Source: an uncultured virus (IMG/VR IMGVR_UViG_3300034684_000282)
Taxonomy: Duplodnaviria; Heunggongvirae; Uroviricota; Caudoviricetes
Virus record (IMG/VR): IMGVR_UViG_3300034684_000282
Strand: one strand, 5' to 3'
Length of the DNA: 64,000 nt
In this document: in pieces, positions 1 to 64,000 of the stretch
Position numbering within the stretch: position 1 is the stretch's first letter
How the letters are laid out: each line of letters begins with the position of its first letter
Translations under genes and position numbers: made by a program
The notes under the pieces: generated by a model
Seen by the model: only the letters and a program-made list of their open reading frames with translations
Database searches by the model: none
What the model was told of the DNA's origin: nothing

Positions 1-30
1 ATTATTTGTTTTTTTATAAATTAATAAAAA

Positions 31-86
<56 letters not shown>

Positions 87-108
87 ACATAACTAAGCGC
101 TGCTTGAG

Positions 109-678
109 TCATCTTGTGAGAACAAAGTTGAAGTGTGTTGACTTAGTGAGCGCCGCAAACACCGGCACCGGGGAGGAGTTAAACTTTACACTGTACGAAC
201 TCTCCTTACCTCTAAAAACCTTGTGTGAGAACTTAACTACCGTGTCACCGATGCATACGTTTGGAGACTTGTTTGCAAAGTTAGTTAGATTCGCTACAGC
301 TACCCACCTTAGGTTAAGCTTTGCCCTAAGAAGGTTGGCTTTCAAGTACCGGACAACTTGGTAGTTCTTGTTTATTACCGGGTAGTCTTCCGTCTGTAGT
401 ACGTTGTACTGGAATATTTCAGTATCGTTAGTAGCGTTTAGTATGATGTTTCTACTTGAAAACACGTCGACAAACCTGACCTCGTACACGTCTGTATTAG
501 TGCTCTCCACAACTTCGTCAACTTCCGTAAAGTAGTACGTCAAGTAGTTGGGAGACGCTGCGTCCGTGTTAAACGTTAGCACTTTAGGCAGCGGTAAACT
601 GTTTTTCTGTAAACTTAATAGATCACTTATAGAAAGTAAACCCACTTCGGTATACACGTAGTTGTTAACGCTTAGCAT
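109..678 (-). CDS. Stand-alone degenerate Hint/intein-like fold protein
   Basis: Blocks LSVNNYVYTEVGLLSISDL / VYEVRF / LNATNDTEIF / WVAVANL / YSVKF / NFVLTR parallel intein blocks A, B, F and G but lack Cys1, the block-B His and the terminal Asn; AGGAG RBS. Confidence 0.55.
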   Translation of the reverse strand: MLSVNNYVYTEVGLLSISDLLSLQKNSLPLPKVLTFNTDAASPNYLTYYFTEVDEVVESTNTDVYEVRFVDVFSSRNIILNATNDTEIFQYNVLQTEDYPVINKNYQVVRYLKANLLRAKLNLRWVAVANLTNFANKSPNVCIGDTVVKFSHKVFRGKESSYSVKFNSSPVPVFAALTKSTHFNFVLTR

Positions 679-695
679 TAACTGACTCCTTTAGA

Positions 696-1772
696 CTACT
701 CAATACCATAAAATATACTTAGTATTTTTTTAGAATCTCTAGCCTTATCTAGCTCAGGATAACCTGTAGGTTTGTCTCCTATGTTATACATAATTCTACG
801 CTCTAAATTGATTATATCCTCTTGTACTTTTAACTTGTCATTAAAATCAAGCTCAATAGTATCGACTAAGTTAAAAAACGCTTTACGAGTCTCTACATCA
901 CCTAAGTATTTTTTATACTTTTCTATAATGTTTGAATTATTGTTATTTCTAGTATTCTCTAAAAATTTTCTTTTATTTATAATATATTTATTTATTCTAA
1001 TTGTTTCCTTTTCAACAGGTTCCTTATAAGTTGCCCCTTTAAACGTGCTCAAGCTGATAGCGCTGGATATCATAAAGTACAGGTTAGATATGGGTCTTAG
1101 GTTAGACTCGAGTATCTTGTAGTCCCTAGCAAAGTCGCGCAGTATCTCAGCGGCTTGGGCAGTTACGTCTCCCGACGGGTTAACCTCGGTGTTTAACCTG
1201 TTAGCCAGCTCCCTCAGCAGCTTTGGCACGGCGGTGTTTGAGTAGAAGCTGTTTAGCTCCTTAGTTATTAGGTTTTTGTACTTATCGGACAGTAGTATCG
1301 CTACCATGTTTAAGGTATTGCGGAGTAGTATTTTCTCGTCATTACTCGCAACGTCGTAGTTTTCCGCGATGTCAATAAGTTCCTTGTCTACGTTTGTGTC
1401 CCTCTTCGCCCATTGGTTCATTATGTAGGAATAGGCTTTCCTAAACCTGAAGTCCTTCTCGTATATCTCGCCTATCCTGTCGACAAAGTCGGTGGACAGA
1501 CTCTCCTTTACTAAGTCTAAGACACCGTCGAAAAAGTTAAAGTTAGTCAGCCCCGGACCCCTGGTTAGAAACTCTAGCCCTACCCTAGCAAAGTTCTTAC
1601 CCGTTCTCTTCATTATCTTAGTTATGTAGGGTTCGGCAACGTTTTTAATTACTTTCTGCTGGTACTTGTCTAAACCAACCTCTCCGAAGGTGTTATCCCC
1701 ACCCTCGTCGTCATCGTCGTCCTCGAGCAGCGCTGAGTAGTTACCCAGCCGCGCGATGTCGTCGTCGGACAT
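696..1772 (-). CDS. Hypothetical protein (AT-rich C-terminal third)
   Basis: 358-aa ORF co-directional with the tail genes. Confidence 0.8.
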   Translation of the reverse strand: MSDDDIARLGNYSALLEDDDDDEGGDNTFGEVGLDKYQQKVIKNVAEPYITKIMKRTGKNFARVGLEFLTRGPGLTNFNFFDGVLDLVKESLSTDFVDRIGEIYEKDFRFRKAYSYIMNQWAKRDTNVDKELIDIAENYDVASNDEKILLRNTLNMVAILLSDKYKNLITKELNSFYSNTAVPKLLRELANRLNTEVNPSGDVTAQAAEILRDFARDYKILESNLRPISNLYFMISSAISLSTFKGATYKEPVEKETIRINKYIINKRKFLENTRNNNNSNIIEKYKKYLGDVETRKAFFNLVDTIELDFNDKLKVQEDIINLERRIMYNIGDKPTGYPELDKARDSKKILSIFYGIE

Positions 1773-1843
1773 GTATATAACACCCGTATCTGCGGACAGT
1801 ACAGGTGTTACAACACCGCTACCTGAGACTACCAGCGAGGCGT

Positions 1844-2014
1844 CTACCCTACTTTTTTTTTACCCAACTCTTTCTTGAACAAGTCAACCTCCTCGGAGTT
1901 GTTGAGGAACTCCAGCACTTCCCTCTCAACTCTCTGGGAGATTAAGTTAATCTTCTCACCGTACTCCTTGACCATCTGCGTAAACTTATCGTTTCCCCAC
2001 TTGGGATCAGCCAT
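1844..2014 (-). CDS. Small hypothetical protein (56 aa, MADPKWGNDKF...GKKKVG), not in the ORF track
   Basis: GAGGTG RBS before ATG at 2014; typical codon usage; ends just after an A9 run. Confidence 0.6.
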   Translation of the reverse strand: MADPKWGNDKFTQMVKEYGEKINLISQRVEREVLEFLNNSEEVDLFKKELGKKKVG

Positions 2015-2036
2015 CGTAACACCTCGGCATTCGTCG

Positions 2037-2390
2037 GTGAACTAATTACAGTCTAAAACTGCAATCTTCCTGCTTCAGCGACTGCAAGGTTCACAGTCTC
2101 TACAGGCGTAAATTCCCTGCGTCCCGCAGGTACTAGGTTTATTTATTTTTGAACTATTTTAGTCATAATAATCATATTATTTGCTGAATAAATATTTTTT
2201 TGTTATATCGTTCTTACGATTGAGCAATTTAACATACTCTCTCTTTATCAAATAAATAATTTTTCTTCTATTGTTAGAGTCCTTTACTTATCAATTTAAC
2301 TTCTTTTGTAAACGTTTAAGGCACTCACTTTTTTCAATAGAAACGTTTAACTTCTCACCGTTTGAGAGAGTAATATTAGTCTTAAAATTT
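2037..2390 (-). pseudogene. tnpB: Internally deleted tnpB remnant with IS200/IS605- or IS607-type right end (omegaRNA scaffold)
   Basis: Translates to KTNITLSNGEK..LKRLQKKLN**VKDSNNRRK..LLNRKND, then SANNMI..VPAGRREFTPVET; the end has GTACCTGCGGGACGCAGGGAATTTACGCCTGT..GTCGCTGAAGCAGGAAG..TAGTTCAC. Confidence 0.8.
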
Positions 2391-2403
2391 ATATATTATT
2401 AAC

Positions 2404-2931
2404 TTATGAAAAGTTGTTTATCCAAATCTTGTCGGCGGCGAACATGCTGCTGATCTCCAGCACCCCGTCATCCTCTACCGACAGGGTGATGTTCTCAATG
2501 TTCGTCGGCCAGACACCGCTCGCCTTGATCTCGTACTGCAGCGAGTTTCCGGAGTCGTCCATGTCGGCCGTGATGTCGTACACGTTTATAGTAGCTTCCT
2601 TCTTGTACTCGTGGGCTAGTGCGATGCGGCCCGTGTTGTGGTCAAACACTAGGTTTCTCCAGCGGTACAGATCTAAGAGCGTGTCGTAAGAGTTGTCAAC
2701 ACCGACGAGAAAACTAGCCGTAATCGTGTACTGCTGGCTGACTCTCCCCGCCAACTGCATGATACCGCTGATCCACGGTACTGGCACGTTGTTAGTCGCA
2801 GGCATGGGTATCGTAAGAGTCCTACAGAGAATGTGTAAGGGTTCTTGGCCGACAACGATAAGTTCGAACGCGTTCTTGCGTACGAAGTCACTTCTTATGT
2901 CTACCGGGTGGTATATGTTTCGGTCACGCAC
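2404..2931 (-). CDS. Tail tube protein (T4 gp19-like)
   Basis: Directly downstream of the sheath gene; QLAGR, WRNLV..G..YKK and GVWPT motifs; 175 aa. Confidence 0.85.
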   Translation of the reverse strand: MRDRNIYHPVDIRSDFVRKNAFELIVVGQEPLHILCRTLTIPMPATNNVPVPWISGIMQLAGRVSQQYTITASFLVGVDNSYDTLLDLYRWRNLVFDHNTGRIALAHEYKKEATINVYDITADMDDSGNSLQYEIKASGVWPTNIENITLSVEDDGVLEISSMFAADKIWINNFS

Positions 2932-3029
2932 TGTTTAATTCACCTCTAAAAGCTTTAAAATTTTTGAAGTAGGGTAGAAGTGTATTCTCCCTCTCTATTA
3001 AGTTTAGTTTGCTCTAAGGAGTACTAGTA

Positions 3030-5696
3030 CTACCCTACCTCTAGCTCGGAGAAGCTAGCTCCCGTAGACGTGATTATAAACCTGTTGATTAGTCTCTCCG
3101 CAACCTTCGTCGGCTTGAGCCAAACCTCAGCCACCATGGTGTTGTTGTCTATGTCGAATGGGGTGTTCGTAGTCTCGTCGCAGACAACCTTAAACTCGTA
3201 CAAGCCCCGCCTCTGCTTGATATCCGACAGTAGGGGGTCAACCAGCTGCGTGTATTGAATCCAAGTAAGCCTGTCGTTAGGCTCAAACAGCAGGTACTTA
3301 GTCGCTGTTGCTAGTATCTTCGTAATGTATATTATCAGCCTCATAACGTTAACCCTGTCGAGCGCGGACGGTTTTCGCTGCAGCGTCTTCTGACCGTACA
3401 CTACGATCCCGTCCCCGGTAAAGTCACAGATTGGGTTGACCGCGTTTGTTCCCGTAGCGTAGAGTAAGTCTCTGTCGGAAACGTTCAGTCGTCTCTCAAC
3501 TTTCTGTACTTTAAACAGCCTACCGCGGTTTAACCCTGCAGGAGCGTTCCACACCTCGGCTACCCTGTCGTTGTACGCGAAGACGCTTACTATCCGCACG
3601 CTGGGCGGTACCCACTGCAATGACTCCGTGAACTCGTCGGAGATCTGGATCCAGGGGTAGTACAGAGCGGCAAAGCTGGAGTTTAAGGCGTTCTCGTTCA
3701 GCCAGCGTCCCGACCCGTTGTGCCAGTTAACTACGTCCTGAACCGTTAGACCCTGGGGAGGGTCAACGATGGCGAAGCAGTCTCCCCTCTCGTTCTCGCA
3801 GAGTTGAATTAGCTTGTTGATAACGGTTTTGTTTCCAGGAAAGTCCGGGCAAGCGATTAGGTTGATGTCGTACTGCTCTGCGTTGGCGAACTGGGAGAGA
3901 GCGCTGACCGCGGAGTACTCAGTGATGTTCTCAGCGTCGTCGTACCCACCGCTCAGCTGCAGCACCGTGTTTAGTACGGGGACAAACCCGGCTTCCTCGT
4001 TCTCTAGCTCTACGCTAACGTAGTTTGAGACAACGCGGTTTGTGACAAAGTTTCTGCTAGAGGGGTCGCTAAACTCAATGTTTTTAAACCTCTCGGAGGG
4101 CAGCTGGTTTGTGCTTAGCTCGGGTACCCACACGTCTAACCCGTAGTTTCCGAAGTCGTCTTTGCTAAACCGAACCTTTAAACCGTTGTAGTACTCTCCC
4201 TTGTAGAGGGAGCTGACGGTTCCCATCTTAGAAAGAAAGTCAACGGTGACTGTGTCACCCTCGCTTAGACTTGCTATGTAGTTAACCGAAACGTACCCCG
4301 TGTCGTAGTCAACAACGCCGTTGCCGAGACTCCCTACTAAGTTACCCTCGCCGTCGTCCGTCAGTACTACGTCACTCCCGACTTTTACTCGCACGCTTCC
4401 CCTGATGACCGGTCGCGCTGACAGCGTAGCGGAGGCGTTGCTGGAGGTGTCTCCACCCTCACCCACGGTTTTAATTACGTCTAAGTGCTTGGCCAAGTAG
4501 TCGGCTAGTATCTGGTACCCACCCTTAAGGGGGTAAGTCAGGGCTATGTCTATAGTCTTATTATCGTAGTCTACTTTGTTCTCCGACACTACAACGTCAC
4601 CCGTAAACTTGCCCTCCCCGTTGTCTTGAGCAACCACTGTTTCTCCCACTAACACCGACACCGAGTTAGGGTAGACAACGGTGTTTAGCGAGCCGATGTA
4701 CGCTCCACCGTAGGTGTACCCGTCGGGCGATGCAGTCCCTATAGTACCAAGAGTCTTAACCTTAAACGTGCTGTACTCGTAGGACGCCCTAAACACGTCT
4801 CCGACCTCAACGTTAGCGCTGCCCGAGAATGCCACTTCCCACTGCCCGGTTATAGCGTTAACGCTTCCACTTCCAACGGTAGCTTCGCTCGTGTCTTTTC
4901 CAACCAGCGTGTACTCGTTGTTTGTAGGCGTACCGGTAACGGTAAACGTGTAAGTGTCATCACTGACTTCAACGCTTAACTCAAATGTGTTTAGGTTGAC
5001 TAAGTTTCCGTGAGACAGCATGCCGGAGTACGTATAGTCTACCGAGTTAACGGTAGCTACCGTTAGCGTAGCTTCGCCGGACACGCTCTTTGTAACGGTG
5101 TTGTACTTAATTGAAACTTCCGACCCGTCAGTCACAACGCTCTCGTCTAGTGTAAACCTGTACTCCCCGGTATCGTAGTCTATAAAGTTTGGGTACAGTG
5201 AAATGTTGGGGTTTAACGCCGGTGAGAAAGAGCCGTGCCCGTCGTCCCTAACCGTTGTGTAGTTAGAGGGGTCGTTTGGGTCAACCAACCTTAGTTCGAG
5301 TGTTTCCGGAACCGGCGAGTAGTTTAGGGTAGCGCTGAATATGTAGCTGTTGTCGTTAGCCGCCGTGGTGACTAACTCGCCCTTAACCTCAACGGCCGTT
5401 GGGATACTAACCGTTGCTTTTCTAGCGGAGGGGCCCAGGGTTCTCGTGAACCAGAGGGAGCTACCGAACTCCAGGAAGCTAACCGCCGCTAAGCTACTGT
5501 ACTCACCGACTCTAGGGGTTCCGAACAAGTCGACAAACTGCCGCACCGACGAAACGAAAGTCGGTTCGGTAGGTCCCTTTCTCGTTTTTCCAACCAGCGC
5601 CAGTATAGACTGAGACAGCCTGGGAGCGTACAGGGAAAAATCTATAGTTTCAAAATACACTCCAGGACTCGCGTGGATAGGCATGTGTAACAACAC
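3030..5696 (-). CDS. Tail sheath protein (gp18-like) with repeated inserted beta domains
   Basis: N-terminal SPGVYFETIDFS and GKTRKGP; C-terminal YYPW, WNAPAGLNRG, NPI, GQKTLQ..SALDRVNV, FEPND; internal DDGxG..DYDTG repeats. Confidence 0.95.
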   Translation of the reverse strand: MLLHMPIHASPGVYFETIDFSLYAPRLSQSILALVGKTRKGPTEPTFVSSVRQFVDLFGTPRVGEYSSLAAVSFLEFGSSLWFTRTLGPSARKATVSIPTAVEVKGELVTTAANDNSYIFSATLNYSPVPETLELRLVDPNDPSNYTTVRDDGHGSFSPALNPNISLYPNFIDYDTGEYRFTLDESVVTDGSEVSIKYNTVTKSVSGEATLTVATVNSVDYTYSGMLSHGNLVNLNTFELSVEVSDDTYTFTVTGTPTNNEYTLVGKDTSEATVGSGSVNAITGQWEVAFSGSANVEVGDVFRASYEYSTFKVKTLGTIGTASPDGYTYGGAYIGSLNTVVYPNSVSVLVGETVVAQDNGEGKFTGDVVVSENKVDYDNKTIDIALTYPLKGGYQILADYLAKHLDVIKTVGEGGDTSSNASATLSARPVIRGSVRVKVGSDVVLTDDGEGNLVGSLGNGVVDYDTGYVSVNYIASLSEGDTVTVDFLSKMGTVSSLYKGEYYNGLKVRFSKDDFGNYGLDVWVPELSTNQLPSERFKNIEFSDPSSRNFVTNRVVSNYVSVELENEEAGFVPVLNTVLQLSGGYDDAENITEYSAVSALSQFANAEQYDINLIACPDFPGNKTVINKLIQLCENERGDCFAIVDPPQGLTVQDVVNWHNGSGRWLNENALNSSFAALYYPWIQISDEFTESLQWVPPSVRIVSVFAYNDRVAEVWNAPAGLNRGRLFKVQKVERRLNVSDRDLLYATGTNAVNPICDFTGDGIVVYGQKTLQRKPSALDRVNVMRLIIYITKILATATKYLLFEPNDRLTWIQYTQLVDPLLSDIKQRRGLYEFKVVCDETTNTPFDIDNNTMVAEVWLKPTKVAERLINRFIITSTGASFSELEVG

Positions 5697-5798
5697 CTCT
5701 CTCTTATATTCTTAAATATCTAGATAGTGATTTTATCTTGTTTTTAATTTTGAGATTAACTATATGTAGACTAGTGATTTCATAAAACTATTAGATCT

Positions 5799-6443
5799 TT
5801 AGGTCAACAGTGTTTCACTGTCTACAATTCTTCTCTCGAGACTTATGTCTAAGACAGACTTCGTGTAGTAGTTCGGGTCTAGCAGCATGGTGTACAAACT
5901 AAAGGTTGCCGTACCGTGAAAGATTCTAGTGCTAGTGTCAGGTAGCTCTACGTACGGCGTAGAGTCAGTGAGTGACACGTCGTGTATGTAACCGTTTACC
6001 TCTAAGTTGTGGTTTGAAATTTCAACAAAAGTTTTTACATAGTGACGCTTATATAGGCAGAACAGTAGTTTTTCAGAAATTTCGTTGTACATCTCTTGCG
6101 TTAGGGTAAAGTAGTCAAGCTGGTAGTTTATGTTGTACGGCATCATCTCCGCACCCTCGTAGACTCTCTTATCGCTGCTAATGCTGTACAGCATCGGTCT
6201 GTTTACCTTACTCTTTACAATCTTTGTCTCTGGGTTTGGAGACAAGCCAGTTCTAACAACTGCCAGCAGGGGGAGTAGGGGAGTTTTACTCTCAGAAACT
6301 TCAAGCTTAACCCCCTGCCTAGAAGGCAGGGCAAACGTTACCTGCGGGGAGTCTACACCCTCTCCGGTGTCAACTTTAATGTTGTCTTTAAAGTATGCAA
6401 CGACTGACTCGTCGTAGAATCTTATAACGGACAAGCAATACAT
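5799..6443 (-). CDS. Tail terminator/sheath stabilizer (gp15-like)
   Basis: LPLLAVVRTG and PYNINYQLDYFT..EISEKL motifs; next to the sheath gene. Confidence 0.65.
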   Translation of the reverse strand: MYCLSVIRFYDESVVAYFKDNIKVDTGEGVDSPQVTFALPSRQGVKLEVSESKTPLLPLLAVVRTGLSPNPETKIVKSKVNRPMLYSISSDKRVYEGAEMMPYNINYQLDYFTLTQEMYNEISEKLLFCLYKRHYVKTFVEISNHNLEVNGYIHDVSLTDSTPYVELPDTSTRIFHGTATFSLYTMLLDPNYYTKSVLDISLERRIVDSETLLT

Positions 6444-6482
6444 CTATCCTTTTTTAACTGTATTTTTAACGCTTAAGCGTTA

Positions 6483-6737
6483 CTACTTGCTAAAGTCGGT
6501 TTCAACCATCTGAATCGCCGAGATCTCCGACAGTAAGATACTTACGGCTTCGATAATACTGTTGTCCTTCTTTTTCTCAATCTTTATCTTCGAAACGTCG
6601 ACTTTTTCCTTGGGAATAAAGTTAACCCACTGCTCGTAGATTGAGAAAGCTTGCTCCTCGTTCATCGTAACTACGATGGACTTACCACTCGCTAGCGTAA
6701 ACACCATCTTTATAACGCGGTTAGCCTTTTGAGACAC
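6483..6737 (-). CDS. Hypothetical protein
   Basis: ORF in operon context. Confidence 0.7.
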   Translation of the reverse strand: MSQKANRVIKMVFTLASGKSIVVTMNEEQAFSIYEQWVNFIPKEKVDVSKIKIEKKKDNSIIEAVSILLSEISAIQMVETDFSK

Positions 6738-7230
6738 TTCTACTTTCCTCCTCTGTAGTATTGTATTTTTTATATAAACTTATATACTGGTCAATTATTG
6801 AGTACGCTTTCTTCACGTTTCCCTCAAACACACTCTTCTCTATATCGGGGTACAGTTTTACCGTGTCGCTGTAGCTAGAGTGGAGCATCTTGTGCACGCA
6901 GTGCATGAGCGGAACGTACGGAACGCAATTCTGCAGGTGTATGTCCGCCAGTATCATCAGCACGAAGAAGGTGTTGAAGGGAACGCCGCGTTCAACAAAC
7001 TTGTCAACTATAGTTTCTACCCAGTCCCAGATAGTCTTACCGTAATGGTGTACCTCTATGTCTACGTTGGACTCGTACTTGTTAACTCCCGTAGCGGCGC
7101 AGGTACTCCTGTTACACTGGTTTAACCACATGCCGTACTCGGGGCTGAGCCTAAATAGCTTTACAACACTCTTTACAAACTGCTCGAAGTCTTCCTCGTC
7201 GAATAACTCGTAAAATATCGCGCTACTCAT
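6721..7230 (-). CDS. HNH-like/Zn-binding protein
   Basis: CAATG..IEVHH..PLMHCVHKMLH pattern. Confidence 0.5.
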   Translation of the reverse strand: MSSAIFYELFDEEDFEQFVKSVVKLFRLSPEYGMWLNQCNRSTCAATGVNKYESNVDIEVHHYGKTIWDWVETIVDKFVERGVPFNTFFVLMILADIHLQNCVPYVPLMHCVHKMLHSSYSDTVKLYPDIEKSVFEGNVKKAYSIIDQYISLYKKYNTTEEESRSVSKG

Positions 7231-7237
7231 GTGATTA

Positions 7238-8002
7238 CTACCCGACCGCGATGAACGTTTCGGGAAACTTATGCCTAGACTTTAGCTCTTCAATTAGAGC
7301 CTTCTCCATCTCTACCGACTCAGCGTACAGGGAGTTGCCCGACGGTTCCAGGGACCCTACGGGTAGTGTAACACCGCTGTATTTTCTCCTTATCTGCCCC
7401 AGCACCTTGCCTACGTTAGCTTGGCAAAACCTTTCAAGCCAGTTAATCTCAAAATCATTTAGGGAGGAGAGGTCCGGTAGGTGGTCAACGAGTAAGTCAA
7501 ACTTGAATATAGTCTCCATAAACGGTGCTGGGTTGATGCTGACAAAGTTTGGCTGGACGAGTTCAGCTCTGGGTTTCGTTCCAAACATCCGCTTGGCAAC
7601 GTCGTACGCTTGAAACATTGATATAAAGTTGATCAAGTGCTGACTGTTTCTAGCCGCGGCTAGTGACATCGGCACCCCCAGCACGGCTTGGATAGGAAGA
7701 CCCAAACCTATCAGGTACTCCACTGAGACAAAAACGTCCAGCACCCCGTTTACCTGGGGAAAGTCAAACATCTCGTAGAGGGTAACGTACGGCCTGACAG
7801 TCTTAGATACTAGTACTTCCCGCGGGGAGTAGGTGTTTAGAAACGATATAGCCTTCTTGACTATGTACTTAAAGCTGTCGTCGCCTATCTCCACGGCGAC
7901 CGTCGGCCAGCCGAACTGGCTGTACACCCTCTGCTTTAGCTCGTTGAAGTCGTCAAGTTCTAACTGAATGTTAGCGTCGGTTGCGTTGTATAAAACACCC
8001 AT
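7238..8002 (-). CDS. Neck/head-tail adaptor protein (gp13-like)
   Basis: FGWPTVAVEI at the N-terminus; LGQIRRKYSGVTLPVG..GNSL..E at the C-terminus. Confidence 0.85.
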   Translation of the reverse strand: MGVLYNATDANIQLELDDFNELKQRVYSQFGWPTVAVEIGDDSFKYIVKKAISFLNTYSPREVLVSKTVRPYVTLYEMFDFPQVNGVLDVFVSVEYLIGLGLPIQAVLGVPMSLAAARNSQHLINFISMFQAYDVAKRMFGTKPRAELVQPNFVSINPAPFMETIFKFDLLVDHLPDLSSLNDFEINWLERFCQANVGKVLGQIRRKYSGVTLPVGSLEPSGNSLYAESVEMEKALIEELKSRHKFPETFIAVG

Positions 8003-8019
8003 TTTGTATCAAACTCTCT

Positions 8020-8544
8020 CTACCCGTTAACTTTAGCTATCTCAAGCGCTAGCTCTCTCTTAGTCTTACCCTCAGTATCGATGTTTAGCTTTTCCGCTAG
8101 TTCTACCAGCTTAACCTTGCTTAGCTTAGCTAGCTCGGATTCCCGAATGTCTACCGCCGCCGTGTTGTTACTCTCTTCCCAAGACAACGCTTCCTCAAAC
8201 CCAGCTTCTAACTCTTCTACTTTATCTACTTCCTCTATTGCTGTGTCTTCTTTAAACAGGCTTGAATCACTCGGTGTGCGAGGACCCTCGATGAGTATGC
8301 CGACGGTGTTTTCTTCGTTAACGACTGGTTCAGGCGCCGGTTCACTAACTTCAAGCTTAGATAAAAGTATTTCATCTAACAGCCGCTTTGGCTTAGCAAG
8401 AGGCTGGGCCGACTCTATCTTGCTCTGCTCTTTGAGAAAGTTAATGTCTTCCTTAGAAAACTTAACTACGTCGCTGTCAAACACTTCTCCTCCCTTAATC
8501 CTTACACCGTTGTGTATAAAGTCTATAAACGCTCTGTACTTCAC
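8020..8544 (-). CDS. Protein with C-terminal Rho-N/HeH-like motif
   Basis: LAKLSKVKLVELAEKLNIDTEGKTKRELALEI. Confidence 0.6.
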   Translation of the reverse strand: MKYRAFIDFIHNGVRIKGGEVFDSDVVKFSKEDINFLKEQSKIESAQPLAKPKRLLDEILLSKLEVSEPAPEPVVNEENTVGILIEGPRTPSDSSLFKEDTAIEEVDKVEELEAGFEEALSWEESNNTAAVDIRESELAKLSKVKLVELAEKLNIDTEGKTKRELALEIAKVNG

Positions 8545-8558
8545 TACACTTCACCCCT

Positions 8559-10376
8559 TCAGTACTTTCCCTTGTAGAATGCTTTGTAAATGTTGCTTAG
8601 TGACGATGATTCTTCAGGCTTCTCCTTGCCGTTTTTAGCATTATTAATTTCTAAATTTTCACCGTACTCTTCGTCTAGTATCTTCTGAATGTCCTCGGGT
8701 CTTAGCGAGTTCCAAATGTTAGAGTTAGAGTGCTCTTGGACAAACTTAATCGACTCTAACTGGTTTCTCCTACTGTCCTCAACACCGACGGTTCGACTTA
8801 GTATACTAGCAAAGTTTCTTAGCAGCAGCTGCTTACTCTTTGTAAAAGCGTACAGCGCGTGCACCCAGGCAAATATTAAGTCGGTTCTAGGACCGTCGGC
8901 TCGACCGTGCTCGTCTACTACAAAGTTTAGAAGCTGGTGGTGTAACCTCTCCGACTTTATAATCCCGTACTTCTTAACTACACTGTCGCTTCTCCTATTC
9001 TGCATGATCATCTCAAACTTTCTCCTAGCGTCAAACTTGTCCTCCTCCGCTGATATGATTGAGTCCACGGCCTCCGTGTACTTGTCGATTATGATGTTGT
9101 ACATGTTGGCTAGAAGGATGTCCCTAGACACGCCGGTAACGTCCGTTCCTATAGACGAGCGGTACAAGTCCCTACCGTAGTCGTAACCCGCTGTTAGCTC
9201 ATTTTTCGACTTATCCCTAAACAAGTTCACGCCTATACCGTTGTTAGTCTTGTTAAGTATCTTGTCTATTAGTATCTTACCCACGGCGTTTCTCTCTATG
9301 TTGACTAGGCAGTTGTTGTACCGCTTAGTCAAGTCGATAACAACGTCGGCGAACTTGTCCGGAATTATCGTGTTAGAGTCGTACTCAGCGACTTGCTCTA
9401 GCGTGCTAGCCTTTACGATCTGAACGGTACTCGAGTCTTTTCTGTCTCCGTACGCAACGTCTACTCCGGCTACGTAGACTTCACCCGGAACGGGGTTCTC
9501 AAAAATCCAGAGGCGGCCGTCGAAATCTGTCATGACTGGGTCGACCGTAGCGATGGAGTCTAGAATTTGCCCCGGAACGTAGGTGTTTCCAGACGACACG
9601 AACGAGAGCTCCAGCTCGGCAGCTATCGACCTGTAGTTCCAGTTTAGCTGGCTGCACTGGTCGAGGTACCAGCTCTCGTCGTACTCCGGCACCGCGCTCC
9701 AGTGTACCCTGACTGGAACGTACTTGTTGTCCCCGTTGAGCGCTCCCTCGTACATCTGGTAGTACCACTTACCGGTGCCGGAGATACCGTTGGGGGTTGA
9801 GATAATTATGATTCCGTACGGTTTTCCCTTACTTGACTTAAACGCCCTAGAGATAGTCGGGTACGCGGCCTGGTACACGTCTTCCACTCTCTCTATGAAG
9901 GCAGCTTCGTCGATGACTAGTAAGTTAATAGACTCACCCAGAGAAGCGCTTCGAGTAGCCGGGAGGGCTGTTACCTTTGACCCGTTGGAGAATACTAGGG
10001 ACTGCTTGTTGTCTGTTTCAAGCTTAAGCTTCCAAGAACTGTTTGGGAGTAGCTCATACATCTTTCTTATCTTTGAGAGAAAGGAAGCCGCGTTGCGCTG
10101 ACCAGCGGATATGATGAGTATGTTGTAGTTTGAGTAGTGTAGCAGGCTCCACAAGCATATTGCCTGTACCAGTGTTGACATGCCTATCTGCCTAGACTTA
10201 AGCGTTATGATAAAGTGTTTAGCTAGAAACAGCTTGACTATCTTCTTCTGAAAGTCGTACATGTTAAACGGTATCAAGCCGTGGGCCGGGTGCTGGATCT
10301 TAACGTTGCTCTCCATCCACTGAATGGGGTCTCTTCTGTTCTTTATTAAACTCTCTAGCAGTTCTTCCGTATTCAT
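8559..10376 (-). CDS. terL: Terminase large subunit (gp17-like)
   Basis: LKSRQIGMST Walker A, LLVIDEAAF Walker B, ISTPNG coupling motif, GVDVAYG nuclease motif. Confidence 0.95.
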   Translation of the reverse strand: MNTEELLESLIKNRRDPIQWMESNVKIQHPAHGLIPFNMYDFQKKIVKLFLAKHFIITLKSRQIGMSTLVQAICLWSLLHYSNYNILIISAGQRNAASFLSKIRKMYELLPNSSWKLKLETDNKQSLVFSNGSKVTALPATRSASLGESINLLVIDEAAFIERVEDVYQAAYPTISRAFKSSKGKPYGIIIISTPNGISGTGKWYYQMYEGALNGDNKYVPVRVHWSAVPEYDESWYLDQCSQLNWNYRSIAAELELSFVSSGNTYVPGQILDSIATVDPVMTDFDGRLWIFENPVPGEVYVAGVDVAYGDRKDSSTVQIVKASTLEQVAEYDSNTIIPDKFADVVIDLTKRYNNCLVNIERNAVGKILIDKILNKTNNGIGVNLFRDKSKNELTAGYDYGRDLYRSSIGTDVTGVSRDILLANMYNIIIDKYTEAVDSIISAEEDKFDARRKFEMIMQNRRSDSVVKKYGIIKSERLHHQLLNFVVDEHGRADGPRTDLIFAWVHALYAFTKSKQLLLRNFASILSRTVGVEDSRRNQLESIKFVQEHSNSNIWNSLRPEDIQKILDEEYGENLEINNAKNGKEKPEESSSLSNIYKAFYKGKY

Positions 10377-10492
10377 CTAAACACCCATTTTTAATAATAT
10401 TTACTACGTAGCAAATGTATTTAAGTTTAACTTGTATGGATAAGTTAAATTTAATAAAAAGCCCGCATAGTATTAATTTCACAATTAGTGTA

Positions 10493-10509
10493 TAATTCTA
10501 AAATTAAAC
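10493..10509 (+). promoter_or_regulatory. Candidate phage late-promoter motif (TAAAATTAAA)
   Basis: TAATTCTAAAATTAAAC recurs identically at 41856; the core motif recurs upstream of many structural genes. Confidence 0.5.
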
Positions 10510-10533
10510 CTAAGGTGGTAGTGTCATAACAAA

Positions 10534-11856
10534 ATGAGAGGCATGATAGACAAATCAGCCTTTAACTGGAACTTTAGGGAAGACGACTGGCTAGTGGACT
10601 TAGTCCTTAACAACCAGCGGCTAAGGCAGAAGATATTTACCTTAAAGAACTACTCGTCGCTTAGGATTAACGAGATAGTGTATGAGATATACAACATAGT
10701 TAAAAACTACAGGCAGGGTTTAGAAATAGAGTCAGAGTCTTTCCTAAAGAAAAAGCAGTTTCTAGTACTGGCCGAGAAGAGTGAAGACAGCGATAGGATA
10801 CAGCTGACTCTAGAAGACGAGTACAAGCTAAAGGACTTAATCGAACAGTACAAGATATACGAGTTGATCGGTTGGTTTCACTTGGGTAAAAACTCAAAGG
10901 TGTTTAAAATTTGCACGCTAAAGAAGCAGGAGATACTCGAAAAGATATACCCTATAGTCGACCTAAGTATTCGAAAGGTTATTGGGTCAAAGGTTATAAA
11001 CCCGAAGAGCCCGGAGTTTGAGGAAGCCGTTAACAACGCGTGGCTGGCTATCATTAAGTACCTACCGAAGATTGACACGTCAAAAGTGATGTTTAGTATA
11101 TTCGTTGGGGTTGGCCACCGCTCCGCTATATACTACAACATTACAAACTTGAGGGAAAAGTACAGCACTGTAAAGATAAATGACCTTAAGTCAGTAAGTG
11201 ACGATGACGACGGCGTGGAAGAAGACTTGTTTATAAGTACGGTTGTTGGTAACAGCGTAGAGAGTAACTACGATGCTGTTAGTGTCGAGAACGACGTTAT
11301 CGATAGAATCGACTCAGGTAGTGTAGGGGAAGAGTTTTACTTAGAGTCGGTAGACAGCATGACGGAGGAAGCCGAGAGAGTCATTGAATCGTTGGAAAGA
11401 GACAATAAAGCAAATTACCTACAGCAGAACGTGCTAGCACACTCGTTTAACATACTGTCGGGTAAGGTAAAGAAGCTGTGCTTTGAAAAAATCTTTGCTG
11501 AGTTTTTTAGCGACTTGATAAACTCTAAAGTGTCGGAGAGAATCTTAATAAAACACTCCCCAACCCTGATTGAGATAATGAACCTTACGACGATTGACCC
11601 GGACTTAGTGGATGACGAAGAAGCCAACAACAGCGTGTACAAGCTGTTTAGGGATTGGATCAAGGAAAAGATAGAAGACAAGCTGTACAAGTACAACATT
11701 AGGCTAACGGATGACATGGATGAGTTTAAAAAGCAGCAGCTCTTAGAGATAGTTAAGAGAGAGAACAACATGATTAAGTATATGAAGGAAAACAAGAGGG
11801 ACTTTATAAAGAAGTTACTCGAGTTTCGAAACTCTTGCATTAACTTCAAGACGTAA
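10534..11856 (+). CDS. Sigma-factor-like protein (region 2-like)
   Basis: EEAVNNAWLAIIKYLPKIDTSK..FSIF resembles sigma region 2.2-2.3. Confidence 0.5.
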   Translation: MRGMIDKSAFNWNFREDDWLVDLVLNNQRLRQKIFTLKNYSSLRINEIVYEIYNIVKNYRQGLEIESESFLKKKQFLVLAEKSEDSDRIQLTLEDEYKLKDLIEQYKIYELIGWFHLGKNSKVFKICTLKKQEILEKIYPIVDLSIRKVIGSKVINPKSPEFEEAVNNAWLAIIKYLPKIDTSKVMFSIFVGVGHRSAIYYNITNLREKYSTVKINDLKSVSDDDDGVEEDLFISTVVGNSVESNYDAVSVENDVIDRIDSGSVGEEFYLESVDSMTEEAERVIESLERDNKANYLQQNVLAHSFNILSGKVKKLCFEKIFAEFFSDLINSKVSERILIKHSPTLIEIMNLTTIDPDLVDDEEANNSVYKLFRDWIKEKIEDKLYKYNIRLTDDMDEFKKQQLLEIVKRENNMIKYMKENKRDFIKKLLEFRNSCINFKT

Positions 11857-11870
11857 AGGAGACACTCAAG

Positions 11871-12668
11871 TTGCCGTCGGTTTTAAGACACGAAAGAGAA
11901 AATCAGTTTTCCAAGCTAGTGCTCTCCATTCTAAATGACAGCTACGGTGGGAACGTACTCAAGTACAAAGACGCTGAGAGAGACGCTCGCGACTTTACGC
12001 AATTGAGTAAGAAACTACGGAGAGCGTCAGCTCTCGGGTTAGACTTAAGCAAGGTTAAGAGTCCGTACCTTAAGTACACGCACGTAGATCTTAAGAACTC
12101 CGCGGTGTCGGTAGTCTTAACGGAGTGTCCCGAAGTACTACTAGGGTACAACATCGACTACCTAAAGTCTAAGAGATTTTTCCCGTTTGGTTTAGACTCT
12201 CTGTTTCAGAGGAGTAAGTCTAAAGACCTATACAAGATAAGAGACAACAGAGATAAAGAACAAGAAGCTAAGTACGTGTTTAACTGGGTGAGAGACAGAG
12301 TACTAAACAACTACTTCTCCATCAGCAACATCCAGGTTGACAGAAAGTTGGGGAGAGTTGAGTTCAGCTCAAACTTTAGGGACCAAAACTACGGTATGAC
12401 TATCCAGAACATAGTAGCAAAGATACCTGACGATAAGAATTTGAATATATCGGGGCTTAAGGGAACTGCGTTAGAACTAAGTAGAGACTACGACACGCTG
12501 TTCCTATACTTCTCCATGCTGGGATTTACAGAAATATTTGCAAAGTGCTCTTGCCCGGAGTACGTGAGAAAGCACTCACGCAAGTACGGTATATCAAACT
12601 ACTTTTGCTCGCACCTACTGTACTCGATAATGCAGTTTCCGTACTACCTAATGTACGCTCTACAGTGA
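11871..12668 (+). CDS. SWIM zinc-finger protein
   Basis: C-terminal CSCPEY...CSH (CxC-x(n)-CxH). Confidence 0.7.
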   Translation: MPSVLRHERENQFSKLVLSILNDSYGGNVLKYKDAERDARDFTQLSKKLRRASALGLDLSKVKSPYLKYTHVDLKNSAVSVVLTECPEVLLGYNIDYLKSKRFFPFGLDSLFQRSKSKDLYKIRDNRDKEQEAKYVFNWVRDRVLNNYFSISNIQVDRKLGRVEFSSNFRDQNYGMTIQNIVAKIPDDKNLNISGLKGTALELSRDYDTLFLYFSMLGFTEIFAKCSCPEYVRKHSRKYGISNYFCSHLLYSIMQFPYYLMYALQ

Positions 12669-12686
12669 GTAGGGAGACACCTTAAG

Positions 12687-13610
12687 ATGAAGAGAGTACT
12701 ACTCTCCGCTAAGCTAGACTACCTGTTAGACTACGCGAAAAAACAGTACAGCGTGAGAAGGGGCCTACGCTTAAACTCGAAAGACTGGGAGTCATTCGTC
12801 AGCATAAGGAGTGCCGTATACTACTCCTTTCTAATCAACGGTACGGTAAAGTTTACGACTAAGTCAAAGATTTCCGGTAAGACGTACGAGCAGTACGTTA
12901 AGCTGGTTAACTTTAAGAGAGTAGAACCGGCGCTACTGTTACTCTTTCTAATCGACACACCTGAAGACCAAGTTGTAGAGTTTTTAAACAGCTTTCTACT
13001 CAGCGGAGAGGCTAAATTATCGTGTCAGTGTGCATCCTATATTTACCACGGAGCTAAATACAACCTAACTAAGCTAAAGTCATGTTACGGCCCGGGTGAG
13101 ATTAGGCCGCCAGACGTGAGGGACCCTCTTAGAAAGTTTCTAGTGTGCAAGCACCTGTGGCTAGTCTTAGTCAATTTTGAAAAACATGTTACCGAGTTTG
13201 CCAAGGGCTTACTACCCTACTATAAGAGAGCCTTCGGCTTAGCGTCTCCGACTGGGTTGGAAAGGTTAAAGAAAAACTTAGGTGACAGCGGGTTAAAGAG
13301 GGTTGTAGAGGAAGCGGTTAGAAACACCAACGCTCTCAAGTCTGACCAAGTTAAGCGGCTGTTTGACAAGCTAACGTCCGGTAAGCTTAACGAAGGGATT
13401 AATAAGAAGCTAAGCAACACCGACGCGGCCGAGAGTAGAGAGAATACCCAAAAAGAACAAGATAGTCACGCAACCGAAGAGCATGCTTCTGAAGAAGAAG
13501 GTAAACCGGTTCAAAAGGAAGAGTCGCTGAATAATAAGAGTAATACAGAAGAAGAAAAAGAAAGCCTTAAGACTACAAAAAGTAAGAGTGAAACCGAGGA
13601 GGTACCATGA
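12687..13610 (+). CDS. SWIM zinc-finger protein
   Basis: CQCASY..G..YNLT..DP...VCKH. Confidence 0.7.
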   Translation: MKRVLLSAKLDYLLDYAKKQYSVRRGLRLNSKDWESFVSIRSAVYYSFLINGTVKFTTKSKISGKTYEQYVKLVNFKRVEPALLLLFLIDTPEDQVVEFLNSFLLSGEAKLSCQCASYIYHGAKYNLTKLKSCYGPGEIRPPDVRDPLRKFLVCKHLWLVLVNFEKHVTEFAKGLLPYYKRAFGLASPTGLERLKKNLGDSGLKRVVEEAVRNTNALKSDQVKRLFDKLTSGKLNEGINKKLSNTDAAESRENTQKEQDSHATEEHASEEEGKPVQKEESLNNKSNTEEEKESLKTTKSKSETEEVP

Positions 13611-14116
13611 AACAGTCGCTAGTTAAGATTTTGTCGGATGACGAGCAGCTAAGTGAGTACATAAGCTCTCTAGAGAGTGAGTTAGAGAACACGGAGTTAG
13701 TCGACGCTAAGCTTGACTTAATTCTCGACAACATACTCAGCTTGTACTCTAACTTTACCGACCGCAGGGCCTTGCGCGCGTCGAACATAAGTGCCGTCAC
13801 GGAAATGCTAAAGTTAAAGGCCGACATACCGATGAGAAGGATACAGACTAAAAAGATGATTCTCGACATGCTAGCTAAAAAGAGAGAGCTTGAGATAAAG
13901 GAAAGGAGTGTTAGCGCTAGTGACCAACTGGTTGGAACGACGAGTGACTTGCTCAGAGCTATCTTCAACCGCTTAGACCAAAGCAACATTCACCCGATAG
14001 TAGACACTAGTGTACTAGAAAGTGAGTGTCTAGATATTGTAGACTCTCCTAAAAGCTTGAGTGACTCAAGCTGTGATTCAGAAAGCGAAAACCGTGGGGA
14101 TGATGCCGTTGCCTAG
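13607..14116 (+). CDS. Hypothetical helical protein (possible terminase small subunit)
   Basis: Helical 169-aa ORF directly before the portal; function inferred from position only. Confidence 0.4.
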   Translation: MKQSLVKILSDDEQLSEYISSLESELENTELVDAKLDLILDNILSLYSNFTDRRALRASNISAVTEMLKLKADIPMRRIQTKKMILDMLAKKRELEIKERSVSASDQLVGTTSDLLRAIFNRLDQSNIHPIVDTSVLESECLDIVDSPKSLSDSSCDSESENRGDDAVA

Positions 14117-15941
14117 AGATAAAGTAGGTTTGTTCGGTGACATAGGCGACCGCCTGAGTGAGTACATCCAGCAGTACAACAGACTGCGGTACGACAGCTT
14201 AATATACGATGATTCCGGTAAGAAGTTAGACATATCCAAGCTGATACCGCAGCGGGAGCTGTCTAAGTTACTCCAGACTGTCTCTTCGTCGAACATATTC
14301 GGCCAGTCTATGTTTGAAAGGTTCTTTGACTTACAGGTGGGGAGGGCTGCAAGGTATACGGAGTACGAGCAGATACTGTACAGGATACCCGAAGCTTCCC
14401 AAGCCCTGCAAGTCTACGTTGACAGCATACTGGCACCCAACGTTGGGAGCAGGGACAACCAGATGAACTTTAACATATGGGAAGACAACCCTGTAGACGT
14501 CAAGGCTAAGACTCTAGCAGAGACGATGTTGAAGAGAAGCGGTTTCTTCGACATACTCCCGCAGATTATATACACCTCTCTTCTCTACGGAGACTCTATA
14601 GTAGAGTTAGACAAGACTGAGTCGGGTATCCGATACGTGCTACACACGCCTAAGAACTGCACGATACTCTTTGACCAGAAGACCGACATTGAGCTGGGTG
14701 TCTTGATCCAGCAGGACGTGGAGTCGTCTAAGCTGCTAGACATGCTCTCCTACGCTTACCCAACGCTAAACGTTGAGGTACCCGACAAGTTTGTGTCGAT
14801 CGTAAGCAGCGTTCACCGCATAGACGACTACCAAGAGAAGCACATAGAGCAGCAGATAAAGTCTCTAATCGAAGACTTGTTTAAAGACCACGGGGCAAAG
14901 TACAAGTACTTGTCGCCGAGAAGGTACGTTAAGTTTCCGATATACTACAACAACATGTACTACCCGTACGGAACGTCTCTCTTCGACCCCGTAAGGTCCA
15001 TCGCTAAGCAGCTGCTGCTAGTCGAAGCCGCCCTGTCCATCTACCGCGCTACCCGCACCCCGCTGCGGACCTTGTGGACAATCGAGGTCGGCAACACCCC
15101 TGAGCCTGAGATTCCGTCGCTAGTCAACGGGATAATGGACAGGATAAGGCGACAGAAGGTTATCGACCCTGAGAACGAGGGTACCACGTCCCTAGACTCC
15201 ATACCCGAGATGATGTCCTTAGAAGAGGATATCTGGAGCCCGTCGATCGGTGGCGCACCGCTGCTCAGAGCTGAGCCTATTCAGGGCGGTGATATATCAC
15301 CCTACATTAACGACGCCGAGTACTTTAAGAGAAAGCTCATCGCAGCGCTGGGTATACCCCCCGCTTACTTAGCCGAGGAGCAGGCCGCGGGAACGAGAGC
15401 ACTACTGACGCTGGAAGACATTAAGTTTAGTAGGACGATAAGAAAGTACCAAACAGATATTAACAACTCCCTCAATGATCTAGTCAACACGTGTTTCCTA
15501 CTGACGGGTAACTCGGAATTCTACAACAAAGTAACGCTGTCTCTGCCGGAACCTAAGACTATCGAAGACAACATCAGGATAGAGAACATCAACAACAGGT
15601 TAAACGCGGCGGACTCGTTTATGAACTCATTCCCCAACATTCCCAAGCTGTGGGTGTTGAAGAACCTAATAGGGTTGACCGACGACGATATTGAGGACAT
15701 GGTAAAGATGGTAGAGGATCAAAAGAAACTCGTTATCTTTAGTGAGCAAGTACCGGGTAAGGAGCAGGGAGAGGGTAGTGTCGGCGGTGGCTTAGGTGGT
15801 GGGTTCGGAATGGAAGAAGGACCCGTGGGTATGGGTGAGAACTTAGGCGGGGAGTACGAAGAGCCCGAGTCGCTCGAGGGTCCGCTCGGAGAGATAGAGT
15901 TTGAAGAAGAAGAAACTGAAACTGAGGAGTTACCAACATAG
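14061..15941 (+). CDS. Portal protein (gp20-like); true start probably about 14100-14109
   Basis: GTSLFDPVRSIAKQLLLVEAALSIYRATRTP..IEVGN, EEDIW, YFKRKLIAALGIP, EDIKFSRTI. Confidence 0.95.
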   Translation: MTQAVIQKAKTVGMMPLPRDKVGLFGDIGDRLSEYIQQYNRLRYDSLIYDDSGKKLDISKLIPQRELSKLLQTVSSSNIFGQSMFERFFDLQVGRAARYTEYEQILYRIPEASQALQVYVDSILAPNVGSRDNQMNFNIWEDNPVDVKAKTLAETMLKRSGFFDILPQIIYTSLLYGDSIVELDKTESGIRYVLHTPKNCTILFDQKTDIELGVLIQQDVESSKLLDMLSYAYPTLNVEVPDKFVSIVSSVHRIDDYQEKHIEQQIKSLIEDLFKDHGAKYKYLSPRRYVKFPIYYNNMYYPYGTSLFDPVRSIAKQLLLVEAALSIYRATRTPLRTLWTIEVGNTPEPEIPSLVNGIMDRIRRQKVIDPENEGTTSLDSIPEMMSLEEDIWSPSIGGAPLLRAEPIQGGDISPYINDAEYFKRKLIAALGIPPAYLAEEQAAGTRALLTLEDIKFSRTIRKYQTDINNSLNDLVNTCFLLTGNSEFYNKVTLSLPEPKTIEDNIRIENINNRLNAADSFMNSFPNIPKLWVLKNLIGLTDDDIEDMVKMVEDQKKLVIFSEQVPGKEQGEGSVGGGLGGGFGMEEGPVGMGENLGGEYEEPESLEGPLGEIEFEEEETETEELPT

Positions 15942-16090
15942 TTGTAAGCTACAGTTTGTTGGTAAATAATACTGTGAAAACTGCAGCGCGTTATTAACAA
16001 ACCGTACCGCTAGAGTGTAGTTAGTTTACGCAACAAGTGAAAAATAAAATTAAATACATAAAAGCTAAAGTGTAGGAGGCAAACACTTCT

Positions 16091-17623
16091 ATGGTTAAGA
16101 ATAGATTAAAAGATGACATTAGGTTTATGCTGTCCAACTTAGTAAAGAGTTTTGACGATGCGGGGGAAGACTACAACAGCCTGATATCGGAGATCTACGA
16201 TGAGTTAGACAACCTGTCTCTAGTTGACTTGTGCGTTACGAGGGAGTACATTAAAGACTCAGTAAGCGCCTTGAATTCCAGCAAGCAGTTTAAGAAACCT
16301 AAGAAAAGCATGCTGGCGGCTAGGCTGAAGGTTATCTCAGACAACGTTGGCAACTTCTACGTTGTTTCAGAAGACGGCGGGCAGGAAAAGATAGTGTTTC
16401 AAACTAGTGATAAGAATAGAGCCGACCAGTTTGTGCGTGACAACCAAAAGAACGCTGCCGTGGCGGCGGCTCCGGAAGACGAGTTGGAAGGCGACGTTAG
16501 CGAAGACATAGCTGAAATTCCCGAGGATGACTTACCGAATACTAGAACCGACAAAAACGATACCGACGACGAAGACGAGGACAGCTTAGGCGAGCTAGAT
16601 GATGAAGAAGAAGAGTTAAACGGTGAAGAGGAAGATGAAGTCGATCAAGAAACTCTAGACGAGATTGAAGAGCTAATTGAGAGAGCGGATCACCTGATCG
16701 CAGCGATCGACAACTCGATCGACGTTGTCCCGGACTTAGACGCGATCACGGATTTAGTAAACATCAAGGTGTCGATTCAGGACAGGGTTGACGAGCTTAA
16801 CTCGAAAGACCCAGCCGCTCCAGACTTAGACGAGGCTATGGAAGCACTCCGGAGTGAACTCGAAGAGTACGAGAGTAAAGCGCTGGACATAATCAACAAA
16901 AACACACCGAACGGTGAGGAAGATAAAGAAGAGGAAGAAGAAGCCGAAGATACCGAGCCGGTTGAGGAGAGTACTATCATTAAGGGTGAGGAAGAGCTAC
17001 CCGACGACGAAACTGACGAGGAAGAGTCTCCTGAGTCTGAGGAAGACGAGCTCGAACTTGACGAAGAGTTTGACGACAGTGGTGAAGAGTTTGAAGACGT
17101 AGAGTTGGACAGTGAGGAAGAGCCGTTCGGCGAAGACACTGAAGAGTTAAACGAAGAAGAGTTAAGTGAGGATAACATTGACGAGCTTATCGACGACTTA
17201 CTAAGCAGCGTTGAAGACCTTGAAGAAAAAATAGAAGACGTAAGAGAAATTGTTGAGGAAAAAAAGCAAGAAAAAGACATAGAAGAGGTTGACTTAGATA
17301 CTGATAGTAAGGATACTGCTGAGGGTGAAGAAGAGCTAGGAGAAGAGTTAAGCGAGGAAACACCGGAAGAAGAGAGTGCCGGCGAAGATGAAGAAGACAA
17401 GACTCTAGCTAGTTCGGCGTTGACCCCGCCTGGCTGGGAGTCGCTAGAAGACGGGGAGGTAAAAGACTCGGAGTTAGAGTCCGACACTCCGACTAGCAAG
17501 ATGGTACCAGAAGACGACGGTGTTGCGGAAGTTGGTAGGAAGAAGCCTGACAAAAAGCCGTGTGGAGAATTACCCTTAGACGGAGTTAACCCACTCGAGG
17601 CTAAGAAAGCGGCTAAAAGATAA
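16091..17623 (+). CDS. Highly acidic prohead core/internal protein
   Basis: Very Glu/Asp-rich; lies between portal and protease; GGAGG RBS. Confidence 0.7.
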   Translation: MVKNRLKDDIRFMLSNLVKSFDDAGEDYNSLISEIYDELDNLSLVDLCVTREYIKDSVSALNSSKQFKKPKKSMLAARLKVISDNVGNFYVVSEDGGQEKIVFQTSDKNRADQFVRDNQKNAAVAAAPEDELEGDVSEDIAEIPEDDLPNTRTDKNDTDDEDEDSLGELDDEEEELNGEEEDEVDQETLDEIEELIERADHLIAAIDNSIDVVPDLDAITDLVNIKVSIQDRVDELNSKDPAAPDLDEAMEALRSELEEYESKALDIINKNTPNGEEDKEEEEEAEDTEPVEESTIIKGEEELPDDETDEEESPESEEDELELDEEFDDSGEEFEDVELDSEEEPFGEDTEELNEEELSEDNIDELIDDLLSSVEDLEEKIEDVREIVEEKKQEKDIEEVDLDTDSKDTAEGEEELGEELSEETPEEESAGEDEEDKTLASSALTPPGWESLEDGEVKDSELESDTPTSKMVPEDDGVAEVGRKKPDKKPCGELPLDGVNPLEAKKAAKR

Positions 17624-17626
17624 AGG

Positions 17627-18313
17627 GTGAGTACAGTGCAGAAGGATAAGTATCTAATAAGGTCGATCGTCAACCCTCTCTTAGAGTACAAGATAGTCGA
17701 GGGCTCCGAGGTTAAGGGGTCTAACAAAGTAGTGGCTGAGGCAGTGTTTCAGAAGTGCGACGACCCCAACGCTAACGGGCACTCCTTTCCGCGTAGGGTC
17801 TTAGCCGCGGCTGTTGACGAGGCGAGGGAGAATATAAGAAACAGGCACTTCTTGGGAGAGCTAGACCACCCGGAGAACATAAAGGACGTTAACAGAATTG
17901 CCACCGTGTCGCTTAAAAACGTGTCTCACCTCATCACTAACTTAGAGATGGATGGAGACTACGTTGTCGGAAAGTTTGAGACGCTAGATACCCCCAACGG
18001 TATGATCCTTGCCTCGCTGCTTAAGGACAAGATAAAGACCGGCGTCTCTATCCGAGCCATCACCGACCAAGATATTAGCTACGGGTCAGACAAGATAAAC
18101 AGCATCACTGAGTTTACCCTCATCACCTACGACGCGGTTCACAACCCCGCGTACTCCGACGCGTACGTAAAGTCCATCATGGCGTCGGTCTACAAGCTTG
18201 ACTCCGACTACAGCGAGAGACGGATAAGCGTTAGCGAGGGTGAGTTTAAGGCAATGCTGGCTGAAGCTATAACGGCGGCGGTTAAGAGAATATACGCTAA
18301 CAGTAAGAGATAA
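17627..18313 (+). CDS. Prohead protease (gp21-like)
   Basis: FQKCDDPNANGHSFP, LGELDHP, VSH, LDTPNG, GVSIRA, ITYDAVHNPA. Confidence 0.95.
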   Translation: MSTVQKDKYLIRSIVNPLLEYKIVEGSEVKGSNKVVAEAVFQKCDDPNANGHSFPRRVLAAAVDEARENIRNRHFLGELDHPENIKDVNRIATVSLKNVSHLITNLEMDGDYVVGKFETLDTPNGMILASLLKDKIKTGVSIRAITDQDISYGSDKINSITEFTLITYDAVHNPAYSDAYVKSIMASVYKLDSDYSERRISVSEGEFKAMLAEAITAAVKRIYANSKR

Positions 18314-18335
18314 CCGTGAACTGAGGTGCTGTGAG

Positions 18336-18572
18336 ATGGATCTAAACGAGTTTATGAAGAAGTCCCTGAGTCTAGTTGACCCAGTCGACCTTGAGAGGGA
18401 GTTCAGCGACACGGAGATGAAGTACGCTTCTAAGATCGCTAAAAAGGACATGGAGATAAGCGACTTAGACCGGAAGATAGCTAGCGTAAATAGAAGAACA
18501 AGCGACATAAAAGCAAACATTAACACGTTAAAAAGTAACTTAAAATTAATAAGCGACGCTTTAGAAGACTAA
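18336..18572 (+). CDS. Small coiled-coil head protein
   Basis: GAGGTG RBS; located in the head operon. Confidence 0.7.
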   Translation: MDLNEFMKKSLSLVDPVDLEREFSDTEMKYASKIAKKDMEISDLDRKIASVNRRTSDIKANINTLKSNLKLISDALED

Positions 18573-18595
18573 GTTGCGAAGGTGGGAAATCAAGC

Positions 18596-19759
18596 ATGCA
18601 CATAGACAAGGACCTCGTACAGAAGGCTGTCGACGAAGCCTTTGAGAAGATCATAAAGGAAAACGAGAGTTACGACGACAGCGAGGTAATATACTCCGAC
18701 GAGCCTAAGCCGGAGTTGAAAGAGATGCCCGAAGAGGATAAAGTAGAGGAAGAGGAAAACGTAGAAGACAGGGTGGAGGAAGAGGTTGAGGAAGCCATCG
18801 GTGAAAACTCAGACTTTAACTTTCTCGGCTTAGACATCAGTATTGAGAAGACCGAGAACGGTAAGTTCAACGTTAAGATAACGAAGGCCGACAAGGAGAA
18901 AGTTGAGGTACTAGACGTGGCTGACCTTCCGAACATCCTCGGCTTGATAGAGGACTTCTTCAACGAGTTAGTCTTAGAAGACACAAAGAGCGGTGAGGGT
19001 GAGGAAGACGAAGCGGAGAGTGACGAGGAGATCTCCGAGTTAAACGAGGAAGACGACTCCGACGAGGACGAGCCTGTTGAGCAAGAGTTTGAAGACGAGC
19101 TAACCGAAGGCTACCGAGCTTCAGGCTACCACACCTCGCTAGCCTCACTGCGAAGAAAATATGGGAGTAGGGTAGAGGAGATTCTAGAGCACGGGTTGCT
19201 GGCTAAGGAGTTAGCGCTGGAGATGGTTAAGGGTAACTTAGTTAAGGGCACAGTTAAGGAGCTAGTCGACACAGTCAGGGAGAAGGACGCTCTGATCGCC
19301 GCTAAGAAAACCGATCTGCGGAAGTCAAGCGTTAGGTACCTCTACGCGAAGAAGATGGAGAGTAGCCTGAAGAAAGCCAGCGCCGTGCTGGGGTCGGCGA
19401 TCGTTGACTTGAGCAAGCAAGTAAACAGCAGGCGGGTGTCGCCTGAGTTGGCGCGGAAGGCTGTGAAGAGGTACAAGTCTATCATAGCCGCGATCGTCAA
19501 CGCTAACAGTCCTAAGACCGTACTGGCTGCTACCGCCGCGGTGGGTAAGGTACGAAACGCTGTTTTAGCAAATGTTAACAAAAGTAAAATTAAACCCGAC
19601 AGGAGTAGGAGTGTTAACACTGAGTTTAGGCCGAGAAATGTACTGAACAGGACTGGAAAGACTGCCAACTCGACTCTACTCTCCGGTAGGCGATATGACG
19701 GAATCGACGAGATGAGCGCTGAGATCCTGCGGATTGCAGGCATCACTGGTAACAGTTAG
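18596..19759 (+). CDS. Prohead scaffolding protein (gp22-like)
   Basis: Acidic N-half and basic C-half, C-terminal ILRIAGI, immediately before the MCP. Confidence 0.7.
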   Translation: MHIDKDLVQKAVDEAFEKIIKENESYDDSEVIYSDEPKPELKEMPEEDKVEEEENVEDRVEEEVEEAIGENSDFNFLGLDISIEKTENGKFNVKITKADKEKVEVLDVADLPNILGLIEDFFNELVLEDTKSGEGEEDEAESDEEISELNEEDDSDEDEPVEQEFEDELTEGYRASGYHTSLASLRRKYGSRVEEILEHGLLAKELALEMVKGNLVKGTVKELVDTVREKDALIAAKKTDLRKSSVRYLYAKKMESSLKKASAVLGSAIVDLSKQVNSRRVSPELARKAVKRYKSIIAAIVNANSPKTVLAATAAVGKVRNAVLANVNKSKIKPDRSRSVNTEFRPRNVLNRTGKTANSTLLSGRRYDGIDEMSAEILRIAGITGNS

Positions 19760-19809
19760 CTTACCAACATTTTAAACTAAACTACATAAACAAGGAGTGT
19801 AACGCAACT

Positions 19810-21819
19810 ATGGACAGAAAAGACTACACGGCTCTCCTGTCAGAGAGAGTCTGGCCCAGGGTTGAGAGACAGCTTTTGGGTGGAATCGCTGACAGGGGGC
19901 TTCAGAGAAACTTGAAAACTGTTCTCGCTAACACGAGAAACGCGCTTTTGGCTGACACGTCAATGCAGAACATGGTATACCTCAGTGTGGGGTCATTTTA
20001 GCGAGAGCTAAAATAGCAAATCGGGTGAATTGCTGGGACTCTTTAGAGCCTCTAGTGCTACAGCGTAGTCGGTAACGACAAGCGCGAAAGCTCTAAAAAA
20101 CTTAGAGGATTAGGGAATCAGCAGCCGAGCAGCCAGTACACTGGTTGAAGGTCCAGAGACTACCGGAGAGATGCTCTTAGTTCTTAAGAGCGAGTTCTCT
20201 TAATAACCGGCTAGAGCGCCCGACCCTTAGTTATAAAGCTAAGGTGAAGATATAGTCCATCCCACAGCGAAAGCTGCGGACAAGATGCCCGAAAATTGTA
20301 CTACCGTTAGTTAGACGTCTCAACGTAGGGACCGCTGTAGGGTAACCTACAGTTGCAAATTCGGTGAATTGCTGGGAGCCTTTAGAGCCCTCGGTGCTAC
20401 AGCGTAGCTGGCAACGGCAGGCGCGAACGCTCTAAAAAACCGTAGGGATTAGGTAATCAGCAGCCAAGCTCCCGAAAGCGCAAGATAGTAGGGAGAAGGT
20501 TCAGAGACTAGAGGTTGAGCCAGCGCAGGCAATAACACCTCCTCGAGCGCCGAATAACTAAAGCAGTATAGCTTTAGTTAATGATATAGTCCACTCTAGG
20601 GTGAAAGCCTTAGGTAGAGTGCTTTCCAAAACTGATTGCGAATCAGATTATCTCGGTTCAGCCGCTCAACGGACCAACTGGGTGGATTCGGTTCCTTGAC
20701 GCATTTGTTGAACACATTAATCCAGCTACTGGCAACGTAAACATCTACCCCTGGTCTCAGGGTGACAGCACGTACTCTACACCGCAGAATGATTTAACGG
20801 TTGAAATTTCAGCTGATGGTACTGACACAAACTATACTGGAGTACTAAAAGACAGCGATAATAATATACTGGTACCGTCGGAGGGAACGCTCTTTGTGGA
20901 GATTGAAAGTTCCTCCGGTACGTGGACGAAGATAGCCGAGGCTGACAGGAGTGGAGTGCTTCACTCTCTGAGTTCCGCCTATAAAGTTATAGGTGTCGTT
21001 GACCCTAAAACACAAGAGTTTGTCGTTAACGTTACAGACTCAGCCGGCACCGTAGTCGGAAAAGCGCTTCGCTTTGCCTTTAAGGAAGACATTCAGAAGA
21101 ACATCCCGTTCGGCGACGGTAAGACCTACAACACGATGCGGTTTGAGATCACCAAGATCGCCGTCGAGGCTAAGACCCGTAAGCTGGGTGCCACGTACAG
21201 CTTCGAGCTCATGGAAGACTACAAGAACGAGTTCGGTGAGAACTTCGAGGACAAGATGGTCGACTACCTAACCACGACTATTCTGACGGAGGTCGACAGT
21301 GAGGTAATCGACACGCTGTTCAGTAAGGCTACCGTAAGCGGTTCTTGGGACGCCACGATGCCGATGACGTGGACTCGCGGTATCAACCAGTGGTACGAGA
21401 CGGTGCTGCCGAAGATAAACAAGCTGAGCAACTACATCTACCAGGCAACCCACGTCTCCGGAGCAACGTTCCTGGTCTGCAGCCCCGTTACGGCTACCAT
21501 CTTCCAGAGCCTGATGCAGTTCAGCGGTAACGGTACGCCGACCGACCAGATGAACGTCGGTACCGTCAACATCGGTACGCTCAGCGGCGTGTACAAGGTG
21601 TTTACGTCGCCGCTCTGCCCCGACAACAAGGTTCTGCTTGGGTTTAAGGGAAGCAAGCCTGAGGACACCGGAGCGGTGTACGCTCCGTACGTTCCGGTAC
21701 AGCTCCACCCAATCTACTACTCCGAAGGCATGCCCTCGGTCATGGCCAGGACCCGTTACTGGCTGGGTGTACTGCGGCCCGACTACTACGGGGTACTCAA
21801 CATCAACGGCACCATTTAG
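19810..21819 (+). CDS. Major capsid protein (gp23-like), spliced: join(19810..19982,20288..20320,20622..21819), 467 aa
   Basis: Splicing restores NMVYLPKIVLPLVRRLFPKLIANQIISVQPLNGPTG; exon 3 is open and in frame with 20896..21819 (EAKTRKLGA, YAPYVP, TRY). Confidence 0.93.
19983..20287 (+). ncRNA. Group I intron 1 in the MCP gene (305 nt, no ORF)
   Basis: P AATTGCTGGGA, Q AATCAGCAGC, R GTCCAGAGACTA, S AAGATATAGTCC; P1 ACCUCA/UGGGGU with a U.G pair at the 5' splice site; terminal G20287. Confidence 0.92.
20321..20621 (+). ncRNA. Group I intron 2 in the MCP gene (301 nt, no ORF)
   Basis: P AATTGCTGGGA, Q AATCAGCAGC, R GTTCAGAGACTA, S ATGATATAGTCC; P1 GUCUC/GGGAC with a U.G pair; terminal G20621. 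Confidence 0.92.
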
Positions 21820-21852
21820 TAAGATTAGTAAGTAGTAAGTAAGCAACACTAG

Positions 21853-21890
21853 AAAGAGGGGGAGACTACGTAGTCTTCCTCTCTTTTTTT
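21853..21890 (+). terminator. Rho-independent terminator after the MCP gene
   Basis: AAAGAGGGGGAGACTA-cg-TAGTCTTCCTCTCTTTTTTT. Confidence 0.85.
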
Positions 21891-21945
21891 ATGCACTAGT
21901 GTAAAAGATAAATTAAACATATAGATTAACTAATCATAATTCGTA

Positions 21946-23016
21946 GTGCTGGAAGGGATATGCAGCGTGAGAGATACTCAGTCTGGTTTAAACCTTATAA
22001 ACTACATTCTTGCCGCTACGGCTAAGACTGAGTCAGGAGATATCTTAGACAAGCATAGGATTAAGCATACTCCGTTAACTAAGGATGAGTTGACGGAGTT
22101 GTTAAGAACTGACTACTCATCCGCTTATAAAAAGTTTTTAGAAAATAAAATTATGTTTCGCGGCGTTAACGACAGTACAAGGTACTTTATCGGACGGTAC
22201 GGCTTACTAAAACCTGGGCTTAGAGTTTCGCAGTACGCGCGGTACAACTTGTATACTAGGCTGTTCTCAGACATCCTGCCGTCGTGGAAAGGTTACCCGC
22301 CGAGAAACCGGTCGTTTATATGCTCAACCAGCACTAGCTACGCAGCGCAGTTCGCGTCTAGTGAGTCTGGTGGACCACCGACAATGGCTAACGTATACGC
22401 TGTTCTACCAAAAAACGGAGCGGTTATCGGAGTGTGTCCAGATGTAGACCTTTGGTGGTCGTTTGAAACTTTAGTAAAAAAAGGTTTAGGCTTAGAAGAC
22501 TTTCAACACCTGTTACTGGGTGTTATTGAGTTTATCGGCATGCAGTTAGATGAAGTTACTTCTGCTAAGACGGGGGTAAAGAGTACCGAGTTTTCTAAGA
22601 TATGGCTAGACCTAGACAAAGCCGCTAAGTACGAAAGCGCCGCTAGTATAGTTGCGGTGTTTAACACTTTGTCTGAAAAGCTTAAAATATACATTGACGA
22701 TGTTCTTAAAGAGACTAAGAGAAAGTATCCGATTAAGAATGTATACAGCTTTGAGACATACACGGCTAATATTGCCGAGGAGATGCTAGAGGAGATGAAA
22801 AGACGCGGTACTACCGACATTCTTGAAATTTTAGACGATATTTTTAACCCTAAGACAAACGGCATTAAGAAAGTAACTATAGAGCAGTACGGCGAGCGGT
22901 CGCATATAACTACTAAAACCGACACCAAACACAGCGGAAAGGAAGTCTGGACTGACTCCGAGTGTCTGTTTATAAACAAGCGACACTTAAAGTTGTTAAA
23001 ACAAATAGACTTATAA
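21946..23016 (+). CDS. Hypothetical protein, possible ADP-ribosyltransferase fold
   Basis: MFRG...FICSTS..A..F...VYAV...KEVW (R-S-E pattern). Confidence 0.5.
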   Translation: MLEGICSVRDTQSGLNLINYILAATAKTESGDILDKHRIKHTPLTKDELTELLRTDYSSAYKKFLENKIMFRGVNDSTRYFIGRYGLLKPGLRVSQYARYNLYTRLFSDILPSWKGYPPRNRSFICSTSTSYAAQFASSESGGPPTMANVYAVLPKNGAVIGVCPDVDLWWSFETLVKKGLGLEDFQHLLLGVIEFIGMQLDEVTSAKTGVKSTEFSKIWLDLDKAAKYESAASIVAVFNTLSEKLKIYIDDVLKETKRKYPIKNVYSFETYTANIAEEMLEEMKRRGTTDILEILDDIFNPKTNGIKKVTIEQYGERSHITTKTDTKHSGKEVWTDSECLFINKRHLKLLKQIDL

Positions 23017-23019
23017 GGT

Positions 23020-24534
23020 GTGTATACTACGATGGACGGTAAAAACGTATTAGGCAACATTAACATATTACTAGCAAAACTTAAGCCCTCGCAGTACCGA
23101 AAGTACTGGAAGATATGGAACGAGCGCTTTAGGGCTAGGTACAGTGATGTTTTCGATAACAAGTACCGGATATACTTAGACTACCCGGAAGACGCCGGTG
23201 AGTCAATAACTGACGCCAAGTCTGCCAAAAACATAAAGCGTATTAACATAATACTACACGACTGTCCGTACACGAAAGACTATGTAGTAAGGGGTGCAAG
23301 CGACTACCTCGAGGGCTACGCTTACAAGAGTAACGGTTTAGAAAAAGTTAAGATCGGCAAGCTCTTAAGTAAAGCGCTAGACTACTTTAAGAAAGAAAAT
23401 ATACCGCCGGAGCTGTATGATTTCGACGAAGCACTTCGCGTGTTTAACACTAGGGCTAGCCTTAAGCAGTTGAGTAAACCGAAGCTAGTCTGTATATCAA
23501 GACACCCCTACGACATTGCCGGGATGAGTACCGACCGACGGTGGAAGTCTTGCATGCGCTTAGAGGACAAGGAGAAGTTTACCGCCGCCGGGCAGTACAG
23601 CGAGTACATTGAGAGTGATATTCGGGAGGGCACTCTTGTTGCCTACTTAATATACGCCGACGACAGAAACATCAACGACCCACTAGCAAGAATCCTCATC
23701 AAGCCGTACATCAACGTCAACGACTCTTCAGACATTCTGCTCGTACCGGAGCCGACTATCTACTCGGACGACTCACTGAACCCGGCCTCGTACCGTAAGT
23801 TTAGGGAAGTAGTAAACAACTGGCTCGAGTCATTCCAGGGAGAAAAGACCGGTACCTACATGTTTAACCCAGAGTTGTACCGCGACAAGAGTCCGGAAGC
23901 TGTGACTAAGGTAGGTAAGGATAAGGTAAAGAGAATAGAGGACAACATTACAGTCGACGGTAACAGCTGGATCTCGTCAGTACGTGATATAGCGTCAATG
24001 TTCCCCTGGCTAGCGGAGGGAAAGTTTGAAAACCTACTAGTATACGTTGACAAGCACGAGCCTGACCGACTAGTCATAAGGCGCGGTACTTGGAAGAGCG
24101 GGGTTGTAGTCGACGCCGTTTTAGAAAAGGACGTCGTTGTCGAGGGTGGGATACTGTACAGCTGCGTCTTTCGTGGAGTCTTCAAGGACGGTGTGTTCTA
24201 CATGGGATCATTCTACGGTACGTTTGAGAACGGAATCTGGCTAGACGGCGTTTTTAGCAACAGCGCGGTGTGGAGGGACGGAGTTTGGTACAGAGGGTAC
24301 TTTGACGGGCGTCTAAGGAACGGTGCGGTTGACATCTTTCCAAAGACACTACTCAACCCCAACATCGTAAAGGAAATTATCTCTAACTGCAAGAGTGAGG
24401 AAGAGTTCGAGTCTAAGTACAAAAAGCGCGAGATAGAGTTCTTTAAAACAAGGGAAAACGTTGAGAGACACCTGAGGATCCTTAAGGCTTACGAGAGTAA
24501 AGTGAAAAAAGCGGTAAAAGACTACTGGCGTTAA
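23020..24534 (+). CDS. Hypothetical virion-type protein with GxW/F pentapeptide repeats
   Basis: ISRHPYDIAGMSTDRRWKSCM domain followed by GTW/GIW/GVW repeats. Confidence 0.75.
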   Translation: MYTTMDGKNVLGNINILLAKLKPSQYRKYWKIWNERFRARYSDVFDNKYRIYLDYPEDAGESITDAKSAKNIKRINIILHDCPYTKDYVVRGASDYLEGYAYKSNGLEKVKIGKLLSKALDYFKKENIPPELYDFDEALRVFNTRASLKQLSKPKLVCISRHPYDIAGMSTDRRWKSCMRLEDKEKFTAAGQYSEYIESDIREGTLVAYLIYADDRNINDPLARILIKPYINVNDSSDILLVPEPTIYSDDSLNPASYRKFREVVNNWLESFQGEKTGTYMFNPELYRDKSPEAVTKVGKDKVKRIEDNITVDGNSWISSVRDIASMFPWLAEGKFENLLVYVDKHEPDRLVIRRGTWKSGVVVDAVLEKDVVVEGGILYSCVFRGVFKDGVFYMGSFYGTFENGIWLDGVFSNSAVWRDGVWYRGYFDGRLRNGAVDIFPKTLLNPNIVKEIISNCKSEEEFESKYKKREIEFFKTRENVERHLRILKAYESKVKKAVKDYWR

Positions 24535-24596
24535 GAGCTAAGCTTTGCAATTTCAAAATTAAAATAAGACTAGAAAATAAAAAGGGGAATGCTCGC

Positions 24597-24827
24597 ATGG
24601 TTAGCGTTAAGTTAGACGACGCGCTGTATCTAAAACCTAACCTTACCTTAAAGTTAGACGGTAAGTTTATAATCATATTTAATGACGGAGTAGAGGTTAA
24701 GAGGGAAGAGTACGCCGACGCGACTGCAGCGACGAATAAGTTTAACGGCATTATTACGGCTATAAATACTGCGGTGTCACCGACTACATCAAACATGTTG
24801 TTTTTGGACTTAGACACTCTGCTATAA
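24597..24827 (+). CDS. Hypothetical protein
   Basis: AAGGGG RBS; upstream CAAAATTAAA motif. Confidence 0.65.
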   Translation: MVSVKLDDALYLKPNLTLKLDGKFIIIFNDGVEVKREEYADATAATNKFNGIITAINTAVSPTTSNMLFLDLDTLL

Positions 24828-24872
24828 ATTTCATGATAGACTTAATATATTACAAAAAGGTGGTATAAAGAC

Positions 24873-25784
24873 ATGTTTCAACCAGTTAACTTAGCGATAG
24901 ACAGTAGCGGTAGACTCTTTGTCACCGACTTCGGTGACAACACGGTCAAGGTGTTTGACAATCCAAGTGACCTAGAGACACCCAGTATCGTGCTGACAGG
25001 GTTTAACTTCAACGAGAAGACCTTCTCTTTTCCAGACGTTGTCATAAAACCTAAAGTAACAGAAGAGATAGAAGGAGAGCCAGTAGTTACACAGCCTGAA
25101 ACTCTGTTTGTTTCAGACCCGTTTAACCACGCTGTCAAGGTGTACAGCATCGGTGAAGACGGTCTAGAGTTGGTAGCTACCCTGGGTGGCTTCGGTTCGG
25201 GAGACGCACAGTTTAGCCAGCCGGGAGGGCTAGCCCTCAACGAGGACGGAACGGAGCTACATGTTGTCGACACGATGAACCACAGGATCTCGGTGTGGTC
25301 AGCCGAAACGCCCTTTGCATACATTGCAAGCTACGGTGGCCCGGGTCACGGTGACGATAGCGGGTTGTACTACCCGACGGACATACTACACGCTGGTGCC
25401 GGGGTTATGTACGTTGCCGACTGCGGGCACAACAGGGTAGTCAGCTTTAAGAACGACGGGACCGCGTCGATTCCCTACGTAGTCAAGAAGTTAGACGAGT
25501 ACGTTGGGCACAGCTTGAGCCCAAGCGGAGTCTTGACTCTAACTACAAACACGTTTCCGGTAATCAGCTTGGTAGCTCACGGGACTAGTTTTTACCTGTC
25601 AGACCTATACGTTTCAAACATAGTTGAATTCGACAGTACTTGGGCACAAGACGGTACAGTTTTTCTTTCATACGGTGACGGTACTGAAAAAGTTAAGTTT
25701 CCGAAGGGTATGCACGTAAGCGACGACACGCTGTATGTAGCGGATACGGCTTCAAGCGAAGTCGAAGCAATCTCACTAGTTTAG
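24873..25784 (+). CDS. NHL-repeat beta-propeller protein
   Basis: FQPVNLAIDSSGRLFVTDFGDNTVKVF, FSQPGGLA..VVDTMNHRI, YVADCGHNRV. Confidence 0.9.
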   Translation: MFQPVNLAIDSSGRLFVTDFGDNTVKVFDNPSDLETPSIVLTGFNFNEKTFSFPDVVIKPKVTEEIEGEPVVTQPETLFVSDPFNHAVKVYSIGEDGLELVATLGGFGSGDAQFSQPGGLALNEDGTELHVVDTMNHRISVWSAETPFAYIASYGGPGHGDDSGLYYPTDILHAGAGVMYVADCGHNRVVSFKNDGTASIPYVVKKLDEYVGHSLSPSGVLTLTTNTFPVISLVAHGTSFYLSDLYVSNIVEFDSTWAQDGTVFLSYGDGTEKVKFPKGMHVSDDTLYVADTASSEVEAISLV

Positions 25785-25804
25785 CTTATTTTTATAAATA
25801 CATA

Positions 25805-25837
25805 AGGGGAGAGGATTAAATCCTCTCCTTTTTTTTT
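25805..25837. terminator. Terminator between convergent gene blocks
   Basis: AAGGGGAGAGGATT-a-AATCCTCTCCTTTTTTTTT. Confidence 0.85.
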
Positions 25838-25850
25838 ATGCTAACATACC

Positions 25851-26234
25851 TCAGTGGTAGTAGATCGGTGTGTTCGGGTAACTTACGATAACCCTATATA
25901 GTTTAATCTTCCCACCGTCTGGAAGCTCAGAAGCTTCTTCCGAAAGCTCTCCGCCGCAGTACTGCACGACTACAGCCCTGTCTCCCACACTTAACTCTAC
26001 AGTCTCACTACTACAGACTACACCGATGATACTAGCCAACCCCCTGTGCCTAACGTAGCTCTTGTATCCCGACCGAACGTACATGTCCATAACGCTCTTA
26101 ACGTTACCGCGGTCTAAGTTAAAGTAGTCCGTTATGTCGGCAACGTATACGTCGCAGGGAAAAGCGCTGTCCCTCAGCATGTCTAAGCTAAGCGTGTCGA
26201 GAATGTACTCTTCACTCATAAAAACCCCCCTCAC
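25851..26234 (-). CDS. DUF1874 / STIV B116 / AcrIII-1 ring-nuclease family protein
   Basis: YILDTLSLDML..YKSYVRH..A..GV..VELSVGDRAVVVQY.G..L.E.ASELPDGGKIKLY. Confidence 0.75.
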   Translation of the reverse strand: MRGVFMSEEYILDTLSLDMLRDSAFPCDVYVADITDYFNLDRGNVKSVMDMYVRSGYKSYVRHRGLASIIGVVCSSETVELSVGDRAVVVQYCGGELSEEASELPDGGKIKLYRVIVSYPNTPIYYH

Positions 26235-26695
26235 TGGATAATCTTAACCCTCCACCCCTTAGTCTCGGCATCGTACCACCAGAGTCTAACACTTCTTAAG
26301 TAGACTCGAAGCAAGCTGTAGCATATGCTACACGGGTGTGACGACAAAAGCCTGCGCGTTCCCCTTAAGACAACTACGTCTGTGACACCGTCGGTTAACT
26401 CTTTTCTTAGCAGTTTGATCACGAGGTCTGCTTCGGCGTGAATTGACATGCACTTTAGATCGTGGTAAGTTTCCTTAAGAAAAGGATGTGTCTTCAGCTT
26501 GTTTTCACCGTACTCTACGAGTTTTGAACCGTCGAGAGCTACAGCTACGCAGCGAAGGCTTGAGTCAAAGCGTCGCGTGTTCTTTAAGTTGTGTTCTTTA
26601 GACATTGTGGCAATCTCGGGTAAGATAGAAGGGAGAGCTCCCTTAAATCTTTTCCCTACTTTAACGTAGCTTGAGTTTAACCCAACACTTTTCAT
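26231..26695 (-). CDS. Zn-dependent cytidine-deaminase-fold protein
   Basis: GENK.KTHP, IHAE, SHPCSIC. Confidence 0.85.
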   Translation of the reverse strand: MKSVGLNSSYVKVGKRFKGALPSILPEIATMSKEHNLKNTRRFDSSLRCVAVALDGSKLVEYGENKLKTHPFLKETYHDLKCMSIHAEADLVIKLLRKELTDGVTDVVVLRGTRRLLSSHPCSICYSLLRVYLRSVRLWWYDAETKGWRVKIIQ

Positions 26696-26737
26696 ACCTT
26701 ACTCCATCTCACTTTAACTCTATAAGTTAATTAAATT

Positions 26738-26925
26738 GTGAACTACCCCCACCTATAGAGGTGGTGGCTTCGTGGTCAATGCTCCCATCGGAGCAAGATT
26801 ACCCACGCTCAAAGGGCTGTTCCTTCCCCAGCTTTACCAATTATACAGTATTAGGAAAGAATTGTCAAGCGACATTCATCACCCACTTATAGAAGTGGGC
26901 GACTTCTGTCGTTAATTAGGTTAAA
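26738..26925. mobile_element. Non-autonomous IS200/IS605-type MITE
   Basis: Starts TGTGAACTACC and ends AGGTTAAA; two related subterminal hairpins, CCACCTATAGAGGTGG and CCCACTTATAGAAGTGGG; no ORF. Confidence 0.7.
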
Positions 26926-26965
26926 ATACTACGGTATTTTCTACGCCACTGCCTGTTAAATAAAT

Positions 26966-26988
26966 AAGGGGAGTTTGTAGCTCCCCTT
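26966..26988 (-). terminator. Intrinsic terminator
   Basis: AAGGGGAG-tttgtag-CTCCCCTT with a U-rich tail on the minus strand. Confidence 0.6.
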
Positions 26989-27038
26989 TGAGTTCATCCA
27001 CTAACAGATGCAACTCCCTCCCTCGCAAAAACTGTTTC

Positions 27039-27551
27039 TTACCCCTGCAGCTGCTCTTGGCAGAACAGCTTTATCATAACAAAGGAGTGTATGTAAGACC
27101 TAACTAGCTCCCCAATCTCTTCTAAGTTTGACAAAGACAATGGTAGCTTAAAACTAATTTCCCTACCGTCGGCTTCTGTAGAGTTAAACCAAAATGTTGC
27201 AAACTTAGGCTTTGATATATCTTTATCATCGGTAAAGTACGACAGAGTAACTTTCTTATTGTACTTTTCGCTGTTTCTATACAGCTCTACAATGCTAGCA
27301 ACATTCTTAGACTTGATAAACTCTAGAATATTTAAGCAGTCTTGAAACGTTAGCGAGACAACTATTTGCGAAGCGTAGTCAAATATCTTAGTTCCCTTAG
27401 GTATCTGCCCGGGTTTAATACCGTCGGGTAGCTTACCAGGTGTGTACGACGGTGCCGCTACTAACGCTAAGTTACCAGCCTTGTTAATCTTAAACTGCAG
27501 CTTCGCGTACTTTGGAAACACCATTTCATGAACATCAACACTGTACTTCAA
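27039..27551 (-). CDS. Whirly/PC4-like ssDNA-binding protein (putative)
   Basis: GNLALVAAP..FDYASQIVVSLTFQDCLNIL resembles the Whirly LLQFAP..YDW..KQ.FSLS..E pattern. Confidence 0.45.
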   Translation of the reverse strand: MKYSVDVHEMVFPKYAKLQFKINKAGNLALVAAPSYTPGKLPDGIKPGQIPKGTKIFDYASQIVVSLTFQDCLNILEFIKSKNVASIVELYRNSEKYNKKVTLSYFTDDKDISKPKFATFWFNSTEADGREISFKLPLSLSNLEEIGELVRSYIHSFVMIKLFCQEQLQG

Positions 27552-27638
27552 ACCTTACTACCTCCCTTACGTTTTACGGAGTACTCTCCGGTGTTTTACT
27601 GCTATAGTTATAACTTTTAAAGCTTTAAAAACCTTACG

Positions 27639-28703
27639 TCACACTACATTATCGTATATCAGAATGTTCTTGTTCAAGCGACTCTTGTACACAGCTAGTA
27701 CTCTTAAACCACGGTAACCGAGCTTCTTAGAGTTTCGGGAAGCGTCGTTTCTTATTAGAAAAGCTACGTCGTCGTGGTCGTCTACATCGTCTAGACTGGT
27801 GATCACTTTTGTTACAGGTATCTTAAACCAACCCTCATCGTCAACGCTAACGGTAGTGTCTAAGTCAAAACTCTTGACGACAACCGCACCGTTCGGTAGT
27901 ATGTCACTACCGAACACAACGTCTCTCTTCTCCTCTTCGGTGGGTAAAAAAGCAACGTTCGGTTTTAAACGGTACACACCCTTGTCAGTCAGCTCGAGTT
28001 CTACTACACCCTTCTCTACAAGCTCGTCTACAACTCTTCTAGCCTTAGCCCCCATGTAGTCATCGGCGGACTCCCAAGTTTCAGCATTGTCCTTCTTAAG
28101 CGATACAGGGTAGTCTAAGTTTCCCTGCAGTACTAAGTCCGCCTTTCGCCTGTTCTTTGTATCCGTTCCGGTCAGAACGCAGTTTTTAACGCCAACACAG
28201 CTAAACGTTTTATTCTTACCGACAAACCTTACGTTAACGGGCCCGTTAGCACACAGCTCGTTTATCTTATCCGCTAGAATCTTTTCGTTTAACACCCCGG
28301 CGCTGTGTTCTTTGTTCGGTTTGGCGACAAGCCTTATGTTGTTGTCTAGCTTAACGTAGCCTACCGACGAGACACCGCTCGGGGTGTCAATGTACACGCC
28401 GTCTAACTCGTCAGCTAGAAACTTTAGGAGCTTAACCCTGTTTTCATCGGTCTTTATATGAATTAACCTACTGTTCTTAACTACTACGCTCCCAACGTTT
28501 AAAGCTTTTAGTTTCTCCGCTACTTCAAGCACTTCTGGGTTAAAACTCTTCTCAGCTAGCAGTAAGTTTTTCACCCTTTTAAACAACTCGTCTTTGTCTA
28601 ACATGATGGGGGTGTGTGGTACCCTAGCTATAAAGCTACCACTCTTTTTCTTTTTCTTCTTACCCTTACTAATGTCGTACTTTCGCTCTACCGGCTTAGC
28701 CAT
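27639..28703 (-). CDS. PD-(D/E)xK-like nuclease-fold protein (start at MAKPVE)
   Basis: G..NE, KADLVL, VSLKKD motifs; GGAGAGG RBS before ATG 28703. Confidence 0.5.
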   Translation of the reverse strand: MAKPVERKYDISKGKKKKKKSGSFIARVPHTPIMLDKDELFKRVKNLLLAEKSFNPEVLEVAEKLKALNVGSVVVKNSRLIHIKTDENRVKLLKFLADELDGVYIDTPSGVSSVGYVKLDNNIRLVAKPNKEHSAGVLNEKILADKINELCANGPVNVRFVGKNKTFSCVGVKNCVLTGTDTKNRRKADLVLQGNLDYPVSLKKDNAETWESADDYMGAKARRVVDELVEKGVVELELTDKGVYRLKPNVAFLPTEEEKRDVVFGSDILPNGAVVVKSFDLDTTVSVDDEGWFKIPVTKVITSLDDVDDHDDVAFLIRNDASRNSKKLGYRGLRVLAVYKSRLNKNILIYDNVV

Positions 28704-29607
28704 GAGACGCCTCTCCAGGGTTAACGTGCTGGGTAATTCTCTGGAGCATCTCGTCACTCAGTTCAAACTTACCGTTGGTCTTCTCCAACTTAAACGCCGT
28801 GTCTCTAAACTTAGAGCGAAACGTACTTTCGTCGGTATTCTTACTAAACACAACCCAGAGCTCGTCTAGAGTGTTTAGTAGCCCCTGCCGGACAGCCCTG
28901 GGGATAGTGTTTAGGATCTTTCTGTGCACGTGTTCTAGATAGTCTTCGGGAACTACGCGGTCCCTAGTCTTGTTACGTATCTTAGCCAAGTCAATACTCG
29001 TGACTACCCAAACTAGGGCAACCCTGTAGCCTAAGTCTTTAAACAAGCGTGTGTTTAAAACTAGCTCTTCAACGTTGTTACCGGTCGTGTCTATCACGAA
29101 GTTCTGAAGTTTCTTTCCCGAACTTCTTAGAAAACTGTCTAGCGCTTTGCTAAACAGATGTCTTTTCCAGCTAGTATATTTATGCAGCTCCTCCATGTCT
29201 CGAGGGTTCTTTGGGTCCGGCAGCCTACCGCCGTACGGTTCTAGAATCTGCTCCTTAACTCTCGGACTAGTCTCCGGGCTGTTGACTAGCTTTTCTAGCA
29301 GCTTAACGTACAGCATCTTTATGTTGTCGCTGTCTAACACCTTGGCGTCGATTAAAAGTTGGTTCCTAATAGTGTACGACTTGCCGGACCCCGGTCCACC
29401 GCACGTAAACACGGCCCAACCGCTTCTAGGGTACGGCTGGTTTCCAAACTTTACGGCTGAGTCTTCGACTACACCGACTAAGTTATACCTAGTGTTTTGC
29501 AGCGTCGCTTTAATTAAATCATGTAGTTTGTCTGGCACTGGTACGTACCTCCTACGTAGTGAAAAACTCTTCATACAAAAATCTATGACTATACGGTAGT
29601 TCGTCAA
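28696..29607 (-). CDS. Zeta-toxin/AAA_33-like P-loop kinase (start probably GTG 29538)
   Basis: GGPGSGKS, DSD, VIDTTG, RNKTRDRVVP. Confidence 0.8.
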   Translation of the reverse strand: MTNYRIVIDFCMKSFSLRRRYVPVPDKLHDLIKATLQNTRYNLVGVVEDSAVKFGNQPYPRSGWAVFTCGGPGSGKSYTIRNQLLIDAKVLDSDNIKMLYVKLLEKLVNSPETSPRVKEQILEPYGGRLPDPKNPRDMEELHKYTSWKRHLFSKALDSFLRSSGKKLQNFVIDTTGNNVEELVLNTRLFKDLGYRVALVWVVTSIDLAKIRNKTRDRVVPEDYLEHVHRKILNTIPRAVRQGLLNTLDELWVVFSKNTDESTFRSKFRDTAFKLEKTNGKFELSDEMLQRITQHVNPGEASHG

Positions 29608-30160
29608 ACATCTTTCTACACAATGTTTGAAACTCTTTTAAAGCTCTTGGACTAGTCCTAAGCCTGAAAATGTGGCGCAGTTCCCTAGCGTTTAGTGTCA
29701 TGACTAGCTTTGTTGTGGTTGACTCTTGAATGTAATACTTTAAAACATCGTTCGGTATACCGCACCGCACCGCTTCCTCTAACTGCGACTGTAGTGTCTC
29801 GGAAGTTTCCTTAAGCTTACTCAAAGTCGCAGCTTTGTCACTATCCTGTAAAACCACCGCTTCGTCTTCTGAGAATACGTGCTCATTTCGCACGGTTTTA
29901 CCCAGCGCCCACCTAGTAGACTGCACGCTTAGCGACACGTGTCTGTGGCGAGCTAGCTCTTGAAGCAGGGCTCTCGACACTCCCTCTATCACGAAGCTGT
30001 AGACAACATGCTCGACAACACTCTCGTGACCCATCGAGACTAGTTTTTTCAGAAACTCCGCCGCGTCGTAGCTGTCTATCTTACTCTCGGAGTTCGTGCA
30101 AGTTAGGGCAGCTTCTAGAGCCACCGTAACGGGCGTTAGATTTAACAAGCTAACTCTCAC
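29552..30160 (-). CDS. thyX: FAD-dependent thymidylate synthase
   Basis: GHESVVEH, SRALLQELARHRHVSLSVQSTR, TLNARELRH. Confidence 0.95.
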   Translation of the reverse strand: MRVSLLNLTPVTVALEAALTCTNSESKIDSYDAAEFLKKLVSMGHESVVEHVVYSFVIEGVSRALLQELARHRHVSLSVQSTRWALGKTVRNEHVFSEDEAVVLQDSDKAATLSKLKETSETLQSQLEEAVRCGIPNDVLKYYIQESTTTKLVMTLNARELRHIFRLRTSPRALKEFQTLCRKMFDELPYSHRFLYEEFFTT

Positions 30161-30524
30161 TGCTTACCATTCCCTTTTCATTAATTATATCATATATTTC
30201 CTTATCTCTACTGTTTGTATCCGTGTAGTACGCCTCTACCTTCCTAGCGATGATTAAGCTCGCTAAGTCAGCGTACTTCAGCTTTATTAAACCTTCATCA
30301 TCGCTTGACACCGTAGTATCACCGCTTAGTGGCTTCGTCTTATACATCACGTGCATGTACACGTAGTCCTTGTCTTCAGTTATAACGTCTGAAAACAATA
30401 TCATCCCACCGACATATACCCTAATATTCTGGGTCTGGTCGGTAAAGTCTGACTTTACGATAAAGTACGTTGAGTTTCTATCCCGCTTAAACTTTAGCGC
30501 TGCTAGCAGCCTGTCGTAGTCCAC
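30150..30524 (-). CDS. Hypothetical protein
   Basis: ORF coupled to its neighbours. Confidence 0.7.
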   Translation of the reverse strand: MDYDRLLAALKFKRDRNSTYFIVKSDFTDQTQNIRVYVGGMILFSDVITEDKDYVYMHVMYKTKPLSGDTTVSSDDEGLIKLKYADLASLIIARKVEAYYTDTNSRDKEIYDIINEKGMVSSES

Positions 30525-31003
30525 TAGAAGTCAGACTCCCTTCTATCCTGGTAGTAGACGTTTAGTACTACGCTGTAGCAGACGTCCCTGTGCACGTCGG
30601 TGCTACCCAGCTGAAACTTGTAGTACCGGTCGTCGTAGGGAAGCTTAAGCTCAACGATGTCATCTTCCTTAGGGTGGTCGTCGAACTTCATGATTCCGTT
30701 TAGCGTAGTGTTTGTCTCTACCGAGTGTCCGTAAGCTTTGAGTACTTCGTTGAACCGGTTGTAGTCAACGTAAACGTGAGTGTTTACCGTGTGGTACAAG
30801 TCCTCGTCCGTATGGTACGTAGTAGGGGTGTCTTGATACATAGGGTCCAGGACGGGCTGAATCCCTACCCATTTTCTAAGCCTGCACGGTATACCGTACA
30901 GTTCGATAATCTCGTCAGCGTAGTGCCTGAGTAGCGGCTTGTCGTCTAACTCGTGAAATATCTCGTTAAAGTTGATCTCTGCCAACCTACACCACCATTC
31001 CAA
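30524..31003 (-). CDS. Neck/head-closure protein (gp14-like)
   Basis: EIIELYGIPC..DPMYQD..PKEDDIV. Confidence 0.6.
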   Translation of the reverse strand: MEWWCRLAEINFNEIFHELDDKPLLRHYADEIIELYGIPCRLRKWVGIQPVLDPMYQDTPTTYHTDEDLYHTVNTHVYVDYNRFNEVLKAYGHSVETNTTLNGIMKFDDHPKEDDIVELKLPYDDRYYKFQLGSTDVHRDVCYSVVLNVYYQDRRESDF

Positions 31004-31547
31004 ACCAGTCAGTTTGCTTGTCTTTTCGCATCGCAGCTAGCGTGTGCTCAACAGTGTTAAAGTAAGTGTAGACTCTCTTACCCCTATCGCTGTCGTAGCG
31101 CGAGAGCCAGTACAGCAAGGAACTCCTAGTGTCTACGTGTATAAACGACAGTTTACTACCGCTTTCAAGCTGGTTTAAACCGACGCAGTTAAAAACACCC
31201 GTTGCTTTTAGCAACACCTCACCGGCGTTTAACTTTCCGCATGTAGTAAAGTCAACGGCATCTCCGCTTGAGTGCAAGCTTGAGTTACACAGCTCAGTAC
31301 TTCTACCGCACTCTAGACAGCGGTAAGCGCTTACGATCCTGACCGGAGTGTTACCAATGCCAGACCTAAGCTTTTCCAGTCTGTCAAGTAAGCTCGCGCT
31401 TACTACTACTCTCCCGCAGTGTCGGCACTTAAACTCACCGACTCTAAAGTGTGGGGACAGGTGCCTACCGCTATAACGGTAACCGTCACTTACTCTAACG
31501 TATGGTGAGCGGTAAAGCCAGCTCCTACACTTTTCTACGACTGCTCT
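30987..31547 (-). CDS. Peptidase M15A family (D-Ala-D-Ala carboxypeptidase-like); frame open to about 31570 with no canonical start
   Basis: HLSPHFRVGEFKCRHCG..LLDRLEKLR..IVSAYRC..SLHSSGDAVD..FIHVDTR; the ORF track captures only the C-half. Confidence 0.85.
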   Translation of the reverse strand, partial: RAVVEKCRSWLYRSPYVRVSDGYRYSGRHLSPHFRVGEFKCRHCGRVVVSASLLDRLEKLRSGIGNTPVRIVSAYRCLECGRSTELCNSSLHSSGDAVDFTTCGKLNAGEVLLKATGVFNCVGLNQLESGSKLSFIHVDTRSSLLYWLSRYDSDRGKRVYTYFNTVEHTLAAMRKDKQTDWFGMVV

Positions 31548-32029
31548 AAAAAAGGGACGTCTTTCTTACTCTCCTCCATGGAGAAGAGAATAACGTTACT
31601 CACGAACAGTGTCTTCATGTTGTCACTAAGTTCAACGATGTAAAACTTCTGTAGGTCGTCCTCACCTAAGTCAGCTACAAAGTCAACCGTTAGGAAGCCA
31701 TTTATCGTGACGGCGTAGTCGTTGGGTGAGAAGTCTTCAACGTCTACAGCCCTACCGTCGGGCGTCATGATTTTTTGACCTGGGTATACTACAATATTAT
31801 GATCTTGCAGGCCCATGCCTGACACCCTAATCAGCTTACCGACAGCGGCGTCTATCTCCTGCATATTTAGTATATTCGAGGTTTCCTCACCGTTGGGCCT
31901 GAAACCCGCCACTCTGAAGTCTGAGTTGAGTAGTTCTTTCTTAAAACTGTCGTACACCGCGTAGGCTTGTACGTTGCCGTGCGATGTGTACAGCTCGGAG
32001 TTTTCGTGTACAATGAACCTTTGAGTCAT
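31535..32029 (-). CDS. Stand-alone degenerate Hint/intein-like protein
   Basis: VHENSELYTSHG / IVVYPGQKIMTPDGRAVDVEDFSPND / FYIVEL..TLFVSNVILFS. Confidence 0.6.
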   Translation of the reverse strand: MTQRFIVHENSELYTSHGNVQAYAVYDSFKKELLNSDFRVAGFRPNGEETSNILNMQEIDAAVGKLIRVSGMGLQDHNIVVYPGQKIMTPDGRAVDVEDFSPNDYAVTINGFLTVDFVADLGEDDLQKFYIVELSDNMKTLFVSNVILFSMEESKKDVPFLEQS

Positions 32030-32069
32030 TTCGTACTCTCCTTTAGCTTAACTACTTATAATATTAAGT

Positions 32070-34922
32070 TCAAAAATACTTAACTTTACTGCTTCTACTC
32101 TTAGACATAAACTTGTTAAACACACCGTTGCTCTTAGCGGTTACCTCAAACGGTAGCTGCCAGCCCAGTGCGTTGTAAAAAGACTCAACTGGCTTAATAA
32201 TTAGTCTTTCCTTCATCTTATCGTAGTCAACGTCAAGCTTACCCTCGATTAGCTGCCAGTACTGGCTTCCGTCCGGTACGGACAGCACGTACTCCTTCCT
32301 TTGGTTTAACTCACTATCACTCCATTTCTTAACGTATATGTACTTAACTTTACCGGTCTTAATCTTGTCAGTCTTTTTCTTAGCAAAGTAGTCGTTCCAC
32401 ACCCTGGCTCCCCTTATGTGAACGGGGAGGTTCTTGACGTATGAGTCGACGTTGTTCACCGATATGGGGAGAGCTATATCCTTTAGCTGGTACTCGTTCC
32501 TTAACCTCTCGCACTCTCGCACAACTATAGAGTCTACTCTGTCCTTACCATCAAGCTTTAGTATACTTAGCAAAACATTTTCTAAAAACGGTTTTAGCGC
32601 CTTCGGCGTGCTAGACCGTCTTAGGGATATACCGACGGACTTTAGCTTGTCTACCGGTACACCCTCGCTGAATATAATGTGTATGGCGTACGCTTTCTTC
32701 GCCACAAATATCCCCGTGTCGGCTAGCCACTCGTTCTTTATAGTCAAAAAATTATTAGACCTACTTACCCTATACTTGTAGAATATGTCTCTACACACCG
32801 AGTATATAGACTCGTTGATGTAGTCTTGACACTCCTTAGAGACAGCGGATATCTTCTTCAAAACTTCAGGGTCCCTCTCCGTTGGGTTGTAGTCTACCAC
32901 GCCCTCGAGAGTAAATATGATTGAGTCGGTGTCGTTCGTTATAACATAGTCTTTTTCCTGGCTGGCTTGTGTCTTACCGTTTAGAAACTTATTCAGGAGG
33001 TAAGAACACGTTCTTATCAAGAGCTGGCCCGTAGTTGTAATACCCTCCGATATGTCTAAGTTGTACAGCCTGAAGCCCTCGTTAGCCGTAGCCCCGTAGA
33101 CCGAGTTGTTGATGATTTTAACAGCCGTTTGGTAGACGTTGTACATGTTGTAGAGACTCTCGTTTCCCCGCTCTAAGTTGGCTAACATAAGCTTCTTATA
33201 CTTTTCTCTCGACTGCATTATGTCGTCGATAACCTTAGCGATAATAGCATCATCTTTACTCTGGTCGACTATCAGCCCGTTTGGTAGTAGGCAAAAGTTG
33301 TTGTCTCTCAGCCATCTCTTAAGGACCCCTAAGTTCTCAAACTTGCTCGGAAAACCCTTGTCTGTGTACAAGTCGTAATACTCAACTTCCATGTCGATAT
33401 ACTCTCTCTCAACGGACTTTAAGTTTACAGTACTCTTACTCTCAATATCTTTAAGGAGCCTAACGTCGTACTGCAGGTACTTCGGTAGCAGCTCGTCTCT
33501 AACGTACTCTAGACTGTCGATATTTAGCGCTTTTGCTATAGTGTAAGCGACTAGCTGCTGGTAGCAGTCTACCCTGCCGACCAATGTTTCGGTAGACAGT
33601 AAAAACGTTTTAACTATTGACGGGTATAGGGACTTAAAGTCTAGGTCAGACACCCACTTGAACAGTCCCTTAAGCGGTGGCTTTACGTACGCTCCTAAGT
33701 ACTTATCCTTCGAAGTGTGCTTTGGTTTTGATGGAAGCACGTAGTTCCAGCCGCTCTCCTCCCTACGCCTAACAGCCTCCATTAAGAGAAGGTTGTCTAT
33801 AACTCGAGTCTCGTAAAATATGTCCTGAAAGTTAACCTTTGAGATGTTTCTTATCGTAACAGCTAAGTTTATTATCTTCAGCTTGTCTTCCAGCATTGTT
33901 AGCAAGCGTACGTCTTGAACGTTGTACTTGCAAAACTTAGTAAAATCACTTAAGTACAAGTCGGACGGGTCAACGTACTCTTCGTCACCCGCGCCGTTGA
34001 TTAGCTTTGACTCGCCGAGTTCTTCCTCGGCGATGTACTTCAGCGCGTACGACGGTTTTTCGGTGTCGGTGTACTTCTTGTACAGCGTTAGCATGTCTAC
34101 AACGTCTATACCTGGGATAACGTTGTCCATGTCTAAGTCTTGGTTGTTTTCAAGCGCGTACCTAACCTTTGAGCTAACGTAGTCAAACGGGCTTAACACT
34201 CTAAGCCCGTCTACACCGATGTAGTCGACTACCTTCCTACAGATGTACGGAATGTCAAACTTAGAATTCCAAGCGGTTACAATGTCCGGGTAGTTCTTCT
34301 TAACAAACTGTATAAACGAAACGAGTAGCGCTTTGGGACTGTCAAAGAGGTATACCTCTACCTCACCGTACTCCCTTACTTCCTTCTCAACTTTCGCCTG
34401 CGCGACTGATCGCTTGTTAGCTTCGTCTCTAGTTAGCAAAAACCACGAGTAAAACTTACTCGTGTAGTTGTCGTATACCGTTACGGCGTTTATGTCGGCT
34501 AGGTTGTTCTTAAAGCTAGGCATGTTCCCGTCGGTGACGTAAGTCTCAATGTCTAGGTAGAATATTCTCGGGGATATAGTCGACGGAAACTCTACGTTGT
34601 AGAACGAGTCACACACAAACCTCTGCTCGGGTGACACGTCCGCTTCCCCGTGCGGTAGGTTGGATGACTTGTAGAGTTCGTACGCTTCCTTAGGGCTAAC
34701 GTACACTTTTACTAATTCTTCACCCGTGTTTAAGTGCTTGTAGACAGTATCGTTGACACCGTACCTACGGTATCTAGAAGACATAAAAATGTAGTGGTCG
34801 AAGGGAACTGAAGCGTAGTTAAGTCGGTGTGCCCCCCTCACCCTGTAGTACATGTCAATGCAGCGGTTCTTACTGTTATACTTTATCTTAGTAGGTAAAA
34901 AATTAATCTTTCTATGCGTCAC
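32070..34922 (-). CDS. polB: Family B DNA polymerase (gp43-like)
   Basis: DIET, WNSKFD, YNVQDV, DFKSLYPS, KIINNSVYG, NDTDS, KKAY. Confidence 0.97.
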   Translation of the reverse strand: MTHRKINFLPTKIKYNSKNRCIDMYYRVRGAHRLNYASVPFDHYIFMSSRYRRYGVNDTVYKHLNTGEELVKVYVSPKEAYELYKSSNLPHGEADVSPEQRFVCDSFYNVEFPSTISPRIFYLDIETYVTDGNMPSFKNNLADINAVTVYDNYTSKFYSWFLLTRDEANKRSVAQAKVEKEVREYGEVEVYLFDSPKALLVSFIQFVKKNYPDIVTAWNSKFDIPYICRKVVDYIGVDGLRVLSPFDYVSSKVRYALENNQDLDMDNVIPGIDVVDMLTLYKKYTDTEKPSYALKYIAEEELGESKLINGAGDEEYVDPSDLYLSDFTKFCKYNVQDVRLLTMLEDKLKIINLAVTIRNISKVNFQDIFYETRVIDNLLLMEAVRRREESGWNYVLPSKPKHTSKDKYLGAYVKPPLKGLFKWVSDLDFKSLYPSIVKTFLLSTETLVGRVDCYQQLVAYTIAKALNIDSLEYVRDELLPKYLQYDVRLLKDIESKSTVNLKSVEREYIDMEVEYYDLYTDKGFPSKFENLGVLKRWLRDNNFCLLPNGLIVDQSKDDAIIAKVIDDIMQSREKYKKLMLANLERGNESLYNMYNVYQTAVKIINNSVYGATANEGFRLYNLDISEGITTTGQLLIRTCSYLLNKFLNGKTQASQEKDYVITNDTDSIIFTLEGVVDYNPTERDPEVLKKISAVSKECQDYINESIYSVCRDIFYKYRVSRSNNFLTIKNEWLADTGIFVAKKAYAIHIIFSEGVPVDKLKSVGISLRRSSTPKALKPFLENVLLSILKLDGKDRVDSIVVRECERLRNEYQLKDIALPISVNNVDSYVKNLPVHIRGARVWNDYFAKKKTDKIKTGKVKYIYVKKWSDSELNQRKEYVLSVPDGSQYWQLIEGKLDVDYDKMKERLIIKPVESFYNALGWQLPFEVTAKSNGVFNKFMSKSRSSKVKYF

Positions 34923-34977
34923 TTTAGCCAGCTGTTAACTTCTAACCCCCCTTCAAACTTGCTCTTCTCAACACTCA

Positions 34978-35772
34978 CTAAACTTCTAAAATTCTACTAA
35001 GACGACTGGCCTGCCACTCCTCCGCCTCACCCTTCGCTTTCTTAGCTACGGCTCGGGCATCTTCTATCTCTACGCTATTATCCGCTAGCGTGTCAGCTAG
35101 AACCGTAGCGTACACGGCGTTTCTAGCCGCTCTGGCGGTAAGCTTCGCGGCACTCACCGCGCTACCGTCAGTTAGCGAGGCAAACATGTCGCTTAGAGCT
35201 ATTAACCGGCTGTGGTGGGAGTCAACCTCGCGCGTACACATTGCCTTAGACTTAACCGACCGGCTGAAAATATCATGCACCCACTGCCGGGTGTGGTCGT
35301 AGTTAATCTTGTGTACGTACGCTTTCCTACACGCAAACGCATTGGTTAGGAAGCGCGCCGCGTCTACCGCGCTGAACAGGTAAGCGTTGTCAGGGTACAT
35401 TTTTTCGTACAGCGCAAGCACGTACTCCACACAGTCGGAGGCAAACTTTCGAGCCGCGTCCTCAGTCCAACCGGTGCATTCTCTCACAAGCCTACACTCT
35501 CGAGCAACGTACTCGTCACCGCAGTCAACCACCTCTTGACCAACCTCAGTTTTGAATATTCTAGGACCCAACCGGTTTAGTAGCTGTCTAGTATCGGCAA
35601 CGTGGTACCCGTTTGAACACCCCTTTAACTCTCCGTCGGCTAGACTCATCCACTCACCGGGAGTCCAGCTGCCGTTTCTGCTAAGCGTGGGTAGAGACCA
35701 CTTAACCGTGTCGCCGTGACACGAGTACCCTGACTCGTTGAGTACCTTGTAGAGGTTAACTTTCCTTTCCAC
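34978..35772 (-). CDS. Hypothetical protein with Imm5-like helical C-terminus
   Basis: CSNGYH..; FASDCVEYVLALYEKMYPD..AVDAAR..AARAA. Confidence 0.6.
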   Translation of the reverse strand: MERKVNLYKVLNESGYSCHGDTVKWSLPTLSRNGSWTPGEWMSLADGELKGCSNGYHVADTRQLLNRLGPRIFKTEVGQEVVDCGDEYVARECRLVRECTGWTEDAARKFASDCVEYVLALYEKMYPDNAYLFSAVDAARFLTNAFACRKAYVHKINYDHTRQWVHDIFSRSVKSKAMCTREVDSHHSRLIALSDMFASLTDGSAVSAAKLTARAARNAVYATVLADTLADNSVEIEDARAVAKKAKGEAEEWQASRLSRILEV

Positions 35773-35977
35773 AGCATTTCCTCCTTTGTTTAATGAAAAA
35801 TATTTTCTATTACTATAACACTTTGACTTTTTTTCTCTCCTATTTTATTACCTACACTTATTATATCACATTTCTTTATAAAGTAAACTAGCAATCAACA
35901 CAAAATATACTTAACACGCTTACATGATATTTTTCTACTAGCTATTTATTCATTTTTTTATATACTGTACACTACTA

Positions 35978-36271
35978 TTATAACTCCCTCATGTACAAGT
36001 CACCCACGAAGTCAAACTGAGTGCCGTACGGCCACTCGTCAGGATCGTCGTAGTCACTTTTTCTCTCCGTTACCCTAAAGCTACTCTCCGCGACTACTAC
36101 CGCTACAACAACGCCGCCCTCCGTAACCTCGTCTGGAATTCCGTCTGGGTCGTCTGAGTAGTCGTCAAGTATGTTTTGAGCCATTCTCATCGCATCTTCC
36201 TTACTGTCGGCTAAGTACTTACAGTTGTTAAATTTATCGTAGACAATCCACCTAACTCTTTTGTCTTCCAT
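35978..36271 (-). CDS. Hypothetical protein
   Basis: AGGAG RBS. Confidence 0.75.
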   Translation of the reverse strand: MEDKRVRWIVYDKFNNCKYLADSKEDAMRMAQNILDDYSDDPDGIPDEVTEGGVVVAVVVAESSFRVTERKSDYDDPDEWPYGTQFDFVGDLYMREL

Positions 36272-36391
36272 CTTACTCTCCTTTTTACTTATAGTTAATA
36301 TACACCAACAACTTATTATCTATGATCTTTTCATTCAGACTAAATGCTTGCAAAATATAAATTAATAATATAGAAATACTGAGTGTATCAG

Positions 36392-36491
36392 AGTACCTGT
36401 GGAACACAGGGAATTTACGCCTGTGGAGACTTCGGAAGTCTGTAGTCGCTGAAGCAGGAAGACTACAACTTTTAAGTTGTAGTTAGTTCAC
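36392..36491 (+). mobile_element. Orphan TnpB right-end/omegaRNA scaffold (second copy)
   Basis: AGTACCTGTGGAACACAGGGAATTTACGCCTGTGGAGACT..GTCGCTGAAGCAGGAAG..TAGTTCAC; inverted homologue of 2037-2134. Confidence 0.8.
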
Positions 36492-36511
36492 CAAAATCTC
36501 TTTATTTTTTC

Positions 36512-36763
36512 TTATCTTTCTTTTTTATTTCTTCTAACTTTGTATTCTTCATACTTAAGCTCTTTGATTACTTCCCACGTGGGTTCATCCTCGTTGTATA
36601 CTTCGCACCACGTGTTAAAGATGTCCTTTAACAGGGCGCGACACTCTTGTTCAGAAAAATTGCCGGCTGAACCAGCACTAACACAAACACTCATTATTTT
36701 GTCAAGTAGAAAATCTTTTTTTAAAACTAACTTTTTAAGTTCATCGACACTTAAATCCACCAT
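36512..36763 (-). CDS. Hypothetical protein
   Basis: GGAGG RBS; has a pseudogene paralogue at 37230-37455. Confidence 0.75.
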   Translation of the reverse strand: MVDLSVDELKKLVLKKDFLLDKIMSVCVSAGSAGNFSEQECRALLKDIFNTWCEVYNEDEPTWEVIKELKYEEYKVRRNKKER

Positions 36764-36817
36764 TACTTTATCCTCCTTTTACTTTGTATATATTTGAAAC
36801 CTATTCCTAACTAAAAC

Positions 36818-37228
36818 CTAGTCTGTGAGTAATTTATCTTGGTTCTCCCTTACAGCCACTGCGGAGGCGTAGTCAGTCTCAAGCTGAGCGTAGTAATCAG
36901 CGTTAAAGCTAGTTATAAACTTGTATACTTCGATCTTACCCCTTTCCAAACCTTCCTGAATAATTCTAACAAACTCTTTAATTGCTTCTACAATGTTACT
37001 TTGAGTGTCCTCCGAACAGGGAGTGTCAAACAAGACGCGAATTTTTACTTTTCTCTCTCCGGTTGGATGGTTTATTAGTATACCTGAATCATTCATTACA
37101 GAGTAGCTAAACATGCAATCAACGTCAATAGAACAGTCGTTAATGTCTTCTCGCTTTGAATTAACAAAGTCCCTAAACTCGCTTAGCTTCATGTGTATGA
37201 GTTCTTCACGCTTCGCTAAGTTAGTCAT
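36818..37228 (-). CDS. Hypothetical protein
   Basis: GAGG RBS. Confidence 0.7.
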   Translation of the reverse strand: MTNLAKREELIHMKLSEFRDFVNSKREDINDCSIDVDCMFSYSVMNDSGILINHPTGERKVKIRVLFDTPCSEDTQSNIVEAIKEFVRIIQEGLERGKIEVYKFITSFNADYYAQLETDYASAVAVRENQDKLLTD

Positions 37229-37229
37229 C

Positions 37230-37455
37230 TTACGCCTCTTCTTTTAATTTTCTAACTATTCTCCACACGGAGTCGTATTCTCTCTCTACTTCACACCACA
37301 CCGCGTCAATGTCTTTTAATACAGCGCGACACTCATACTCAGGAAAACCGCTGCCAGTAGGACTAGCGTTTAACGTGAACTGTTAGAATCTTATCTAACA
37401 TGGAACCTAACTACAGTGTTACCTTTCTTAACTCCACAATATTCAAGTCAGACAC
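37230..37455 (-). pseudogene. Disrupted paralogue of 36512..36763
   Basis: MSDLNIVELRKVTL*LGSMLDKILTV.. [frameshift] ..FPEYECRAVLKDIDAVWCEV..VWRIVRKLK aligns with MVDLSVDELKKLVL..LLDKIMSV..FSEQECRALLKDIFNTWCEV. Confidence 0.75.
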
Positions 37456-37584
37456 TACACTACCTTTCTTCTTCTATTCTTCATTCCATTATTCACGTGT
37501 ATATTATACCATACTGCTACTAAAAAGTAAACAGGCCGACACTACAACGTGTGTCGACCTGTACAGTACTTACTCAACAATCCT

Positions 37585-37809
37585 TTACGCGGTTTTAACT
37601 CGCTTTCTTCTATACCTTTCAGAACGGCTATTGGGTTTTAAATCAAACTGGCTACTCACCGGGGTTACCAACAGCTGGTGATCCTCGGGGTCATACTTCA
37701 TGAACACTACGTCACCGGGGTTGACCCTCAAGGATTTTAAAATACCCGGTGGTAGAATAATCCTATTCATCGAGTCAACCTTTGCCGTAGCTTCCATTAA
37801 AACGCCCAC
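37585..37809 (-). CDS. AbrB/MazE/SpoVT-family DNA-binding protein
   Basis: AKVDSMNRIILPPGILKSLRVNPGDVVF. Confidence 0.85.
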   Translation of the reverse strand: MGVLMEATAKVDSMNRIILPPGILKSLRVNPGDVVFMKYDPEDHQLLVTPVSSQFDLKPNSRSERYRRKRVKTA

Positions 37810-37841
37810 CCCTCCACAGTTACTCGTGTGATAAATTATTT

Positions 37842-38162
37842 CTACTCACTAACAACTTCTACCTTTAACTTACCCCCACTGTCTAACTCACCACTGCTAT
37901 AATTTAAGTCATCCGTGTTTGAATTCTGTTCTAGCGCCGTAGACCTGTAGTAGTCTATTACTTTATTTATCTGTTCTTGAAACTCATCTTGGCTAATGTA
38001 CTCCTTCTCTACTAGTAGCCTAGCCAACGCTTCTAACCTAACGACAACTTGAAACACCGACACCTCAGTCTCGCTAAGCTGTGACTCTAGCACTGCCACT
38101 TTCTTGCCCAGCTGTCCTACTCCCTTAGCTTGAGTCGAACCGTTCTTAGACCTACTTCCCAC
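37842..38162 (-). CDS. Hypothetical protein
   Basis: GGAGGG RBS; coiled-coil-like. Confidence 0.7.
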   Translation of the reverse strand: MGSRSKNGSTQAKGVGQLGKKVAVLESQLSETEVSVFQVVVRLEALARLLVEKEYISQDEFQEQINKVIDYYRSTALEQNSNTDDLNYSSGELDSGGKLKVEVVSE

Positions 38163-38196
38163 ACTTATCCCTCCCTAAATTCTACACCACTCATAT

Positions 38197-38243
38197 TGGA
38201 CATAATGGACACTAACGGTAACTATAATGGACATAATGGACAC
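38197..38243. repeat. Direct repeat TGGACATAATGGACAC x2 (four TGGACA units)
   Basis: Copies at 38197 and 38228. Confidence 0.8.
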
Positions 38244-38255
38244 CGCGCTACCTCA

Positions 38256-41200
38256 CTATATAGTGCACGTTGGGCACGAAGTACCAAAGTGCATAAACTC
38301 CTCGATAGACGGGCTCTCCTTAACCTCCTCACAGTCATCCTCTGCAAGCTTCCTGCTGTCGTACAGCGACAGGTAGTACTTGTTCAAGTCGGCGAGCATC
38401 TTGCTAGCCGCGTCTGGGATACTCTTAACAACGATCTCCTTTCCCCTTAAAGACTTGTAGAACCAAACCTCGGACCCAGCTATGTCGCTCAGCGTGCTGA
38501 CTAAGTCCTCAATGTCTACTCCCGAGCGTAGGGCTAAGCTTATGACTCTACCCAGAGCCTCGGTTATGGACTTTAGGATACTCCCTGACTTACCTATCGA
38601 GATAAACGTTTCGAACATTCTCTTATCGTCGTCGAAGTTTGCCGTTATGTAGATTGAACCGTACGGGGAGCTACACTTCGTGGTTACTCCCTGCACGAAC
38701 TGCGGCCGCGGCCTGACCCTCCCCTTCTGACCCCCTGACTCATCCCTGTCTATCTTCTTAATCGGTTGCCCGCTACGCGAACCGTCCCTGTATATCGTGA
38801 CTCCCTTGATACCGTTGTCGAAACAGTACTCGTAAATTTTTCTAACGTCATCGACGGTTGACTCACTCGGCATGTTAACCGTCTTACTTATAGCGCTGTC
38901 GATGTACGGAGCGAAGACGGCAACCGCCCTAACGTGCTGCTCAGGCGTGATGTCGTGAGCCTTGACTAGCAACCCCCTCGCCTTGTTCTCCTCGTTGTAC
39001 AGCCGGTGGTAGTACGTTAGCTGCCGCCTCTCAGTGGGAGACACGACAACGTCTCTAGTCCACTCGTATGAAAAGTTAGGCTCGATTCCCGAGCTTGTGT
39101 TTAACAGTATCGATATCGTCCCGGTAGGTGCGATCGACAACCTTCTCGAGTTTCTCAAGCCACCCTTGCCCCTCTCAGTACTGAACACCGACTTAAACAA
39201 CTCTAAGACAAGCTCGTCGCTTACAATGTAGCTTCGGTCGTTGTACACGCACGCCAGTGCGTTCTTAAAGGACACGGGTAAGTCGGAGTTAGGGATAACT
39301 TCGCTTACTATACTGTCTATACTACTACTCGATATATCCGAGCCCCTCACAACCCTAGTTAGGTAGTTTCTCTCACCGCTCTCCTCGTCGAAGTGTGGGT
39401 AGGGTCCCTTCAACAAGGCTATGGCTGCGGATGCTATCAGGGAGTACTCGGCTAAAATTCTAGCAACACTCAGCGAGAACTCCTCGAACTCCCTCGAACC
39501 GTACTTAATCCCCATCATAATGCACGCGTCTGCCAACCCCATGATACCCAGTCCGACCGGGCGAATGTCCTTAGTATTCTTCTCTATCTTCTTCAGCGGG
39601 TAGTTTGTTACGTCAATAACTAAGTCTAGGTAGTACACCGACCGCAAGACCTGGTCCTTAAACTCCTTGTAGTTGAAGCTACGGTTCTCGTCTACGAACT
39701 CAGCTAGGTTGATCGACCCAAGGTTGCAGCTAGAGTCGTTAGGCAGCGGCTGCTCACCGCACTGCAGGCTGTTGACAAAGTACAGCTCCGAGTCGGTGCT
39801 GGTAGGTAGTACCGTGCAGATGTTGTGGTACTCGTCTACGGTACCGTTGTAGACCGTTTCCTTACCTATGTAGCTTATGCTTATAATCCTATTGTTGTAG
39901 TGCTGGGACGGTTTTCTCACCCTACCGTAGTCTTCCAACGGTAGCGGTTCCTCTAAAAGCTTAGCTTGTGCTTCACCCTTACTGTATTTACTAATTGATT
40001 CTTTTTTTTCTAATTGTTTATTTAGCTTAGCATTTAAATCTATACGACGTTTAGAAAATCGTTCTTGAATTTCTTTTCTTTTATCAGCTATTAGTTGTCT
40101 TCTTTCTTCACGTGTAGTACTACTGTTAGTTTTAAGAACGGCTAGTTTATGCCCACACTCCGAAGAACATGCGGAAATTTCTCTTCTATTAAAGGGAACG
40201 GTAAACTTTTTACCACAAACTTCACAGTATTTTTCTACGTAAATACTATTCTCGTTAATAAAACATTTTAAATCAGTGTACTGCTGGCATACTTCTAACT
40301 TTTTAGCCAACCTGTCCTGTAAATACCTATCACGTAGATTACTTATTTCTCTTTTAATATTGTCAACCACTGTATTATTATCAATATTAGTATATTTTTG
40401 TCTAAGTTCTGAACTTTGATTAAAATTACTCTTAATGGCTTCTCTTGTTTTTTCCTGAATTTCTAACCTATTCAACTCCACATCATGTAAAATTTTGCTC
40501 CCTACCCACAAGCTGTCGCCTGCGCGCAGCTCTGAAACCTCCTTGTACTCACCGCTCTCCGTCTTAAACTTGTGGTCCCCGGTTGCTTTGATAACGGAGC
40601 CGTCAAACAGTTTGATTTCATAAACATCCTTATCGTAGCCGGTAACCCTCGGGTTTCGCATTGTCTTGACAACGATATGGTTGTCGCTGTTCAAGCAGTA
40701 TACCGGTACGTCCTTACCCTCCTCGGCTAGCTGCTTAAACGCTACGGCGTTTCTACCGTCGGCTGTCGCTACTAGGGTGTCACCCGTCAAGCACGGGTTT
40801 GTAGCCTCAATACGATACCTCCCGTCACTCTTGAGCAAGTTGTCCCGGTTTGCCGTGTCGATAAAGAATAACCCAGGGTCTCCGTTCTTATGCGCGTTTT
40901 GACAGATCTTGTCCCACAGATTTCTCGCCTTAACGGTCTTTACCACGCGGCCTGAAGCTGGAGACACTAGGTCGTACACGCCGTCGCTTCTCAAAGCCTC
41001 CATAAACTTGTCGTCCACGGCTACGGAGATGTTGAAGTAGTTTAGGTTACCGTCGCTTTCCTTACATGAGACAAACTCCTCGATGTCCGGGTGGTGCACG
41101 TTAAGGATTCCCATCAGCGCCGCGCGCCTCTTTCCACCCTGAACTACACTCGAACCCATCGCGTTCCAGTTGTGCATGAAGGAGACCGGACCCGAAGCCC

Positions 41201-41825
41201 TGCCGCCGCAGCCGCCGGCTATCAGCGCTCCCTTCTCTCTCAAGTTTCCAAAGTTAGCACCGACCCCGCCGCCAAACTTTGAAATTATCGCAGCGTTCTT
41301 AACGCTGTCGAATATCCCCTCGATCGAGTCAGGAACCTCAATGGTAAAGCACGCGAACATCATCTGGTTCTTACTGTAATTCTTAGAAATCTTTTCATAC
41401 GTGTCTCTTATCTCTTCGTAATTCTCTCTAGCAAGTGTCTTGTAGAGGTACTTACTCAGCGCTTTGTTTGAGCTGATTCCAACGCCGGCCGAAAACAAAG
41501 TTGGGGAGTTAAACAAAAACCTGTGACTCATCATGTCGTTGTATATACTGTTCTCTATGTTTAGCACGTACTCTAAGTCCTCGTCAGGCATGCCTTCCCT
41601 GTACTCCCCGGCAGCGACAACCCTCGCGACTCTCCGGCACAGCTGGGAGTAGTTACTCTCCCTTTGCCCGTCGGGTAAGTCCATGAAATACCTTAGCTTC
41701 AAAACTTCCTGAGCGTTCTCGTCAACCTCTTTGTTCATGGTTACTAGCGGTGATGGCTGCGCAAACACCCTCTCCCTGTACAGCTTGCTTAAGGAAGCAC
41801 TGTCCGTAGGCAACGTATACTTCAC
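38256..41825 (-). CDS. nrdJ: Class II (B12-dependent) ribonucleotide reductase with intein
   Basis: FLFNSPTL, ACF, GGGVG, VQGGKRRAA, TNPC/GEQ, CNLGSINL, RPVGLG, IAPTGTIS, DSAISKT; C-terminal TSCPD-like domain. Confidence 0.95.
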   Translation of the reverse strand: MKYTLPTDSASLSKLYRERVFAQPSPLVTMNKEVDENAQEVLKLRYFMDLPDGQRESNYSQLCRRVARVVAAGEYREGMPDEDLEYVLNIENSIYNDMMSHRFLFNSPTLFSAGVGISSNKALSKYLYKTLARENYEEIRDTYEKISKNYSKNQMMFACFTIEVPDSIEGIFDSVKNAAIISKFGGGVGANFGNLREKGALIAGGCGGRASGPVSFMHNWNAMGSSVVQGGKRRAALMGILNVHHPDIEEFVSCKESDGNLNYFNISVAVDDKFMEALRSDGVYDLVSPASGRVVKTVKARNLWDKICQNAHKNGDPGLFFIDTANRDNLLKSDGRYRIEATNPCLTGDTLVATADGRNAVAFKQLAEEGKDVPVYCLNSDNHIVVKTMRNPRVTGYDKDVYEIKLFDGSVIKATGDHKFKTESGEYKEVSELRAGDSLWVGSKILHDVELNRLEIQEKTREAIKSNFNQSSELRQKYTNIDNNTVVDNIKREISNLRDRYLQDRLAKKLEVCQQYTDLKCFINENSIYVEKYCEVCGKKFTVPFNRREISACSSECGHKLAVLKTNSSTTREERRQLIADKRKEIQERFSKRRIDLNAKLNKQLEKKESISKYSKGEAQAKLLEEPLPLEDYGRVRKPSQHYNNRIISISYIGKETVYNGTVDEYHNICTVLPTSTDSELYFVNSLQCGEQPLPNDSSCNLGSINLAEFVDENRSFNYKEFKDQVLRSVYYLDLVIDVTNYPLKKIEKNTKDIRPVGLGIMGLADACIMMGIKYGSREFEEFSLSVARILAEYSLIASAAIALLKGPYPHFDEESGERNYLTRVVRGSDISSSSIDSIVSEVIPNSDLPVSFKNALACVYNDRSYIVSDELVLELFKSVFSTERGKGGLRNSRRLSIAPTGTISILLNTSSGIEPNFSYEWTRDVVVSPTERRQLTYYHRLYNEENKARGLLVKAHDITPEQHVRAVAVFAPYIDSAISKTVNMPSESTVDDVRKIYEYCFDNGIKGVTIYRDGSRSGQPIKKIDRDESGGQKGRVRPRPQFVQGVTTKCSSPYGSIYITANFDDDKRMFETFISIGKSGSILKSITEALGRVISLALRSGVDIEDLVSTLSDIAGSEVWFYKSLRGKEIVVKSIPDAASKMLADLNKYYLSLYDSRKLAEDDCEEVKESPSIEEFMHFGTSCPTCTI
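39762..40793 (-). mobile_element. Intein (344 aa) inserted at the RNR active-site Cys
   Basis: NP|CLTGDTLV..ATGDH..VYNGTVDEYHN..NSLQ|CGEQ. Confidence 0.93.
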
Positions 41826-41906
41826 TCCTTAAAAGTTTAATGTTTCAAGCGCTGTTAATTCTAAAATTAAACTAAACCACACAAACCTACGATCGGAGTT
41901 GGTTAA

Positions 41907-42524
41907 GTGGTAACAGAGTTTAACTTTATCAAGAACCTTGAAAAAAACTACGACCTGCACCCGGTCGTCTGCTACTACTGCGGAAAACCCCTCCCCTTCA
42001 AAAAGTTTTACAAACAGCAAGATGTACCAAAAAAGTTTTGTAGTAAAAAATGTAAGAATTCCTACATTGAAGAAACACGCGATATCGTAGAAACAACCGA
42101 AGAGTTCTCCTCTCAAACCGAAAGAGCCATCTATACCTTCCTAACTATGCAGTACCCCAACTACATAGTAAGACACAACTTGAGGGACGTGTACCCACCC
42201 TACGAGATAGACATGTGCGTTGAAACTAATAAATTTCCCATTTATCTAGAGTACAACGGGACGTTCCATCAGCCTAACTCTCGTAAGAAACAGCTAAATG
42301 ACAAGATAAAAAAAGACGAACTCTGCGTTCGAAGACAGCTAAAGCTAGTTCGCTTGTGGAGCGAAATCGGAATCTACTCTAGACCCTCTGTGTTTAATGA
42401 AGCTCTTAAAAAACTAAAGGAAGAAATTGATACACTCATTAAGAATAATATAAGCGGCGGTAAGTGTATAGAGATAGTTGTCGACAAGAATGAAGAGTTT
42501 CATAGATACACCGAAGAGTTTTAG
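41907..42524 (+). CDS. Free-standing Zn-finger plus Vsr/PD-(D/E)xK endonuclease (putative homing endonuclease)
   Basis: CYYCG..FCSKKC; SSQTE..EID..LEYNGTFH..D..K..LVRLW. Confidence 0.7.
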   Translation: MVTEFNFIKNLEKNYDLHPVVCYYCGKPLPFKKFYKQQDVPKKFCSKKCKNSYIEETRDIVETTEEFSSQTERAIYTFLTMQYPNYIVRHNLRDVYPPYEIDMCVETNKFPIYLEYNGTFHQPNSRKKQLNDKIKKDELCVRRQLKLVRLWSEIGIYSRPSVFNEALKKLKEEIDTLIKNNISGGKCIEIVVDKNEEFHRYTEEF

Positions 42525-42537
42525 AATTTAAGTTAAC

Positions 42538-43005
42538 TTAACCTACAGGTACACTATTCTTCTTAGCTTGCTCCTCTACATATTTCTTACCCTTTCGAAT
42601 AGCTACTACTCCCCACCTCGCGTCCCTGTAGTCAATCCACCAGGACGCTCTGGTTTCCTTTAGTAGCTCTGTAAGACCCAGCCTTGCTAAAAATTCCTCC
42701 TGCGTAGACTTTTCTTCAGGGTTGAGTTTGTAAACTTCCAACTGCTTCTCTATTGCTTTTATCGCTTCCATCCTGATCTTAAGCGCCCAGTCGACTTGCT
42801 TTTTGCTCCCCGTTAGTTCGGGGAGTTTCATCTCCCTACTCTTTTCCTTAGCTTCCTCTAGTTCTTTCTCACGCTTCTCGGCCTTACACCCGTCGCACAA
42901 CCAGTAGTAGTGCTCCACCTTGTAGTTCCTATCCTTCATCTTACCGTACAGCTGTACTTCAAACTCTTTCCTACACTCGCGGCACTCAACCTTTGTCCAC
43001 GCCAT
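42538..43005 (-). CDS. Hypothetical protein
   Basis: CRECR..CDGC; LPELTGSKKQVDWA; GGAGG RBS. Confidence 0.8.
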   Translation of the reverse strand: MAWTKVECRECRKEFEVQLYGKMKDRNYKVEHYYWLCDGCKAEKREKELEEAKEKSREMKLPELTGSKKQVDWALKIRMEAIKAIEKQLEVYKLNPEEKSTQEEFLARLGLTELLKETRASWWIDYRDARWGVVAIRKGKKYVEEQAKKNSVPVG

Positions 43006-43053
43006 TCCAAATCTCCTCCATTCAGTTTATACACTACCATTTATTGCAACAGC

Positions 43054-43908
43054 TTACTCGTAATTCCTTATCACTACTTCATCAACTTCCCTGTACTTTC
43101 CATAGGCTAAATTAATTGATCTTCTAGCTCGAACCATGGTAATGTTGTAAGCTGAGTACTGTTCCCTTATAAAATCCGTCGCAGAGTTTGAGAGCATAAA
43201 CTTAATCCCTCTTTTGTTTAAATTATCACAAGACTCACGTAACCTTACCTGATCATCTCGAGTAAACCCACCCGTTGAGTACCCCGTGAAGTAGGACGCG
43301 TTCGAACCACGGTCGTACGGCGGGTCAAGGTAGACAAACGTGTCTTTAGGTAGTAACTCTAGAACTTCTGCAAAATCAGTGGAGGTTAAGTAAATCACCG
43401 CTTTGTTAAAGTAAGTACTCACCGCGCGCAGTGCGGGAGCGTTTACAATGTTAGGGTTACGGTAGTTAGCAAAGGAAGCGTTAAACTCACCGGCGCTGTT
43501 AACCCTGTACAAACCGTTGTAGCAGGTCTTGTTGAGGTAAATCATGCGGGCAGCTCTTTGCACGTCTGATAGAGTAGAGTACCTCACTTTATCCCTATCC
43601 CAATCTCTGACAGAATAAAAACAATCAGCATCGTTCTTAAACTCTTGCAAAACTTTAATTAGAGATTCTACGTCTTCTTTTATAACCTTGTACGCGTTGA
43701 TTAAATCAGCGTTTATATCGTTAACATACGCTACACTAGGCTGTAAGGCAAAAAGCAGCGCCCCACCGCCGACAAACGGCTCACAGTATGTAGTAACACG
43801 CTGCGGAAGAAGGGGTGTTAGAGTGTTTAACAACCGCTGCTTACCACCAAGCCACTTTAAAACGGGAGCGACTAACTTACTTTTATCCGCTGCAACCTTC
43901 TTCTCCAT
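43054..43908 (-). CDS. dam: Dam-family (D12) N6-adenine methyltransferase
   Basis: LKWLGGK, EPFVGGGA, NDIN, YNGLYRVN..G.FN, YLDPPY, MLSNS. Confidence 0.93.
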   Translation of the reverse strand: MEKKVAADKSKLVAPVLKWLGGKQRLLNTLTPLLPQRVTTYCEPFVGGGALLFALQPSVAYVNDINADLINAYKVIKEDVESLIKVLQEFKNDADCFYSVRDWDRDKVRYSTLSDVQRAARMIYLNKTCYNGLYRVNSAGEFNASFANYRNPNIVNAPALRAVSTYFNKAVIYLTSTDFAEVLELLPKDTFVYLDPPYDRGSNASYFTGYSTGGFTRDDQVRLRESCDNLNKRGIKFMLSNSATDFIREQYSAYNITMVRARRSINLAYGKYREVDEVVIRNYE

Positions 43909-44084
43909 AATTGTATACTTCACACGGTTAATTAACAATATTATTAATATAGCTAGTTACTATCTGTGTACACGTACACCTAACATAAAACTGTATCACT
44001 TTAAGCCAAAACACCGCCAAGCGTACGCGGTAGAGTAAGTATCCTTTCGTTAACACGTGTATTTCCCCTCTCTACCAGTTAGAC

Positions 44085-44736
44085 TCAGTCTATAATGTAG
44101 AGAACATTCATAAACAAGTCAGTTACGTTGTCTAAATCCACACCGCTATCTAACGTGTCTCTAACGCTCAGAATAGGAAAGTATAACAGCATAGCGTTCT
44201 TAACGGTGTTTCCAGCCGTTAGTCGAGACACACCCGCTAGGGATCCATATACGTCCCCCGCTTCAACGTTACCTACCGTTTTAACTAGTGTAGAAATTGT
44301 TTGTACGCTCGGCAACCAGTTGTTAGACTTACTGTTAGTGTTAGAAGGTTTAAGCGTGTCAGTAATTCTATCTGCAGCCTTGTCAGTCAACTGCAGGTAC
44401 AAGCTGTCGCCAAAGTCGTTGTCTAACAGCCTGTAGAAGTAAGCGTGAACCTCTCCGACACCAGCTAGTACCTCATACTTATGCGTGTACACACCTACCC
44501 GGTGCATTGAACTGCCAACCAGAGTTAACTCACTGTAGTCATTTCTATGTAAAGCCGCGTACGCTATATATGTAGTAAACTCTCTTACATTTTTAATGTA
44601 ATACTGAACGTTTGGCTCACTCTTACTGAATACATAGCCGGTGTTGTCACCCTGGTCTACGTACGCGACACCGGCGTACGCTACGCCTGTAAACACTAGT
44701 AAAAAACACGCTAGCAGTATGAAAAATTTTTTCATA
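44085..44736 (-). CDS. Secreted protein (signal peptide), paralogue A
   Basis: MKKFFILLACFLLVFTGVAYA signal peptide. Confidence 0.75.
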
Positions 44737-44814
44737 ACTCTTACCTCCCCTTCGAACACTGAGCTAACCCACACCTACTAGAATTATAACACACACCGCT
44801 GCGAGTGTACACCG

Positions 44815-45261
44815 TTAGAATTCAATCATTTCGGTAAACCCGTCTTCAGGAACCTCGGGTAGGCCGTGCTCCTCTATGTAGTCCTCAATAATCTTAATGT
44901 CGTTCGCGGACAGTACCATGTCTTGCTCAAACAAGTATCCGTCACCCATAGGGCGGTAAAGCTGTATGACAACCAACCCCTCACCGCACAAAATCTCGTA
45001 CTTATACAAGTGTTTTCCTATATAATACGCCTGGTCTGTTACGTAAATAAAGTGATCATGCTCATTTCTAAGCGCTACTGCATACACAACATATACATAA
45101 AATTTATACAAGTCTTTAATGTAATACCTAGCGTTTGGATTATCCTCGTCGTATAAGTAGCCGAAGTTGTTTCCCTCGTCTACTAGTGCAAGGTCGGCAA
45201 ACACCGGCGTTGCAAACGCTACTAACAACAAGCAAATTACGAGAGTCAGTACTTTTTTCAT
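44815..45261 (-). CDS. Secreted protein (signal peptide), paralogue B
   Basis: MKKVLTLVICLLLVAFATPVFA; VDEGNNFGY..NPN.RYYIK shared with paralogue A. Confidence 0.75.
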   Translation of the reverse strand: MKKVLTLVICLLLVAFATPVFADLALVDEGNNFGYLYDEDNPNARYYIKDLYKFYVYVVYAVALRNEHDHFIYVTDQAYYIGKHLYKYEILCGEGLVVIQLYRPMGDGYLFEQDMVLSANDIKIIEDYIEEHGLPEVPEDGFTEMIEF

Positions 45262-45332
45262 ACCTATCTCCTCCTATAATCAATTTAAGTTTATTTAATT
45301 ATAATACACTGTATGTAATTTGTAAACTAGTA

Positions 45333-46931
45333 CTATTCAATACTCAAGTCCGGCCTGAACACCGTATAGTCTATCTCGTCAACCAGCTCGCTTACGTAAT
45401 TTAGGTCAAAAAAGCGAGCGCTGTCAAACTTAGACACGCTCCTGACCCACTTGTTGTACAGCAGCAGCTCGTGTAGGTACTCTCCGGCACAGCTTGACTC
45501 AACGCCGAACTCCGCGTTCAACACCGGTAGTAGTTCACGCAGGTAAATGCTTCCAGTTCTAAAGTACTCGCTAGTCACTAACTCAGCGGTGCGAAGGTTT
45601 CTCTCTAAGTCCCACTCGGGTAAGTAAGACATCACTAAAAGCTTTCTGTACTGGTCATGAAACTGCTGGCCGTAGCGCTCCAGTACGTAGGCTAAGTTGG
45701 CTTTTATTTTCGCGTCAGCCTCAGTAACTAGCCTGTTATAGTAACCTAAATCACTTTTTGGAAAGGCGTACTTACTGCACAGCGCTACCTCGTCCTCTAC
45801 AAACCTTCCCAGTATTAGAGCCTGGTAGTCTACGCCGACCCTTATCTCAACGTCCTCTAACTCAGAGTCTACCAACCGGTTAAACTCACTCTCTAAGTCC
45901 GTGTAGCAATCCTCAACGGGAGACTCCCTCAGCCACGTAGCGATACCGACCTCGTGCTGACCAAACCTACCGGCTCTACCGGTGAGTTGGTGAAACTCCG
46001 AGGGTCTTAGGTACCCGATACCAGGTTTGTAGACTTGCGCTATCACCGCGTACTTTGCCGGTAAGTTTACCCCCAGCGCTAGGGAGTCCGTACCGATAAC
46101 GGTGTCGACAAAGCCGTTTCTGTACAAGTACTCGATAAACATTTTTTCCTTAGGCAGTAGCTTACCGTGGTACTTTGAAACACCGATCTCCCACTCTGGG
46201 AAAAAGTTAACACGGTACTCCGACGCTAAGTCGGATATCTTTCTTATCTTCTTGTCGGAAATTCTTTTCCTACACCCGTAAAGCTCGTTAATCAGAGTTC
46301 TAATAGCCTTACGCGAAAAGCAAAAGACTAAGGCGTCCCTAACCTTACTCAGCTTAACGCCCCTTCGGTTGACCTCCAGCGGTACTAGCCTCTCCTTCGA
46401 AGTTGCTAGGCAAAACTTCCTGTCGGTTAGACCCTCAACGTACTTCTTAATCTCCGCCGGCTTGCTGCACGTAGCTGACATTAAGAGCATGTCGGTCTTT
46501 CTACTGGTGTTTGTGATGGACTCAGTGTAGCAGCGGGCCCTGTCCTCGTTGTTGAATATGTAGTGAAACTCGTCAATGACTACGTACGACGGGACCTTGT
46601 AGTAGTGCTGGTAGTAGATTTCCTGCGTCATGCAGAGAACCTTAGCCCTTGGGTTCCACTTAACGTCACCGGTGATTAACCCAACGTCCAACCCTTCCTT
46701 CTTCAACTCTCTGTACCGTTCGTTAGACAGAGCCTTGATCGGTGCGGTAAAGATTATCTTTCGAAAGTCATCGCTCAGAATGTTCGCCCAGGTATACGCG
46801 ATCAATGTCTTGCCCGAATTCGTGGGCATCACCACGAGGGCGTTCTTATTCTTTACTCGGTCAATGATTCTTCTCTGAAACTCGGTGGGCTTAAGCTCGT
46901 TGCCGATTAGGTTTTTCATAGAAGACCGCAC
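45333..46931 (-). CDS. Ski2-like DExH helicase
   Basis: PTNSGKT, PIKALSNE, DEFH, MSAT, LGVNLPA, QLTGRAGR. Confidence 0.93.
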   Translation of the reverse strand: MRSSMKNLIGNELKPTEFQRRIIDRVKNKNALVVMPTNSGKTLIAYTWANILSDDFRKIIFTAPIKALSNERYRELKKEGLDVGLITGDVKWNPRAKVLCMTQEIYYQHYYKVPSYVVIDEFHYIFNNEDRARCYTESITNTSRKTDMLLMSATCSKPAEIKKYVEGLTDRKFCLATSKERLVPLEVNRRGVKLSKVRDALVFCFSRKAIRTLINELYGCRKRISDKKIRKISDLASEYRVNFFPEWEIGVSKYHGKLLPKEKMFIEYLYRNGFVDTVIGTDSLALGVNLPAKYAVIAQVYKPGIGYLRPSEFHQLTGRAGRFGQHEVGIATWLRESPVEDCYTDLESEFNRLVDSELEDVEIRVGVDYQALILGRFVEDEVALCSKYAFPKSDLGYYNRLVTEADAKIKANLAYVLERYGQQFHDQYRKLLVMSYLPEWDLERNLRTAELVTSEYFRTGSIYLRELLPVLNAEFGVESSCAGEYLHELLLYNKWVRSVSKFDSARFFDLNYVSELVDEIDYTVFRPDLSIE

Positions 46932-46974
46932 TTTCTAAGTTGGTTTGCTTTATATTGACTAACTGTAAGTTAAC

Positions 46975-48774
46975 CTAACTCACGGACTCAACTCGAGACG
47001 TTTTGTCTTTCTTTACCACTAGAATGTGCTTAACGTTTGTAGCGCTGTCTATATCCTCGATAGGTAGCGGGATGTGTGATATTACGAAAAGGTCTACCCG
47101 GTGCCTCCTCTGCACGTCGAGCAGGGCCTCGGTCACAGCCTTTATACCTGGGTAGTCTAGGGAGTCAAACACCTCGTCCAGTATAAGAAACTTAGGCATG
47201 TTCGGGTTTAAGTGGGCGGTAAACTCATACAGGGAGAGCATCATAGCGATGTCAATCCTCTTTCTCTCCCCCGAACTCATCTGCCAGTAATTAGTCTCAA
47301 AGTTGTCCTTGTACAGAAGAATGTCTATCTGCCCGTCGTCGTCTATCTCAATCTTACTGAGGATCTCGTTGTTGTAGAGCTTTGAAATGTAGTAGTCAAA
47401 GATGTCACTCAGTATGTTGATGTACTTTCTAATGATAGCGCTGCGGAGTAGGGACTTGGGCGCGAAGAGGTTGTACCAGTAGTCTAGGTTCTGCTTCCAG
47501 TTGCTTCGAATACCGATAGCCCTACCGATAGCCTCTAGCTTTTTCTCGTACTTATTCTTGTCGACACCGCTGTCGCTACTACTCTCTAGCTCTTCAATCT
47601 CCTTCCTTACCTTTTTAATCTCTGCCTGAACGTTATTTACACTCTGTTCGTTTAGAACCTTGTCGTTGTTAATCTTATTCAGCTGTTCCCTCAACTCACT
47701 CTTACTCTTAGCTACCTCAGTCTTTTTCTTACTAACGCTTTCTACTTCTTTCAAAATTTCTTCTAGCTTGACTGAAAGCTTACTCAACTCATCCTTGTAC
47801 TGCTCGCTTATCCTTTCAGTGTGGTTCCTGGGTACGTACTGCTTGCACGTCGGGCACTCGATGTCAACTAGCGAGTCTATCTTCTTTAATTCCTTCTCAA
47901 GCTTGTCCATACTCTTTCTTACGTAGCTAGCGTTGCTCTGGCAGTCTAGCAAGCGCTTGTCTAGATCCTCTATCTCTTTGTCAAGAGTCTTTATACTTGT
48001 CTCTAGCCACTCGGTGTCTTCAAACTCTACGCACTTTAGGTCGTCTAACTTACTAGTTAACTCTAGCAGTCTAGACTCTAAGTAACTCTTGTACTTACCC
48101 TTGTTTTCATCCACTATGTTTATAATCTCTTCGATATTCTTATAGCTGTAGGTTAACCTGTCTAGATACTTTTCGTTTAAGTTTTTAAAGTCCTTAACCT
48201 TGTTGTAGTAGTCGTCTATTATGTTTAGATCTATTATGTTCTTAAAAAAGTCTAAACGCTGCCCGTAGTTCATAGACAAGAGGTTAACGTTGTCCCTGTA
48301 ATACACTATGACCTGGGAAAACACCTCGGGTAAAATGTTCACAAACAGCTTGATGTCCTTGTCGGACAGCCTCTTCGTCCTCTTTGTCTTTTCCTCACCG
48401 TCGATTAAGACACTCACGGAGCTAGACCCGTCGTACTGCTTGATCCTAGTTATGACAAGGTTCTTCGGACCGTCGTCCGTATTGATTAAGTACTCTACCT
48501 CGTTAAACATGTCCTGCGCACCGTACTTAACCATGTCGTTAAGCCGTACCTTCTGCTTTGTCCCCCTCAAGCCCTTACCGTATATGTTGTAGGTTACGGA
48601 CTCGCCTATGAGGGCGGACTTACCGCTGCCGTTGCTAGCATCCTCACTGTCGCTGTCGTAGTTAACACCGCTAATGATATACAGGACCGGGTCGTCGCTG
48701 ACACTCCGCACTAAGTCTAAGTCAACACTACTAAACGACAGAAAGTTTCTAAGCCTTATACTCTTAATGCGCAT
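46975..48774 (-). CDS. SbcC/Rad50/gp46-like ATPase
   Basis: NFLSF, NGSGKS, CPTC zinc hook, MSSGE, LDEVFD, ISH. Confidence 0.93.
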   Translation of the reverse strand: MRIKSIRLRNFLSFSSVDLDLVRSVSDDPVLYIISGVNYDSDSEDASNGSGKSALIGESVTYNIYGKGLRGTKQKVRLNDMVKYGAQDMFNEVEYLINTDDGPKNLVITRIKQYDGSSSVSVLIDGEEKTKRTKRLSDKDIKLFVNILPEVFSQVIVYYRDNVNLLSMNYGQRLDFFKNIIDLNIIDDYYNKVKDFKNLNEKYLDRLTYSYKNIEEIINIVDENKGKYKSYLESRLLELTSKLDDLKCVEFEDTEWLETSIKTLDKEIEDLDKRLLDCQSNASYVRKSMDKLEKELKKIDSLVDIECPTCKQYVPRNHTERISEQYKDELSKLSVKLEEILKEVESVSKKKTEVAKSKSELREQLNKINNDKVLNEQSVNNVQAEIKKVRKEIEELESSSDSGVDKNKYEKKLEAIGRAIGIRSNWKQNLDYWYNLFAPKSLLRSAIIRKYINILSDIFDYYISKLYNNEILSKIEIDDDGQIDILLYKDNFETNYWQMSSGERKRIDIAMMLSLYEFTAHLNPNMPKFLILDEVFDSLDYPGIKAVTEALLDVQRRHRVDLFVISHIPLPIEDIDSATNVKHILVVKKDKTSRVESVS

Positions 48775-48784
48775 CGAGTCACCC

Positions 48785-48991
48785 TTACTCTACCGGGGGT
48801 ACCGGTGGGTTCTCTTTCGAACTCGCCTGCTCCTTAAACGTATGCTCTAGATACCGAGCCCAGCTGTCGATCGCTATTACTAGTGAGATACCCTCTAGAG
48901 TTTGCTTGTTAATCACCCAAACTGCTAGATTAACAAGCTTGATTGCTAGAGACAACCTCAGTTCCGAAAAAAAATTCTTCACGCTTCTCAC
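48785..48991 (-). CDS. Small hypothetical protein
   Basis: Coupled ORF between the sbcD-like and sbcC-like genes. Confidence 0.55.
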   Translation of the reverse strand: MRSVKNFFSELRLSLAIKLVNLAVWVINKQTLEGISLVIAIDSWARYLEHTFKEQASSKENPPVPPVE

Positions 48992-50115
48992 CGTCTCTTA
49001 ACGTACTCAATGATCTTAACCGCATCGTCCCTACCGGTAGGCGGTTTCTTAAACTGAAGGGCGTAGTCAACCAGCTTGTCGTCAGTCAGCAGGTTGTTGG
49101 CTAGGAGTTCCTCAAACTCGCTTATCGCGTTTAGAGACGCTTGGCTAAACTCCTCGGACGCCGTAGACTTAACAAACTTAACGGACTTGAAGAACTCCCT
49201 TAGCTTTGAAACCTTTCGCATGTCCCTAACGCTACTGTACTTGTACAGTATCTTAGTCCTACTCAGCTTTTCCAACTCGCTGTTCTTACAGTAGTCCCTT
49301 AAGTCTTCAAACTTGCTGTAGACTTTGTATATGTACGTGTGTGGGTTGTCGATATACTTCATTGCTTCAGGCTTGTCAAAGTCAAGCACGTGTAGCCCCT
49401 TAGACTCGCCTGTATTTCGAAAGTCAACGTTTCTACTGGACCCAATGTACACCGCTTTTCTTCCGTCTACCACGTACTCAGCAGGGTCATGCACGTGTCC
49501 GAGTAGTACTAAGTCATACTTATACTTTCTCACTAACTCTTCGGTAGTTGGAACGTTCGGGAGACTCTCTCTCCAACCGCCGTACGCGTGCTGCGTTTCG
49601 AGTAGGTTAAAGTGCCCCATCAGGATCCTCTTAGTCCCGGCGCTAAACTTTCGGTCGGCCTCGTCTAGATAGGGGTATACGTCCGTGCTGTACGGGATAA
49701 AGGCAACCTCCACCCCGTCCTGAATCTTGACAACTTTTGGGGAGTCAAAGACAACTACGTTTGGGTAGTGGGCGAACGGGGCGAGTAGGGACGCCCTTAC
49801 CCTTACGTCTCTGTCACCGACCCTTACCACTGAGACTTTGTTGTCAACGTCGTCGTGGTTTCCGACTATGAGCAGAACGGTAGTATCCAGCGCTATCTCA
49901 GCTATGAGCTTTGAGATAATGCTCATCACGGAGGACGTGATTGAGTTGGGTGAGTTGAATACGTCGCCGAAGAATATCGTGTAGTCAGGTTTCTCCCTGT
50001 AGATACTGCTTCTTATGAGGTCAAACAGCTGAAACACTTCGCGAAACGAGTCGCTGTCGGTGATCGAAGTCTTAGCGTTGTCAATGTGCATGTCCCCCAC
50101 CAGAATGGCCCTCAT
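48988..50115 (-). CDS. SbcD/Mre11/gp47-like nuclease
   Basis: GDMH, GDVF, GNHD, GH, LGHVH, YIGS. Confidence 0.93.
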   Translation of the reverse strand: MRAILVGDMHIDNAKTSITDSDSFREVFQLFDLIRSSIYREKPDYTIFFGDVFNSPNSITSSVMSIISKLIAEIALDTTVLLIVGNHDDVDNKVSVVRVGDRDVRVRASLLAPFAHYPNVVVFDSPKVVKIQDGVEVAFIPYSTDVYPYLDEADRKFSAGTKRILMGHFNLLETQHAYGGWRESLPNVPTTEELVRKYKYDLVLLGHVHDPAEYVVDGRKAVYIGSSRNVDFRNTGESKGLHVLDFDKPEAMKYIDNPHTYIYKVYSKFEDLRDYCKNSELEKLSRTKILYKYSSVRDMRKVSKLREFFKSVKFVKSTASEEFSQASLNAISEFEELLANNLLTDDKLVDYALQFKKPPTGRDDAVKIIEYVKRR

Positions 50116-51227
50116 GACACCACCCTTCGCTTGCTTAATAGTTTTACTGCCTCGTTTATTTTGTGTGAAAAATACACTAAAACTGCGGCAGATTTAGCAT
50201 TTTTTCGCAGTATTTGTGTGTATTCTAAGTCGTTCCCCTTGTACATGTCTAAGTGAAGGAGTTTGTAGAGTTCTCTTTGGTCGTACTTGAGCTTTCTCTC
50301 GAAAGTTTCCCTCTCTATAGTAGAGTTTACCCTGTATACGAACGGGTTTTCTAAGTTTGACAAGTCAATGACTGACTGGTTGCTCTGAATCAACCTTTTG
50401 TTACCGCTGTCTGACAAGACAGTCTTAAAGTTTTCTAGCAGTCTCTTATCCCTACTACTCAGCCCGTCGGCGTAGTTGCCTAAGATACTAGAAACACTCT
50501 TCTCTAGCTCACCAACGCTGCTAACAGTAGCTTTATCCCCGTACACGCTGTCGATAACGTTAAACACTCTAGAGACCTTCTTCCATCCCCAATTGTACAG
50601 CCCGCTTACACTGTCACTCTTGTCACCGACTATAGACTTCGCTAAGGCGTAGTTACGGTGGCTGAAGCAAGCGTCAAGCTTGTACTTGCTACACCAGTTG
50701 TCGACCGTAACTTCCCCCTTGTACCAGTCAAAAATGGTAGTATCCTCGCCCAGCAGCTGCACAAAGTCTGAGTCACTCGACGCTACGATAAACCTTGCCT
50801 TGTCGTCTAGTCTTCTTAGGTACCTGGTTAAAACGTAAACAATCAGATCCGCTTCCGTATTCTTTACGTCGATGAACGGAAACGGCAGAGTGTACACGAC
50901 TTTCTTAAGGTACTCAACGTAACTCTTTTCTTTCTCCTCGTTGGTTAAACTCTTAAACCTCTTGCTACCACTCTTATAACCGCTTAGAATCGCCGTAGCT
51001 CTCCTGTTGTACCCGTTGTCGGAGCAGATATATATTAAGTTTGGCTTAAGCTCACTTACCAAGTCAGTTATCCTGTTTATCAAGCTAACAGTTAAACCGG
51101 TGACTAACTCCGCCTCGTCTAGACTAGAGATGTCTCGCGAGTACGTGTAGCGCTTTACAAGGTTAAGCCAGTCGACTATAAGGTACTTCACCCTACTCTC
51201 CTTCTTAGAAAACACAAGGGTAGACAC
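50112..51227 (-). CDS. 5'-3' exonuclease / T4 RNase H (FEN-like)
   Basis: LIVD, YK, EAD, SSDSDFVQL, GDKSDSV.G. Confidence 0.88.
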   Translation of the reverse strand: MSTLVFSKKESRVKYLIVDWLNLVKRYTYSRDISSLDEAELVTGLTVSLINRITDLVSELKPNLIYICSDNGYNRRATAILSGYKSGSKRFKSLTNEEKEKSYVEYLKKVVYTLPFPFIDVKNTEADLIVYVLTRYLRRLDDKARFIVASSDSDFVQLLGEDTTIFDWYKGEVTVDNWCSKYKLDACFSHRNYALAKSIVGDKSDSVSGLYNWGWKKVSRVFNVIDSVYGDKATVSSVGELEKSVSSILGNYADGLSSRDKRLLENFKTVLSDSGNKRLIQSNQSVIDLSNLENPFVYRVNSTIERETFERKLKYDQRELYKLLHLDMYKGNDLEYTQILRKNAKSAAVLVYFSHKINEAVKLLSKRRVVS

Positions 51228-51268
51228 TTCACCTACCCTTATGTTTCCTGAAACTTGTGTCAGCTAAA

Positions 51269-52048
51269 CTAGTCTCTTCTAGCCGTTACCGCTAGGGTAA
51301 CTACGGACTTGTCATCCTTTAGTGTAACTCCGATCAGTAGGTCACTCACCAGCATGCTTAAGCTACTGTCGCTCCTACACTTTGTAATCTTGTTTAAAAC
51401 TTTAACTAAGTTAGTGTCATACTTACCGCTAAAGCCGGGGTCAACTTCTACGTCAAACGTGTACTGAAACTCATTACCCAAGACATCCTTACCCAGCGCC
51501 GTAAGCTTACCGCTCTTTTCCCTAAACTCTAGAGCGTCTAAGTCTGACAAGACTGACACCATGTCGACTAGTTCCTTTAACTGCGGCAGTTCTGGGCTAA
51601 AGACCGTAAACTTTGAGTCCCTGATGTCGTTCTCACTCTTAGCTAACTCGTACAGCTCTTCACCGGTGTGTGGAAACTCAAACACGTCACCCTCGCTTAT
51701 CATGAGTAGCGCCATGTCTAGCTTCTTACTCGGCCCCTTGGCGGAAATTTTATTCTTTGTTACCGTTAGCTCCTCAAAACCGGAGTTCAGCACGCTGTTG
51801 ATCAGAGCTTTGTTGAGCGGTAGCCTTACCACTAAGCCGGAGTTGTCCTCAATATCTTCGAAATCACTGACTACTACCTTTCCGGAAAACACCGTGTCGC
51901 CGTTAATGTCGATAGTCTCGATAGCTACCGCGCTCTCCCCATCCTTCTTGACAAACTTTACCGGTACACTTGAAAAGGTATCTGGACACAGCGCTAGTAA
52001 GTATTTTAGGCTCTCAACATCACTGGGTTTAAGTACTACTTTACTCAT
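51269..52048 (-). CDS. Sliding clamp (gp45/PCNA-like), putative
   Basis: 259-aa acidic alpha/beta protein in the replication cluster near the clamp loader. Confidence 0.55.
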   Translation of the reverse strand: MSKVVLKPSDVESLKYLLALCPDTFSSVPVKFVKKDGESAVAIETIDINGDTVFSGKVVVSDFEDIEDNSGLVVRLPLNKALINSVLNSGFEELTVTKNKISAKGPSKKLDMALLMISEGDVFEFPHTGEELYELAKSENDIRDSKFTVFSPELPQLKELVDMVSVLSDLDALEFREKSGKLTALGKDVLGNEFQYTFDVEVDPGFSGKYDTNLVKVLNKITKCRSDSSLSMLVSDLLIGVTLKDDKSVVTLAVTARRD

Positions 52049-52131
52049 CGCAAAACCTTCCTTTCACTGTTAGTTGTCAGTTTACAAACTTCTGTTAATT
52101 CCCTACTAACTTCCTGCCTACTCTTCCGCAC

Positions 52132-53205
52132 TCAAACAACGTCAAACATTGCGTTAAAAAACACGTTGTTGTACAGCTCGCACACGTCACTCTCTACGTT
52201 AAACTTTGACGCTAAGTAGACAAACGCCTGCGCTATCTCTAAGTAAGCTGGTATAACGTGACTGTGCATTGTAACCTCCGCGTTACAGTCTGTATTAAGT
52301 AACTTATACACAGAGTTAATTAACGCTACTATTTCTCGGCGTGACTCTGTGTATACACTAGTAAAAAACGTAGCGATACCGTCGCTGACAGCCTGCGCGT
52401 TCTCAACTAACTCAGCGTGGTCCTTCAGCAACAGCCGTTTCCAACTAACACCGTTGCTAAGCAAGTTGTCGATTAAACCGTAGTCTCTCTCGTAGAAGTG
52501 CGCGCTCCCGATGTGTACCAGCATGTCGCTGTACTGCGCACCCAGCACCCTAGCCAGAAGCTGCCCTACTATGTCCCACCAGGGAATGTCAAAGGTTAAG
52601 CCCTTAACCGCGTCCGAAGACCTGATGTGTACTAAGTTGTACAGCCTTCCGTCCCTTATCAAAAAGTGCTGGGTTTGGGTGCACGTAAAATCCCTAACAC
52701 CGTCTTCGTATATGTTCGGCAGGGTGTACTGGATGATAGCTTGCCTGCTGTGTGGGTCCCGGTTAAGCGTTCTAACAACGTACGAGAACGGGCTGTCTGG
52801 ATATGACCTTAACAGGTTGTACTTGTATATCGGAATCTCAGTCACGGGCTTGTAGAAAACGTGGTAACCGTAGTTTGAGTTGACCTTGTTTTCGTGTAGC
52901 TTGACTTCGTGCGGTGGGTAGCGGCGCTCACTTTTAGGGTTTCTTAGACTATCCCACATTCTCCCGAAGCGCGCGATGTAGTCCGGCTGTAGGTAGCCGG
53001 ACATGTACCACATAAACTCCGCGCGTAGGTACCTTCCCTCGGGAGTAGTGCTGTCGGCGGTGTTTCGAAACTTGGAGTTGACTATAGTCTCACTGTTCGT
53101 CACCCTTAAGTCCTTAAACAAAAGTTCGGTTACTTCCTGCCCTCTCGGGCTAGACTTAAACCCACTAGTCTTAATGTCGCTAACTAAGTCTACATACGTG
53201 TTCAC
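52132..53205 (-). CDS. Thymidylate-synthase-fold protein (dCMP hydroxymethylase/methylase-like)
   Basis: SPRG..E, AEFMWY, NYG, DPHSRQA, DFTCT..HFLIRDGRL..RSSD..GLTFD..SAHFY. Confidence 0.85.
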   Translation of the reverse strand: MNTYVDLVSDIKTSGFKSSPRGQEVTELLFKDLRVTNSETIVNSKFRNTADSTTPEGRYLRAEFMWYMSGYLQPDYIARFGRMWDSLRNPKSERRYPPHEVKLHENKVNSNYGYHVFYKPVTEIPIYKYNLLRSYPDSPFSYVVRTLNRDPHSRQAIIQYTLPNIYEDGVRDFTCTQTQHFLIRDGRLYNLVHIRSSDAVKGLTFDIPWWDIVGQLLARVLGAQYSDMLVHIGSAHFYERDYGLIDNLLSNGVSWKRLLLKDHAELVENAQAVSDGIATFFTSVYTESRREIVALINSVYKLLNTDCNAEVTMHSHVIPAYLEIAQAFVYLASKFNVESDVCELYNNVFFNAMFDVV

Positions 53206-53223
53206 CGGAATACCTCCCTTCTA

Positions 53224-54198
53224 CTACCCGTTACTCTCGCTGATTAACTCCTTTAGTGTAACAACGCAGCTTAGAAACACGAGGTCCCTGTCGACCACGA
53301 CTCTAGACTTGTAGGCGTGGTCGGCTATGACGATGATAGCGTCGGGTATGTCGTAGTTCTCGACAAAGTAGTCCTTCAGCGACGTGTATATGTTTTCGTC
53401 AAAAATGATCCTCTTAGTTAACTTTGCTATGTCCTTAATACTACTAGCTTTGGTAAATATTTGGTCAAAGAGCTTGCGGTAAGACTCTAGAATACCGTCC
53501 CTCAGTACGGCTTCGCTTAGCTTCCCGTGTATAGTGTGTAGTTTCTGCGACTCGTTGATAATCTTTCGCAAGTCAGAGTTGTACTTCTTAATCACGCTTA
53601 CAACGTACTCCTCGGTGTAGCTAACTCCCTCGCTGTCGAGTATCTCAACCAACCGCTTGGCGGCGTCGACCGGTTCAACGTGGGTTTCAAACTCTACACA
53701 CCGGCTTCGAATCGCGTCGCTAATCCTGTTAACGGCGTTGCACGTGAGTATAAACCTGCAGTACTTGCTGGAAGTCTCCATCAGCTCTCGCAGCGAGTCC
53801 TGAGCCGTGTAGTTCAAGCCGTCCGCCTCGTTTAAGACAACAACCTTAAGGGTGTTTCCCCAAGCGGACGACGTAGCAAAGGCCATCACCTTGTCGCGGA
53901 TAGTGTCGATACCGCGCTCCTCAGACGCGTTAATGACTAACTTAGAGCACTTAACGTTGCTTAGGATAACGCTGACAATCGAGTTCTTACCCGTCCCCGG
54001 CTTACCGTAGAGCAGTAGGTTGGGGATGTCTTGCTTTCTAATCGACTCGGTTAGAAACTTCTTAACGTCGCTGCTAGCAGCCAGTTCCTCAACCTTAGTC
54101 GGCCGGTACTTCTCGGTCCACAGCGAATGAACCCTCTCCACTAAGGCACGAACACCCTCACCGATACTTTTGTCACTCAATCCTACATCCTCCAACAC
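53224..54198 (-). CDS. Clamp loader AAA+ subunit (gp44/RFC-like)
   Basis: LWTEKYRP, GKPGTGK, NASEERGIDTIR, NEAD, SRC. Confidence 0.93.
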   Translation of the reverse strand: MLEDVGLSDKSIGEGVRALVERVHSLWTEKYRPTKVEELAASSDVKKFLTESIRKQDIPNLLLYGKPGTGKNSIVSVILSNVKCSKLVINASEERGIDTIRDKVMAFATSSAWGNTLKVVVLNEADGLNYTAQDSLRELMETSSKYCRFILTCNAVNRISDAIRSRCVEFETHVEPVDAAKRLVEILDSEGVSYTEEYVVSVIKKYNSDLRKIINESQKLHTIHGKLSEAVLRDGILESYRKLFDQIFTKASSIKDIAKLTKRIIFDENIYTSLKDYFVENYDIPDAIIVIADHAYKSRVVVDRDLVFLSCVVTLKELISESNG

Positions 54199-54433
54199 TG
54201 TAATTAGCTACCGCTTTGTAGAAGCTTGACTAGTTAGTTGTATTATAACTCGCTTCGGTGATGTTGTACATAGCTTTGCTTCAAAGAATAGCAACCACTG
54301 CTATGTTAGCTAAATACACTCTAACTATAGAGATACTTTTATGGTGAAAAAAACGCTGTATTTGTAACTATTTAATATATATTACTCTAGAGCAATATTA
54401 TTTTTAAAAACTACGCTAGTTATAATTATTTAT

Positions 54434-54682
54434 TGGCTCAAAAACATCTAGATGTTTTTGAGCCAGTCAAAGAATTGCTAGCATGCTAGCAATTCTTTGA
54501 CTCTAACTGTTAGCAACAATTACTACGTAGCAGTGCTGATTGATTTAATTAACAGTACTGTTTATTATATTTTTTATTAGCAATGCTATAACTAAATATC
54601 TTAGCTATAGTTTTTAATATCAATCAGTGTAACATAAACATGTTTATGTTACAATCGAAGAATTGCTAAGCAATTCTTCGAT
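54434..54682. repeat. Two tandem pairs of long perfect palindromes in the AT-rich divergent intergenic region
   Basis: 54434-54465 (32 bp), 54465-54502 (38 bp), 54628-54653 (26 bp), 54654-54682 (29 bp with a 1-nt spacer). Confidence 0.9.
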
Positions 54683-55380
54683 ACAACTACAAGTATTTAC
54701 ACTGTATAGTTAACATGTTATCTAAGTTCTAGAATCAATAAATTACCAGTTCTTTATATTGCAATGATTAGTAATATTTTTAATATTTATTTATAAATAT
54801 TTTTATTATTATTTATACATAGCTAAGCTAGAGTGCTAAACGCCTACAGTTAAACTAAGCACTAAGGCACTAAACAACATCTACTAACACATGCTACTAG
54901 TGTATTAGCCTTTATTATAATTACGCTACTTTTCGAATCTAGATTCTAGCTGTACTACTCCGCGGAGCGCTCCGCTGCTCGAGCTTAGTTAACTAAACAC
55001 TGTACGTTAAAAATTTAAAAACATGTTTGAATTCTTCTAACTACTCACCGCCTTACTTAAATAAAGGCTTTCTACACTTACACTGTATGTAGAGTACTCT
55101 CACTGTCTAATTATAACTTACTACATCTCTAAGAAAAACGGCTAGTTTTCAAAAAGCCCTGCATAAATAGCACCCGTTGCTACTAATTTTTTTGAGAATT
55201 GGAGTCGTCTTGGTGTGTGCAGGGTTTTACTAGTGTCGATAGTTAACTTACTGTAGTTTTAAGAAAGTAATTGGCTTTCGAAGAAGTACTGTATAAATAG
55301 CACTAGTTGCTATAAATGCATTTTAAAAAAACAACATTAAAAACCGTGTGTTAGCTAGCAGTTGTACTTTTCCTACTGCG

Positions 55381-55490
55381 TGTGATATAATCTCCGTAGA
55401 GAGAGTGAATTCGCTTAAAACTAACCGGCAGTAGAGTTTTACACCGTGCTCAAGACTACTGTTTACATTTAACGACTACTGTGGTATAAT
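55381..55490 (+). promoter_or_regulatory. Tandem host-sigma-type extended -10 promoters
   Basis: TGTGATATAAT (55381) and TGTGGTATAAT (55480); similar motifs at 60031 and on the minus strand near 35860, 37503 and 44784. Confidence 0.55.
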
Positions 55491-55523
55491 AAAACAAACG
55501 CGTTAGAAAAACGGGGTGACAGT

Positions 55524-56468
55524 ATGTCTAAATCTAAGCCGCTTACAAGAGAGTACTTTTCCGAAAAAGACATGACTAAGTATGTTAGAGAATACCAGTT
55601 AAGAAAAGACGGAGAGTCGTTTAAAAAGATTAAGCCTAGTATTCTAAAGCTTATCAACGGAATGATCAACAAGCAGTTTAGCTACAACTATCACATTCAA
55701 AACAACCGGGGTGACGTTGAGGCTGAGTGTTTTATTGAGATACTGAGAGCGCTAGACAGGTACGACCCGGAGAAGGGTCGCCTGTTTGCGTACCTAAACA
55801 GGGTTGCGAAGAATACTATGATGAAGTACTACAAGCATTCGAGAAGGGTAAGGGATCGGGAGAAAACCTACACCGACGTAGTTGGAAACTTCGACGAGAG
55901 TAACACTAGCGGCGACGACGCTGCGATGTCTTCGGGTATGAAGTGGGCGAACTTGTACGTAGATGATACGTATGATCTAAATAGTAAGCTAAGACTAAAC
56001 CCCTCCTGCAGCAGTGCTACCCTTGGAGTAGACGACACGATTAACATAATCTACAACTACCTGAGTAGCGTAAGAGACGCTGTAGCGTACTTCGTTAACA
56101 ATAAGAATGCCGTTGACGACTTAATTAAGGATATCAATCTTTCAACCGATGTAGACTTTAACTTTACCAACAGCTACAGCGGTGTTATACTCTCTGAAAA
56201 GATGTTTTATACTATGCTTATAAACAGACTCTACGAGTTTATAAACACCGTTGTCTTGTACATTGAGAGTAAGTATAGAGACTACATTCGTAAAGACGAC
56301 AGCAGCGTTGCGTACGACGGTAGGTGGTCTCGCCGAGCCGTAGGTTACGTAAGAAAGATAGTTAAGACAAAGTTAAAGAACGACAGTCTAACTCGCTACT
56401 ACAAGGCTGACGATCTAGTAAACTTTATCAAGTACTTGGTCAAAAAGAGGTACGGATACGGTGAGTAA
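55524..56468 (+). CDS. Phage sigma factor (gp55/sigma70 region 2-like)
   Basis: DVEAECFIEILRALDRYDPEKGRLFAYLNRVAKN. Confidence 0.8.
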   Translation: MSKSKPLTREYFSEKDMTKYVREYQLRKDGESFKKIKPSILKLINGMINKQFSYNYHIQNNRGDVEAECFIEILRALDRYDPEKGRLFAYLNRVAKNTMMKYYKHSRRVRDREKTYTDVVGNFDESNTSGDDAAMSSGMKWANLYVDDTYDLNSKLRLNPSCSSATLGVDDTINIIYNYLSSVRDAVAYFVNNKNAVDDLIKDINLSTDVDFNFTNSYSGVILSEKMFYTMLINRLYEFINTVVLYIESKYRDYIRKDDSSVAYDGRWSRRAVGYVRKIVKTKLKNDSLTRYYKADDLVNFIKYLVKKRYGYGE

Positions 56469-57102
56469 GCTTACGCTACTACCCGACAGGCTAAACAAGG
56501 ACAAGGCGCGCTTGCTCCTGCTAGCGAGAGTCACGGAAGCGTACAACAGAATCCTGTACAAGTACACTAAGTCTAACAGAGGGAAGATTGCTGTCCCAAG
56601 AACTAACACGATTGAGATTCCTAGAAAGTACGCTACGATTAACGAATACGTTAACTCTAAGCCCGCGTGGCGGCAGATTCTAAACTTTTTAAGAGAAACC
56701 GACGGTGTAAACATTGAAGAGTACCTCAACGTGATGTTTCGAAACTGGAGAGACATAGCGATACACGCTAACATGCCTAACCAAGAGACCCCGCTTAGCA
56801 GCGTAATATTCTCCACAAAAGTAGCCCCGCTGTTTTACAAGTATAGGGAGAGGGAAAAGCTGGCCGAAGAGTTGAACAAGCACCTTCCTAACAAGAAGTC
56901 CGAGGACTTTTACAGGCTTACACCGTCGCTGCAGTCAAACGTTAGCAGTTTATTTAGACTCAAGAAGCTTAACCCTGACATTTCGTACTATGAGATAGTA
57001 GACATTTTTAAGGGTGAGTTTGAGGATGTCTTTGTCAGTAAAGTCAAGGAGTTGGACGAGTCGGAGATTACGTTAGAAAAATTAATGAGTATGTTTAAGT
57101 AG
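56461..57102 (+). CDS. Hypothetical protein
   Basis: Coupled ORF before the helicase. Confidence 0.75.
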   Translation: MSKLTLLPDRLNKDKARLLLLARVTEAYNRILYKYTKSNRGKIAVPRTNTIEIPRKYATINEYVNSKPAWRQILNFLRETDGVNIEEYLNVMFRNWRDIAIHANMPNQETPLSSVIFSTKVAPLFYKYREREKLAEELNKHLPNKKSEDFYRLTPSLQSNVSSLFRLKKLNPDISYYEIVDIFKGEFEDVFVSKVKELDESEITLEKLMSMFK

Positions 57103-57115
57103 GAAGGGTGAAGTC

Positions 57116-58483
57116 ATGGCTAACATAAGTGGCTGGAACCCAGATACTTTTTCATTCTCTCCTGAGTTTCAGAAGCAGATCATTGCGGCAATGATTCAGG
57201 AGCCGAAGATATTTGAGAGGTTAGGTATCTTAACCGATTATAGAAGTTTTGACTTACAAGAATACTCCGAGATATTTAAGGGTATCCAAGACTTCTACGA
57301 AGAGTACCGCGGCATGCCGACGAAGGAAGCGCTGAAGGACTTACTGTCGACTAGGTACCACTCCGAAACACTCGACGAAACACTAAACGAGATATTCAAC
57401 CACAAGAGAATCGCAACGTCGACTCTAGAGTACATTGAAGACAACATAAGGAACTTTATCAGCTGCCAAGCCCTTAAGAGGGCTGTGTGTGAGTCGATCG
57501 ACGACTTGGGTGACCCTAAGAAGCACCCGAACGTTAAGGACAGGATAGAAAAGGCTCTGACGATAGGAGCTTCCCTAGACGACTTCGGTATCGACGCTTA
57601 CAATGACGAGGAGATACTAAACCGGTGGCAGCGGAGGAAGGACAAGCGGGAGATTCCAAGGATTTCTACCGGTTGGGAGAAGTTTGACCAGATTTTCGGT
57701 GGGTTCGGCATCGGGGAGGTGTTTACCTTTACGGGACCCGCCCACAGCGGGAAGTCAATGTACCTCATCAACGTCGGGGCTAACGTCTTGCTACAGAAGA
57801 AGAACGTGCTACACATCTCACTGGAGATGTCTCAAGAGATTACGGCCCAGCGGTATGACATGAGGCTACTAGGGTTGACTAAGGATGAGCTAAACTCTAA
57901 GAAAGCCGTAGAGAGGCTTAAGGAGATACTAAGTAACCACTTAGGAAGACTAATCATCAAGCGGTACCCGTCGGACACGGTAACTGCCGTCGACGTCGCG
58001 ACGTTTATAAAGAGGCTCGAGATGGTCAAGGACTTTGTTCCGGACATAGTTATAATCGACTACGCTGACATCATGCGGTCTACACACCACTACAGTGACA
58101 GGAGGTTTGAGTTAGACGCTATCTACAACCAAGTTAGAAATCTAGGCATTGAGTTTAAGGTACCCATAGTTACGGCGACACAGCTAAACAGGGACTCTTT
58201 AGAAAGATTAGAAGCAGGAAAAATATTGACCGAGGCTAATATCGCCGAATCATATTCCATCGCGAGAGTTATCGACTGTGGAATTACTATAAATTCCACC
58301 CCCGCTGACATCCGGCAACATGTTTCCACTATTTATGTGTTTAAAAATCGTGACGGTGAGAGTGGCGAAACTTTTCGCATGTACGTTGATTTTAGCAGAG
58401 CTCTTGTACGTGAATGGGGACCGTCTCCTGACATCACAAATCAAATGAAAAAAGGAAAACAAAAAAATCATCAAAAAATATAA
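57116..58483 (+). CDS. Replicative DnaB-like helicase (gp41-like)
   Basis: ISTGW, GPAHSGKS, ISLEMS, IIDYAD, TATQLNR, KNRDG. Confidence 0.95.
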   Translation: MANISGWNPDTFSFSPEFQKQIIAAMIQEPKIFERLGILTDYRSFDLQEYSEIFKGIQDFYEEYRGMPTKEALKDLLSTRYHSETLDETLNEIFNHKRIATSTLEYIEDNIRNFISCQALKRAVCESIDDLGDPKKHPNVKDRIEKALTIGASLDDFGIDAYNDEEILNRWQRRKDKREIPRISTGWEKFDQIFGGFGIGEVFTFTGPAHSGKSMYLINVGANVLLQKKNVLHISLEMSQEITAQRYDMRLLGLTKDELNSKKAVERLKEILSNHLGRLIIKRYPSDTVTAVDVATFIKRLEMVKDFVPDIVIIDYADIMRSTHHYSDRRFELDAIYNQVRNLGIEFKVPIVTATQLNRDSLERLEAGKILTEANIAESYSIARVIDCGITINSTPADIRQHVSTIYVFKNRDGESGETFRMYVDFSRALVREWGPSPDITNQMKKGKQKNHQKI

Positions 58484-58537
58484 CTTAATTATATATATAC
58501 TATATAATACTATATATAATTAAGGAGAATAATTATA

Positions 58538-58720
58538 ATGGAAATATTAAAACCAAAAGAAGTTTCAGTTATGTTAAATGTAGCTGTAAGTACTTTACAG
58601 TATTGGGACAGGATTGGTAAGTTAAAAGCTTTTCGTACGGTTAATAACAGAAGATATTATACAAAAGAACAAATTGACGAATTTAAAAGATTTTATTATG
58701 GTGTTGATCGCGATGAATAA
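58538..58720 (+). CDS. MerR-type HTH (like the IS607 TnpA N-terminal domain, no recombinase domain)
   Basis: LKPKEVSVMLNVAVSTLQYWDRIGKLKAFRTVNNRRYYT; AAGGAG RBS. Confidence 0.8.
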   Translation: MEILKPKEVSVMLNVAVSTLQYWDRIGKLKAFRTVNNRRYYTKEQIDEFKRFYYGVDRDE

Positions 58721-59906
58721 AGAATCATACCGCTGTGATTTTTGTGGTAAGTCTTTTGCTATAAAAGATAATTTATATCGTCATTTGTCAAAAAATAAAG
58801 ACTGCTATGATTTCTACTACCACGATAAAGTGGAAAATATAGATTATGTGACATGTAGAATATGTGGTAAAAGACTAAGTCGCATATTTGAACAGCACCT
58901 TAAAACGCACGGTATGACAACTGAAGAGTATAGGTTGCTTTTTCCTGACGCTGTGCTAACGGCGCAGGAAACTAAAGATAAGCGAAAGCAAACTAATTTA
59001 GAAAGATACGGCGTTGAAAACCCTTTTGTGGTGAAAGAGATTAAAGAAAAAGTGAAACAAACATTTTTAGAAAGATACAATGTTGAACACCCAATGCAAA
59101 TAAAAGAAGTAAGAGATAAATTTAAACAGACATGCTTAGAAAGGTACAGCGTTGAAAACCCAGCGCGATCTGAAGAAATAAAAAATAGAATTAAACAGAC
59201 ATGTTTAGAAAGATACGGCGTTGACTCTCATTTTAAATCACAAGAAGTGAGGGATAAAATTAAGCAAACATTTCTAGACAGGTACGGCGTTAAGAATCCA
59301 CTGCAAATAAAAGAAGTACGAAATAAAATTAGACAAACAAATTTAGAAAAATACGGGGTAGAGTATCCACTACTTTCAGAAGAAATTCAAGATAAAATAA
59401 AGCAAACCAATTTAGAAAGATACGGAGTAAAATATATATCACAAGTAAAAGAAATACAAAATAAAATTAGAAACACAATGCTGCAAAAATATGGTGTATA
59501 CTATAATTCCATGCCATGTTTTTCATTAAACTCACAGGAATTATTCACTTCTATAGAATTAATATTATCAGACATGTATCCAGATTTAGAATGCTTCTAT
59601 GCTACTAATAAAGAAATAGAGTTGGGTGGAAAATTAGTTACAAATGAATATCAAGTATTAGTTGAATCTGTTTCAGATAATAAAAAAGTTAGATTTTTAG
59701 ACTTTTATATACCAGCACTAAAGAAGTGGATTGAATTCGATGAGAGTTATCATGATAATATTGATCAATTAAATGATGATAAAATAAGAGAACAAGAAAT
59801 AAAAGCAGTGATTCCTGGTATTGAATTGTTACGAATTAAAGAAGAAGATTATTTAAACAACAAGGGTCATACGGTTGAAAAGTGTATTGACTTTATTTTA
59901 AGTTAA
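58713..59906 (+). CDS. Putative homing endonuclease: Zn fingers, 8 KQTxLERYGV repeats and a Vsr-like domain
   Basis: CDFC..HL, CRIC..HL..H; 23-aa repeats; FLDFY..WIEFDESYH..D..RE..LLRI. Confidence 0.8.
   Translation: MNKESYRCDFCGKSFAIKDNLYRHLSKNKDCYDFYYHDKVENIDYVTCRICGKRLSRIFEQHLKTHGMTTEEYRLLFPDAVLTAQETKDKRKQTNLERYGVENPFVVKEIKEKVKQTFLERYNVEHPMQIKEVRDKFKQTCLERYSVENPARSEEIKNRIKQTCLERYGVDSHFKSQEVRDKIKQTFLDRYGVKNPLQIKEVRNKIRQTNLEKYGVEYPLLSEEIQDKIKQTNLERYGVKYISQVKEIQNKIRNTMLQKYGVYYNSMPCFSLNSQELFTSIELILSDMYPDLECFYATNKEIELGGKLVTNEYQVLVESVSDNKKVRFLDFYIPALKKWIEFDESYHDNIDQLNDDKIREQEIKAVIPGIELLRIKEEDYLNNKGHTVEKCIDFILS
58986..59507 (+). repeat. Eight ~69-bp coding tandem repeats
   Basis: KQT(N/F/C)LERYGV(E/K)xP units. 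Confidence 0.85.
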
Positions 59907-60083
59907 AATGTATGTTGACTTTAGCCGTGCTTTAGTTGGAGAGTGGTCAGGTATTGGGTCAAACGATATTAAAAAGATTGTTAAGAAATAGTTTATAACT
60001 GAGAATTCTCAGTTTACAAGCATGCTTAATTGTGGTATAATAGTAGTGTTAATAGGTAAGTATATTAAGAGGGAGGTTAACAC

Positions 60084-60443
60084 GTGGCTAAGAAGAGTGG
60101 TATTGACGAGATCTTAAAGGCTAGCGAGGCTAAGAAGAAAAAGGCAAGTGCCGGTAAAGTTAAGGTAGTGGTAGAAAAGTGGCGGTTAAAAGGGGAAAAG
60201 AGTGTTGACAAAACGTTTACCGAGGACCCGCTGTTCTTTGAAACTGACACTGTAGTGTTTAGACTAAAACAGGGTGGCGGATACAAGGACATCGTGAGGA
60301 AGTATCCCGATGTCATGAAGTTTAACAAGGCTAAGGTTGGGTCTAAAACCAAAGTAGCTACAGGCGAGTGGACAAGGATAGTCGACGTGGTAACCAGCGA
60401 GAGAGACTTAGTCTTTGTTATCGAACCGTTAGAAACAAACTAG
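60084..60443 (+). CDS. Hypothetical protein
   Basis: GGGAGG RBS and upstream TGTGGTATAAT. Confidence 0.75.
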   Translation: MAKKSGIDEILKASEAKKKKASAGKVKVVVEKWRLKGEKSVDKTFTEDPLFFETDTVVFRLKQGGGYKDIVRKYPDVMKFNKAKVGSKTKVATGEWTRIVDVVTSERDLVFVIEPLETN

Positions 60444-60483
60444 TTTTTTTATATACAAATTTAAGCAGAAAGGATCTGGTACG

Positions 60484-60873
60484 GTGAATATTAAGCCGGG
60501 GGATTTAATTTTTTTAGTTAAAGATGAAACCTCGATGCGCTGCGAGCACTTGGTGAGGGTTGAGGAGTATGATTGTACGAGTAACATTGTTAAGTCTAGC
60601 AAGGTGTACACCGTGCACAAAATGCTACTGCAGGACGGGTCGATGAACTACGTTTTGGCTCCCGGGTTTTTTATCATCTCAAACAAAGTTGAAGATAAAA
60701 GTTTAACATCGAACTCTAATGTTCACTGGATCAACTTGAACAACTTTGACGTTGTAGGTCCGGTAACGGACGACGACATTGTAAAGGCTTTTAAAGAGCA
60801 GGAGAGTAGTATTGTAATTCCAGACACGCGCACCACGAAGGGGATTTTAGGAAAAGATGTACAAAGTTTTTAA
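60484..60873 (+). CDS. Hypothetical protein
   Basis: AAGGA RBS; C-terminal SSIVIP motif. Confidence 0.7.
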   Translation: MNIKPGDLIFLVKDETSMRCEHLVRVEEYDCTSNIVKSSKVYTVHKMLLQDGSMNYVLAPGFFIISNKVEDKSLTSNSNVHWINLNNFDVVGPVTDDDIVKAFKEQESSIVIPDTRTTKGILGKDVQSF

Positions 60874-61411
60874 GGTCGAGCCGTTTGTAGTAAACACCGC
60901 TGGTTATAATATTCGAGACGTTAAGTTAGTTAACTATAATAATTTTACAGATAAGGAGTTAAAATGGTATACTACCTTTTTGGAAATTGCCAGAATTATG
61001 GGAAACAACAGCCACTGTGTTTCACACAAGGTAGGCGCTGTTTTAGTAAAAAATAATAGAATAATTTCTACCGGTATCAACGGAACACCACCTGGCTGTG
61101 TAAACTGCGACGAGGTTTTCGACCCTAGTAACTTTGACAGGGAGGACCACCACAAGTGGTCTGAGTTAAACGAGCTCCACGCTGAGATCAACATGCTAGC
61201 CATCGCAGCGAGGGAAGGGATTTCTACGAAAGACAGCGTAGTGTACACTACTATATCACCCTGCGTACACTGTGCGAAGGCTTTGGTAGCCGCGGGAGTT
61301 CAAACCGTTGTGTTTAGCGAGTTGTACGATCTAGACATTGAGGGCTTACTACTAATACTGCTGAGTGGTGTTAGTGTATTTCTAATTAAGGAGGATGACG
61401 CGAGTGCCTAA
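60857..61411 (+). CDS. dCMP deaminase
   Basis: SHC...VGAVLV..RIISTGINGTP, HAEIN, SPCVHCAK. Confidence 0.93.
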   Translation: MYKVFKVEPFVVNTAGYNIRDVKLVNYNNFTDKELKWYTTFLEIARIMGNNSHCVSHKVGAVLVKNNRIISTGINGTPPGCVNCDEVFDPSNFDREDHHKWSELNELHAEINMLAIAAREGISTKDSVVYTTISPCVHCAKALVAAGVQTVVFSELYDLDIEGLLLILLSGVSVFLIKEDDASA

Positions 61412-62195
61412 GAAAGAACTGGACTTGAGTTTTCTAAACCAGGGTTCAGAGGAGATTGAGTTACCGTCAAGGGGTGTTCTGTACAACAGTAGGGAGATTA
61501 AGAACGGTAAGGTTCACGTAAGGCCGTGGCTAACGTCGGAGGAAAAGTTAATCGACAAGTTTAGCAAGGGAAACTTCTACAACATACTAAAGCGCTTAGT
61601 TCAGAACGTTTTAGAGGAGAAGTTTCCCGTCGAGGAGTTTACAATCGGGGACTTTTTTTACCTCCTCTACTGGATCCGGGGGTTGAGCTACGGGTCAACG
61701 TACAAGACGGAGACTGACTGCCCGAACTGTGGGGCTCGGGTAAAGCCGTTGGTTGACCTTGCTAAGTATGAGGTTACTTACTTACCCGACTGCGTAGAAC
61801 CAATGTCTCTAGTGTTACCCAAGAGCCAGGTTGAGGTTAAGTTTAGGCTGACTAGGCTGAAGGACTTGATAGAAGCGACTGAGAAGTCACACTCAGAAAC
61901 GCTAAAGTACGGGTCCTCCATAAGCCCGGACATCTACAAGCTAGCGCGCTGCGTGGTTGAGATGACTCTACCCAACGAAGACAAAACGGTGCTGACGCAG
62001 GACGAGGACTTCGGAACGATGCTTAACATGGTCTGGCCGAAGCTTCCAGCTATCGACATTCTAGCCCTGAGGGAGGAGATGGCTAAGTACGACCACGGGT
62101 ACGTAAAGAGTAGTGCCGTTAAGTGCCCCGTGTGCGAGGATTACTTCGAGCAGGCGGCGGTACTCTCATTTGACTTTTTTCGCCCGAGCAGTTGA
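61395..62195 (+). CDS. Baseplate hub / tail assembly protein (gp26-like)
   Basis: IELPSRG..Y, RPWLTSEEK, D..YLLYWIRGLSYG, CPNCG, CPVC..FDFF. Confidence 0.8.
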   Translation: MTRVPKKELDLSFLNQGSEEIELPSRGVLYNSREIKNGKVHVRPWLTSEEKLIDKFSKGNFYNILKRLVQNVLEEKFPVEEFTIGDFFYLLYWIRGLSYGSTYKTETDCPNCGARVKPLVDLAKYEVTYLPDCVEPMSLVLPKSQVEVKFRLTRLKDLIEATEKSHSETLKYGSSISPDIYKLARCVVEMTLPNEDKTVLTQDEDFGTMLNMVWPKLPAIDILALREEMAKYDHGYVKSSAVKCPVCEDYFEQAAVLSFDFFRPSS

Positions 62196-62421
62196 AGACC
62201 CGCAGTTGGTTGTTGACTTTCTATCCGTATACCGGGACCCAGAGCTTGACATTGAGAGGGAGTTAGTCCAGCTAGTTCACTACGGGGATCTAACCTACTA
62301 CGACGTTAACATGATGACCTTCAAAGTAAGAAGGTTCTGGTTAGAGGAGATTCAGAGAATAATTCAAGAAAAGCTAAAGGCTAGCTCTGAGGCGAGCATG
62401 CGTGGAATGGGAATGTTTTGA
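62113..62421 (+). CDS. Small baseplate/tail chaperone partner (start uncertain)
   Basis: ELVQLVHYGDLTYYDVNMMTFKVRRFWLEEI. Confidence 0.6.
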   Translation: MPLSAPCARITSSRRRYSHLTFFARAVEDPQLVVDFLSVYRDPELDIERELVQLVHYGDLTYYDVNMMTFKVRRFWLEEIQRIIQEKLKASSEASMRGMGMF

Positions 62422-62441
62422 CCTTTTCCCATTCCACTTTT
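62402..62441 (+). terminator. Stem-loop terminator
   Basis: GTGGAATGGGAA...TTCCCATTCCAC-TTTT. Confidence 0.6.
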
Positions 62442-62549
62442 CACGTCTAGCAAACTAAAATTAATTCCAAGTTGTTAACTTGACTACTAGCAGTGGGTAA
62501 CACTCCTAACAGTAGTGTTAGTTTAAACTCGAGCGTAGGGTGATTAGTT

Positions 62550-64000
62550 ATGCCTGAAAGTAACGAAGTACTCTTAGACTTAATATCCCAAAGCATTAGG
62601 ATAGAGAGACCAAGCTTAACCGAGGAACGCTCTAGAGCTCTAGCCTCCGAAGTAAAGAGCGTCTTTGAGTCTCTAAACGGAGGCATCATGCAGCTAGAGG
62701 ACGCTACTCAAAGCATAGTGTCTCTGTGCTTAAGCTTACTCAGTAAGACTAAAGACTTGACCGAGAGTAGCGGCGTGTTAGTATCCTCCTATGATTTAAT
62801 CATAGAAAAGATAGACAGCATAGTGGCTAGAATTAACACCGCGGTGAGAGAAAGCGACGCTTTACTTAGGCAAAGCCTTAAGTTTCAAAGCATAGTTGAG
62901 CAAAACCTAAGCTACACTGTAGCGCTACCGACTAAATTAGTCAAGAGCATGGAGAGTGCGCTTGAGAAGACAAACACGCTTACAGTTAGCTCTGTTACTC
63001 AGAGCGTAGTAAAAGTTGTGGGTAGGATTGTAAACTCATTTAGATCTATTAAAGATTTTATAAATGACCCGTTTAGGGTTATAGGAGACGCATTTAGTAA
63101 AAAGATTGAGGAGCAGAGTATTTTAACTCTTAACAGAAGCGGTGCGTTTAGCGAAAGAGATAAAAAGCAGGGTGTCTTAATTCCTAGAGATAGTAAAGAT
63201 AGTAGAGAGTTAAACTTTTTAAACGTTAGAAAAAACGACACTACCGATAAAAAGTCTATAGCTAGCGTTGTGAGTGGTCAAGCTAACAGTAATCTTCTTA
63301 ACGAGAGAGCGTTGGCAGGTATTACAAACATTCCGCTCAGCGAGCAAGTAGTACTTAATAAAACTACCCCGGGTGTTGCCGTTAGGTGGCTGGCGAGACG
63401 GTTGGAGAGAAGCGGTTTAATGACTAGCGGTGTTGAAGAAGCTAAGGGTGGCATTGTGTCTAATATAAAGGATAAGCTATTAGAAGGATTGGGATTAGCT
63501 AGCGGAATGCACTTAGGTAGAACATTACTTCCTAAACTGGTATCGATGTTATTTAACCCTTGGGTATTGGGAGCAGCGGCTGCAACTTTAGGTGGAGTTT
63601 TACTTTGGAAGTTTCGAAAGCCCATCGGTGACTTTCTAGGCGGTGTTAAAGACACCGCTGGTAAGTTATTTGAAAACATAAAGACTGACGTTAGCGCTAA
63701 GTTTGATAAGATAAAGGACTCTTTTGTCAGAGGCTGGGAGAGTAGTATAGAGAGCCTTAAGGTTGGGTGGGGGTGGGTTACCGATAAGTGGGAGAGTGTG
63801 CGGGGTGTGTGGTCGGACGCCGTAGACTCCGTTAGAAGCTTTTGGGACAGCGTTGCTGAGAAAGCGTCTAGCGTATACGATAGAACCATCTCGCCACTCC
63901 TGAAGAATATTGACGATTTGTTTGGCGGAGTGTTTTCCGGAGTAATAGGGGAGGTTAAAAAGTTAAAACCCTTCTTAGACAACTTTAGCAGCTGGCTGGG
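62550..64000 (+). CDS. Tape measure-like protein (truncated by the window end; absent from the ORF track)
   Basis: ATG 62550 (MPESNEVLLD) reads open towards the window end; helical, with a hydrophobic segment and regularly spaced W/F residues. Confidence 0.75.
   Translation, partial: MPESNEVLLDLISQSIRIERPSLTEERSRALASEVKSVFESLNGGIMQLEDATQSIVSLCLSLLSKTKDLTESSGVLVSSYDLIIEKIDSIVARINTAVRESDALLRQSLKFQSIVEQNLSYTVALPTKLVKSMESALEKTNTLTVSSVTQSVVKVVGRIVNSFRSIKDFINDPFRVIGDAFSKKIEEQSILTLNRSGAFSERDKKQGVLIPRDSKDSRELNFLNVRKNDTTDKKSIASVVSGQANSNLLNERALAGITNIPLSEQVVLNKTTPGVAVRWLARRLERSGLMTSGVEEAKGGIVSNIKDKLLEGLGLASGMHLGRTLLPKLVSMLFNPWVLGAAAATLGGVLLWKFRKPIGDFLGGVKDTAGKLFENIKTDVSAKFDKIKDSFVRGWESSIESLKVGWGWVTDKWESVRGVWSDAVDSVRSFWDSVAEKASSVYDRTISPLLKNIDDLFGGVFSGVIGEVKKLKPFLDNFSSWL

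Follow-up and report, generated by a model that had tools for sequence, protein, structure and literature searches.

Two ORF-less group I introns in a gp23-type major capsid gene of an uncultured myovirus, probable endonuclease-less members of a mobile intron family

The window, a stretch of 64,000 nucleotides from an uncultured virus of the class Caudoviricetes, carries at positions 19810-21819 the gp23-type major capsid gene of this virus, a myovirus of roughly 89 kb. The gene is divided into three exons by two group I introns inserted at sites A and B. A third site, C, is empty in the window and occupied in a number of relatives; all three sites lie within 32 codons of the capsid gene, at spacings of 33 and 63 nt. 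The features of the locus are as follows.

19810..19982, + strand: capsid gene exon 1, with the ATG at 19810, 57 codons and the CT of Leu58
19983..20287, + strand: intron A, 305 nt, a group I intron without an ORF that splits Leu58 as CT and C at site A
20288..20320, + strand: micro-exon, 33 nt, in frame, encoding (L)PKIVLPLVRR(L)
20321..20621, + strand: intron B, 301 nt, a group I intron without an ORF that splits Leu69 as CT and C at site B
20622..21819, + strand: capsid gene exon 3, with the C of Leu69, 398 codons and the stop
20677..20688, + strand: empty site C, ACT GGG followed by TGG, between Gly89 and Trp90

Joining 19810-19982, 20288-20320 and 20622-21819 gives 1404 nt that translate into 467 aa plus stop and read ...MQNMVYL-PKIVLPLVRRL-FPKLIANQ... 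across both joints. The spliced protein is colinear with all eight uninterrupted homologues aligned, exon 1 aligning with their residues 1-58, and the micro-exon residues appear as PKIV[LI]PLVRRL in each of the eight and line up with conserved residues of T4 gp23. For the family match, exon 3 and L001, a relative without introns, stood in for the joined protein: exon 3 matches the Pfam family PF07068 Gp23 (E 6.5e-56, profile positions 16-347) as well as PHROG 138, the major head protein (E 8.1e-48), and in L001 the Pfam Gp23 domain starts from residue 60, with the micro-exon segment inside the domain. Equally, T4 gp23 structures are matched at E 1e-19. A first-pass annotation of this DNA had proposed a contiguous gp23-like product of 467 residues with introns at exactly these boundaries, both in the same phase within a leucine codon and separated by an in-frame exon of 33 nt, and all of this has held. 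Among GenBank phages no close relative of the capsid protein is found: the best match is 29% identical, and every one of the 2573 matching records lies below 60%.

Gene callers return just a 63-aa and a 307-aa fragment for the capsid gene, and the present case thus corrects an automatic annotation in which a capsid gene shows up as fragments. This fragmentation is also the one finding that speaks for the inserts being assembly errors or the mark of a decayed capsid pseudogene. The same structure is, however, seen in independent DNA runs, four of which contain all or nearly all sampled words, in a contig of the DNA run X10 and in the public record G001, and intact ribozyme cores, an exactly restored frame and the existence of spliced RNA contigs argue against a pseudogene, which leaves a virtually negligible probability for an artefact or a decayed gene.

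Both inserts are complete group I introns. Over the full length of the Rfam model RF00028 (Intron_gpI; model 1-253/253), intron A is matched at 19973-20279 with 76.0 bits (E 1.7e-17) and intron B at 20309-20613 with 90.1 bits (E 9.7e-22), both in excess of the gathering score of 50 bits; when the entire 64 kb of the window was scanned with permissive settings, no third intron came up. A U that faces a G of the guide precedes each intron (T19982, T20320), and a G terminates each (G20287, G20621); the guide strands GGGU (intron A) and GGAC (intron B) are situated 7-12 nt into the intron. The terminal G is shared by every one of the 14 introns of this family taken from other loci. Both introns fold better than all of 100 shuffled sequences (z -4.27 for A, -3.25 for B). 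Covariation in P1 is seen at site A, where exon and guide read ACCU/GGGU in the window and AUCU/GGAU in L011, and at site C, where ACGGGU/GCUCGU is replaced by AUGGGU/GCUCAU in L010 and L011 and by GCGGGU/GCUCGC in L013. In an alignment of eight short family members, two-sided changes with pairing kept occur in 33 of 65 predicted consensus pairs, a test in which the P7 strands are invariant and hence uninformative and in which RNAalifold cannot draw the P3/P7 pseudoknot.

On the plus strand, no ORF of at least 30 aa lies inside intron A or B, and read-through from the preceding exon is terminated after six codons in intron A (TAG, 19999-20001) and after eight codons in intron B (TAA, 20343-20345). 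Described in the first-pass annotation as twins, the two are indeed both group I introns of the same family, but with near-identical cores they are only ~62% identical overall and are paralogues, not the outcome of a recent duplication. Model alignment and folds place hairpin-forming inserts, ~47 nt long in A and ~35 nt long in B, between P7 and P3', and if these are read as an extra paired element, both introns would probably belong to subgroup IA. The introns of T4 td, nrdB and nrdD are of subgroup IA2. In GenBank phages, the intron DNA matches only short conserved core segments of other phage introns, in 17 records, none of which covers 80% of the query.

Removal of the introns is seen at the RNA level. 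The evidence consists of assembled metatranscriptome contigs, not reads, and such libraries can hold DNA. The joint 19982^20288 is present in all three metatranscriptome runs analysed (X7, X8 and X19, from two studies) and the joint 20320^20622 in two of them (X8 and X19), so that both junctions predicted earlier are found in RNA contigs; X19 record 2 (1346 nt) consists of exon 1, micro-exon and exon 3 and is fully spliced. Such joints could in principle derive from an intronless strain, since relatives have intronless DNA alleles. On the other hand, the sample behind X19 was also sequenced as DNA (run X10), and this run gave an unbroken contig (19700-20565) that passes through intron A into intron B, with no splice joint in its contigs, and this DNA contig and the spliced RNA contig have all nine listed exon-1 variants (19851-19944) in common. 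The common variants and the DNA contig from the same sample argue against an intronless strain as the origin of the joints. X7 record 8 shows exon 1 joined to the micro-exon and then unspliced intron B; it is evidence neither for ordered splicing nor for a strain without intron A and with intron B, because in an assembly with words of 31 letters the junctions on either side of a 33-nt exon cannot be assigned to one molecule.

Since the two introns share the same phase, flank an exon of 33 nt and are related ribozymes, a direct joint 19982^20622 would remain in frame, and programmed exon skipping might be thought to yield a functional capsid variant without PKIVLPLVRRL. This arithmetic, put forward in the first-pass annotation, is correct, and skipping among three similar group I introns of one gene has been reported for phage Twort, as cited in a review (PMC3073962), which takes the novelty from the idea. 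Like the present gene, the Twort gene is a protein gene with several related short group I introns, so near to one another that skipping is conceivable; the phage family and the gene are different, and here no skipped product is seen and the segment is near-invariant in the capsid protein. The joint 19982^20622 does not occur in the contigs of the three RNA runs and X10, a weak point as assembly drops rare forms, and its absence from contigs is by itself no evidence against skipping. What weighs against it is that the 11 residues to be deleted are present in every homologue fetched and (near-)identical in the eight uninterrupted ones, where they align to the conserved T4 residues, and programmed skipping is therefore highly improbable.

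The distribution of introns in relatives is patchy. In 16 viral loci, nine are without any intron, two carry intron A, one intron B and six intron C, with two introns in two loci; metagenome loci add two cases with A, one with B and four with C. The introns group by site (support 1.00 for A and 0.93 for B), and site occupancy varies even among close relatives. At the same site as intron A, orthologues are found in L015 (97% identical) and in L011, where the intron has 1330 nt and an endonuclease ORF; intron B has orthologues in L025 (92% identical) and in L012 (1372 nt, endonuclease ORF). Introns are more similar than the genes that harbour them, with identities of intron versus host CDS of 97% versus 86% for A, 92% versus 74% for B and 96% versus 75% for C. 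Identical sites show presence/absence polymorphism in relatives, and the intron distribution tracks horizontal transfer rather than phage phylogeny. Variable presence, many intronless relatives and endonuclease-bearing orthologues together form a signature of selfish mobility.

These observations bear on a regulatory role, also proposed in the first-pass annotation, by which two obligatory GTP/Mg-dependent splicing steps would gate capsid output by the nucleotide or ion state of the cell. The arrangement as such, with both introns to be removed for the most abundant virion protein to be made, would suit a checkpoint of this kind, and in X19 excised pieces of intron B have a contig depth of 10-34 against 6.3 for the mRNA contig, though depth cannot measure expression. 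In close relatives, however, the same protein comes from genes that have no intron, a single one or different ones, which indicates no conserved regulatory need, and a distribution that tracks horizontal transfer as well as the homing endonuclease genes in orthologues speak against it. Nothing found supports the checkpoint, which is very unlikely.

The long copies of the family carry ORFs of 260-310 aa in the P8 loop, with an N-terminal ROS/MucR-like (C2H2) zinc finger and a match to Phage_endo_I (E 1e-6 to 1e-8) that is at or near the Pfam cut-off; a PD...E-x-K motif is present, and the match of the putative endonuclease to T7 endonuclease I structures is weak (E 0.015). Endonuclease ORFs are carried by L011 at site A, by L012 at site B and in intron C by G001, L010, L011 and L012, with decayed copies in L010 and L042, and the predicted enzymes of different sites are 25-29% identical between sites. 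I-Bth0305I of a Bacillus phage is a PD-(D/E)xK homing endonuclease. Another enzyme of this type is listed for the group I intron in Synechocystis tRNA-fMet (Table 1 in PMC3073962). The ORFs of the long relatives resemble these known enzymes in the PD...E-x-K motif and the predicted nuclease and differ from them in the N-terminal C2H2 (ROS/MucR-like) zinc finger and the position in the P8 loop. A homing endonuclease ORF is absent from introns A and B of the window, which would therefore be derivatives movable only with help in trans. When the endonucleases that relatives encode at sites A and B were searched for in G001, the only matches were the intron C enzyme and a free-standing ORF, the latter at its zinc-finger end, and no dedicated site-A or site-B endonuclease was among them.

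Over positions 35-64000, the window is identical to G001 except at site C. There G001 has a group I intron of 1233 nt, whose endonuclease ORF of 259 aa is intact, and two adjoining synonymous bases differ, the sequence beside the site being ACG GGT in G001 and ACT GGG in the window. The closest relatives of the window, L015, L020 and L021, have ACTGGG as in the window and are without intron C, and the direction of change would accordingly be a gain, with G001 acquiring the intron. The contrast between the two records could also reflect co-existing variants or assembly choices in a mixed population, and not a dated event.

The best explanation overall, to which a probability of about 0.9 is given, is that introns A and B are endonuclease-less members of a mobile family in a gp23-type gene, which are spliced out and do not serve regulation. 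This explanation joins the ribozyme models, the junctions in RNA contigs, the colinearity with intronless homologues, the presence/absence pattern and the endonuclease ORFs. Each intron would remove itself from the late transcript by two transesterifications, presumably without protein help: guanosine would attack after the U of the P1 U.G pair, and the exons would then be joined behind the terminal G. The 467-aa capsid protein can be made only once both introns have been excised. One intron family would have colonised three sites in the most conserved stretch of the capsid gene, with homing between related phages driven by the P8-loop zinc-finger and PD-(D/E)xK endonucleases of the orthologous copies, whose activity and target sites are presumed. 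At sites A and B of the window the homing cycle would then be far advanced, the endonuclease gene having been lost, while site C is empty; in the sister record G001, site C might just have gained its intron with the endonuclease gene.

The first-pass annotation started from the premise that group I introns of phages reside classically in nucleotide-metabolism and DNA genes, which is outdated, as capsid-gene cases have been published (PMC3706429, PMC7886860, PMC10136315). In the lactococcal phage Tuc2009 and the mycobacteriophage LittleE (Pope et al. 2013, PMC3706429), a self-splicing intron equally lies in the virion gene of highest expression, preceded by U and terminated by G, with splicing demonstrated at the RNA level and with relatives that have and lack an endonuclease; these phages are, in contrast, siphoviruses with one intron per gene and with LAGLIDADG/HNH-type ORFs instead of PD-(D/E)xK enzymes. 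Group I introns in MCP genes have likewise been described for the Delta and Zeta groups of crAss-like phages (Yutin et al. 2021, PMC7886860; review PMC10136315). As here, these are uncultured phages with several group I introns, and one Zeta MCP gene has three intron-type inserts, like G001; the capsid lineage is another one, and introns were recognised there mainly via endonuclease domains, whereas here two ORF-less introns are concerned with junctions seen in RNA contigs. The introns in T4 td, nrdB and nrdD (sunY) are similar in the RF00028 ribozyme, an apparent extra P7.1/P7.2-type element and early in-frame stops, and also in a homing cycle in which endonuclease genes become truncated or are lost and in which free-standing endonucleases may mobilise introns in trans, but they occupy nucleotide-metabolism genes and encode GIY-YIG or HNH enzymes (PMC2993671). 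No gene 23 intron in T4-related phages is listed in the part of the same review considered here (PMC2993671), and literature on introns in gp23 or major capsid genes, represented mostly by titles and the first lines of abstracts, gave no gp23-type capsid intron.

Capsid-gene introns, multiple introns per phage gene and exon skipping are all already in print, and no new mechanism is opened by the present case. With it, gp23-type capsid genes of environmental myoviruses join the structural genes invaded by introns. In the relatives, the homing cycle at three neighbouring sites can be followed as a compact natural series, one that includes a near-isogenic pair with and without an intron and would be convenient for work on how endonucleases are retargeted and how introns mediate competition between phages.

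Such competition leads to a further and tentative proposal, in which ORF-less introns are kept as protection because occupied sites A and B cannot be cut by the cognate endonucleases of relatives, and in which the endonuclease-bearing intron C of G001 would attack intron-less competitors as a form of interference competition. Retention for protection complements the selfish-intron explanation and does not exclude it. Endonuclease-bearing versions of introns A, B and C in related phages of similar habitats are consistent with the proposal, as are an empty and a filled site C in one population with otherwise identical genomes and the role in phage competition published for an intron endonuclease of PhiPA3 (PMC11620839). 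Furthermore, a contig of X8 (1198 nt) follows intron A up to the P8 loop (20106-20235) and diverges beyond, a hint that a long version of intron A occurs in this community. Site protection, however, follows automatically from any insertion and is no proof of selection, and the nine intronless loci of the 16 do without it, so that protection as the reason for retention is possible but rather doubtful. Extended speculatively, the conserved N-terminal segment of the capsid gene might be a battleground, where the family was retargeted to three sites within 96 nt with a diverged endonuclease for each, where the window and G001 would be a natural isogenic pair that catches homing with a two-base co-conversion tract, and where introns A and B might persist by making the capsid gene uncuttable for competitors. 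If this were true, the intron load of the capsid gene would decide the outcome of mixed infections.

A weak third Rfam match in G001 (28977-29072) corresponds to the 3' part of intron C and has no counterpart in the window.

The capsid gene at 19810-21819 is confirmed to the base as a gene with two introns and is backed by RNA contigs. Uninterrupted reading from 19810 on the plus strand ends after 63 codons, and a downstream ORF of 307 aa terminates at 21819. The Rfam group I intron model RF00028 (gathering score 50) is matched twice over its whole length, at 19973-20279 (76.0 bits, E 1.7e-17) and at 20309-20613 (90.1 bits, E 9.7e-22); as this model starts in the 5' exon at P1 and stops a few bases short of the intron end, both matches are compatible with the boundaries proposed in the first-pass annotation, which proved exact to the base, with T as the last exon base, G as the last intron base and a split leucine codon in each case.

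Group I introns of the capsid gene in the window
19983-20287, plus strand: group I intron A, RF00028 76.0 bits, CT|C, terminal G
20321-20621, plus strand: group I intron B, RF00028 90.1 bits, CT|C, terminal G

Each intron folds better than all of 100 shuffled sequences (z -4.27 and -3.25), and neither contains a plus-strand ORF of at least 30 aa, in agreement with their description as ORF-less. Reading through from exon 1 into intron A meets a stop after 6 codons (TAG, 19999-20001) and reading into intron B after 8 codons (TAA, 20343-20345). A permissive scan across the 64-kb window gave no further group I intron. A match to the Ocean-VII sRNA model at 50409-50461 on the minus strand (20.3 bits against a gathering score of 53.5, E 0.17) is most likely due to chance.

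Joining 19810-19982, 20288-20320 and 20622-21819 gives 1404 nt coding for 467 aa. Taken by itself, exon 3 yields matches to Pfam Gp23 (PF07068; E 6.5e-56, profile positions 16-347) and to the major head protein family PHROG 138 (E 8.1e-48), and in an intronless related viral locus, L001 (82% identical), the Gp23 match begins at residue 60, which places the 11 residues of the micro-exon inside the family domain. Equally, the spliced product aligns contiguously and free of gaps over both junctions with eight uninterrupted homologues (...MQNM[VIT]YLPKIV[LI]PLVRRLFPKLIAN...), and the micro-exon stretch is aligned with conserved residues of T4 gp23, for which a structure has been solved. By their predicted products, the neighbouring genes include the expected head and tail set (portal, head maturation protease, large subunit of terminase, tail sheath, tail tube) and, in addition, a B-family DNA polymerase. 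The best capsid match in GenBank, at 29% identity, places the phage distant from cultured phages.

Seven public runs recorded as RNA contain the stretch, and assembled contigs of the metatranscriptomes X7 and X8 (one study) and X19 (another study) and of the DNA run X10, which shares its sample with X19, were examined. Both predicted junctions were recovered in contigs of RNA runs only, 19982^20288 (305 nt skipped) in X7, X8 and X19 and 20320^20622 (301 nt skipped) in X8 and X19, with the limits that RNA libraries can contain DNA, that relatives carry intronless alleles and that rare forms are lost from contigs. Neither joint occurs in the contigs of X10, in which a 924-nt contig runs unbroken over 19700-20565, crossing intron A and entering intron B. 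One X19 contig (record 2, 1346 nt) consists of exon 1, micro-exon and exon 3 and has nine of nine listed exon-1 variants (19851-19944) in common with the X10 DNA contig, so that spliced RNA and intron-bearing DNA appear to stem from the same strain. In X7 the contig joining exon 1 to the micro-exon runs on unspliced through intron B, which is uninformative on the order of splicing because junctions around a 33-nt exon cannot be phased with assembly words of 31 letters.

Two side observations concern the same contigs. While the flanks of the fully spliced X19 contig match the window, 293 nt at 20788-21082 are of the same length and diverged; the capsid homologues also vary most here, a variable surface insertion by alignment position, hinting at diversification between strains or at recombination within this capsid domain. 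Equally, a 1198-nt contig of the X8 RNA library (record 13) matches intron A at 20106-20235 only up to the P8 loop and then departs from the window for about 1070 nt, so that a version of intron A with an endonuclease may be present in that community.

With ribozyme models, boundaries and junctions as presented here, catalysis would follow the mechanism established for this intron family. The late transcript would fold as two independent ribozymes, each binding guanosine, cutting after the P1 U.G pair and ligating the exons after the terminal G; the early in-frame stops would keep ribosomes out of the intron cores, and the doubly spliced mRNA alone would encode the capsid protein. The mechanistic extras of the first-pass annotation did not find support. 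A GTP/Mg-sensitive checkpoint on capsid output is unsupported, as close relatives make the same capsid protein with a different set of introns or without any. Skipping of the micro-exon as alternative splicing, by which a near-invariant segment would be lost, found no backing either; the joint 19982^20622 is not listed in the X7, X8, X19 and X10 contigs, in which rare forms are lost, and skipping, if real, is best seen as a by-product.

Among relatives, 16 viral and 25 metagenome loci (at least six of the latter duplicating viral ones) in which exons were located by tblastn and junctions then read, three intron sites are found within 32 codons of the capsid gene. The Rfam group I score is above threshold in 6 of the 16 viral loci.

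Intron sites and their occupancy in related viral and metagenome loci
Site A: Leu58, CT|C
Site B: Leu69, CT|C
Site C: between Gly89 and Trp90, GGT|TGG
L001, L004-L009, L014, L016 (9 of 16 viral loci): without intron
L015: short A
L011: long A, 1330 nt, and long C, 1243 nt
L012: long B, 1372 nt, and long C, 1241 nt
L010: long C, 1236 nt
L002, L003, L013: short C, 282-285 nt
L020, L021 (metagenome): A, contigs beginning within the intron
L025 (metagenome): short B
L023, L036, L042, L043 (metagenome): C

Ribozyme parts group by site rather than by genome (support 1.00 for A, 0.93 for B), and introns A and B of the window share just about 62% identity. Identity between orthologous introns is far above that of the host genes, with 97% against 86% for the coding sequence between intron A and that of L015, and 92% against 74% between intron B and that of L025. 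Compensatory changes occur in 33 of 65 consensus pairs in an alignment of eight short members, and changes in the P1 exon strand are matched by changes in the guide sequence, as in ACCU/GGGU in the window and AUCU/GGAU in L011 at site A, or ACGGGU/GCUCGU, AUGGGU/GCUCAU and GCGGGU/GCUCGC at site C.

The nearest record, G001, is a genome of 89,471 bp rated complete in which all sampled window words are present and a site-C endonuclease query finds a 60%-identical intact ORF within the capsid gene. Over 35-64000 it equals the window except for an intron at site C and, immediately before that intron, two synonymous bases (ACG GGT in G001, ACT GGG at 20677-20688 in the window), and from 20684 to 64000 no difference was found; in the T/A-rich positions 1-34, 13 differ, probably reflecting the end of the source contig. 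The additional intron, of 1233 nt (L045:1121-2353 in the G001 locus) between Gly89 and Trp90, scores 49.1 bits for its 5' part and 28.9 bits for its 3' part with Rfam and carries an intact 259-aa zinc-finger/PD-(D/E)xK ORF. P1 of intron C requires precisely the bases present in G001, which supply the U ahead of the cut and pair with GCUCGU, and the closest relatives of the window (L015, L020, L021) have ACTGGG without intron C. Loss of the intron and a mixed population assembled differently are possible explanations of this contrast; the simplest reading of the sequences is that the G001 lineage recently acquired intron C through homing, the neighbouring bases being co-converted. Between intron C of G001 and that of L002 the ribozymes share 96% identity, the capsid genes only 75%.

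In every long copy, an additional 950-1070 nt (approximately) occupy the position of the P8 hairpin loop of the short copies and code for a protein of 260-310 aa with an N-terminal zinc finger (C-x2-C...H-x3-H, ROS/MucR matches being weak) and a C-terminal PD...E-x-K nuclease. The nuclease part matches Pfam Phage_endo_I at or near the cut-off (E 1e-6 to 1e-8), PHROG endonuclease and resolvase families and, weakly, T7 endonuclease I structures (E 0.015); endonucleases of sites A, B and C are mutually 25-29% identical. At site C, the gene of L010 (L010:2120-2937) is frameshifted into ORFs of 141 and 137 aa, and that of L042 (L042:1-491) is reduced to a C-terminal remnant of the last 24 or so codons upstream of the intron 3' end. 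With empty sites, endonuclease-bearing, decaying and ORF-less copies, every stage of the homing cycle is present in the family. The introns would have homed into the most conserved stretch of the capsid gene, which is thereby best targetable, with subsequent loss of the endonuclease genes. A plausible benefit is that introns A and B would shield their sites from cognate endonucleases of co-infecting relatives, and intron C of G001 would be the aggressive one.

The locus stands above the routine by its intron family at three sites and by the pair of records with and without intron C. Capsid-gene group I introns are described for Tuc2009 and also for LittleE, where RT-PCR and N-terminal sequencing were used (PMC3706429), and for crAss-like Delta and Zeta phages (PMC7886860; PMC10136315). 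Among the latter, one MCP gene has five fragments and three inserts of the intron type, the highest number described in an MCP gene of crAss-like phages, which the three introns in the G001 capsid gene equal. For Twort, a review describes three similar introns in one gene with exon-lacking transcripts (PMC3073962), alternative spliced variants are reported in Bastillevirinae (PMC11878797), splicing in gut jumbo phages is reported with metatranscriptome backing (PMC12880540), and the introns listed by a T4-family review are confined to td, nrdB, nrdD-type genes and gene 43 (PMC2993671). Literature on introns of gp23 and major capsid genes, covered mostly at the level of title and abstract beginning, listed none in a capsid gene of gp23 type.

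Elsewhere in the window, a 410-aa ORF at 58674-59906 on the plus strand carries C2H2 and ROS/MucR-type zinc fingers, matches DUF7487 (E 6.5e-45) and, weakly, a PvuRts1I-like nuclease; its N-terminus is 32-41% identical to intron endonucleases of the relatives over 40-125 residues, and it is a candidate free-standing homing endonuclease.

Follow-up and report, generated by a model that had tools for sequence, protein, structure and literature searches.

A conserved slip site predicted to append an M15 peptidase to a Hint-fold protein by -1 frameshifting in an uncultured phage

How a peptidase frame that lacks a start codon could be translated is the question raised by one locus in a 64-kb stretch of DNA (hereafter, the window) from an uncultured tailed virus. 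The window is the start of a 122,583-bp virus record (the whole genome, G000), whose gene content includes a T4-like tail tube and sheath, a terminase, a head protease, a major head protein and a family-B polymerase. Near-identical DNA occurs in runs from anaerobic digester, wastewater and sludge, and tblastn against 50,697 cultured-phage records returned 0 matches. Two hints of a host, a related contig (L050) in a Bacilli bin and a related protein (P0047) in a Paceibacteria bin, were dismissed, both being short contigs that are probably mis-binned. The locus lies between two conserved neighbours (Table 1). The polymerase was found upstream of the cassette at 10 of the 11 loci tested, the one locus without a match being L050, whose upstream DNA amounts to 468 nt only. 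The gene downstream looks by eye like a head-closure or neck gene, and an Atlas search gave DUF6093 as a lead (score 0.95, a weak recognition).

The upstream ORF of the cassette, which encodes a Hint-like protein, ends with GTC CCT TTT TTA GAG CAG TCG TAG. Two overlapping heptamers lie within this sequence, both in the X XXY YYZ phase of the zero frame, and the original prediction had placed T TTT TTA here in the correct phase, as the sequence bears out. The -1 frame is free of stops from 31565 to 30987 (192 codons; its upstream bound is a TAA at 31568-31566), and its earliest ATG, GTG or TTG is a TTG at 31277, past the start of the match to the M15 profile PF08291 (31451-31131). Both the reading of the frame and the profile match thus agree with the earlier claim of a peptidase frame that has no common start until the middle of its domain. 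Among 163 ORFs of at least 100 aa in the 122.6-kb genome, this is the sole junction at which an in-phase heptamer is combined with a -1 frame of at least 100 codons past the stop; hence, the arrangement is not due to chance. Programmed -1 ribosomal frameshifting probably yields a minor Hint-M15 fusion of 347 aa (161 + 186 by prediction) beside the plain 164-aa Hint protein.

Table 1. Features of the Hint-M15 cassette and its surroundings, in window coordinates.
Feature	Position	Strand	Basis or remark
Tail tube; sheath	2404-2931; 3030-5696		~26 kb from the cassette
Downstream gene, TTG start, conserved neighbour	30524..30985	-	49-79% identity, 11/11 loci tested
M15 (Peptidase_M15_3) domain with ~45-aa C-terminal extension	30987..31508	-	PF08291, phrog_894
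TCA (Ser) where relatives carry ATG (M-P-Y / M-S-Y)	31506..31508	-	
-1-frame linker RAVVEKCRSWLYR	31509..31547	-	Alignments: matches relatives' conserved basic Trp segment (K-N-W-I / K-R-W-I/L) upstream of Met
Zero-frame ORF, 164 aa, Hint domain and acidic/basic tail ending V-P-F-L-E-Q-S	31535..32029	-	
Slip site C CCT TTT TTA	31547..31556	-	Overlapping heptamers C CCU UUU (31556-31550) and U UUU UUA (31553-31547)
Internal SD-like GGAGGAG, candidate 5' stimulator	31571..31577	-	
Shine-Dalgarno AAGGAG of Hint ORF	32038..32043	-	Sequence
TATAAGTA, T4-late-promoter-like octamer	32053..32060	-	Weak lead only
Family-B DNA polymerase, conserved upstream neighbour	32070..34922	-	phrog_262, E 4e-151

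If the arrangement serves recoding, its parts should be found together in relatives. Protein and pattern scans recovered 27 contigs besides the window, 25 of which were evaluable; L006 ends within the Hint gene, and L051 is a chance match to the pattern. A heptamer of the form U UUU UU(A/C/U) lies in phase, 4-19 codons ahead of the zero-frame stop, in all 25 contigs, and in all 25 a stop-free -1 frame runs into the M15 gene at the same offset. Together with the window, these contigs fall into nine lineages (Hint identity 21-82%, M15 identity 31-77%), every one with an in-phase U UUU UUN. The T run counts six T in four lineages and seven in five, and never more than seven, while the linker measures 13-25 codons and differs between lineages by whole codons only. 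The chance of such agreement over nine lineages was put at 4e-7 for the open linker, 8e-5 for the slip-making choice of codons and 1.5e-4 for the shared offset, rough figures that are overstated since the lineages share descent. At a control junction, from the M15 gene to the neck-like gene, all three offsets are used across eight lineages (4, 1 and 3). Conservation of heptamer, phase, frame offset and open linker in 9/9 lineages supports the -1 recoding that had been read from the window.

The two proteins bear marks of the same arrangement. C-termini of the form x-F-F or x-F-L occur in 21 of 24 aligned members of the Hint family (the exceptions are P0026, P0027 and P0029), with P, D, N, G, H, S or T as x, and every one of these residues has codons able to end in U. 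A redundant set of 34 further cluster members ends in the same way without exception. A pattern derived from the M15 protein matched 15 viral contigs, all previously found, and the Hint gene and slip arrangement were present in 15/15. Upstream of the Met found in relatives, the -1 frame of the linker shows conservation at the protein level (K-N-W-I, K-R-W-I/L or R-S-W-L), which separate initiation would not require. Amphipathicity of the linker reached P <0.05 in 3 of 14 rows, and the window was not among the three. In L041, L045 and L052 the zero-frame tail continues for 19 codons beyond the slip site, such that both frames are coding over ~50 nt.

Homopolymer runs are error-prone, and the T run of the slip site is of this type; a single in-frame Hint-M15 gene from which one T went missing during sequencing or assembly would look the same. 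This reading is already refuted by independent contigs, and its chance of being right is negligible. All 25 related contigs have the same layout, as do contigs from independent runs, and an indel in the T run, which the original prediction had singled out for checking, was absent from the latter (contigs, not reads). No indels were listed across 30900-32045 in contigs of runs X5, X6, X7 and X9, or across 31380-31700 in contigs of X8, X9, X12 and X15. The site itself is bridged by four contigs (X6 record 8, X9 record 19, X12 record 3 and record 5 of the RNA library X15), and it is free of substitutions and indels in the strain contigs, with substitutions occurring elsewhere (seven other runs); being based on contigs, this comparison would hide rare variants. 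In-frame Hint-M15 fusions were likewise absent from 26 phmmer matches and from 7,979 longer candidate proteins, the latter being weak evidence. Three long phmmer matches, at E 3e-7 or weaker, proved to be repeat proteins and not fusions (P0034 was left out of the reading). An RNA polymerase that slips in the run of six or seven T and adds one U would give the same fusion as a ribosomal shift, and we regard this as unlikely. It would be in keeping with a T run as the conserved element and with the lack of 3' structure in most lineages. However, bacterial polymerases usually need longer runs for slippage. The run here never exceeds seven T and its codon phase is always X XXY YYZ, a constraint for which slippage would have no need; the SD-like and hairpin elements lie at ribosomal spacings; and the X15 contig, from an RNA library, has no indel, though rare variants are hidden in contigs. 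A precedent exists in many IS elements, for which transcriptional slippage is described as the alternative to ribosomal frameshifting (PMC5009743, excerpt).

The remaining rival dispenses with recoding altogether and holds that the peptidase is a separate gene, coupled in translation, with its own ATG in relatives, and that the window's lineage uses a non-canonical start or is decaying. In 8/8 other lineages the M15 frame contains an ATG, 15-27 codons beyond the slip site, the window alone having TCA there. This ATG is preceded by a strong SD in L005, L020 and L028 (-8.7 to -12.1 kcal/mol, against a genome median of -6.6 for long ATG ORFs) and by none in L037, L040, L044, L041 and L050 (about -3 kcal/mol). 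Moreover, strains X9 and X12 carry a GTG at codon 22, which is where gene callers start P0007 and P0008. Of the findings that the original prediction had counted against itself, in-frame fusions were not found, but homologues do have start codons of their own (an ATG in 8/8 other lineages, three of them with a strong SD); even so, these ATG-bearing relatives retain both the slip site and an open linker. Separate initiation does not account for a heptamer that is always in phase, an offset that never changes, a linker that stays open or the conserved Trp motif. In the window, no near-cognate start upstream of the domain in the M15 frame has a usable SD; the only CTG candidate has none (-3.1 kcal/mol) and would cut into the domain. 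Upstream of codon 22, the segment S-P-Y-V-R-V shows conservation at the protein level. The frame and zinc ligands are intact in all strains and in P0007 and P0008 (92% and 74%). We therefore consider a locus free of recoding very unlikely. Frameshifting in all lineages, with an extra internal start in some, fits the sequence evidence, and in the lineages of the relatives a free peptidase may also be made from the internal ATG. Since the M15 tree clusters the window with the three SD-bearing lineages (97/96, the branching order inside being unresolved), the window's lineage has probably lost an internal start.

Variation among strains bears on the two frames in different ways. In X12, a zero-frame CAG has become TAG, giving an earlier Hint stop, and the -1 frame is still open. 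Codons with silent and replacement changes in the M15 frame, counted at the listed sites only, stand at 7:6 in X7, 4:7 in X9 and 6:6 in X12. These variants are without strong silent bias and alone give no proof of selection; no stop codons or ligand changes in the M15 frame were among those listed.

Signals that might stimulate frameshifting differ between lineages. The internal SD-like GGAGGAG of the window ends 14 nt ahead of C CCU UUU and 17 nt ahead of U UUU UUA, the latter distance being outside the 9-14 nt optimum; an internal SD 9-14 nt 5' of the site is known to stimulate -1 shifts (PMC5009743, excerpt). An SD-like duplex of -9.3 to -15.5 kcal/mol was found between positions -25 and -9 upstream of the slip site in eight of the nine lineages, L028 being the only one without. 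Against a null of synonymous recoding, the motif was significant in L050 alone (P 0.004; window P 0.42), and Fisher's method gave a combined P of 0.006 across lineages that are related. On the 3' side, where a stimulating structure would be expected at a spacing of 5-9 nt, a hairpin lies 4-7 nt past the slip site in L005 (z -3.4) and L028 (z -1.3); most other lineages have little 3' structure, and no 3' structure is conserved. A downstream stem had been proposed as stimulator in the window, and this part of the original prediction did not hold up. The stems exist, but TACCGCT begins 32 nt past the heptamer, which is too far, shuffled versions of the 80 downstream nt fold equally well (z -0.95), and both stems are altered in strains X9 and X12. 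From sequence, the 5' SD-like motif is the likelier candidate stimulator. The efficiency is expected to be low, because U UUU UUA and U UUU UUU are described as far less shift-prone in E. coli than A AAA AAG (PMC5009743, excerpt), and phage P2 shifts at TTTTTTG (U UUU UUG) with no hairpin (PMC3091744, excerpt).

Searches of Pfam, PHROG, NCBIfam and PDB sequences failed to recognise the zero-frame protein, apart from one family member that matched PF01079 at E 0.08. A first AlphaFold model, built with 7 rows (pLDDT 55), gave intein matches that were non-significant. With 24 rows, the model reached pLDDT 90, with a Hint domain at residues ~6-150, and it matched inteins and Hint domains in Foldseek (E 6e-7, TM 0.71). 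In structural alignment (Z 16.6, rmsd 2.5 A over 141 residues), residues 6 to 150 of the model cover an intein from residue 1 to its end. The complete fold is shared with inteins, BIL domains and hedgehog Hint domains (PDB 8ubs, 4o1s, 2lwy and 1at0; Z 14-16.6, rmsd 2.2-2.5 A). The earlier Hint-like call is thereby confirmed at the level of predicted structure, with the correction that the catalytic Cys, His and Asn are absent. Ile6 stands in place of Cys1, Phe149-Ser150 replace His-Asn and block B reads Y-P-G-Q, and none of the Hint catalytic residues is conserved in the 24-row alignment of the family. Unlike the known domains, the protein lacks the N-terminal Cys/Ser, the block-B TxxH and the terminal His-Asn, and only five residues precede the domain; it is therefore not expected, on the model, to splice or cleave. 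With catalytic residues absent, the protein would work, if at all, by binding, and we infer a role in binding or as a scaffold. Near the tail tube gene, the start of another ORF (109-678, minus strand, 189 aa) resembles by eye Hint block A in degenerate form; the idea that it encodes a second Hint-like protein was rejected, with an hhalign probability of 0.2% against the Hint family.

The peptidase matched PF08291 at E 5e-9 (36.7 bits, against a curated cut-off of 23.2) and phrog_894 at E 6e-17. His95, Asp102 and His140 (numbered from 31556), which we take to be the zinc ligands from the M15 family motif, are invariant in 6/6 rows. A profile search gave 1lbu, a muramoyl-pentapeptide carboxypeptidase, at E 0.005, and the likeness to 1lbu and MepK is weak. 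The S-x-H...D and H-x-D motifs are shared with M15 proteins (PF08291, the Streptomyces zinc D-Ala-D-Ala carboxypeptidase 1lbu and MepK) and with the catalytic domain of phage M15A endolysins (PMC5025407, excerpt). In contrast to known M15 enzymes, the present one would be reached by a frameshift and has an N-terminal Hint partner and a family-specific 45-aa C-terminal extension. Its PHROG label is endolysin, and its neighbours are the polymerase and the neck-like gene. The genome encodes a separate endolysin with GH108 and PG_binding_3 domains (G000 87802-88380) and a gp5-like baseplate spike (G000 68880-70088, plus strand; L070) whose C-terminal domain, in frame, is M15-like but scores below the Pfam cut-off. 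Given these two proteins, the fusion is probably accessory and is unlikely to be the main lysin; the original prediction had it as a lytic or wall-editing enzyme.

An octamer upstream of the Hint ORF, TATAAGTA, weakly hints at late expression. It resembles the late promoter of T4, whose consensus is TATAAATA. TATAA[AG]TA has 22 matches across the genome, and L041 has the identical octamer upstream.

Returning to programmed frameshifting, we envisage the following course. Ribosomes would arrive at the slip site near the end of the Hint ORF and would be slowed by the internal SD-like motif on the 5' side or, in L005 and L028, by the 3' hairpin. There, tRNA-Phe and tRNA-Leu or tRNA-Phe would re-pair at -1, and a minority of ribosomes would step back one base and translate on through the short basic linker to the peptidase. 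The window's lineage would depend entirely on this slip for the enzyme, and in L005, L020 and L028 an internal SD and ATG would also yield free peptidase. The rate of slipping would then fix the share of Hint copies that bear a peptidoglycan-cutting domain, providing a low-dose accessory activity that is either virion-borne or late. In a broader and more tentative scenario, which we think is somewhat less likely to be true than false, an intein was domesticated into an inactive structural adaptor, and ribosomal frameshifting, in place of protein splicing, sets the share that carries a wall-cutting enzyme. Lineages would tune the output by exchanging 5' SD and 3' hairpin elements and through gain or loss of an internal start, with the result that each locus yields two or three products.

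Comparable systems are described in other phages. The tail-assembly chaperones of P2 (E/E+E') and lambda (G/GT) are made by -1 frameshifts (PMC3091744 and PMC5009743, excerpts). As far as those excerpts go, the common element is an infrequent -1 shift, close to where a short ORF ends, that gives a minor, C-terminally extended product, and P2 shares the U6 run and, with most lineages here, the absence of a 3' hairpin. The present cassette departs from P2 and lambda as excerpted in that its products, a zero-frame protein with a Hint fold and its extension by an enzyme, are not tail chaperones. Nor does it lie, as G/GT genes do, between the major tail and tape-measure genes: tail tube and sheath are ~26 kb away, and it is flanked by the DNA polymerase gene and the neck-like one. 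Frameshifting also adds C-terminal domains to capsid or tail proteins of T3, T7 (gene 10), Lactobacillus A2 and Listeria A118/A500 (PMC5009743, excerpt), and thus provides a fraction of copies with an extra domain, as is predicted here. In those phages, as that excerpt describes them, it is a major structural protein that gains an Ig-like or non-enzymatic part, whereas here a predicted peptidoglycan peptidase is placed on a small Hint-fold protein. The open-licence PMC and bioRxiv literature contained no description that we could find of a Hint-M15 frameshift. The Hint-M15 cassette would be a case of phage -1 frameshift domain extension, itself a known phenomenon. The frameshifts known from phages either adjust the supply of tail chaperones or equip structural proteins with surface domains; the Hint-M15 shift would ration an enzyme and would reveal what an inactive Hint fold, a type of domain with obscure roles, can be used for. 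The nine lineages offer nine natural cassettes with a common slip site and differing candidate stimulators and internal starts, which can be tested with reporters. Gene callers cut short or overlook a peptidase of this sort, and hydrolases of this kind are likely under-counted.

Several other features of the genome deserve mention. The major head protein gene contains two tandem group I introns (19973-20279 and 20309-20613, plus strand; RF00028, 76 and 90 bits), which are separated by a gap of ~30 nt, and neither contains a long ORF. An RNR-like ORF of 1189 aa (38256-41825, minus strand) appears by eye to contain an intein with an internal insertion. Near the start of the record lies a run of more than 20 A (window 1-30, plus strand), possibly an assembly end artefact. 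Lastly, about eight paralogous repeat-protein genes whose products start with SL(K/R)DL...LPEE form a tandem array at G000 98825-106268 (plus strand).
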